Part shown: positions 1 through 34,706 of the stretch, piece by piece
Layout of the letters: the number at the start of each line of letters is the position of its first letter
How positions within the stretch are numbered: the stretch's first letter is position 1
IMG/VR virus record: IMGVR_UViG_3300045944_000246
Span: 1 to 34,706 of that record
Source: a virus
Lineage: Duplodnaviria; Caudoviricetes
DNA length: 34,706 nt
Strand: one strand, 5' to 3'
Notes under the pieces: generated by a model
Database searches by the model: none
The model's input: the letters and a program-made list of their open reading frames with translations, nothing else
Told to the model about the DNA's origin: nothing
Position numbers and translations under genes: made by a program

Positions 1-127
1 CGCGACATGGTCAGGGTGATCCGGTAACGGCAGCGGTGACGCGAACCAGAAGAATCCGTAGGCGTCTGGGATCACCTCCTCAGACAGCGTCCAATCTGGG
101 ATCGCAGGCGCGGCATCCTGAACGAGC
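1..127 (+). repeat. Terminal direct repeat, identical to 34580-34706 (probably assembly overlap of a circular contig)
   Basis: Exact match by direct comparison; lies inside a coding region; 127 is a common maximum assembler k-mer. Confidence 0.95.
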
Positions 128-354
128 GTCAGCGGCACACCAGACCAGTAGTACGGGGCACCCTGCATCAGTGATGCCAGCGTTGCTGACCGGAATGACT
201 GTTCTACGGTGTTCGCATCCATCGCCGGTCGGTCATGTGGGCTGAGGTTTCCCATCACATCACGGAACCACCGGCGCCCGTTCGGGTTGTCGGTGAGCCA
301 ATCCACCAGCGCGGCCCGTTGTTCCAATGCATCGCTGAATCGCGCATCGATCAC
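1..354 (-). CDS. 5' part of a ~312-aa hypothetical protein that continues across the circular junction to 33995
   Basis: GTG at 354 overlaps the primase stop (GTGA); the frame MIDARFSDALEQRAALVDW... runs without a stop into ...EEVIPDAYGFFWF of ORF 33995..34654. Confidence 0.8.
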   Translation of the reverse strand, partial: MIDARFSDALEQRAALVDWLTDNPNGRRWFRDVMGNLSPHDRPAMDANTVEQSFRSATLASLMQGAPYYWSGVPLTLVQDAAPAIPDWTLSEEVIPDAYGFFWFASPLPLPDHPDHVA

Positions 355-2000
355 ACCGGCACCGCCTCGTCCTGCAGCGCATCAGCGAGATGGGGCAGGC
401 ACACGTCGCCCACCGACAGCGGCGCATCCGGGTCACAGACACAGCAGGGGGGCCGCTTTTCGCAACTTGCGTAAGAGGGAAAACGGAGCGGAAGGGAACG
501 ATCTTCCTGTTTCGCAAGTTGCGAAAAGCGGAATCCGGCCGGGTAGAGTTCGGTTCCATCGCGGGTGACGGCGGCCAGGGGGAGGCCGCACTCGCCGCAG
601 CGGGCGACATGGACGGACTCCAACCGGACGGTGAGGTCGACGTCGCCGTCCTGGGGGCAGGGCAGCGGCTGGTCGGTGAGGTCGGGCACGGGGACGCTCG
701 ATGGCGGCGCCTTCCGAATCGTGCTGCGCTTCGCTTTGACCAGGCAGTCAGGGACGGACTCGGCGAAGACGTGGAGCGTCTCGGCGAGGCGCTGGTGGGT
801 GGGAACGATCCGGATGTAGGGCCGCGGGCCGTCGGTGACTTCACCCGTGTAGGGATTGGCGGGGAGGTAGTGGGTGGTCTTGGTGAGCGACCCGTCCGTG
901 ATGCGCGCATCACGGGCACGGATCAGGGTGTCCTCGGAGACGTGCGCGCGGCGGGCGATGGCCGGGAGACTGATGAAGGGCACGCGGCGTATGGGGGCGT
1001 GCACCTCGTAGGCGAGCACGAGTTGGGCGACTTTAAAACTGGGGGAGGCGGCGGAGTAGATCAGCGCGCGGGTCGTACGGCTGAGGGCCTTGAGCGCCGA
1101 CACGTCGGGCGGGTCGTCCGCGCTGCAGCGGCAGTCCGGATGTGGGGTGGGTGGCGCCTGGGCCGCGAGGGCGGCGATCGCGGTGAAGTGGCGCGGGGTC
1201 CAGTCCTGATCAAACCAGTCGGAGGCGTCGCCACGCTCGGAGAGTCCGGGGAGTCGCACGATCGTGACCGATGCCGCGGAGCCGTCGAGTGCGCGGGCGA
1301 CCGCCTCTGCGTGGCGGCGGCCGGCCTCGTCCTCGTCGGGCACGACCAGCACATGGTGGCCGCGCAGCACGGAGGCTGCCGCCGCCCGCCACTTGCCGGC
1401 GCCACCACTGTTACACGTGGCATGGAAGCCGAGTGACCGGAAGCGGTCGACGTCCTTCTCGCCCTCGGCCGCGATCACGGTGGAGCCGGGTGGGAGTGCG
1501 GCGATCTCGTCCTGGTGATAGAGGCGGGGCGCGACGCCGTCGAGGTTCCAGATCCACGCCCCATCACGGTCGGGGGCCGGCCGGCGCTGGCGGAACGTCT
1601 TTGACCCATCGGGGAGCCTGAGCCGCACGACCTGATAGTGGCCGTCGTAGTCGTAGATGGCCTCAATCGTGCCGTGCGGACGCTCGGCCTTCCGCGGTTT
1701 GGCCCAGGTGCGGCCGGCCTGGGCCGATGCGCGGGTGGCCTGGCGCATCGCCGCATCGAAGGCATCGGCGCCGTGGTCGTGGCCGCATGGACAGCGACCG
1801 AGCAGCCGGTGGGCGTAGCCGGATGAGCCGCCGTTCAGGGGCAGCCGGCCAGCCAGTTCCGCCCGCGTACAGTGCGCGTACACCCCATCCGAACTGAGAA
1901 AGCCCCAGCAGCGCACGCCCTGATGACGGGGCATGTCCTGGTGGGAGCCACACACGGGGCAGGGCGACTCGGCTGAGAAACGGCGAACGGCATCAGACAT
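351..2000 (-). CDS. Primase-like replication protein (N-terminal Cys/Zn motif, TOPRIM domain, C-terminal HTH-like and Cys-rich region)
   Basis: CPVC...CWG...HCT; TOPRIM motifs AEGEKD, PDEDEAG and GDASDW; start set at ATG 2000 behind GAGGGG. Confidence 0.8.
   Translation of the reverse strand: MSDAVRRFSAESPCPVCGSHQDMPRHQGVRCWGFLSSDGVYAHCTRAELAGRLPLNGGSSGYAHRLLGRCPCGHDHGADAFDAAMRQATRASAQAGRTWAKPRKAERPHGTIEAIYDYDGHYQVVRLRLPDGSKTFRQRRPAPDRDGAWIWNLDGVAPRLYHQDEIAALPPGSTVIAAEGEKDVDRFRSLGFHATCNSGGAGKWRAAAASVLRGHHVLVVPDEDEAGRRHAEAVARALDGSAASVTIVRLPGLSERGDASDWFDQDWTPRHFTAIAALAAQAPPTPHPDCRCSADDPPDVSALKALSRTTRALIYSAASPSFKVAQLVLAYEVHAPIRRVPFISLPAIARRAHVSEDTLIRARDARITDGSLTKTTHYLPANPYTGEVTDGPRPYIRIVPTHQRLAETLHVFAESVPDCLVKAKRSTIRKAPPSSVPVPDLTDQPLPCPQDGDVDLTVRLESVHVARCGECGLPLAAVTRDGTELYPAGFRFSQLAKQEDRSLPLRFPSYASCEKRPPCCVCDPDAPLSVGDVCLPHLADALQDEAVPV
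453..531. repeat. Perfect 19-bp inverted repeat, candidate replication origin
   Basis: CCGCTTTTCGCAACTTGCG (453-471) and its reverse complement (513-531) with a purine-rich spacer. Confidence 0.6.
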
Positions 2001-2114
2001 AGCAACCCCTCGGAGGAAGATTGACGGCGGCCACGACAGCGGATGGCCGGAACGGAATCCGCTGCCGTAGCCGGCGGCCGAGCCCCTCCCCAGGCGGCTC
2101 GGCACGGTGACGGC

Positions 2115-3200
2115 TTAGTCGAAGGCGGCGACCACGGCGACCGTCTCCGACAGCGCCGCCACCAGTTCGTCGGCCTGGGCGAGCGAGAGCTGCCCAGGCC
2201 CGCGGCGGAACTCGTCCTGACAGCGCTCAATCAATTGCTGGTCGCTGATGCCGGCATCGCCGGCTAAGGCCGCGATCATCTGCCGGTGCTCAGCGGTGAG
2301 CGGCATCACGTCCACGCGCCGGCAGGGCGGCGAGCCGGCCCCGAGGCTGTGGCGCCAGGCGGACGCCTCCTGGTCCGGACCAAGCACCCACTGCCGGGGC
2401 GCGTGGTCGGGGCACGACTCAAAGGCGAGCAGGAAACGGCCGCCCTTCGGATTGGGCAGCGTGATGCAGCGCAGACCGCCCACCAGCCACACCGCTGCGT
2501 CACTGCCGTCACGGTCGGTGACGGTCTCGTCCGTTGCGACCGCCTCCGGGTGCGGCAGCTTCACGGCCGGCGGTTCGTTGGCCAACCACGGCGCCGCCTG
2601 GGTCGCGGACTGCCCGATGAGCTCGGCCGGGTCCGGCATCTCCTCAGCCGGGTCCGACACCGACGCCGCCTTCGGCACGCTGATGACATGCCCCTCGCCG
2701 TCCACCACCGCACCGAGCTCCTCCGGTGTGTAGACCACGCCGCCGAAGATGTCGGCGCAGTACCAGCGCGCGCCATTGGACATCGCCCGCGCGAACAACA
2801 GGTTGCGGGGATACTGGGTCCACACCTTGTTCGTGCTGGGCAACCCGGCGCGGCGGGCATCGGCCATCGTGAAGGTGCTGACGCCGGCGCGTTCGCCCCG
2901 GTAGACGAACTCGATCGAGCACTCGTCATCGGTGTGGGTGAGCACGCGGTAGTCGTAGGCAGTGCTGCGGCGGATGACGGAGGCGATCAGGCCGGCCGAG
3001 GGCGCCGGCTTGCCCTGGATGATGTGAATACCGACCAGCGACGCAATGGCGGAAATGCCCATCTCCTGGCCGTACAGAATCTTGGTCACGGCCTGGGCCT
3101 GGGTCTTCGCATCGGTGAAGTAGCCGGACTGGGCCAGCACCTGGCCGAGCGTCATCAGGTCAAGGCCGGCATCAGCGGGGATGAGGGACTGGGATGTCAT
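2115..3200 (-). CDS. RecT-like single-strand annealing protein
   Basis: KILYGQEMG...IHIIQGKP...WTQYPRNLLFARA...GVVYTPEELG pattern; AAGGAG RBS before ATG 3200. Confidence 0.75.
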   Translation of the reverse strand: MTSQSLIPADAGLDLMTLGQVLAQSGYFTDAKTQAQAVTKILYGQEMGISAIASLVGIHIIQGKPAPSAGLIASVIRRSTAYDYRVLTHTDDECSIEFVYRGERAGVSTFTMADARRAGLPSTNKVWTQYPRNLLFARAMSNGARWYCADIFGGVVYTPEELGAVVDGEGHVISVPKAASVSDPAEEMPDPAELIGQSATQAAPWLANEPPAVKLPHPEAVATDETVTDRDGSDAAVWLVGGLRCITLPNPKGGRFLLAFESCPDHAPRQWVLGPDQEASAWRHSLGAGSPPCRRVDVMPLTAEHRQMIAALAGDAGISDQQLIERCQDEFRRGPGQLSLAQADELVAALSETVAVVAAFD

Positions 3201-3211
3201 AGCGAACTCCT

Positions 3212-3352
3212 TCATGGCAACCGCCCGCTGACCAGGGCCATGGCGAGTGCGGCGAGCAGCCAGCCGAGCGCCGGCACGAGCAGCCACAGCGCCGCGGCGG
3301 CGAGCCACTCCCACACGGCCTCGGCGGCGTCGGCTTCATCACGTGGCGTCAT
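3212..3352 (-). CDS. Small membrane protein (46 aa)
   Basis: ATG overlaps the methyltransferase stop; long hydrophobic stretch. Confidence 0.6.
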   Translation of the reverse strand: MTPRDEADAAEAVWEWLAAAALWLLVPALGWLLAALAMALVSGRLP

Positions 3353-3999
3353 AGCAGCACCTCTTGCCTGAGGCGATCGGCGGCGATCTCGCAATAGCGT
3401 TCGTTCAGCTCAATACCAATCGCGCGCCGCCCGAGGTCTTTGGCGGCGCGGAGCGTGGTCCCGGAGCCCATGAATGGGTCGATCACCGTTTCGCCGTCCC
3501 CCGCGGCACACGCGACGATGTGGCGCATCGTGTCGAGCGGACGCGGTGCGGGGTGTTCGGACCGCTCGCCGAACACGCCAGCGACATTGCCCACGTGATA
3601 GTCGCGGTTGAGCGTGGCGGAGTTCGGCGCGGCGTTCGACGCATTCGTCCAGAAGATCACCGGGTCCCAGCTATGCCAGACGCCGGTCGGCCGAATCTGG
3701 GCAAAGTTCTTGCAGGCGGCGAAGATGCGCCAGACGTCGGGAAACCAGTCGTGCCAGTCCGCGCAGCGGCGCATCGCTTGGAACACAAAACAGTAGCCCG
3801 TGATGCCGCGCACGGCTTCCGCGACCAACCAGCGGATCATCGCCGGATAGGCGGCGGGGTCGTCGTCCCACGTGGCGCGTGGCCAGCCGATGCCATACGG
3901 CGGGTCGGTAACGAGCGCGTCGGCGGACAGGCCGGGCAGGATGTCGCGGCAATCGCCGTGATAGATGGTGACGCCGGCGTGGTCGTAGTACGGCGTCAT
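3349..3999 (-). CDS. DNA methyltransferase, N4-C/N6-A family (beta motif order)
   Basis: DPPY catalytic motif precedes the DPFMGSGTT SAM-binding motif; ends GIELNERYCEIA; start coupled to the upstream stop. Confidence 0.92.
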   Translation of the reverse strand: MTPYYDHAGVTIYHGDCRDILPGLSADALVTDPPYGIGWPRATWDDDPAAYPAMIRWLVAEAVRGITGYCFVFQAMRRCADWHDWFPDVWRIFAACKNFAQIRPTGVWHSWDPVIFWTNASNAAPNSATLNRDYHVGNVAGVFGERSEHPAPRPLDTMRHIVACAAGDGETVIDPFMGSGTTLRAAKDLGRRAIGIELNERYCEIAADRLRQEVLL

Positions 4000-4205
4000 C
4001 GGTCCGCCTCCGTCCGGCGCCGATGGGTCTCGGCGTGTGGGCACGATGCGAAATGGGTGACGCGCCCCTGTCGCACCACGCCCTCGGCGTCGTAGATGAC
4101 GACGATGTCGGGGTCGAGCGGCACGGGCGCACCGGTGTGGGTGCGGCCCCACACCATCGGCCGGCCGCAGGAACGGCAGGATGTGACGGGCAGTCGCGGC
4201 GTCAT
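3996..4205 (-). CDS. Small Cys/His zinc-binding phage protein
   Basis: CRSCG...HFASC; overlapping start and stop with both neighbours. Confidence 0.75.
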   Translation of the reverse strand: MTPRLPVTSCRSCGRPMVWGRTHTGAPVPLDPDIVVIYDAEGVVRQGRVTHFASCPHAETHRRRTEADR

Positions 4206-4528
4206 CCGCTCACCTCCAGCGCATCGAGCGCCCGCACCACCGCTGGATTGGCCCGTTCGTAGCGCTTCAACCGCTGCCAGGTGTCATCGCAGTGGCCGTT
4301 GGCGACATCACGCAACCGCACGAGCGTGGCTGGCGGCCGGCCATCGTAGCGGTCGTTGTGCACGGACTCGTCCAGGTGGGTGAAACTCGCTGCCGCGCGT
4401 TCGTACTCGGTGCGGAGCACGCGCAACTGCGTGAGCTGGTGCAGGCTCACGCCCTCGCGGGTCATCGCGTCGCAGACGGCGTGACCGGGGCAGGTATGGA
4501 CGGCGGTGGTGGTGTGCGGTACGGTCAT
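4202..4528 (-). CDS. Hypothetical protein (108 aa)
   Basis: AAAGGA RBS; fits operon tiling. Confidence 0.7.
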   Translation of the reverse strand: MTVPHTTTAVHTCPGHAVCDAMTREGVSLHQLTQLRVLRTEYERAAASFTHLDESVHNDRYDGRPPATLVRLRDVANGHCDDTWQRLKRYERANPAVVRALDALEVSG

Positions 4529-4550
4529 AACGTACGGTTTTCCTTTCGTG

Positions 4551-4588
4551 GACCCCTCTCAGTCGCGTGGTGGCAGCGGAGAGGGGTC
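4551..4588 (-). other. Intergenic stem-loop (10-bp stem), possible attenuator or terminator in the early operon
   Basis: GACCCCTCTC (4551-4560) pairs with GAGAGGGGTC (4579-4588); no clear U-tail on the minus strand. Confidence 0.45.
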
Positions 4589-4597
4589 TTCGTTCGT

Positions 4598-4852
4598 TCA
4601 GGCTGATCGCGGTGTATAGACCCACTCCCGAGCGGCGGTGGGTGCGCGTAGTGCAGGCGTGCGCCGCCCCTGCGATACCCTGCGGACCCGTTCGGCCACA
4701 AAGGCATCGAGGTCACTGCGGCGGATGCGGCGCACCGTGTGCGACAGCACCACCACCGGCAGCCGTCCGCGTGCCACCCAGGCGGAGAGCGTGCGCGGCG
4801 CGATGCCGAGCACGGCGGCGGCCTCGTCGTAGGTCAAGAGCGGCTCGTTCAT
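4598..4852 (-). CDS. Excisionase-like HTH DNA-binding protein
   Basis: LLTYDEAAAVLGIAPRTLSAWVARGRLP...RIRRSDLDAFV, a MerR-like/HTH_17 pattern. Confidence 0.85.
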   Translation of the reverse strand: MNEPLLTYDEAAAVLGIAPRTLSAWVARGRLPVVVLSHTVRRIRRSDLDAFVAERVRRVSQGRRTPALRAPTAAREWVYTPRSA

Positions 4853-4859
4853 GTGACGG

Positions 4860-5120
4860 TCATCCTGCCACCTCTGCCCGCTTGCTGTCATCCGCTGCCC
4901 GCGTGCTTGCACCGAGCGACAACAAAACGGCCAGGGCGAGCGGCGCAAGGTCCGGGAACGCCCGCATCACGCCCTGGAGCGTGCGCGGACCGGGTCGGGT
5001 CTGCCCCGTGCGTTGCAGCCGCCACGTTTCCCGATTGACCCCGAGCTGGGCGGCAAACACGAGGTCGCTCTGGCCTTCGGCCACCTGGCGGGCGCGCAAC
5101 ACATCCACTAGATCAATCAT
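4860..5120 (-). CDS. Cro-like HTH regulator
   Basis: FAAQLGVNRETW...GQTRPG HTH pattern; divergent from the repressor. Confidence 0.75.
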   Translation of the reverse strand: MIDLVDVLRARQVAEGQSDLVFAAQLGVNRETWRLQRTGQTRPGPRTLQGVMRAFPDLAPLALAVLLSLGASTRAADDSKRAEVAG

Positions 5121-5122
5121 AG

Positions 5123-5138
5123 TGCAAGCATGCTTGCA
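5123..5138. promoter_or_regulatory. Operator 1, 16-bp perfect palindrome TGCAAGCATGCTTGCA
   Basis: 2 bp upstream of the Cro-like start; matches operator 2 at 14/16 positions. Confidence 0.8.
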
Positions 5139-5207
5139 TATCAAGCAAGCACCGTCAACACCGAGTAGCTCGCACCCCTTCCCCCCGCCATAGCCGCTCG
5201 CTGAGAA

Positions 5208-5223
5208 TGCAAGTATACTTGCA
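5208..5223. promoter_or_regulatory. Operator 2, 16-bp perfect palindrome TGCAAGTATACTTGCA containing the -10 box TATACT
   Basis: 3 bp upstream of the repressor ATG; TATACT at 5214-5219 is 7 nt before the ATG. Confidence 0.8.
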
Positions 5224-5226
5224 GGT

Positions 5227-5628
5227 ATGGTGGGCGTGGCGGCACCTGAGATCGGCATCCGCGTGCGGCGGTTACGTGCGGAATTGGGCTGGACGCAAGG
5301 CCAGCTCGCCGTGCAGGCGTCCCACAAAGGACCGCAGGAGATCTCGCGCGGGTGGCTCTCGCAGGTTGAGTCCGGCGACATCGATAAGCCGGAGGCCGGT
5401 CGCCTCAATCAACTTGCGCTCGCGCTCGGAACGACCGTCGATTACCTGATGAACGGGCCGGCGCCGGACGGCTCCGTCACGCTGACCGTGCCCGAAAATG
5501 TCGCCCCCCGCCTCAACCGGCTCAAGGATGTCCCCGGCGACGTGCTCGATGCGCTCGAACACCTCGTCGCCCGCACCCATCTACGCCAGCCAGACGCCGA
5601 CGAGCACGCCGAGCGTGAACGCGAGTAG
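5227..5628 (+). CDS. XRE-family HTH immunity repressor
   Basis: IGIRVRRLRAELGWTQGQLA...SRGWLSQVESG...LALALGTTVDYL; directly upstream of the integrase. Confidence 0.88.
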   Translation: MVGVAAPEIGIRVRRLRAELGWTQGQLAVQASHKGPQEISRGWLSQVESGDIDKPEAGRLNQLALALGTTVDYLMNGPAPDGSVTLTVPENVAPRLNRLKDVPGDVLDALEHLVARTHLRQPDADEHAERERE

Positions 5629-5725
5629 GTAGCCGAGCAGGATGCGGGACGCCAGCACGCGGTCACGGTCGCTCATACCTGAAGCGTCCCACACCGGTCG
5701 CCGCGGTGTCTGACTGAGGTGTCAC

Positions 5726-6793
5726 ATGCCGCGCCGCTCCCCCGCCACCGGCCAGGTCTTTTACAAACAGGCAACGCGGCAGTGGGTGATCCGCGCACAT
5801 GGCGTCGAACGCACCAGCAAAGCCTGGCGCACGCGCAGAGATGCTACCCAGGCGCTTGAGACGCTGCTGGCGGCCTTCGCCCAGCCGCAGACGCCTCCAC
5901 CATCACCGGCCCTCACTCTGGGTGATTACCTGCCCGCCTGGCTCGCCGGCATCCGTCACCGTCTGCGCCCCACATCGCTCCTCACCTATGACGCCGCCCT
6001 CGCCATGTGGCTCCCAACCCTCGGCGCCTGTCCACTGGACCAGCTCACCCCCCAGCACTGCCGCCGCGCCCTCGCCGACCTGCTGTCGCCCGAATCCCCC
6101 GGCGTGCGTGCCTATGCCCCATCCACCGTCGTCAAGGCCCGCGCGATTCTCTCGATGGCCCTCGCCGATGCCGTTGATGACGAGCTCATCCCGCGCAACC
6201 CACTGCGCCGCGTGCCGCCGCCACGCATCCCCGAGCGCGAGCCGCGGCCCTTCACCGTACCTGAAGTCCGCCGCATCCTGCAGAGTGTCCAGCACACACC
6301 GCTGGTCGCCGCGGTCACCCTGGCCTGCTGCTACGGCCTGCGCGCCGGCGAGGTCGCAGGACTTCAGTGGGCCGATATCACCGAAACGTCCGTGTCCATT
6401 CAGCGTCAGCACCCAGGCACCGGTGTCGGCCACCGGGCCACCAAGACGCCGGCCGCCACCCGCAGCCTGCCGCTGATTCCCCTGGTCGCCGCGGCGCTCG
6501 CCCAACAGCGGACCCTGCAGGACGCGTCGCAGTACGTCGTCGGCGTCCGGCGTGAATCGCTCGGAAGGCAATGGCGGCAGCACGTCCAGGCGGCAGGCAT
6601 CCCGCGGCGCACCTTCCACGAGCTGCGTCACGCCGCCGTCACGCTGCTCGCATCACTCGGCGTTGATGAGCAGGTGCGGATGATGGTGGTGGGGCACTCA
6701 GCCGTCGCCGTCCATCGCCGCTATCGCGCCGTCTCAGGCGAGCTGGTGGCCGATGCGTTGGCGCGGCTGGGAGACGCCATCCAGCCCCCTTAG
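5726..6793 (+). CDS. int: Tyrosine integrase
   Basis: Catalytic set GLRAGE (R), TKT (K), HELRH (HxxR), VGHS (H), HRRY (Y); SAM-like core-binding region; GAGGT RBS. Confidence 0.93.
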   Translation: MPRRSPATGQVFYKQATRQWVIRAHGVERTSKAWRTRRDATQALETLLAAFAQPQTPPPSPALTLGDYLPAWLAGIRHRLRPTSLLTYDAALAMWLPTLGACPLDQLTPQHCRRALADLLSPESPGVRAYAPSTVVKARAILSMALADAVDDELIPRNPLRRVPPPRIPEREPRPFTVPEVRRILQSVQHTPLVAAVTLACCYGLRAGEVAGLQWADITETSVSIQRQHPGTGVGHRATKTPAATRSLPLIPLVAAALAQQRTLQDASQYVVGVRRESLGRQWRQHVQAAGIPRRTFHELRHAAVTLLASLGVDEQVRMMVVGHSAVAVHRRYRAVSGELVADALARLGDAIQPP

Positions 6794-6966
6794 CCGCTGG
6801 TGTAGCCGTTTGCTCTGAGCCATGCGAGCAGCGCGAGGATCGACGGCACGCCGCACGCGGCCGACGTGGCGCCGCAGCCGTCCGAGCCGCCGCACTGGAT
6901 CGACAGCTCCGGCGTGTCATCATCCTGCCGCCAGCGCCTGATCGTCCAGGCACATCGATGGGACAT
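6790..6966 (-). CDS. Small Cys-containing hypothetical protein (58 aa, below the ORF-track cutoff)
   Basis: AGGAG RBS, ATG 6966, MSHRCAWTIRRW...LAWLRANGYTSG; stop overlaps the integrase stop. Confidence 0.55.
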   Translation of the reverse strand: MSHRCAWTIRRWRQDDDTPELSIQCGGSDGCGATSAACGVPSILALLAWLRANGYTSG

Positions 6967-6987
6967 GGCACGCTCCTGCGGAGAGGT

Positions 6988-7170
6988 GAACGTGGAGGTG
7001 AACGTGGAGTCGGGTCCTGGACGCTGATGGATGAATCTATTTTGGCCACCGTTCCAGTAAGGTCCATTCGGCCAGGCGGATTCGCCGAATCTGGACTACC
7101 GGCAGGAGGGCGCCGTTTCATGCCGGATTTCGCCCGTTTCTGCCGCGCGAAGGTGGAGATGAAGGTGGAG
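6988..7170. other. Putative attP with arm-type repeats
   Basis: GAA(C/G)GTGGAG at 6988, 7000, 7149 and 7161, two pairs at 12-bp spacing flanking an AT-richer core that includes TCCAGTAAGGTCCA (7053-7066). Confidence 0.6.
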
Positions 7171-7357
7171 GTGGGGGGCGCCGGCCGGGACGGAGGTGGC
7201 CACGGTCGCGCCATGCCTCCACCTCGCGCGCCTCAATCAGCCACATGCGCCCGTCCACCTGGGTGCCCCGCATATGGCCCGTCTTCAGCCGGTGCAACAC
7301 CGTCCGCACCGGCACGCCGAGCTCCGTCGCCGCTTGCGCCACCGTGTATACGTTCAT
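7118..7357 (-). CDS. Second excisionase-like HTH protein
   Basis: YTVAQAATELGVPVRTVLHRLKTG...GRMWLI; extended -10 TGcTAGGCT 6 nt before the ATG. Confidence 0.8.
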   Translation of the reverse strand: MNVYTVAQAATELGVPVRTVLHRLKTGHMRGTQVDGRMWLIEAREVEAWRDRGHLRPGRRPPPPPSSPPSRGRNGRNPA

Positions 7358-7363
7358 GGGATG

Positions 7364-7430
7364 AGCCTAGCAAATCTTGCGAATCTTGGCAAGATACCCC
7401 TTGACATACATTGCGTAGTTTGGCAAGATA
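7364..7430. promoter_or_regulatory. Divergent promoter region with repeated ATCTTG/CAAGAT sites
   Basis: TTGACA 7401-7406, then 17 bp, then CAAGAT preceded by TG; palindrome ATCTTGGCAAGAT 7383-7395; leftward TAGGCT 7364-7369. Confidence 0.65.
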
Positions 7431-7458
7431 TAAGAAGAGAACAGCGGAGGCTTCAGCC

Positions 7459-7704
7459 ATGACCCAGGCTACCATCAGCAGCATCGTCTGGACGGTTCCC
7501 TCGTCCACCACCCCCGGCGCCGAGTACCGCGTCTGCGCCATCAGCCCCACGGGCCTGCTGACGTGCTCGTGCCGCGCTGGACAGTTCAACAAGCTGTGCA
7601 AGCACGTTCGCTCAGTCGTTGCCGGCAGCGCGGGCCGCCCAGTCGTCCGCGCGACCGTCCACGCCCAGCCCTGCACCGTCGGCACGGTCGACGATCTGTA
7701 CTAG
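7459..7704 (+). CDS. SWIM-type zinc finger protein (81 aa)
   Basis: VPSST...EYRV...TCSC...LCKHV (CxC...CxH); GGAGG RBS. Confidence 0.8.
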   Translation: MTQATISSIVWTVPSSTTPGAEYRVCAISPTGLLTCSCRAGQFNKLCKHVRSVVAGSAGRPVVRATVHAQPCTVGTVDDLY

Positions 7705-7719
7705 GGAGGAGCCCCCCCC

Positions 7720-8241
7720 ATGACCACCCGACTGCTCTGGCTCCTGCCCGCCCTCGCCGCCCTCCTCCTGCTCGGGGCCTGCTCGTCCGCAGATGAGTCC
7801 GTGCGGGGGCAGGGAAGCGGTCCACGATCGACGCCGTTCCCATCGGTGCCGCCGGACCCGCGCGTCCAGGCGTACCGGCAGAGCCTCGCCCCTCTCGTGG
7901 ACGGGTATGCCGCCGCCTTCGCCTCGCTCGCCGCCCAGGCGCCATCCGGAACTGTGTCGGAGGCCAACCTGAAAGACTCAGCGTGGCGCTCCGTCTACAG
8001 CAGCACCGTGCAGACGCTGGAGTCGCTCGGCACCCGCGCCCGTGCGCTTACCCCACCGCCCTGCCTGATCGAAGCCCACACGGACCTCGTCCGCGCAACG
8101 CAGGCCGTGGACGGCGCGACTCCCCACATCGCCCTGAGTACGAATGCGCCCTCAGCGGTCACGGCTGCCACCCAGACCATGCTTGGGGAACGTGCCGCGA
8201 TCGAGCGTGCTGCCGCGCGCCTGAAGACTGCGGCGTGCTAG
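7720..8241 (+). CDS. Putative lipoprotein, possible superinfection exclusion
   Basis: Signal peptide with lipobox-like LGAC; GGAGGA RBS; helical body. Confidence 0.75.
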   Translation: MTTRLLWLLPALAALLLLGACSSADESVRGQGSGPRSTPFPSVPPDPRVQAYRQSLAPLVDGYAAAFASLAAQAPSGTVSEANLKDSAWRSVYSSTVQTLESLGTRARALTPPPCLIEAHTDLVRATQAVDGATPHIALSTNAPSAVTAATQTMLGERAAIERAAARLKTAAC

Positions 8242-9080
8242 CCGAGTTCGGCCAACTTGCGGTTGACCTCGTCGATGCGCACCGCGGCGCGGGTGCCGTC
8301 GTCGGTGTAGGCCGCCAACTCGCCTCGTAGCTCGTCCTCGTACAACCGGCGGTAGTCCACCGCAATCGGCGGTTCCGGCTTCGGTTCCGGTTCGGGCTCC
8401 GGCGGTGGGGCAATCAACACGGCGCCCTTCATCCGGGAGTAGTCCCCTTGAAGCACACGGTTCGCCGTCGCCTGCATCGCGTCCTCGTCCTCACCCCGCC
8501 AACCCGGATCGCTACAGCGATTCACCCGGTCGACTTCGGCGTGCCAGATGTTCGTCAGCGGGTCACACGGATGATCAAAGCGCATCGATGACCATGCACG
8601 CAGCATCACGCAATTGTTCCACTGGGCATCGGTCAGCCCATCGGCGCCGGTCATCGCCACGTTCTCAACGGAGACAAACGCCGCGTTCGGCTCGCCCGAC
8701 GCCATGCCGGCGACCAGCGGCGCTTGCTGAATCGCACAGCTGCCCCAGTTGTTGATGACCCCCTGCGCCCACGGCGAATAGATGCCCGTCACCGCCATGT
8801 ATTGATGGATCTCGCTCACCCAGAATCGATAGCCGCCGGCCTCAATCTCCACATAGGCGTCACGGCCGTTGCCGAAGTGCGTTGAGCCCTGGCTCGCGCC
8901 GCCGTTGAAATACGCCGTGAGTTGCGCGAGCGTCTCGCAAACTGGGATGTGGTGACAGATACCGATCTTCTTCTGATCGTACTGATGGAAGCCGTAGGCA
9001 CTGCGCGGCGCCAGGCCGTTATCCTTCCACACGATCGCGCGGTTGACCCAGTTCTGCAGGTCCGCCGTCAGCTCACCCAT
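8238..9080 (-). CDS. Endolysin, N-acetylmuramoyl-L-alanine amidase (Amidase_2-like)
   Basis: IGICHH, STHF, IHQY, SVEN, IWHAE and SDPG motifs; Pro/Glu linker and helical tail; end of the late operon. Confidence 0.75.
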   Translation of the reverse strand: MGELTADLQNWVNRAIVWKDNGLAPRSAYGFHQYDQKKIGICHHIPVCETLAQLTAYFNGGASQGSTHFGNGRDAYVEIEAGGYRFWVSEIHQYMAVTGIYSPWAQGVINNWGSCAIQQAPLVAGMASGEPNAAFVSVENVAMTGADGLTDAQWNNCVMLRAWSSMRFDHPCDPLTNIWHAEVDRVNRCSDPGWRGEDEDAMQATANRVLQGDYSRMKGAVLIAPPPEPEPEPKPEPPIAVDYRRLYEDELRGELAAYTDDGTRAAVRIDEVNRKLAELG

Positions 9081-9303
9081 CGGCACCCTCCGGGTCGAGC
9101 CACTCGATCACGGTGTCATCGTCGTGCGAGTGGATCTCCATCATGTCTGCGACCGAGTCATAGGTGACGGTCGAGCGAGCGCGTCCCGTCATCCAGCGCA
9201 TCGCCACCCGCCCATCGGAGAACGCAACGCCCTCCACGACGATACCGGTGCCGGAGAACTGGTGCGCATCTCGCAGTCGGTTGAGGACGAAGCGGCGCAT
9301 CAA
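9073..9303 (-). CDS. Conserved phage hypothetical protein
   Basis: SGTGIVVEGVAFSDGRVAMRW pattern recalled from other phage proteins; coupled to neighbours. Confidence 0.8.
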   Translation of the reverse strand: MMRRFVLNRLRDAHQFSGTGIVVEGVAFSDGRVAMRWMTGRARSTVTYDSVADMMEIHSHDDDTVIEWLDPEGADG

Positions 9304-9503
9304 TCACCGGCCCGTCCGCGCAGCGCCGCCTCCTGGATCGCGTGCAACGCCTGGATGCGCTTCGGCCGGTGCGAGTGCGGGCACACCCCGGCGGCCGCCG
9401 CAAAGACGTGCCCGTCCGGGCAGCTGAGCACCGCCGCGAAACACGCAAACGGTTCCTCACGCGCGGGTGTCCCCCACACCGCCGGCGCATCGCGTCCCTT
9501 CAT
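9300..9503 (-). CDS. Small Cys-containing hypothetical protein
   Basis: GGAGG RBS; tiles the operon. Confidence 0.55.
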   Translation of the reverse strand: MKGRDAPAVWGTPAREEPFACFAAVLSCPDGHVFAAAAGVCPHSHRPKRIQALHAIQEAALRGRAGD

Positions 9504-9519
9504 CCCGGCACCTCCCCAG

Positions 9520-9606
9520 TCACACCGCGACCAGCAGCAACAGCGCCACTGCCCCGATCAGCAGAATCGCCAGAATCAACGCCGCCGCCTGCCAGAACGG
9601 AATCAT
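9520..9606 (-). CDS. 28-aa single-TM peptide, holin candidate
   Basis: MIPFWQAAALILAILLIGAVALLLLVAV upstream of the lysin. Confidence 0.5.
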   Translation of the reverse strand: MIPFWQAAALILAILLIGAVALLLLVAV

Positions 9607-9610
9607 CGCG

Positions 9611-9904
9611 TCACACGACCCCGGCGTAGGCGTCCCACAAACTGTTGATGCAAAATTCGATATCGCCGTCCGTCGACGCCGCCGTGATGATCGGATTGAC
9701 CGCAACGCCATGCGCGAACGTCGCCCCGTACGTCTCCGTGTCGTGCAACGCCTTCACCGCAAGCTGGCAGCGGTTCACGTGGTTCGCGGCGTTCGGGTCC
9801 TCGGCCTGGACGAACCCGGCTGACTTCACCATCGCCATCGTGACCCGCGCGACGAAGTCCGGGTCCGCCGCGAGCGCGGCGCTGTCGGCAAACGTTGCGG
9901 CCAT
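9611..9904 (-). CDS. Hypothetical protein downstream of the tail genes (possible fibre chaperone)
   Basis: GGAGG RBS; GC-rich codon usage; position. Confidence 0.75.
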   Translation of the reverse strand: MAATFADSAALAADPDFVARVTMAMVKSAGFVQAEDPNAANHVNRCQLAVKALHDTETYGATFAHGVAVNPIITAASTDGDIEFCINSLWDAYAGVV

Positions 9905-9916
9905 CCTCATCCCTCC

Positions 9917-10807
9917 CTATCGGTTGCGCGTCACGGTCAGTTCCAGGTTGCCCGCCGTCGGTGCCGCACCACTCGCCCAGCGCAGCGTCAGGTACTCGAC
10001 CGCCCAGTCCAGCGCCGGCACGTCATAGATCACCCCGTTGGCGATCGTGGCCGTGCCCGCCGCGGCCCCGCCAATACCGCCGAGGCCGCGGGCCACTTGC
10101 CACTGGGCAATCAGCCCCGATGAATAGGCCGCCTGCCACACCTGCACATCGTTGGCGGCCGATCTCCCGCCCGCGTACAGCACAAAACTGCCACCCGCGT
10201 CCAACGCCGGCGATACCGCCACGTTGATACTGATGTCGCGCCAGCCACGCCGCGGAATCCGCCAGTACTGGTTCGTACTCCTGAGCGCAAACGCCGGCGC
10301 CGTGAGGGCGGAGCCTCCGGCGTCGGTGATGTCCGTGCCGGTCGGGCTCGGATTCGCGGCCGTGTGCAGGAACGTATGACCCGGCGCGGCGACGGCGAGC
10401 GGCGCCGAAAGCGTCGTCCCGACCCCGGCCAGGTTCCGTGCCATCTGCCAGGTCGACCCGTCCCACAGTTCCTCCATCGCCCGCGTATAGATGCGACCGT
10501 CTTTGATCTGGACCGGCGTGTATTGCCCCTCGGCGTCAAGATCCGCCGGCGTCGCGCGCTGCACCGCCCCCGGCGGCATCAGCGCATCACCGGCCGCACG
10601 CGCCGACCCGGCCCCACGCCCCAGCAGGTTCGCACCGGTTGCGGACGGAATCGCCAGCGTCGTCAGGAACGTCCAGGCGTTCGTCGCGCCGGTGTTGAGG
10701 TCGACCGCGGCCGGCACCCAGAGGTTCCCGGTCGCCAGGTCGACGACCCCCCACCCTTTATCCGACCCCTCGACCGGCCACGTCGGCGTGCCGTGAACGA
10801 GCGCCAT
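9917..10807 (-). CDS. Putative minor tail or receptor-binding protein
   Basis: 296 aa, Ala/Gly/Thr-rich, beta-type; GGAGG RBS; follows the tail tip genes. Confidence 0.65.
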   Translation of the reverse strand: MALVHGTPTWPVEGSDKGWGVVDLATGNLWVPAAVDLNTGATNAWTFLTTLAIPSATGANLLGRGAGSARAAGDALMPPGAVQRATPADLDAEGQYTPVQIKDGRIYTRAMEELWDGSTWQMARNLAGVGTTLSAPLAVAAPGHTFLHTAANPSPTGTDITDAGGSALTAPAFALRSTNQYWRIPRRGWRDISINVAVSPALDAGGSFVLYAGGRSAANDVQVWQAAYSSGLIAQWQVARGLGGIGGAAAGTATIANGVIYDVPALDWAVEYLTLRWASGAAPTAGNLELTVTRNR

Positions 10808-10820
10808 CGCCTCGCCTCCC

Positions 10821-12521
10821 CTACCAGACCGGCACCCAGCCGGTCGCCCCGCCGCTATCCGTGATCTGGACCCACGTCACCGGTGGCTGCACCGGAATCC
10901 CAGACGCCGCGCCGAGCACCGAGAGCGGCGGCGTCGCGTTCGGCGTGAGGCCGAGCTTCGCCGTCGTCGCCGCGCGGGCCTGGAGCGCCGCCGTATCGAT
11001 CGCGTTCGCCGAAGCCGAAGCCGCCGTCGCCGCATTCGTCGCGTTCGCCACCGCAGACGTGACCTGGCCCCCCGCGATCGTCACCCCCGCTGGGAGCGCG
11101 CCCGCCGTCACGCCCGTCGCCGGGACACTCGCCGCGTTCGTTGCGTTGGTCGCGTTCGTCGCGTTCGTCGCGTTCGTCGCGGCAGGCACCGTCCCCGTGA
11201 CCTGTGCCCCCGGCACGCTCACCCCGGCCGGCACCGTCCCGGCCGGCAGGCCGCTGAGGTTGTTGAGCTGCGCCGCCCGCTGCGCCGAGCCAACCGGACC
11301 CCAGACCTTGCTCCCCGTTACGACCCGTATCCGCGCGTCATCAACCACCCCCGGATCGCGCGCCGCCCGCAACGCATCAATCAGCGTGTTCTCGGCCGGG
11401 AGCTGGACGCCGCGCGAGACGCCCCGCCCCGCCGCTGCGATCGTCGCCGCGTCAATCGGCGGCACGACCTCGACCGTCAGGTCAACCAGCCCCGTCTCCG
11501 CCCGCCAGGTCCGCGAGACCACCCGGCCGAGTCCGGCGTCGCCGCTGGAGCGCGAGCGCGGCAGCACAAACCGGATCATCGTCCCCTCGCGTACCTGCCG
11601 CCGATGCGCATAACTCGATGGTCCGCTTGTGTTGATCATCAGCATCGGTATCCGGCCGGATACCGATCCCGGTTCGAGGACGTCGTCAAACGCCGCTGAG
11701 GGTGGCCCCGGAAACAGCGAGAGCGAGAACAGGCGCAGCGGTTGCCCGCGCCGCGCGACCTCGCGGTCCGCCGCCTCCTGGAGCTCCGAGAGACTCGCCG
11801 TATCGAGCCGGAGCTCGACCTGCCGATCCGTTAAGCGCGGCGAGACGTCAGGGCTCGTCATCACCCGGCCAAAGCGGTCGCGTGCGATCACCTGACCGAC
11901 CCGGTCGCCGCGCTCGGTCGGGCCGAACCCCTGCATCAGTACGTCGCCGTCCTGCGTCAGAATCGGCGGGTAGGCGACCGGCGGCTCGACGCCCCAGGTC
12001 ATCACCGACCCACTCAGCCGCCAGGTCTGACCGGACCGCTGCTCCATATCGCGCAGGACGTCGTCGAGCGTCTGGCCGGAGAGCAGGTACGACGCGACCG
12101 TCGGCGGCGCTTCCATCACCGCACCGAGCGTGATATGGCCGGTCAGCCCGTCGCGGAGCGCGGCCGAGAACGCCTCGCGCACGATCGCCCCGGCGGTGAG
12201 GCCCTTGAGCTCCTGCGTCCGGTAGCAGCGCCGCACCGAGAAGATATGCGAGACGTGAACGACCGGCACGGTGACACCGTCCATGCTCCAGGACGGTGCG
12301 ACCGCGACCCATCCCGGAAAGTCGCCGAGCGACTCGTCGATCATCGTCGCCCACATGCCGACGCCGACCAGCGCCTCGGCCGCGTGACCGCGCGGCACCG
12401 TGAACGACGCCGCGCCGATCGTATCCGTGCGCGGATGCGGCCACGCGACGTCGCCGCTCGGCAGGTTCCAGCGCCCCTCCGCACCGGACGCACTGACGAG
12501 ATGCCACAACAAGTCGCTCAC
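10821..12521 (-). CDS. Minor tail protein (hub/Tal-like N-terminus with a fibre-like C-terminus)
   Basis: Second gene after the tape measure; C-terminal ATN and GV/AG repeats. Confidence 0.75.
   Translation of the reverse strand: MSDLLWHLVSASGAEGRWNLPSGDVAWPHPRTDTIGAASFTVPRGHAAEALVGVGMWATMIDESLGDFPGWVAVAPSWSMDGVTVPVVHVSHIFSVRRCYRTQELKGLTAGAIVREAFSAALRDGLTGHITLGAVMEAPPTVASYLLSGQTLDDVLRDMEQRSGQTWRLSGSVMTWGVEPPVAYPPILTQDGDVLMQGFGPTERGDRVGQVIARDRFGRVMTSPDVSPRLTDRQVELRLDTASLSELQEAADREVARRGQPLRLFSLSLFPGPPSAAFDDVLEPGSVSGRIPMLMINTSGPSSYAHRRQVREGTMIRFVLPRSRSSGDAGLGRVVSRTWRAETGLVDLTVEVVPPIDAATIAAAGRGVSRGVQLPAENTLIDALRAARDPGVVDDARIRVVTGSKVWGPVGSAQRAAQLNNLSGLPAGTVPAGVSVPGAQVTGTVPAATNATNATNATNATNAASVPATGVTAGALPAGVTIAGGQVTSAVANATNAATAASASANAIDTAALQARAATTAKLGLTPNATPPLSVLGAASGIPVQPPVTWVQITDSGGATGWVPVW
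11136..11180 (-). repeat. Five 9-bp tandem units encoding (ATN)5
   Basis: GTTCGTCGC-type units read directly. Confidence 0.85.
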
Positions 12522-12574
12522 GCGGCATACCTCTTAGAACTGAAATACGCTACGCTCGGCCGCAGGAGGCTGAG

Positions 12575-13195
12575 ATGACGTATACCTGTGAACGCTGCGG
12601 CGACTCCTTTATCCGCCTCGGCCGCATCCCTGGCCGGTTCTGCTCGTGGGCGTGCTACACACAGCGGGCGGGAGCATCGCGGCCTGCTGAGGCGAGGTTC
12701 TGGGAGAAGGTGACGAAGGACGGACCATCCCCACCACGCGCCCCCTCCCTCGGACCCTGCTGGCTGTGGACGGGAAGCGCCGACGCGAAAGGCTACGGAC
12801 GCCTGTTTCTCACGCGAGGCCAACCGCCCGCCAAGGCGCACCGCTTTTCCTACACGCTGGCACACGGTCCGATTCCTGACGGGTTGTTCGTCTGCCATCA
12901 CTGCGATGTTCCGCCATGCGTCCGCCCCTCTCACCTGTTCCTCGGAACGGTACGCGACAACTCCGTGGACATGGCGACGAAGGGTCGGTCGATGAAGGGC
13001 GAACGCGGGCGACAGGTGCGTCAACCGCGTGGCTCGCGTCACTGGAACGCCAAACTGACCGAGGATGACGTACGCCGCCTGCGCGCCGAACGAGCGGCGG
13101 GCGTCACGCTGGCCGACCTGCACGCGCGCACGGGATTGTCGAAAGGCGCGCTCTCGATGCTCCTGCGTGGGAAGACCTGGACCCATGTCACCTGA
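12575..13195 (+). CDS. HNH homing endonuclease 1, antisense to the late operon
   Basis: CERC/FCSWAC Zn motif, CWLWTG..GYG, AHR, VCHHCDVPPCVRPSHL..GT..DN, C-terminal HTH; AGGAGG RBS. Confidence 0.93.
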   Translation: MTYTCERCGDSFIRLGRIPGRFCSWACYTQRAGASRPAEARFWEKVTKDGPSPPRAPSLGPCWLWTGSADAKGYGRLFLTRGQPPAKAHRFSYTLAHGPIPDGLFVCHHCDVPPCVRPSHLFLGTVRDNSVDMATKGRSMKGERGRQVRQPRGSRHWNAKLTEDDVRRLRAERAAGVTLADLHARTGLSKGALSMLLRGKTWTHVT

Positions 13196-13200
13196 TCCTT

Positions 13201-14835
13201 TCACGCAGCAAATCTTCGTACATACGCAAACGAGACCGTCGCCGCCAGCGTATTCGTCCAGGTGTTCGGCACGTTCGGCTGCAGGCGGAACGCGCCGACG
13301 CGCGAGACCGGCTTCGGCTCGCCGAGCAACGTCCCACCGGAACTCACCGCGATACTGCGCGGGTCGAGGAACGTCAGCACGACCGCGTGCGCGGAGTCCA
13401 CCCAGACGTCCGTAAAGCTGATCGCGTCGCCGGTCAGCGTGTTCGTGATCAGCCCGTTCAAGCGCCGCATCGTGACCGCCGCGCCGACCGCGACCGTCGG
13501 GAATGACGCCGTCTGAAACACGACCTGCGGCGTCCCCGATACCTCGAGGGTGCCAATCCCACTCAGCGTATTCGACGGTTCGCCGTAGACCGCGAGCTGG
13601 GTCGCGAGGTCGGCGTCGCCGGACGCGCCGGACCCGGCAATATCGCGCCACGTATTCTCGCCGTGCAGCAGGAACTTGAGGAACGTCCGCGGCGGCGCGG
13701 CACCACTGGTCGTGAGCGTCAGGCCGGTGAGCGCGTTCGTCGTGCCGAGCGGCGCCTGGGTGACGAGTCCGACGCCGTCCGCGTCGTTGATGTAGCCCTG
13801 CACGTCCTGGAAATCAAAGAACGCCTGCGTTGCCGTCTGCCGGAACCGAAACGAGGTCGACGGGTAGACCTCGCCCATCCGCGTCAGGAACCATGCGCCG
13901 GTCACGCGCGGGTTCTTCGACAACTGGAACATCGCGCCGATGACTTTCGAGCCGATCGTCGTCGGCGTCGAGCGCCAGATCCACTTATGGTTGCCGATGC
14001 TCGCGTGACCGACGTCCCATCCGGCGGTATCGAAGTTCGCCGCCAGCAGCGCGTTCGAGACGTTCGCGCCCATCAGGATCAGGAAGGTGACCGAGGACGA
14101 CGCCGGAAGGTCGCCGCGAAAGAAAAACCGCGTCGCGGTGGCGTGATTCGGCGTCAGCACAAAGAACGGGATCGAGGTCAGGTCCGGCGCGTAGACGGCG
14201 TAGTTGCTCTCGGCGGTTGCGCTCACGCCGTTCGTCGCGATCGTGCCGTGGTTGATGCCGTCGATCGTGCCGCCGCCGACGACGATCGGATAGTTGCCGA
14301 GGTCGTAGCTCAAGGGGTTCGTCACCGTCACCGCGTAGAGCCGGTGGTCGGTCCCGGTCGCCGTCACCGTTACCTGCGGCAGCGCCGCGACGTTCCCGCC
14401 CGGTGTAATCGGCGAGGTCGTAATACCGGAGACCGTCGTCGTCGAACGCCAGAACGGGTCGAGCATCACGAAGACGCCCTCGAACAGGTCGATCGTCTGT
14501 GGCCCGAACGCCGTGATTAAGATACGCGCCTCGACCGTCTCGCCCTCCCACGACCCTCTGAGCATCCGAATCCCGAGCAGCGGGTTGAACACCTCCATCA
14601 CGTCGGCGGCCCACGCGGAGGTTGCCGCCGCCCCCGGTCCGCGCCGGACGAGAAACGGTACGCGGCGCGGCTCGCCGCTCCAGCCCTCAAACAGCGACGT
14701 ATCCTCCGGCCGCGGCCCGAACGCCGGCGCGGTCGTATACGGCACCGGGGCGGCGACCGGCGTGACCATCCCGTACGCGCCGGCGTCGTTGAGGTTGATC
14801 GCATCAATCGCCGTGTAGGACGGGAGCATGACCAT
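13201..14835 (-). CDS. Distal tail (Dit-like) or minor tail protein with an inserted domain
   Basis: First gene after the tape measure; DPFWRS and GNVAALPQVTV Dit-like segments; 544 aa. Confidence 0.7.
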   Translation of the reverse strand: MVMLPSYTAIDAINLNDAGAYGMVTPVAAPVPYTTAPAFGPRPEDTSLFEGWSGEPRRVPFLVRRGPGAAATSAWAADVMEVFNPLLGIRMLRGSWEGETVEARILITAFGPQTIDLFEGVFVMLDPFWRSTTTVSGITTSPITPGGNVAALPQVTVTATGTDHRLYAVTVTNPLSYDLGNYPIVVGGGTIDGINHGTIATNGVSATAESNYAVYAPDLTSIPFFVLTPNHATATRFFFRGDLPASSSVTFLILMGANVSNALLAANFDTAGWDVGHASIGNHKWIWRSTPTTIGSKVIGAMFQLSKNPRVTGAWFLTRMGEVYPSTSFRFRQTATQAFFDFQDVQGYINDADGVGLVTQAPLGTTNALTGLTLTTSGAAPPRTFLKFLLHGENTWRDIAGSGASGDADLATQLAVYGEPSNTLSGIGTLEVSGTPQVVFQTASFPTVAVGAAVTMRRLNGLITNTLTGDAISFTDVWVDSAHAVVLTFLDPRSIAVSSGGTLLGEPKPVSRVGAFRLQPNVPNTWTNTLAATVSFAYVRRFAA

Positions 14836-14839
14836 CGCG

Positions 14840-17800
14840 TTAGAGTCCTCGCGTCGAGAGGATCGTGCCGTCGATCACGCCGGTCGTATAGCCGCCGCCG
14901 CCGCCCGTCGAGACCGGCACCGCCGCGCTCGTATTCCGCTGCTGCTGATTCCGTAGCTCGGTCAGGATCTCCTCCAGTAGCCGGTTCGTCTCCTCGGTCG
15001 GGTCCGTCTCTCGGCCGAGCGTCCGCGCCGCCATCGTCAACTTCCAGAGTTGGCCGGTCGGGTCGTTCATTTGCAGCTGCATATCGGCAAGCCGCTGGTT
15101 GTGCTCGGCCTGGCGCCGCTGGTAGTCAAACAGCGCGGACATGCCGCCCTGCATCATGACCATGCCCGCGGCGACCTCGTTGTTGAACACGTCCGTAAAC
15201 GAGCCGCCGGGTTGCCAGCCGACGCCGGGGAGCCACCACTGCCCGCCGTGGACCCACCCCTCATTGATGCCGAAATTCACCAGCGCCGAGGGGAGCATGT
15301 CGAGCGACCAGCCGGAGCGCGACTCGACCAGGCCGGAGTTATCAATCCCGAACGGGTTGCCCGGTTCGACACCGGACGCGGGGGCACCAGAGGTCGTACG
15401 GAATTCCGACCCGCCGCCTTCAGCGGTCGCGCCGCCGGTCCCGCGCGGACCAGATGCGGGGGGGCGGTAATTGGCGGCCGCGTTATTCGCATCACGCTGG
15501 GCGATCGCGAGGCGCTGCGCCTCCGCTGCCGCGTCCGCGAGTCCGCGCGCCGTGAGTCGCGCCTGCTCCTCGACCGTCTTGAGGCCGTCGGCAAACTCGT
15601 AGTTCACCGGCCCGCCTTCGACGAGCGACTGGATATACGCCTCCGCCGCCCGCCGCACCTCCGGGAACTCCGACTCCAGCGCCTTCAGCGCGAACCGCGT
15701 GATCTCGGATGCGCGCTCGGTCGCCTCCGCCGCCGACATCATGCCGTTCTCGACGGCGTTCGCAAACGTCGAGAGCGCCGCGCGGACGATCGGCGGCAGC
15801 CGGTTGAAGTCCTTGCCGATGATCTCGCTGACTGCCTCGCCCCGCCGCGCCGCCTCGCGCGTATCGAGCAGCCCGTTCTCGACCGCCGAGGCGAGGGTCG
15901 CCAGCGATGCCTGCACACGCGACGGCAAGCGGTCGAAGTCGTCGCCGATGATCGCCGTCACCCCGGCGACCCGCCGCGCCGCCTCCTCGCCCGTAATCGA
16001 CCCGGCCTGGACCGCCTCCCACATGCGCAGGACCGACGCCTGAACCTGCGGCGCGAGCGCGTCGAAGTTCGCCGGGATCACCTGAAGCGCCGCGTTCGAG
16101 GCGGCCAGCGCCGCGTCACGCTCGGCCACCACTTCCGGGTCGTTTGGTGATGCCGCCACGGCTTGCATCGCCGCCTGAACCTGCGCGCGCAGCGGTCCGC
16201 CGATAAAGGTCGGCAGCTTGGTCAGTTCCGCCTCGTACGCGACCTGGGCCGTCGCCAGCGCCGCGATCGTCTGCGGCGACCCGTTCGTCACCGCCTCCGT
16301 CACGGCGCGGACCAGTGCCATCCCCTTCTCGCCGACGCGCTGCCGCGTCGCCTCGTCCGCGACCGCCGCCGCGTACGCCTGGTTATAGGTCGAGGCCGAG
16401 AGCGTCGCCGCCTCGCGCAACGCCGTCTCCAGCGGCGCGGTGAGCGTCGTTAACCCGGCGAGCGCCGCCTGCGCCTCTTCCGGCGTGGTTGCGGCCAGCG
16501 CCTCGGCGATCGCGTCGCGTCCGGCCTCGCCAATCGCGGCGAAGTCGGCGACACCGCGCGTCCTGAGCGTCTCGACGAACGTGTCCCAGGCCCGCAGTGC
16601 GGCCTGGATGTCGCCGCGGTCGCCGGTCGCGACCGCCGTGCCGGCAGCGGTGATCGCGTCCGCCGCACCCGCGCCGACGAGCCTTCGCAGGTCCGCCGCG
16701 GCGGTCGCCTTCGCCCGTTCCTGGTTGAACTTGTCCAGTGCGGACGTGTTCGCCTCGATCATCTGGAGTTCGAGCTCATGCACCTTGAGCACGCCCTCGA
16801 TCTTGCCCTTCCACGCCTCGTAGATCGTGATCTGCTGCTCTATAGCCGCCGCGTGCGCCGAGAACGGTTCGGCGTAGCGCAATTGGTCCTGCAACTGCTC
16901 GATATGGAGCGTGAGGCGCGAGACCGCCGCCAGCGCCTCGCGTTCGCCAGAACTGATACCGATCGCGAGACCCTCGGTCCAGTCGCGGCCGATCGCCATC
17001 GCGACCTTCGATGGCGACTGCGTCTGCAACATCTGGGACGCCGCCCCCGACGCCGAGGCCGCAACGTCGCGCGCCGCCGCCGCGACGCCATCGCCGTTCG
17101 CGCGGATACCGGCCGCGAGACCGGCCGAGAAGCCCATGCCGAGTTCGAGCGCCTTCTGGTAGAGGTCGGGCGGCAACATCTGATAGATCGAGGCACGCAC
17201 CTCGGCCGAGATCGTCGCGATGTTCGGCGGTAACTGCCGCATCGACGCGAGAAAGGTCGCGGTCATATCGACGACGGCTTGCTTGAGGTCGGCCATCGAC
17301 CCGCCGAGACCAAGTTGCTCCTTCGCCAGTGCCGCCTGCGCCTCCGCCGTCGATCGGTAGGCGGCGGTCATCGAACTTACGCGCTCTTGATGCGGCTTGA
17401 GCAGGTCGTCGATCTGCTTCAGCCCTTGCTGGGCCGCCGGTCCGCCCTTCTCGACCAGCCGCAGCGAACCGTCAAGCCGCTTCAGTTCGTCGGCGCTCAT
17501 GCCGGTCTGATCGGCGAATTCACGCGCGGCGTACGTCCAGTCCTTGACCTGGGCCGGGTTCAGTTCGGTCGTCGCCGCCTTCGCGTTCTTGGCGATCGCG
17601 TCAAGCGACTTGCCCTGCCGGTCCCACACCTGCTCCGCCGCCGTCCCCTGACCCGCCAGGTCGTCGATCGCCTTGCCCATCGCCTCAAGCGACGACTTGC
17701 CGTCCTTCGCCGCCTTCTCGACCGCCGCCAGTGCCGCCGCGAACGGTTGCGCCGGCCGCGCCGCCGTTTCCAACGCCTGCCCCGCGCCGCGCGCCGCCGT

Positions 17801-19231
17801 CGAGACTTCACCGAGCGCACCGCTGATTTCGTTCGTCGCGCCGTTGAACTTCACGAACGAGGCCGCCGCCGCCTCCTGGGCCGGGGTCGCGTCGCGCATC
17901 GAGTCGCGGACGTGATCGACGCCGTCCTTCACCTTCTCCAGCGCCGCCGCGCCGAGGATCAGCGGCGCGAACCACTGCGACGTGAAGTTCGCGAGGAACG
18001 CCTGGACCGGCTTCGTGTCGAGCGCCTGCGACAGCTTATTCAGCGCGTCAACGAGCAGCGCTAACTGCGGCAGCGCTTGCTCGCCGATCTTGATCCCGAG
18101 CGTCTCGATACTCCCGGAGAGCGCGTCCATCTTGCCGGCGAGCGTCTCCTGCCGCGCCGCGCTCATTTCCGCGACGCCGTTCGCCGCCGACATCTGCGTC
18201 TGGAAGTCCTGCCAGCCGGTCGTCCCGGTCATGACCGACTTCGTCTGCGCGTCCATCAACGCCGTAAAGGCACGGATGCCATCCGAACCGAACAGGAGCT
18301 CGGCGGTCGTCACGCGCTGCTCTTGCGTGAGGCCGGCGAACGCCGCTGACAGGTTCTGCAGGATCTGCGGGAACGGCAGGAACTTCCCGGCCGCGTCGAA
18401 GGCCGAGAACCCTAACTGGTCCATCGCCGCCTTCGCCTCTTTGCTCGACGGCGTCAGGCCGGAGATGAATGCCTTCAGCGAGGTGCCGGCGTCGGACGCC
18501 TTCAGTCCGGCGTTGCCGAGGAGACCGACCGCCGTCGCGAACTCGTCGACCGAGAGTCCGGCTGAGGCGGCCGCCAGGCCGCCCGCCGACATCGACCGCG
18601 CCATCTGATCGATGTCGATGCTCGATGCGTTCGCCGCCTTCGCCAGCGTGTCGGCGGTTCCGGCCGCATCGCCGGCGCCGAGCTTGAAGACGTTCAAGCT
18701 ATCGGAGATCAGCGTCGCCATGTTCGAGACGGACGAACCGGTCGCCTCCGACAACTGGACGACCGTCCGCGCCACGCCGCCGACCACGTCCTCGACCGAG
18801 ATGCCGGAGCGGGCCAGTTCGCCCATCGCCGCCGCCGCCTCGGACGCGCTCTTACTCGTATCGGCGCCGATCCGGAGCGCCTCCTCGCGCATCGCCGCCA
18901 TCTGCGCCTTCGTCGCGTTCGTCGACGCGCCGATCGCGGCGAGCGTCGACTGGAACTCCATCGCCTTGCCGATCGTTCCGGCGATCGCGGTGGTGAGCGC
19001 CTGCTGGGCCGACGAGACCCCGGCCATGCCGACGCCGAACGAGAGCGCCGACTTCGCCGCCCCGGAAAAGGCGGAGCCCATCGAGGTCGCGGACTTCGCC
19101 GTCGAGGAGGTCGCCGCGTCCGCCTTACTCGCCGACGCCGCCAGCGCCGAGTCCCATTGGCGCAGTGACGCCGTCGCCGCGCTCGTATCGAACGTGACCG
19201 ACCCGCGTAACGAGGCAACGTCCTGGGTCAT
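14840..19231 (-). CDS. Tape measure protein
   Basis: 1463 aa, Ala-rich helical; TP901-type core (MREEALRIGADT...GLKASDAGTSLK...LFGSDG). Confidence 0.95.
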   Translation of the reverse strand: MTQDVASLRGSVTFDTSAATASLRQWDSALAASASKADAATSSTAKSATSMGSAFSGAAKSALSFGVGMAGVSSAQQALTTAIAGTIGKAMEFQSTLAAIGASTNATKAQMAAMREEALRIGADTSKSASEAAAAMGELARSGISVEDVVGGVARTVVQLSEATGSSVSNMATLISDSLNVFKLGAGDAAGTADTLAKAANASSIDIDQMARSMSAGGLAAASAGLSVDEFATAVGLLGNAGLKASDAGTSLKAFISGLTPSSKEAKAAMDQLGFSAFDAAGKFLPFPQILQNLSAAFAGLTQEQRVTTAELLFGSDGIRAFTALMDAQTKSVMTGTTGWQDFQTQMSAANGVAEMSAARQETLAGKMDALSGSIETLGIKIGEQALPQLALLVDALNKLSQALDTKPVQAFLANFTSQWFAPLILGAAALEKVKDGVDHVRDSMRDATPAQEAAAASFVKFNGATNEISGALGEVSTAARGAGQALETAARPAQPFAAALAAVEKAAKDGKSSLEAMGKAIDDLAGQGTAAEQVWDRQGKSLDAIAKNAKAATTELNPAQVKDWTYAAREFADQTGMSADELKRLDGSLRLVEKGGPAAQQGLKQIDDLLKPHQERVSSMTAAYRSTAEAQAALAKEQLGLGGSMADLKQAVVDMTATFLASMRQLPPNIATISAEVRASIYQMLPPDLYQKALELGMGFSAGLAAGIRANGDGVAAAARDVAASASGAASQMLQTQSPSKVAMAIGRDWTEGLAIGISSGEREALAAVSRLTLHIEQLQDQLRYAEPFSAHAAAIEQQITIYEAWKGKIEGVLKVHELELQMIEANTSALDKFNQERAKATAAADLRRLVGAGAADAITAAGTAVATGDRGDIQAALRAWDTFVETLRTRGVADFAAIGEAGRDAIAEALAATTPEEAQAALAGLTTLTAPLETALREAATLSASTYNQAYAAAVADEATRQRVGEKGMALVRAVTEAVTNGSPQTIAALATAQVAYEAELTKLPTFIGGPLRAQVQAAMQAVAASPNDPEVVAERDAALAASNAALQVIPANFDALAPQVQASVLRMWEAVQAGSITGEEAARRVAGVTAIIGDDFDRLPSRVQASLATLASAVENGLLDTREAARRGEAVSEIIGKDFNRLPPIVRAALSTFANAVENGMMSAAEATERASEITRFALKALESEFPEVRRAAEAYIQSLVEGGPVNYEFADGLKTVEEQARLTARGLADAAAEAQRLAIAQRDANNAAANYRPPASGPRGTGGATAEGGGSEFRTTSGAPASGVEPGNPFGIDNSGLVESRSGWSLDMLPSALVNFGINEGWVHGGQWWLPGVGWQPGGSFTDVFNNEVAAGMVMMQGGMSALFDYQRRQAEHNQRLADMQLQMNDPTGQLWKLTMAARTLGRETDPTEETNRLLEEILTELRNQQQRNTSAAVPVSTGGGGGYTTGVIDGTILSTRGL

Positions 19232-19243
19232 GCGCCGAATCCT

Positions 19244-19450
19244 TTACCGCCGGCTGCGACTGCCGCGTCGCGTCGCCGTCTCCGTCTCCCGCGCGACCCA
19301 GCGGTCGTAGGCGTTTGCCTCGCTGAACTCCGCCGGACTCATGACGGCGTCGAGGAATCGCGGGTGCGGGAGGCCGCAGGCGCGGGCGAGTTGGAACTGG
19401 TAGAGCGTGTAGCCGCCGCGTCCGGCGTCGAGGCGGCTGCGCCGAAAAGC
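19244..19450 (-). CDS. -1 frame extension of the tail assembly chaperone (gpGT-like)
   Basis: After G CTT TTC (19444-19450) the -1 frame reads RRSRLDAGRGGYTLYQFQLARACGLPHPRFLDAVMSPAEFSEANAYDRW... to TAA 19244, just before the tape measure RBS. Confidence 0.7.
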   Translation of the reverse strand, partial: AFRRSRLDAGRGGYTLYQFQLARACGLPHPRFLDAVMSPAEFSEANAYDRWVARETETATRRGSRSRR

Positions 19451-19803
19451 GCGCGGAACGCCTCGGCCGGTTCGAGGAAGGTCAGCTTATTGATCGCCTC
19501 GTCGAGCGCCGTCGTGATGTACGGATGCATCGCCGCGACGACCGCGATCGCCTGGGCCGGGTCATCGAGCCAGACCGACCGGAGGTCCGGCTCAACCAGA
19601 CAGCGCGCGATCATCTGCTGCCGATACAGGTTGTAGTCCGTCTCGCCGCCGGCCATCCGGCAGTCCGCCGCGATCTCGCGCAGGTCGTTCTGCGTGAGCG
19701 CCTGGACGCGCATCCGTCCGACGCCGTCGAGGTCGACGTCGAGCTCGAGGCGCGGCAGCGCACGGAGTGCGTCGAGCGAGAGATAGCCGTTTGCGCTCGC
19801 CAT
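19339..19803 (-). CDS. Tail assembly chaperone (gpG-like)
   Basis: Between major tail and tape measure genes; GGAGGA RBS; IARCLVEPDL motif. Confidence 0.82.
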   Translation of the reverse strand: MASANGYLSLDALRALPRLELDVDLDGVGRMRVQALTQNDLREIAADCRMAGGETDYNLYRQQMIARCLVEPDLRSVWLDDPAQAIAVVAAMHPYITTALDEAINKLTFLEPAEAFRALFGAAASTPDAAATRSTSSNSPAPAASRTRDSSTPS

Positions 19804-19891
19804 CCGGTGTCCTCCACGGTCTACGCCGGACGGGGCCGGTGACACCGGAGCACCAACCCCGCCCGGACGCAGGCCGAGTATATGCGCCACC

Positions 19892-20308
19892 CTACGGAAC
19901 GGTCGCGCGCAGGATCGTGCCGGTCGGTTTCATCGTCACGGCGCGCACGGCCACATCCGTATACGGGTAATCGTCGTTTGCCTGACTGACGAAGCCTGGA
20001 AACGTCACGCGCCGCTTGAGCGGCACCTTGCCGGCCGGATAGTAGACGAGCGTCCCGCGCGCGCCCGGTATGAACAGGTCTTCAACCGTGAGCGACGTGT
20101 CGTCGAGCACGACCTCAAAGCTGAGTTCGGCATCAGCGAGCGTCACCACGTACACATGGTTCGCGTCGCCGTAGCCGCTTGCGTCGGCGTCGTCGACGGA
20201 GGCGTTCAGACTCAAGTCCCGGCCCTGCGCGCCGATCGTCGAGAACGTCGTGCCGCCGGTCGGCGTCCACTCGATCACCATTAAAAGTCCGGCGGAGAAC
20301 TTCGCCAT
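19892..20308 (-). CDS. Major tail (tube) protein, copy B
   Basis: 138 aa; ...LVYYPAG...VTFPGFV... tube-like pattern; precedes the chaperone. Confidence 0.82.
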   Translation of the reverse strand: MAKFSAGLLMVIEWTPTGGTTFSTIGAQGRDLSLNASVDDADASGYGDANHVYVVTLADAELSFEVVLDDTSLTVEDLFIPGARGTLVYYPAGKVPLKRRVTFPGFVSQANDDYPYTDVAVRAVTMKPTGTILRATVP

Positions 20309-20321
20309 CGCTCATCCCTCC

Positions 20322-20738
20322 TTACGGGTTGACGCCGCGCACGATCGTGCCGGTTGGCTTCATCGTGATCGCGCGGATCGCGACATCGGTATAGGGGAAA
20401 TCGTCGTTTGCCTGACTGACGAAGCCTGGAAACGTCACCTTGCGTTTGCCCGCCGTGACCCCGGCCGGCGAGAAGATCAGCGTGCCGCGTGCGCCGGGGA
20501 TAAACAGATCCTCGACGGTGAGCGTCGTGTCGTCGAGGAGGAGCTCAAAACTGAGCTCGGCATCCGCCAGCGTCACCACGTAGACGTGATTGGCGTCGCC
20601 GTAGCCGGAGGCGTCCGCGTCGTCAACGCTCGCGTTCAAGCTGAGGTCGCGGCCCTGCGCGCCGATCGTCGTGACGACCGTCGAACCAGACGGCGTCCAG
20701 GAGATCACCATTGTCAAGCCAGCAGAGAATTTCGCCAC
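20322..20738 (-). CDS. Major tail (tube) protein, copy A
   Basis: 138 aa; 113/138 identical to copy B by manual count; GAGGAGGT RBS, GTG start. Confidence 0.82.
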   Translation of the reverse strand: MAKFSAGLTMVISWTPSGSTVVTTIGAQGRDLSLNASVDDADASGYGDANHVYVVTLADAELSFELLLDDTTLTVEDLFIPGARGTLIFSPAGVTAGKRKVTFPGFVSQANDDFPYTDVAIRAITMKPTGTIVRGVNP

Positions 20739-20775
20739 CGTATGACCTCCTCACAGAAGTAGCATGGCTATTATC

Positions 20776-20786
20776 TGTGGTATACT
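20776..20786 (+). promoter_or_regulatory. Extended -10 promoter for HNH 2 (TGTGGTATACT)
   Basis: TGnTATACT followed by a GGGAGG RBS and ATG 20805. Confidence 0.65.
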
Positions 20787-20804
20787 GCCGCGGGAGGGCC
20801 CCGC

Positions 20805-21386
20805 ATGACATCCCACATCTGCCTGGTCTGCGGCACGCCGTTCGAACGACCGGCGTGGCAGTCGCCGCGGTTTTGTTCTCGTACCTGCGCCGGCGTTGTG
20901 CGGCGCGGACGGCCACCATATGAGCGGCCATTCACGGTGGACGGCTTCTGGGCGAAGGTTGATCGCGGTGCCGGCACCGATGCCTGCTGGACGTGGCGGG
21001 GAAAGCGAAACCGCCATGGCTATGGTGTGCTTCAGGCAGCACGCAAACCGCTGCGCGCTCACCGGGTCGCGTATGAGTTGGCGCATGGCTCCATCCCGGA
21101 CGGCGTCTGGGTCTTGCATCACTGCGACAATCCGCCGTGTGTGCGACCCGACCATCTCTTCCTCGGCCGGCAGGCTGAGAACATGGCCGATGCCGCCCGC
21201 AAGAACCGGGCGGAGTACGGCACACGCCGCCACAGTGCCGTCCTGACCGATGACGCCGTGCGCGTCATCCGCTCCCGCTATGCTGCCGGAGGCGTCACCC
21301 AGGCAACCCTTGCCCGTGAGTGGCATGTCTCTCAAAGCCTCATCAACCGCGTCATTCTCCACACCAAGTGGCGGCATGTTCTCTAG
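20805..21386 (+). CDS. HNH homing endonuclease 2, antisense to the late operon
   Basis: CLVC/FCSRTC, CWTWRG..GYG, AHR, VLHHCDNPPCVRPDHL..EN, C-terminal HTH. Confidence 0.93.
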   Translation: MTSHICLVCGTPFERPAWQSPRFCSRTCAGVVRRGRPPYERPFTVDGFWAKVDRGAGTDACWTWRGKRNRHGYGVLQAARKPLRAHRVAYELAHGSIPDGVWVLHHCDNPPCVRPDHLFLGRQAENMADAARKNRAEYGTRRHSAVLTDDAVRVIRSRYAAGGVTQATLAREWHVSQSLINRVILHTKWRHVL

Positions 21387-21598
21387 GCGCTTGGCTCCGG
21401 GTCGATCCCGGCGTCAGCGAGCGTCGCCGCGAGTTGGGCCGCGTCGCGTTCCTGCTGCGCCTTGAGGATCGGCGTCGCGTCCGCCTTCTTGACCTTGACC
21501 CAGCCGTTGCGCTCGTAGAACGCCGTGTCCGCACCCTGCTCCGGGTCAAGTCCCAGCACCGTCTGACCGCTCGGTGCCTTCCACCATTCCTCCGCCAT
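21383..21598 (-). CDS. In-frame nested 71-aa protein (MAEEWWKAPSG...)
   Basis: AAAGGAG RBS 6 nt before internal ATG 21598. Confidence 0.6.
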   Translation of the reverse strand: MAEEWWKAPSGQTVLGLDPEQGADTAFYERNGWVKVKKADATPILKAQQERDAAQLAATLADAGIDPEPSA

Positions 21599-22288
21599 GT
21601 CGCGCTCCTTTCGGTCCGGTCGCACCGGGTAGTACGGCAGCGCCGTCGACCCGCCGTGACAGATGATCTCGTCGGCTCCGTCGTTCGCGCGCCCACCCGC
21701 CTTCGTGAGTTCGAGATGCCCGACCCGGCCGTCCTCGAGCAGCGCGATCGACAGACCGGCGGCGCGCACGTCGCGACAGAAGCGTTGGTCATGCCCGCCG
21801 GCGTGCTCCGGCACGGTCGTCTCTTTCCAGCCGCCGTCATAGACGAGCCGCAGTGGTCCGACCGAGAACGGCGGATGGGGGAGCACGTCGAACACGTCGC
21901 GGCGGATGAGGGTGCAGCCGAAGCCGCAGAGGACCGCCGACCCATCCTCGGCGCGCATCACCGACGAGAGGCCGTTGCGCAGCAGGTAGGGTGCCGCGGC
22001 GACCGGCGCGGAAAGCGCGAGCAGGTCGGTGAGCACGCCCTGGCCGACGAGGTTGTCGTCCTCGACGAACCAGAGATGGGTAACGCCTGGGTCGGAGAGC
22101 GCGAGTGCCGCGGCGACGTTGTTCGCGTCGGGCAGTGGGTAGCCGATCGCCGGGGCGAGGACGTACGGATAGCCACTGCGGGTGAGTTCGGCGAGCGCCG
22201 AGAAGACGGAACGCAGATGCCCGACGCCGCGCGTGGGCATACAGAGCGCGATCACGGGCGCGGAGCCGTTCGACCGTGCGGCACTCAT
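21383..22288 (-). CDS. GT-A fold (GT2-like) glycosyltransferase with a fused C-terminal segment
   Basis: IALCMPTRG, THLWFVEDD (DxD-like), GFGCTLIRRDVF, GHDQRFC; ATG overlaps the upstream stop. Confidence 0.8.
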   Translation of the reverse strand: MSAARSNGSAPVIALCMPTRGVGHLRSVFSALAELTRSGYPYVLAPAIGYPLPDANNVAAALALSDPGVTHLWFVEDDNLVGQGVLTDLLALSAPVAAAPYLLRNGLSSVMRAEDGSAVLCGFGCTLIRRDVFDVLPHPPFSVGPLRLVYDGGWKETTVPEHAGGHDQRFCRDVRAAGLSIALLEDGRVGHLELTKAGGRANDGADEIICHGGSTALPYYPVRPDRKERDMAEEWWKAPSGQTVLGLDPEQGADTAFYERNGWVKVKKADATPILKAQQERDAAQLAATLADAGIDPEPSA

Positions 22289-22533
22289 GCATCGCCTCCA
22301 CGACGAAGCGGTGGGCCACCCACCGGCCGCCGACAGGCGGGGCAGCCGCCCGTACAGACGCCGTCGTCGCCGCCACGATGCCACGGGTGGGAGCGGAGAT
22401 AGACGTGGCCGCACAGAACACACCGCGGTGCGGCCACGGCCTCCCGCAGGGCGTCTGACCACTCCGGCCGAGGGGACGACATCCACCGCTGCCACACAGC
22501 CAGCCACGCCTCGTTAGACGGTTCGGCACTCAT
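22285..22533 (-). CDS. Small Cys-rich zinc-binding protein
   Basis: CVLCGH...CTGGCPAC; GGAG RBS; stop overlaps the glycosyltransferase start. Confidence 0.6.
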   Translation of the reverse strand: MSAEPSNEAWLAVWQRWMSSPRPEWSDALREAVAAPRCVLCGHVYLRSHPWHRGGDDGVCTGGCPACRRPVGGPPLRRGGDA

Positions 22534-22957
22534 ACATCGCTCCGACCTGTAGCCTGGGCCGTGTCTCGTCATCGACATCCGGTGGCGACGCCTCCGGAAC
22601 GCCCCCGACCCACCGCACCGACCACACGCTCTGGCCGCTCACGCTGAGTGCGTTGCCCAGGACCGCGTGCGCGCGGTTGAGTGCCGCGTAACAGCGGTCA
22701 TAGGCGCCCACGCCTCCGGCATAGCCACGTTCGAATGCCATCAGGCGCAGGACCACCCGCCGGCCCTCCTCGCCGTAGCCGTTCGCCTCATCAACCGGAT
22801 CAGCCTGGACGCCGTACTCAAACTGGGGCAGGGCCCAGTCGACCTGGGCCGGTAGCACACCGTTCCACACGCCGCCCACCAGCGTCATCAGCGTGGCGTC
22901 GGCGACGAGCTTGCCGCGAAAGGCGACCTTCAGCGCGTTCAGGTCCGGCAGTGCCAT
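22514..22957 (-). CDS. Tail terminator/completion protein
   Basis: Position after gp10; LVADATLMTLVGGVWNG N-terminus typical of DUF3168-like proteins. Confidence 0.75.
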   Translation of the reverse strand: MALPDLNALKVAFRGKLVADATLMTLVGGVWNGVLPAQVDWALPQFEYGVQADPVDEANGYGEEGRRVVLRLMAFERGYAGGVGAYDRCYAALNRAHAVLGNALSVSGQSVWSVRWVGGVPEASPPDVDDETRPRLQVGAMYECRTV

Positions 22958-23277
22958 CAGGCAAACGCCTCCTTGGCCAGGGCGCCGACCTGCCGGCCGG
23001 CCTCATAGAAGGCGGGGATGAAATAGGGGCGGGCGGACATGCGGCTCGTTCCGAACTCGACATAGATGCCGTAGACGACGCTCACGAACACCAGCCAGCG
23101 GCCGGCCGCCTCCCGCACCGCACTGATACTGCGCGCCAGATTCCCGGTCCGCTTCGGTGCGAGCCGGACGGCAATCTCCTGCACCAGCAGCGCAACCTTC
23201 GCCGCCAGTGCATCGGCCTTCGCCGGAAGGGCGGCGATGTAGGCGCGCAAGCGGTCGCCCTCGTACGACATCGGCAT
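22957..23277 (-). CDS. HK97 gp10-family neck protein
   Basis: APKRTGNLARSI...YGIYVEFGTSRMSARPYFIPA signature. Confidence 0.9.
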   Translation of the reverse strand: MPMSYEGDRLRAYIAALPAKADALAAKVALLVQEIAVRLAPKRTGNLARSISAVREAAGRWLVFVSVVYGIYVEFGTSRMSARPYFIPAFYEAGRQVGALAKEAFA

Positions 23278-23278
23278 C

Positions 23279-23659
23279 TCAGCCCACCACCGTCTGTTCG
23301 CGGAGCAGCGCCGCCACGGTTAGCTGGTCGGTTGCGTACGCCGTCACCGCAATCACCGTGAACGCCCGCCCCTTGCCCTCAACGCTCCACCCCGGCACCA
23401 CCCGCGCACCGTAGGGCAGGAGCAACAGCCAGTCTCGACCCACCGTCACCTGTTGCCCGAACAGTCGCGTGAGCGCCTGCACGGCGGTCGCGGTTAAGCG
23501 GCAGCGGACGCCACGGGTTTCCGTGACGGCGCCACGCGCGGTGCCGCCCGAGGGCAGCACGGCCGCAGCCGCGGGAGCAAACAAGGAGACCGTGTCGGGA
23601 AACCAATATAGCGCAAAGGCACGGCGGAAGAGTCGGGGGTCGGTGAGGGAACGCGCCAT
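23279..23659 (-). CDS. Head-tail adaptor/stopper protein
   Basis: Position, size, GVRCRL and LLLPYGA beta motifs. Confidence 0.7.
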   Translation of the reverse strand: MARSLTDPRLFRRAFALYWFPDTVSLFAPAAAAVLPSGGTARGAVTETRGVRCRLTATAVQALTRLFGQQVTVGRDWLLLLPYGARVVPGWSVEGKGRAFTVIAVTAYATDQLTVAALLREQTVVG

Positions 23660-24135
23660 TAAAATGCGAGCTCCCGGTACGACCGCTTCCGCAGCGCCTC
23701 GGCCCGCTCGCGCAGTTCGGTGGCCAGTTTCGTGCCGTCCAATTGCGTCCCGTCCGGCAGGCGCGCGACCTTGATCAGGAGGGCCTGGTCGGAGGCAATC
23801 CGGTCGAGCATCAGCGCCGCCGCATAGCGGATATCCGTATCAAGGCTCCGAACGATCTCGTAGTCGCGGTCGCTCACGAGCACGTGCTCCACCTCCGCCA
23901 CGATCGCCGCGCCATCGTCTGGTGCCTGCTCAAAGATCAGCAGCCCGTGACCGTAGCGGACCGCGTAGGCGACATCGAGCACGACGGGGGCACCGTCGAC
24001 CGTGACCGACACCGACCCTTCAACGAGCGGCGCGTTCGGCGTCTGAAACGTCGTGCGGACGCCGTCGCCCTCGAATGTCACCTCCTCGTAGCGGGGCAGG
24101 TCGCCGGTGAGCACCCGCATCTCTTCAACCGTCAT
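23659..24135 (-). CDS. Head-tail connector with an inserted beta-sandwich domain
   Basis: Helical ends (MRVLTGD; VSDRDY...YAAALMLDRIA) flank GDGVRTTF...LIFEQAPDDGAAIVA. Confidence 0.7.
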   Translation of the reverse strand: MTVEEMRVLTGDLPRYEEVTFEGDGVRTTFQTPNAPLVEGSVSVTVDGAPVVLDVAYAVRYGHGLLIFEQAPDDGAAIVAEVEHVLVSDRDYEIVRSLDTDIRYAAALMLDRIASDQALLIKVARLPDGTQLDGTKLATELRERAEALRKRSYRELAF

Positions 24136-24398
24136 GCCGTCGCTCCCACCACGAAGAGGTAGCCGGCAGCATCCAGCGGGCCGGCGTCAACGGTGAGCAC
24201 GGTCCCCGCGGCCGGAACCTCCTGCGGAGCACCCCCCGTGAGCGGCACGAAGTAGGCACCCGTGACGGCACGGAAGTCGGCGGCGAGGTCGAGCGTGTCG
24301 CCGGCGGTGACGGCGCTCAGTCCGTAGAGCGCCGCACGCATCCCGCCGTCGCCACGGCGGTGGAGGAGCGTCACCTGTGCCTGCGCAAGTGCGGCCAT
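24132..24398 (-). CDS. Hypothetical virion-region protein (88 aa)
   Basis: Tiles the operon; overlapping stop and start. Confidence 0.65.
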   Translation of the reverse strand: MAALAQAQVTLLHRRGDGGMRAALYGLSAVTAGDTLDLAADFRAVTGAYFVPLTGGAPQEVPAAGTVLTVDAGPLDAAGYLFVVGATA

Positions 24399-24401
24399 CG
24401 C

Positions 24402-24509
24402 CTACGCCCTCCGTACGACCATCAACACGGCAATCACCGCGACGCCGAGGGCGACAACGGCCGAGCAGAAGCCCTGGAAATCCGGGTCGGTGAGGAACGA
24501 CAGGACCAC
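24402..24509 (-). CDS. 35-aa single-TM peptide
   Basis: GTG after GAGG; VVLSFLTDPDFQGFCSAVVALGVAVIAVLMVVRRA fills the gap between genes. Confidence 0.5.
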   Translation of the reverse strand: MVLSFLTDPDFQGFCSAVVALGVAVIAVLMVVRRA

Positions 24510-24516
24510 GGCCGCC

Positions 24517-24831
24517 TCACTTCGTCGGGGCGCGGGCGCGCATCTTGTTGGGTGCGCGCCCGCGCTGCTTCCGTGCTTCCGGTTCGGGTTCCAGCGGCAG
24601 TTCCGGCTGCTCCGCCGGTTCGGGTTCGGGTTCGGGCTCCGGTTCCGCCTCGACGGGTGGTTCCTCCTCCACCTCCGGCTCGGTGGGTGGTGCGGCAGCG
24701 CGCACCCGGAAGGCATCCGGGTAGCGCGCGACCCGCTCACGCGACAGCGTGTAGACAGTCCCAGCCATATAGCGGTCATCTCCAATCATGCGCGTCACGA
24801 GACACAGGGCCTCGACGGTCTCCGCTGCCAT
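24517..24831 (-). CDS. Small post-capsid protein with a Pro/Glu-rich linker
   Basis: Directly after the capsid gene; EPEPEP repeats; basic tail. Confidence 0.7.
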   Translation of the reverse strand: MAAETVEALCLVTRMIGDDRYMAGTVYTLSRERVARYPDAFRVRAAAPPTEPEVEEEPPVEAEPEPEPEPEPAEQPELPLEPEPEARKQRGRAPNKMRARAPTK

Positions 24832-24841
24832 CGCCGTCCCC

Positions 24842-26203
24842 TTACGCCGCCTTGATCAAGCGGAAGGCGTTGACCAGCCCGACGCGCCCATCAAAGCGAC
24901 TGCGCGCATAGAACCGCACCTGGTCGTTGGCCGAGGCAATCGAGTCGTCGCGGCGCAGCGACATGCCGATCCGGTCGATCAGGTAATACTGCTTGAAGTC
25001 GCCGATCGCCCCGATCACCTCGGTGGTCGCGATCGCGGTGGCATCGTCCCAACCGACATCGTCGTACGTGACCACCCGCCGGCCGCGCAGCGTGTCCATC
25101 GGGGCGCCGGGGTTATTCGGCTCGGTGCCCGTCTGCCCGATGAAGTGGACGCCGGGACTGGTTGAGCCGATGTTTTCGATCTGCGCCATCAGCGCCGAGG
25201 TGAGCGACCACGCCACGCCCGGTGAGCGGCGGAACTGAGCCGGCAGGGACCAATAGATTTTCGTGACGTCGGCGGCCACGATCGCGGTCGCGCCGGCGAG
25301 CGTCACGGTCTGGCCGGCGCCAAGCGCGGTGCGGAGACCTTGCGGCTCGCCCGTGCCGGAGCCGGCGATGATCTTCGTGTCCTCGTACCGCCCGCGCGCC
25401 TCGTTGAATATCTGGGCCAGCAGCGCCGGCAGATTCGTGGCGGCGTCCTCCAGCAATTCGGCCGAGATATCGACCTTGCCGCCGGACTTGGCGACGTTGA
25501 ACGGCACCTGGCCCACGGCCGGCGTATTGTCCGGGAAGGGGCCTTCCTCGGCGATCGCCTGCCACAGCACCGACCCGATCGTCGGGAAGTAGCCGTCCTT
25601 GAGGCTGGTGGTGACGACCGTGCAGAGCGGTCGGTGCACGCCGCCTACAGCGCCGGGGTCGTGCAGGACGATCGTGCGGTAGTCCTCCGGGACAAAGAAC
25701 CCGCCCTCGACATCGGTGTTTTCTTGCATCGCCTTGCGCTGCTCAGCAGAGGCGTCGGCGAGCCAGGCGTTCTGGTTGCGGGCGCGGAACCACCCTTGCC
25801 AGGTGTCCTTGTAGAAGTGGGCGTCGCGCTTATGGTTGTCGCCCATCTGGTCGCGCACCCAGGCCGGCTGAATCGCGGCGGAGAGCGGGCGGCCATCAAT
25901 CGACTTGACCCAGCCGGCGGGGCGGTAGTTCGCATCGAACTTCGCCGTCGTGTCGGTCTTGTCGTAGGCCTTCGCCTCGAGCTCGGTCAGCGGCACGGAA
26001 TTAACCATCGCGTTGAAGTCGCCGCGCAGCCGCTTGAACGTATCGGCCTGCACCTGGAGTTCGTGCGCCTCTTTGCCCCAGATGTTCGCCTCTTCCATCA
26101 GGGCGGTCGCCTTCTTGTAGTCGCCGGCGGCAAAGGCTTCATCGGCGAGCGTCGATGACCGCTTGGCGTCGTCCTTCAGCCGGCTGATCTGGGCAATGCT
26201 CAT
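24842..26203 (-). CDS. Major capsid protein, HK97 fold
   Basis: Coiled N-terminal delta domain, EGGFFVPED, ISAELLED, GSGTGEPQGL, GDFKQYYLIDR, RFDGR; AGGAGG RBS. Confidence 0.95.
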   Translation of the reverse strand: MSIAQISRLKDDAKRSSTLADEAFAAGDYKKATALMEEANIWGKEAHELQVQADTFKRLRGDFNAMVNSVPLTELEAKAYDKTDTTAKFDANYRPAGWVKSIDGRPLSAAIQPAWVRDQMGDNHKRDAHFYKDTWQGWFRARNQNAWLADASAEQRKAMQENTDVEGGFFVPEDYRTIVLHDPGAVGGVHRPLCTVVTTSLKDGYFPTIGSVLWQAIAEEGPFPDNTPAVGQVPFNVAKSGGKVDISAELLEDAATNLPALLAQIFNEARGRYEDTKIIAGSGTGEPQGLRTALGAGQTVTLAGATAIVAADVTKIYWSLPAQFRRSPGVAWSLTSALMAQIENIGSTSPGVHFIGQTGTEPNNPGAPMDTLRGRRVVTYDDVGWDDATAIATTEVIGAIGDFKQYYLIDRIGMSLRRDDSIASANDQVRFYARSRFDGRVGLVNAFRLIKAA

Positions 26204-26255
26204 GGTGTCGGTCCCTCCTGGTGTCGGAAGCTTTCGGCTCGGGTTCGGCGGTCGC

Positions 26256-27305
26256 TCACTCGCTCATACACGACGCCCCCAATTCCACCGCCATGTCGTG
26301 CATCGCCTGGAGGCGTTTGAGGTCGGCGGCGGCATTACGCGCCCCGGCCTTCGGAACCAACTCCGGCAGGTCGATGCCGAGTTCGCCCTGCAGGTGGGCG
26401 CGGTGGGCCAGGAACAACTCGCGCAGGCCCTCGGCGTACAGGTCGGGCCCCTTCGCCGCGTCCCCGACACCCTCGGATGTGGCGTGACCGTTCAGGTGGC
26501 GCTGCGCGGTGGCGCGGGCGGCGTCCGAGAGGTCGGCCTGCGGCAGCCGGGCGAGCGCATTGCGCAGGTGGGGGAGGTCAATGCCGCCGCCCTGGCCGTG
26601 GTGGGGGAGTTTGCGCAGACTGCGGGGCGTGGTTTTCCCGTCCGCGTCCTTCTCGCCACCGGGCAGGACGACGGCGAAGGCGTTATCCGGCAGGTCGTTG
26701 ATAAAGGCCGCGGTCCAGGTCGCGAGCTCGACCCAGACATGCACGCCGCGCTCGGCCGGACAGTTCGCGTCGCCGATGTCGAGGTCGTAGGCCACGCCGC
26801 ACGCCTCGCACACCTCCGGGGGCGCGTCGACGACGTGCTTGACCGCGGCGGTGGCGGTGTTGGGCGAGGCGCCCTTCAGCACGGGCGACACCTCGACCCA
26901 CTCGACCGCATTGATCACGCGCACCGACTTGCCGTCGCGCTCCTCCATCTTCCAGTCGGTTGCGTAGAAGCCGACCGACCACTCTTTCACCCGGCCGCGC
27001 GCGACCATCTTGAAGGCGTAGGCACCTGGCTCGGTGTCCAGGTCAAACTGCATCGTTGCCAGCAACCGCCGCCGGTCCTCACGCGCCGCCGTGACGCCGC
27101 CGACGATCGTGCGCGGGTCGTGCATCCACGCCACCGCCGGCAACGACGCCTTGATGCTCTGGTCGAAGGCACCAGAGGCCAGCACCTCCTGGTCGTGGTC
27201 GACGACCTCCAGCGAGTTGACGTAGGCGGTGACAATGCCCTCGGCCTCGGAGATCGCCTTGATCTCAATCGGACTCGTCTTGCGGATCAGCGTTGGGAGC
27301 GTCAT
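26256..27305 (-). CDS. HK97-type prohead protease with an extra C-terminal domain
   Basis: VDHDQE..GAF, WMHD, WSVGF, EVSPVLKGA. Confidence 0.9.
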   Translation of the reverse strand: MTLPTLIRKTSPIEIKAISEAEGIVTAYVNSLEVVDHDQEVLASGAFDQSIKASLPAVAWMHDPRTIVGGVTAAREDRRRLLATMQFDLDTEPGAYAFKMVARGRVKEWSVGFYATDWKMEERDGKSVRVINAVEWVEVSPVLKGASPNTATAAVKHVVDAPPEVCEACGVAYDLDIGDANCPAERGVHVWVELATWTAAFINDLPDNAFAVVLPGGEKDADGKTTPRSLRKLPHHGQGGGIDLPHLRNALARLPQADLSDAARATAQRHLNGHATSEGVGDAAKGPDLYAEGLRELFLAHRAHLQGELGIDLPELVPKAGARNAAADLKRLQAMHDMAVELGASCMSE

Positions 27306-29530
27306 CGCTTCGCCTCCGCGAAGATTTCAGCGAGGTACGCCGGGAGTGGCCCAGAACTCTCTTCGAGCAGGTCGACCTCGAGATCGCCGTTGGGGAACCG
27401 GAGCGTGAGACGGCCCTTCGTCGCGACGCGGCGGACGGTGGCGCAGCGGCAGGCGGGATGGGCCGGCGCGTGCATCTGCCCGGATGGGAACATCTGCGTG
27501 TCGGGAATCCAGCCCTGGGCCGCGTTGTCGCGGCAGTGGGCGGAGACGCGGTCGTCGTTCACCGTCACCCACGACTTCTCGATATCGATGCCCGAGCCGC
27601 GCAATTCGGCGGCAACGGCGCTCTTGCCCACCTCGTAGGCCGTGCCGATCTCATGCACCGCGATCAGCTCGGCCCGGTTGCGCAGGTGCTCCTGGGTGGC
27701 ACGGCCGGCGAAGCCGTCGAAAGCGGCGGTGATGGCGCGGGCCGTGCGCCCGTAGTCCCACCCCGAAGCTGAGGCATCGGCGAGCAGGGTACGCAAGCGG
27801 TCGCGGGTGGTTTGCTGGATACCGGCGACGCGGTCGGCGGCGTAGTTCGCGAGGAACCCGACCACGGCCGGCGTGGTGCGGCCGAAGGCGGGCAGCGCGG
27901 CGGTGAGACCGCGGCCCGCATCCGTCCAGCCACGCTCAAGGGCGGCGGGGGCCGCATCGGTAAGCGCCTGGCTGTAGAGCGCCTCGACCTCGGCCTGGGC
28001 GAGCCGGAGGAGTTCTTCCCACGAGCTTTCGGTGAGGGCATCGCGGCGGGAGCGCAAATGCCGGAGGAACGCCTCGCCCTCCGCCGTAAACGCCGCGGCC
28101 AACTGGCGCTGCAGGTCCTCGACCGCGGCGGCGAGTGCCGTAGGTATCGTCCGGCTATCATCGGCCGCGAACGCGCGATAGGGCGCGCGTGAGGCCCCGG
28201 CGACGGATTCCACCACCGCACCGGTGTCCGTACCCTCAGCGGCCTCTGGTGGCGATTGCGGGGCATTCGGGAGCGAGGGCGGCGTGGCACTGGCGCCGAG
28301 CGGCGTCCCCTCCGCCGACACCAGCAGCACGCCGGTTGCGAGGTAGTAGACGTCGCCCGCGTCACCGCCGAGCGGGTCCATCCCCAGGGCATCGCGCGCC
28401 TCGTCGCGGGAGATGAGACCGGCCTTGAACTGCTCGACCACGCGCGTCGACTTCGCGTCTTCGTTCTCGCCGAGCGCCTTCACCTCGGAGTAGTCCCACT
28501 CGAGTGTGCCGTCGCCCTGCAGCTCGTCGTAGTCGGCGGCGAACATGCGCGACAGCGCACCGATGATGCGGCGGTTGCGCGGCAAGAGCGTCTCTTCCCA
28601 GAACGACTGCCGCGCCTCGGCATAGTTGGCGTAGGTGGAGTGGGCGAGGCCGACGGAGGCGCCCACGAGCACGGGTGGCACGCCGAACACCTCGCAGACC
28701 TCGGCCTCGTTCGGCATGATGATGTCTTTGATCGCGAGGTCTTTGAGGTCGGACGCCACCTTCTGGTAGTCGGCGTCTTCGTCGAGCACCGGGATGCGGT
28801 GCCAGTTGCGCGCACCGCTGAAGCGACTCATGAACGACGAGCGGATGCGGTCGGCTTCGTCCTGGGAGGCGAGCTTGCGCTTCACCTTGAGCAGGCCGGA
28901 GGGGATGGCGGCGTTCTGAAAGAAAGCGGCGACGAACTCGGTCAGCGACTTCGTCACGAGCAGTGAGCGCGCCAGGACGTGGATGCGGCTGAGGCCGTGG
29001 TAGTCGTCGGCGGGGTTGAACTCTTTGACGACTCCGATGTCGGCCGCCGGGATGACGTACTCCTGGCCGTTGACGGTATAGACGTACGCCTGCGGTCCCA
29101 TCGCGCCGGGGACGACCTCAAGGCGTTCGGGGCGCAGGACGAGCCACGCCACCACCTGGCCGGCCTGCCCACGCGCCTTGTAGACGTAGGTAATGCCAGC
29201 GATGTCGAGGTAGATGTTGACCGCTTCGAGGAACTCGAACTGATCCATCCACGGGTTTGGCCGGCGCAGGGTCTCGGCAAGGGTGCCGGTGGTGACTTCG
29301 TCGCCGAGGGTATCGCGGACTACGAGGCGGGCCTCAGCGGCGCTCGTTGCCTTCTCCTGAACGCAGGCATAGACGAGTGGGAGGCGGCCGTAGGCTTCGC
29401 GGGCGAAGGCTTCGAGGTTATCGGCGGGCGATTCGGGCAGGCCGGCGGTGCCGGCGCCGAGCAGGATCGAGGCGACGACCTCAGACCCAGACGATGCGGT
29501 GCGGCGGAAGGGCCAGAACGGGACGGCCAT
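27302..29530 (-). CDS. Portal protein fused to a MuF-like minor head domain
   Basis: VYACV, RPNPWM, FFQNAAIPSG, FGVPPVLVG, SRDEARDALG, then RAELIAVHE...KSW...DDRV...PAHPACRC. Confidence 0.9.
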   Translation of the reverse strand: MAVPFWPFRRTASSGSEVVASILLGAGTAGLPESPADNLEAFAREAYGRLPLVYACVQEKATSAAEARLVVRDTLGDEVTTGTLAETLRRPNPWMDQFEFLEAVNIYLDIAGITYVYKARGQAGQVVAWLVLRPERLEVVPGAMGPQAYVYTVNGQEYVIPAADIGVVKEFNPADDYHGLSRIHVLARSLLVTKSLTEFVAAFFQNAAIPSGLLKVKRKLASQDEADRIRSSFMSRFSGARNWHRIPVLDEDADYQKVASDLKDLAIKDIIMPNEAEVCEVFGVPPVLVGASVGLAHSTYANYAEARQSFWEETLLPRNRRIIGALSRMFAADYDELQGDGTLEWDYSEVKALGENEDAKSTRVVEQFKAGLISRDEARDALGMDPLGGDAGDVYYLATGVLLVSAEGTPLGASATPPSLPNAPQSPPEAAEGTDTGAVVESVAGASRAPYRAFAADDSRTIPTALAAAVEDLQRQLAAAFTAEGEAFLRHLRSRRDALTESSWEELLRLAQAEVEALYSQALTDAAPAALERGWTDAGRGLTAALPAFGRTTPAVVGFLANYAADRVAGIQQTTRDRLRTLLADASASGWDYGRTARAITAAFDGFAGRATQEHLRNRAELIAVHEIGTAYEVGKSAVAAELRGSGIDIEKSWVTVNDDRVSAHCRDNAAQGWIPDTQMFPSGQMHAPAHPACRCATVRRVATKGRLTLRFPNGDLEVDLLEESSGPLPAYLAEIFAEAKR

Positions 29531-29668
29531 GCACCGGGTCTCCAGGCAGCGGACCGACGGCGGGGAGAGGGGGAGAGGCCGTCGTCAGAATCGCTGCCAC
29601 GCGAGAGGCCCGGTGCTGCCGCTCATGTGGTCGGTAGGATGCCTACGGATGTCGGCGGCAGTGTAGCA
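29531..29668 (-). promoter_or_regulatory. Extended -10 (TGcTACACT) and structured leader of the portal/head operon
   Basis: Minus-strand TGCTACACT at 29660-29668; nested inverted repeats 29531-29616. Confidence 0.55.
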
Positions 29669-29674
29669 CACACG

Positions 29675-29866
29675 TCAATCGGGTTTACCAGATGGCCCCG
29701 CCGCCGCATCCGGCGCCAGGACGCCCGCGCGGTTCAGCGCCTCCACGAGCATCAGGGCAGCCTGGTCCTTCGGCGCGCGAAACTCGCGTTCAGCAAGTCG
29801 GACGAGCGCGTCGATCGCCGGTTGCGGTAGGTCCACAAACACTCTGCGCACGGTGAGCACCTCCAT
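29675..29866 (-). CDS. Small ribbon-helix-helix-like regulator
   Basis: RRVFVDLP..AIDALVRLAEREFR..KDQAALMLVEAL strand-helix-helix pattern. Confidence 0.65.
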   Translation of the reverse strand: MEVLTVRRVFVDLPQPAIDALVRLAEREFRAPKDQAALMLVEALNRAGVLAPDAAAGPSGKPD

Positions 29867-29940
29867 CGAGGTCTACCGTGACAGAACAAACACCGCAGAA
29901 AACAGCAGAAATACCGAGCGGATGGGGCGGCACCGTCGCG

Positions 29941-31149
29941 CTACCAGACACCTTGCGACGGAACGGCGGCGCGGTGGCGGACGGCTAAGGCGAGCGCCAT
30001 CACACAGTCGTCGTGCATCCCCGGCGGCGCCTCGTAGCGGACGCCGGTTCGCGTATAGACGTACTCGAACGCCTCCAACTCCAACCGGATGACGCCGTCC
30101 GGGAACGCGACCTCGCGCCGGCCGATGGCGAGCGCCAGGCCCTCCATCAGTTGTTGCTTGGACGACGGCGAGAAGTGGAAGCCCTCGTACTGGTTCCAGC
30201 CAAGCGACTGCAGCGCCTCGACGATCGGGTCGCCGACGCCGGTGGAATCGACCAGCGCTGGCGTGCGCCCACAGATGGCATGGATGTCCGTCACGGTCTG
30301 CTGCCAGGGCCGCTGGAATCGTTCCAGTCTGGCGGTTGTGCCTTCGGCATCGAGGCCGATGGCGACGGTCCAGTCGACGGACTTGGCAAGGTCAATGCCG
30401 AAGACGCTCGGCTCGTCCGGTGAGAGCGGAGCGACACACGCGGCGATGGCGTCCAGGCCAAAGGGATTGCCGCCGTCGTCGGACGCCTCGGCGAGGTACA
30501 GCTCGCGGAAGACGTGGTCGGGCAGCACGCGGCGGGCATCCTCGACCTCGGCGGCATCGAGCACGCCGGCGGCGACGGCATCATGGGCGGTGATGCGCGC
30601 GTAGGCCATGTCGGGCTCGCCGGATTCGGCGCGGCGGGCGAGGGCATAGAACCAATTGCGGCGGCCCTTGACGTTGCCAATGATGCGCAGCGGCCCGCGG
30701 GTGGCGGTGAGGGTGGTACGGACGGCGTGGAAGGTCTCCTCCTTGACGCGCGAGCCCTCGTCGATGACGGCGGCGTAGACATCTTCGCCGTAGAGCGCGT
30801 CCGGGTTGTCGCCGCCCTTGAACCAGAGCACGGTGCCGTTTGCCAGGGTGAGGGTGAGCTCGGACTCATTGGCGACATACACCGCCGGCGGCAGGCCGCG
30901 CTTGATGCGGCGGAAGGGGATGCGCGCCTGCGAGTAGGTCGGGGCAATCCACCAGAAGTTCTGGCCAGGCGTGCCCTGGACGGCCTGCTCCATCAGCCAG
31001 GCCATACAGGCCACGGTTTTTCCTGACTTGGTGGTCGCTTCACAAATGGCGTAGCGGGCGTCAGTGAAGAGCGCCGTTTGTTGGCGGTGGTAGAGCGGGG
31101 GCCGCTGGTAGGTCCAGGAGGTCGGGGCCGGCGTCGTCGTCGTGGACAC
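29941..31149 (-). CDS. terL: Terminase large subunit
   Basis: Walker A ATTKSGKT, Walker B VIDE, nuclease GIDLA...D, HDD; start set at GTG 31149 behind GGAG. Confidence 0.93.
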   Translation of the reverse strand: MSTTTTPAPTSWTYQRPPLYHRQQTALFTDARYAICEATTKSGKTVACMAWLMEQAVQGTPGQNFWWIAPTYSQARIPFRRIKRGLPPAVYVANESELTLTLANGTVLWFKGGDNPDALYGEDVYAAVIDEGSRVKEETFHAVRTTLTATRGPLRIIGNVKGRRNWFYALARRAESGEPDMAYARITAHDAVAAGVLDAAEVEDARRVLPDHVFRELYLAEASDDGGNPFGLDAIAACVAPLSPDEPSVFGIDLAKSVDWTVAIGLDAEGTTARLERFQRPWQQTVTDIHAICGRTPALVDSTGVGDPIVEALQSLGWNQYEGFHFSPSSKQQLMEGLALAIGRREVAFPDGVIRLELEAFEYVYTRTGVRYEAPPGMHDDCVMALALAVRHRAAVPSQGVW

Positions 31150-31492
31150 GGGCAGCTCCGAGGTCGAGCGAGAAGGTGATGGCACCGGAGTGTTTGATTT
31201 CGAGCGCCTGGCGGCCGTAGTCGGCGGCGTGGCGGTGTTCGAGCAACCAGACGGCGGCGGGCCAGGTGCCCTGGGCGGCGGCCTTCTCGACCATGCCGAG
31301 CCACCTGGCCGCGGCCTGGGCTTCGGCCCGTTCGACCTTCTCCGAAAAACCCGGCTTGGTTTTGCACCAGGTTTCGAAGGTGTCCTGCGAGATGCCGGAG
31401 CCGAGGGCGGCGAGGCGGCGGGTGGCGCCGATGCCAAGCGCCGCCATGATCTGCTTCTCGCGGGCGGGCGACCACTTGGTTGGGCGCGGCAC
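31061..31492 (-). CDS. terS: Terminase small subunit
   Basis: PRPTKWS...GISQDTFETW...FSEKVERA...AAVWLLE...EIKHSG; overlaps the TerL start. Confidence 0.8.
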   Translation of the reverse strand: MPRPTKWSPAREKQIMAALGIGATRRLAALGSGISQDTFETWCKTKPGFSEKVERAEAQAAARWLGMVEKAAAQGTWPAAVWLLEHRHAADYGRQALEIKHSGAITFSLDLGAARVHDDDAGPDLLDLPAAPALPPPTNGALH

Positions 31493-31498
31493 GGGACG

Positions 31499-31690
31499 CT
31501 ACTCCTCCGGGGCCGGCGGTGTCTCCGGTGGGGGGCCTGGGGCGATGAAGGTGGAGCCATCCTCACGGCGCCACATCCAGAGGCCCGCCGGGTCATGGAA
31601 CTGCTGGAGGACGGGGGTATCGGTAGCGGTGGGGGTATCGGTCTCGATCGTTGCCGCGGGGGTGGTGGTGGACTCAGCGTCAGTGGTCAT
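31499..31690 (-). CDS. Hypothetical protein (63 aa)
   Basis: Tiles the operon between the methyltransferase and TerS. Confidence 0.6.
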   Translation of the reverse strand: MTTDAESTTTPAATIETDTPTATDTPVLQQFHDPAGLWMWRREDGSTFIAPGPPPETPPAPEE

Positions 31691-32192
31691 CGGAGCCTGG
31701 TCCTTTCACGGCGAGCGCGCGGATGTCCTGGACGGTGCGGTCCCATTCTAGCGCGACGACGGGGAAGAGGGAGAGCCACAGGACGAGGTCGAGGGCGGAG
31801 ACGGTGGCGTAGAACTCGTGCTGGCGGAGCGGGCCACCGTCGTGGGCGGAATGGGGCGGCCGTCCGGGGCCGGCGGCGGTGATGATCAGGACGCCACCCT
31901 CGGCGAGCAGCTGATAGGCGCGGGCGCAGAGGTCGTGGGCGTGGGGGGAATGTTCGAGGACTTCGGTCATGACGATCGTATCGGGGGTGAAGGGCGGGAC
32001 GTAGGAGCGGCCGTCGGCGACGACATCGACGCCGGGTCCGGGGACGAGGTCGACGGCGAAGTAGTCGGTGGTCGAGGAGAAGAGCGGGCGGACGGAGCCG
32101 TTGACGTTGCGGCCACCGATTTCGTACACCCGCCAGCGCGGTGGGAGGGTGGCGAGGGTGCGTTCGACGTAGGCGTAGGCGGCGGCGTGCAT
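31680..32192 (-). CDS. Class I SAM-dependent methyltransferase (small-molecule or glycan type)
   Basis: VYEIGGRNVNGS, VDLVPGPGVD, EVLEH, GGVLIIT. Confidence 0.85.
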   Translation of the reverse strand: MHAAAYAYVERTLATLPPRWRVYEIGGRNVNGSVRPLFSSTTDYFAVDLVPGPGVDVVADGRSYVPPFTPDTIVMTEVLEHSPHAHDLCARAYQLLAEGGVLIITAAGPGRPPHSAHDGGPLRQHEFYATVSALDLVLWLSLFPVVALEWDRTVQDIRALAVKGPGSDDH

Positions 32193-32374
32193 CAGGCATC
32201 CTCTGGTGGTGGCGGGTCAGGGAGGGAGCGGATGAGGAGGCGGACGACCTGGCGCATGGAGATGGAACGTCTCCTGGCCTCGTCACGCAGCCGGCGTTTA
32301 TCACCAGCTGAGAGCGTAACGAGCAGGTCCTCAGTGGGGAAGTCGTCAGGCGCGATCATCGCGCACACGACCAA
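32192..32374 (-). CDS. Small ribbon-helix-helix-like protein
   Basis: LLVTLS..DKRRLRDEARRRSISMRQVVRLLI. Confidence 0.65.
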   Translation of the reverse strand: MVVCAMIAPDDFPTEDLLVTLSAGDKRRLRDEARRRSISMRQVVRLLIRSLPDPPPPEDA

Positions 32375-32730
32375 TGGGACGACCAGCCGCGGGCGAAGGC
32401 CCAGGCGGCACCGCGCACGTTGAGGCGCACGTCATAGACATCCCCCCACGTCGTAAAGATCGGCACCGACCGCCAGAGTCCATACGGGTGCCACTGAAAC
32501 AGGCCGATTTCACCCTGCCTCCCAACAAGATCCGTGCGTAAGGTCCCTCCCGTTTCGCAGAGGGCGACGGCGAGCAACCACGATGGGCTGATGCCGTAGG
32601 CGTGGGCCTCCTCGGCAATCAGGGCGACGATGCCGTCGGGGTCGGATGCCTGCGTGGTGGTGGCGTGGGTGGCCGAGAGGCAGAGCAGGGCGGCCAGGGC
32701 GAGCGACGGAGCGGCGGACAACGCGTGCAT
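32356..32730 (-). CDS. Secreted lytic transglycosylase (SLT-like)
   Basis: Signal peptide; AVALCETGG (catalytic Glu), GLFQ, NVRGAAW. Confidence 0.82.
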   Translation of the reverse strand: MHALSAAPSLALAALLCLSATHATTTQASDPDGIVALIAEEAHAYGISPSWLLAVALCETGGTLRTDLVGRQGEIGLFQWHPYGLWRSVPIFTTWGDVYDVRLNVRGAAWAFARGWSSHWSCAR

Positions 32731-32772
32731 AGAACCTCCGGGAACGGGACGCGGTCGTGGTGGTGGTGGTGG

Positions 32773-33009
32773 TCAGGCCGGGAACCGCACCGCCAGGCGG
32801 AGGCGGCGGCGGAGCACGACGGCCCGCCGTCCGCCGGCAAAGACCACGAGCTGCTTGCCCGCGCCGACCACCGTGCGGCCGTCGGCGCGGCGGACCGGGT
32901 CACAGGGGGCGCGCCGGAGCGCGTCATCGGTCAGCCGGTCACCGAGATAGATGTAGCGCCAGGGGCGGGCGGCGGCGGGGCGCGGGGAACCGTGAAGGTT
33001 CGGCATCAT
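32773..33009 (-). CDS. Hypothetical protein
   Basis: AGGAGG RBS; start overlaps the upstream stop. Confidence 0.65.
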   Translation of the reverse strand: MMPNLHGSPRPAAARPWRYIYLGDRLTDDALRRAPCDPVRRADGRTVVGAGKQLVVFAGGRRAVVLRRRLRLAVRFPA

Positions 33010-33467
33010 GGAACCTCCTGCGTCTGGAGGCGGGCGAGATAGGTGGCGGCGGTGATGCCCGGGGAGACACCGAGCCGCCCGCGGCGTGGTGGCAGGCCGG
33101 CGGCGGCCCCGAGTCTCCACACCCGCGTCCGCGACAGACGGAAGATTTCGGCGATCACGCAGACGGGCACACCCTCGGCGTAGGCGGCGACGACGGCCTG
33201 ACGTTCGGACGGTCTCAGCCCCTCCTGGCGGCTCCTTCGGGGATAGGTGCGGGTGCGGTCATAGGAGCGGCCGTGGACGGCCCGCCAGACGACCGACTGC
33301 GACACACCGAACTGGGCGGCGACGTCGGCCATCGTTGGGGCGCCGTCATAGGTCGATGCCCTGAGGGTGGCGGCGTCCTCGCCCGGGGTGATGCCCATCC
33401 GGGCCCGCGGCTGCCAGTAGGCGGCGTGGATGGCGGCGAGGGTCGGTGCCGGCATGCGGGAGGTCAT
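33006..33467 (-). CDS. Protein with two HTH motifs (candidate late activator)
   Basis: TMADVAAQFGVSQSVVWRAV and VCVIAEIFRLSRTRVWRL. Confidence 0.7.
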   Translation of the reverse strand: MTSRMPAPTLAAIHAAYWQPRARMGITPGEDAATLRASTYDGAPTMADVAAQFGVSQSVVWRAVHGRSYDRTRTYPRRSRQEGLRPSERQAVVAAYAEGVPVCVIAEIFRLSRTRVWRLGAAAGLPPRRGRLGVSPGITAATYLARLQTQEVP

Positions 33468-33692
33468 CGGTCCCACCAGCCGGCCGGTTCGTCGGGCACG
33501 TCCGTCCGCCGCGGTGGCGCGGGCGGTGGGGCGGTGCCGGCAAACCAGGAGGCACCACAGGCCGGCCAGCACTGATAGGCGACGCCGGTACGCAGGCGCA
33601 CGCCGACGACGGGGGCACCACAGCGGGCACAGACGACGGTGCGGGGGGGGTGGTGGTGGCGTGCGGGGCGGGACGGGGCGGCGGCGCGTCAT
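33464..33692 (-). pseudogene. Zinc-finger gene frameshifted at a C8 run
   Basis: With C7, ATG 33692 reads into CARCG...CWPACG...WWDR and stops at TGA overlapping ATG 33467. Confidence 0.55.
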
Positions 33693-33695
33693 GGC

Positions 33696-33998
33696 TTACC
33701 TCCGGGTAAGGGATGCGGCGAGTTCGTCCCAGTCAGCGGGCTTCCACAGGTACGTTTCGACGCCAGGGCAGCGGGCCAAATCGGCGAGCCAGGCGACCTG
33801 GGCGGGGGTGGGGCGGCCGGCGGCGGATTTGAGCTCACAGAAGATGACGCGTGGAGCGCGAACCAGGACCAGGTCTGGGAAGCCGTGCGGCGAGCGGCGG
33901 CTGTCGTAGGTATGAAAGACCTTCCAGCCGGCGAGGCGGGCGAGGGCGGTGACCTGGGCCTGGAACTGCTTTTCGGACAGGGGCAGTGGGGTGGTCAC
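33696..33998 (-). CDS. VRR-NUC nuclease (PD-(D/E)xK)
   Basis: SEKQFQ, GFPDL, FCELK, GRPTPAQ..W. Confidence 0.9.
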   Translation of the reverse strand: MTTPLPLSEKQFQAQVTALARLAGWKVFHTYDSRRSPHGFPDLVLVRAPRVIFCELKSAAGRPTPAQVAWLADLARCPGVETYLWKPADWDELAASLTRR

Positions 33999-34706
33999 CG
34001 AACCACCGCGAAGACATCCGCCCGCGGACGTTTCAGCGGCTTCGACTCCGGGCCCTTCACATGAGGCACGACCCAGGTCACGCGCGCGCCGTTCTCAATG
34101 CGGCGCCAGTGGCCGCGTACCAGCCACCGGCAGGACCAGTCAACCGTGCGGCGCGCATCGGACAGATCACGCTCATACGCGCGCCGGCGCAGTTCGATCA
34201 CGCGCACCTCAGCCGGGTCATCACGCGTGAGGGCGAGCCGTCGCCGGGTCGCTCGGTCCGCTCGGACACGCCCCGCGGTCACAATCCGCTGATGGATAAA
34301 TGAGAAGCACGCAGCCGCATAGCGGAGCTTCATCGTCATGCGATCCGCTTTGACGGAATCAGCAACCTGGCCATGCAGCTGTTCCATCACCCGTGACAGT
34401 GGCTCACCGATGATCCAATCCGCCATCGTGAAGGGCGCAGGGATCGCTGCACCTCGAACATCGAGATAGAACACAAAGCGCAGGCGCTCACCTTCATAGG
34501 CGCGCAACCCCTCACCAAACGGCATGAACGCGCGCCCCTCCTGCTCTACGACGTTCGCCCAACTCACTGCGCGCAACGGCGCGACATGGTCAGGGTGATC
34601 CGGTAACGGCAGCGGTGACGCGAACCAGAAGAATCCGTAGGCGTCTGGGATCACCTCCTCAGACAGCGTCCAATCTGGGATCGCAGGCGCGGCATCCTGA
34701 ACGAGC
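33995..34706 (-). CDS. 3' part of the junction-spanning hypothetical protein (WLVRGHWR motif)
   Basis: Open frame continuous with 1..354; C-terminal RWLVRGHWRR...WVVPHVKGP. Confidence 0.8.
   Translation of the reverse strand, partial: LVQDAAPAIPDWTLSEEVIPDAYGFFWFASPLPLPDHPDHVAPLRAVSWANVVEQEGRAFMPFGEGLRAYEGERLRFVFYLDVRGAAIPAPFTMADWIIGEPLSRVMEQLHGQVADSVKADRMTMKLRYAAACFSFIHQRIVTAGRVRADRATRRRLALTRDDPAEVRVIELRRRAYERDLSDARRTVDWSCRWLVRGHWRRIENGARVTWVVPHVKGPESKPLKRPRADVFAVVR
34580..34706 (+). repeat. Second copy of the 127-bp terminal repeat
   Basis: Identical to 1-127. Confidence 0.95.

Follow-up and report, generated by a model that had tools for sequence, protein, structure and literature searches.

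An open operon-strand frame opposite a backward HNH endonuclease gene that may carry ribosomes through a phage tail operon

Results

Two HNH genes run against the tail operon

The window, a stretch of 34,706 nucleotides, is a whole virus record found in soil metagenome runs. Pfam and PHROG searches identified integrase, terminase, portal, protease, capsid, major tail, and tape measure genes, and the phage is likely a temperate siphophage. Its structural genes occupy the minus strand, and two HNH genes, 39% identical to each other, lie on the plus strand within the tail operon. The features discussed below are as follows.

10821..12521, minus strand: downstream tail gene, 566 aa; weak PHROG minor tail match (E = 5e-4)
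12518..13204, minus strand: bridge ORF, same-register antisense to HNH 1; 228 aa from GTG 13204, 222 from ATG 13186
12518..12535, minus strand: second gene-end copy (KRYAA-stop), in the bridge frame; likely the original end
12564..12569, plus strand: AGGAGG ribosome site of HNH 1, from the sequence; duplex energy -10.3
12575..13195, plus strand: HNH 1, free-standing HNH endonuclease gene, 206 aa (Pfam HNH_3, PHROG)
13196..13200, minus strand: AAGGA, candidate ribosome site for ATG 13186, from the sequence; duplex energy -5.4
13201..13218, minus strand: present end of the upstream gene (RRFAA-stop), ending in GTGA; likely a regenerated copy
13201..14835, minus strand: upstream gene for a distal tail (Dit)-type protein; it immediately follows the tape measure gene
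20751..21377, minus strand: bridge ORF 2, 208 aa; ATG 5 nt past the upstream TAG
20805..21386, plus strand: HNH 2, second backward HNH (Pfam), also without TTA, CTA, or TCA

HNH 1 itself belongs to a known kind of gene and is unremarkable within it. It matched Pfam HNH_3 (E = 4e-12, over the curated cut-off) and the PHROG HNH endonuclease family (E = 5e-27), and no solved structure was matched by its sequence. It lies outside any intron or intein, between host genes, as free-standing endonuclease genes do, and is likely, by its sequence, a selfish DNA-cutting gene. None of its 29 Leu and TCN-Ser codons is TTA, CTA, or TCA. The assembly across HNH 1 holds up: with 0 differences, a contig from another run crosses the downstream junction (X10, 12447-12938), and two more cross the upstream one (X12, 12666-13220; X11, 13166-13318).

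HNH 1 is an antisense gene between two same-strand, functionally linked genes, which is the arrangement of a noncontiguous operon. The upstream protein belongs to a family in which 6 of 29 members match SPP1_Dit in Pfam, and its predicted structure (pLDDT 90.8) found matches in SPP1 Dit and in the tail tip of Bxb1. The upstream gene ends at the same place as in its 56 relatives, and both flanks of HNH 1 are whole ORFs. From its position, we infer that the downstream gene encodes the baseplate hub; no relatives of its protein were found in viral contigs. The C-terminal third of this protein carries NAT/PA low-complexity repeats. Elsewhere among the structural genes, 19892-20308 and 20322-20738 encode tandem 138-aa major-tail-type paralogues with nearly identical N-termini, and 27302-29530 encodes a portal protein fused to a Mu F-like head morphogenesis domain. 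Three RNA runs contain small shares of the window (0.07-0.17), which do not count as evidence.

The strand opposite HNH 1 is open from gene to gene

In the bridge frame, no stop occurs from the stop codon of the upstream tail gene to the start of the downstream gene. An earlier sequence-only reading of this DNA had described a minus-strand frame here, and direct inspection of the sequence agreed with its account of both ends. An ATG at 13186-13184 lies 14 nt past the upstream TGA (13203-13201) and behind AAGGA (13200-13196); 222 codons follow, and the frame closes in TGA at 12520-12518, within the GTGA whose GTG at 12521 starts the downstream gene. The ATG is the reverse complement of CAT, the codon for His204 in the WTHV end of HNH 1, and the two frames are in the same register. 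The frame had also been said to cover nearly all of the HNH gene and its promoter; a scan of 12200-13500 found no sigma-70-type promoter. The same scan found no terminator-like site. The downstream gene has its own ribosome site, with a duplex energy of -7.1.

ATG 13186 was rejected as the first start of the frame. An in-frame GTG at 13204, which the sequence-only reading had missed, comes earlier and overlaps the upstream TGA as GTGA; thus, the bridge frame has a GTGA overlap at both ends. The frame is open further upstream still, inside the upstream gene, as an ORF of 377 aa (13651..12518), and stops are absent from it for 618 nt past the end of HNH 1. Bridge ORF 2 is open in a register identical to that of the first (same-register antisense to HNH 2). 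Its TGA lies 12 nt ahead of the major tail gene start at 20738 and abuts a GGAGG site, and the ribosome site of the major tail gene behind HNH 2 has a duplex energy of -12.9.

The caution that same-register antisense frames are often open at high GC proved apt for this phage. When its own genes were cut into 200-codon windows, the same-register antisense frame was open in 11 of 27, and a model fitted on forward HNHs gave P(open) = 0.12 for HNH 1 and 0.14 for HNH 2. The chance of one open frame at 68% GC is about 0.12-0.4; a single locus is therefore weak, and the population test carries the claim. The bridge could be a shadow ORF, a chance locus opened by 68% GC, with its start supplied by the WxH motif of the HNH gene and its stop by a relic gene end, which would place a stop in one frame out of three. 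Open frames in 66 of 204 windows of backward-HNH flank genes, and in 13 of the 26 forward HNHs with GC3 over 0.8, speak for this explanation, as does the codon-model score of the bridge (-37), which is that of non-coding sequence.

Open frames are enriched opposite backward HNH genes

The cross-genome sample comprised 565 loci plus two window stretches, with 573 HNH-like segments; five loci of the same phage were left out. After 115 incomplete segments, 84 without a usable start, and 14 partial ones were dropped, 360 were kept, forming 314 clusters at 70% identity. These fell into 50 backward HNHs (48 plus the two window genes), 138 forward HNHs, and 126 with mixed or missing flanks, which stayed outside the main test. 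Flank genes and starts were taken from a gene caller trained on the data themselves; it found the family-confirmed structural genes of the window, placed them on their correct strand, and left the bridge uncalled. Among the 96 flanks of the 48 backward loci, 28 had a PHROG match on the strand assigned by the caller, 17 to virion or lysis families, and 68 had no match. Contigs with two HNH motif matches ∼1.2 kb apart occurred in the sample as L308/L309 and L329/L330.

The same-register opposite frame was open in 22 of 48 backward HNHs versus 23 of 138 forward HNHs (Fisher p = 1.4e-4). The sequence-only reading had proposed comparing antisense with co-oriented HNHs at matched GC, and the predicted enrichment was found: the GC3-stratified odds ratio was 11.9 (p = 8e-7), and a logistic model expected 6.4 open backward loci. 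By GC3 bin, the open fractions of backward versus forward HNHs were 2/13 vs 0/27, 8/19 vs 2/31, 2/3 vs 3/27, 2/5 vs 5/27, and 8/8 vs 13/26. Taken separately, the loci found by protein (10/26 backward vs 2/47 forward) and those found by DNA pattern (12/22 vs 21/91) each gave more open backward loci, and the other two antisense frames were open in 0 of 48 backward HNHs. Across the relatives, as a statistical tendency, backward HNHs avoid exactly the three codons (TTA, CTA, TCA) that are stops on the operon strand. In a first pass on 44 backward and 117 forward genes, CTA (OR 0.41) and TCA (OR 0.63) were depleted and six other A-ending codons were not (OR 0.79-1.29, none significant); the first-pass codon model ran too low for open forward genes, with 20 seen and 14.1 expected.

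The position of the stop was biased by frame as well. At 22 of 48 loci, the first stop past the HNH gene fell between -11 and +5 nt relative to the downstream start, as against 2 and 2 in the other frames, and any stop near the downstream start was found 25 times in the bridge frame versus 7 and 6 times in the others (p = 1.2e-4); the downstream gene lies in the bridge's own frame at only 6 of 48 loci. Complete bridges were present at 12 of 50 loci, both window HNHs included, versus 0 and 0 in the other frames. The start side was enriched too (32 of 48, vs 8 and 12), but we set this aside as evidence because the WxH motif creates the start: His occurs so often within the last 8 HNH codons (32/50 backward and 65/138 forward) that a start there is largely automatic. 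A bias for CAT over CAC (11/15 vs 28/69, p = 0.025) is mildly informative.

In the HNH class, the frequency of open frames is not explained by GC content and codon use irrespective of context. A shadow ORF leaves unexplained the 22 open loci where 6.4 were expected, the restriction of the depletion to particular codons, the 22/2/2 skew of the stop position towards one frame, and the presence in one genome of two complete bridges whose P(open) was 0.12 and 0.14; we therefore consider chance an unlikely account of the bridge. Selection on the open operon-strand frame in backward HNHs is well supported, and the frame was probably selected many times over. About 37% of backward loci would carry a selected frame, calculated as (22-6.4)/(48-6.4); if so, an open frame with a P of 0.12 is quite likely a selected one, and more so where its ends are coupled. 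The open, coupled cases are scattered on a poorly resolved tree, with 13 changes for 15 rows, and phylogenetically independent pairs numbered 3 with support.

The bridge is not required, since 26 of 48 backward HNHs are shut by internal stops and, opposite T4 segD, no ORF on the operon strand exceeds 48 aa. Three loci counted as shut (L327, L084, and L006) have a single antisense stop within 8 codons of one of the two HNH ends and, from their sequences, are probably near-complete bridges. Cultured phages gave 432 matching records; among the five examined, four HNH genes were co-oriented with their neighbors and one had a mixed context, and none had a bridge.

The open frame, rather than its product, appears selected

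The bridge protein matched no Pfam or PHROG family, and 0 of 1703 candidates scored as homologues. Shared four-fold third bases stood at 1.07-1.18 times expectation in open backward HNHs versus 1.12-1.13 in forward HNHs, in a comparison among relatives less than 70% identical that registers deep conservation only. The bridge thus lacks what would mark an overprinted functional protein, namely a conserved product that constrains third positions. With no homologue and no third-base conservation, the open frame and not the product appears to be selected, and any protein made from the bridge is probably junk. Plausible starts and a length of 222-228 aa would suit a product that is functional in its own right, such as an HNH inhibitor or a virion part, yet the missing family and homologues, the negative codon score, and the lack of excess third-base conservation make this very improbable.

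The claim that the selfish gene keeps ribosomes on the late mRNA is borne out in one part, selection for the open operon-strand frame, by the enrichment over forward HNHs. This selection may have acted on the phage after the insertion instead of reflecting a design of the selfish gene. Two further comparisons did not separate coupling, polarity, mRNA protection, and silencing of the HNH as the benefit: ribosome sites of coupled loci were not weaker (p = 0.21 and 0.83), and C-over-G skew was alike whether loci were open or shut (p = 0.50; 0.10 in the best window). It is also conceivable that the frame is translated and that the main gain is silencing of the nuclease, with a ribosome-coupled late RNA polymerase winning collisions with HNH transcription. 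Ribosome coupling strengthens transcriptional interference, and engineered constructs reached 38-fold repression via collisions with ribosome-RNAP coupling (10.1101/2020.09.23.310730); similarly, passages of PMC11034616 describe a noncontiguous operon of phage 80alpha that shuts off its antisense gene during replication. That ribosome-site strength does not track coupling fits silencing as well. Silencing, however, has no need of a stop at the downstream start, which 22 of 48 loci have. We regard it as an unlikely main gain, about on a par with a chance frame, though it can coexist with the explanation we prefer, in which ribosomes are handed on to the next tail gene.

The bridge likely ends in a duplicate of the upstream gene's end

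The last codons of the bridge resemble those of the upstream gene. The two gene ends are alike at 12 of 18 nt, and VRRFAA-stop against SKRYAA-stop scored 16 (p = 0.0017) in a six-residue comparison against cross-locus pairs; an R-Y/F-x-x end occurs in many of the upstream protein's 56 relatives. A profile built from the final 70 residues of Dit family members missed the bridge end (E = 0.18), the match being confined to the last 4-5 residues. Judging from these sequences, the bridge end is likely a duplicate of the upstream gene's end. The copy behind HNH 1 (12518..12535) holds the AAGAGGT ribosome site and the GTGA start of the downstream gene, and because that ribosome site lies in it, we infer that this copy would be the old gene end. 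Such a duplication, which the sequence-only reading had missed, would account for the stop on the downstream GTGA.

The element is flanked by two copies of the target's 3′ end that differ in spelling, as with the WHO elements discussed below, and three more loci are alike. The four strongest gene-end duplicates among the 50 loci all lie in the bridge frame, and at all four the frame is open and ends at the downstream start: HNH 1 and three loci in other phages, given here with their bridges, each carrying a recoded duplicate gene end, and their gene-end pairs, each followed by a stop.

L109, 2914-3666, minus strand: CRHETK/CRHEVK; confirmed on recheck with an ORF tool
L005, 2956-3531, minus strand: AHAGDY/SYAGDY
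L213, 2147-3399, minus strand: ASYQAA/ASSQAA

The fifth-ranked duplicate, L086, is a Lys-rich match in another frame at a shut locus, and HNH 2 showed no sign of a duplicated gene end in the six-residue comparison.

Gene-end remnants in the bridge frame at these four clearest cases would also be expected of a historical relic, in which an HNH gene first sat in frame inside a read-through host gene whose end was rebuilt later, the open frame decaying without function. The sharing of the bridge frame by the upstream gene at L005 and L072 and the coupled end kept by 9 of the 26 shut loci point the same way. However, at the HNH 1 locus, L109, and L213, the upstream gene and the bridge occupy different frames; with three of the four duplicate loci off-frame, re-initiation is needed and read-through does not suffice. 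HNH 1 moreover has recent-looking intact signals and the full avoidance of TTA, CTA, and TCA noted above. We hold a relic to be less probable still than a chance frame or nuclease silencing.

Searches for an empty-site allele found none: the upstream gene returned the same phage alone, the downstream gene returned nothing, and no joint skipping HNH 1 appeared in four DNA runs. A locus scan for the empty site was defeated by the variability of the Dit alignment. The X13 contigs come from a diverged relative of both flanking tail genes, with 13-27 differences per piece (12156-12300, 13255-13427, and 13535-13685); no piece spans the junction, and this relative might carry an empty allele.

Discussion

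We propose, with a probability of roughly 0.6, that the strand opposite a backward HNH gene is kept open by selection and that ribosomes, after re-initiating, traverse the insert and are passed to the tail gene that follows. At the HNH 1 locus, the HNH gene would have entered the last codons of the distal tail gene; a recoded copy of the end would now complete that gene, with the old end, its downstream ribosome site, and its GTGA overlap left behind the insert. Both end copies close in GTGA, and the spacing between them brings the first GTG and the second TGA into register with the HNH antisense frame. Avoidance of the three codons that are operon-strand stops would then keep that frame passable. 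Rho-dependent polarity and coupling through overlaps are established knowledge. Filler translation would preserve translational coupling, and it would protect a stretch of ∼700 nt in the late mRNA against decay and Rho-type termination.

The proposed bridge has relatives among known systems. The T4 homing endonuclease genes (mob, seg) are co-oriented except segD, inserts must spare the expression of neighbors, and co-oriented endonuclease genes overlap those neighbors in coupling-like ways, according to passages of PMC2988022, which treat coupling of the endonuclease itself and not a bridge. Like HNH 1, such free-standing genes are inserted between essential genes; segD is antisense but terminator-flanked, and our ORF analysis showed no bridging frame opposite it. 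Noncontiguous operons, also found in phage 80alpha, nest an antisense gene between co-transcribed genes and were possibly born by insertion (PMC11034616). The HNH 1 locus likewise has an antisense gene nested among same-strand genes. In that paper, the nested stretch is treated as untranslated and called intriguing, and runaway transcription in Gram-positive hosts is invoked; at the HNH 1 locus, by contrast, it is an open, coupled frame.

WHO elements at yeast FBA1 are homing elements that replace the 3′ end of the target gene on integration (PMC7282813). They are eukaryotic, intein-related, and without an operon, whereas at HNH 1 the duplication would cover only ∼6 codons, with the old end now forming the tail of the bridge. 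In integrons, ORF-11 and the short ORFs of attC sites relay ribosomes by termination and re-initiation, their translation and not their product being what counts (PMC8876359). By analogy, the bridge would be an ORF of this sort. ORF-11 and the attC ORFs have 11-18 codons and lie in recombination sites, whereas the bridge has more than 200, is overprinted on a working opposite-strand gene, and constrains its codon choice. The bridge is thus best seen, by these analogies, as a variant of relay ORFs and noncontiguous operons. No passage in PMC10055350 or PMC12724721 concerns antisense orientation, PMC6506933 proved off the subject, and searches of largely open-access literature returned no description of a bridging frame, in keeping with the earlier remark that this design was not known to have been described.

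We give somewhat better than even odds to a general statement: backward inserts in phage operons are selected on their non-coding strand, with TTA, CTA, and TCA purged and the register adjusted, leaving a junk ORF on which ribosomes pass from the rebuilt end of one host gene to the old end ahead of the next. If true, this would be a general, natural non-polar cassette, evolved repeatedly, and would show how mobile genes enter essential late operons backward at low cost. It would answer how noncontiguous operons escape polarity, offering a testable solution to the puzzle, raised in PMC11034616, of transcription crossing long untranslated antisense stretches. A protein-less job on the other strand could dictate a gene's synonymous codon choice, and there would be a standing supply of translated antisense frames for new overprinted genes. 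Some "shadow ORFs" discarded by annotators would then be real cis elements, which matters for the recoding of phage genomes.

Three cultured phages (L571, L574, and L575) carry co-oriented relatives of this HNH among recombination or replication genes, where the HNH gene overlaps its neighbors by 1-4 nt on one side or on both; given such overlaps, the HNH gene itself would be the relay there.
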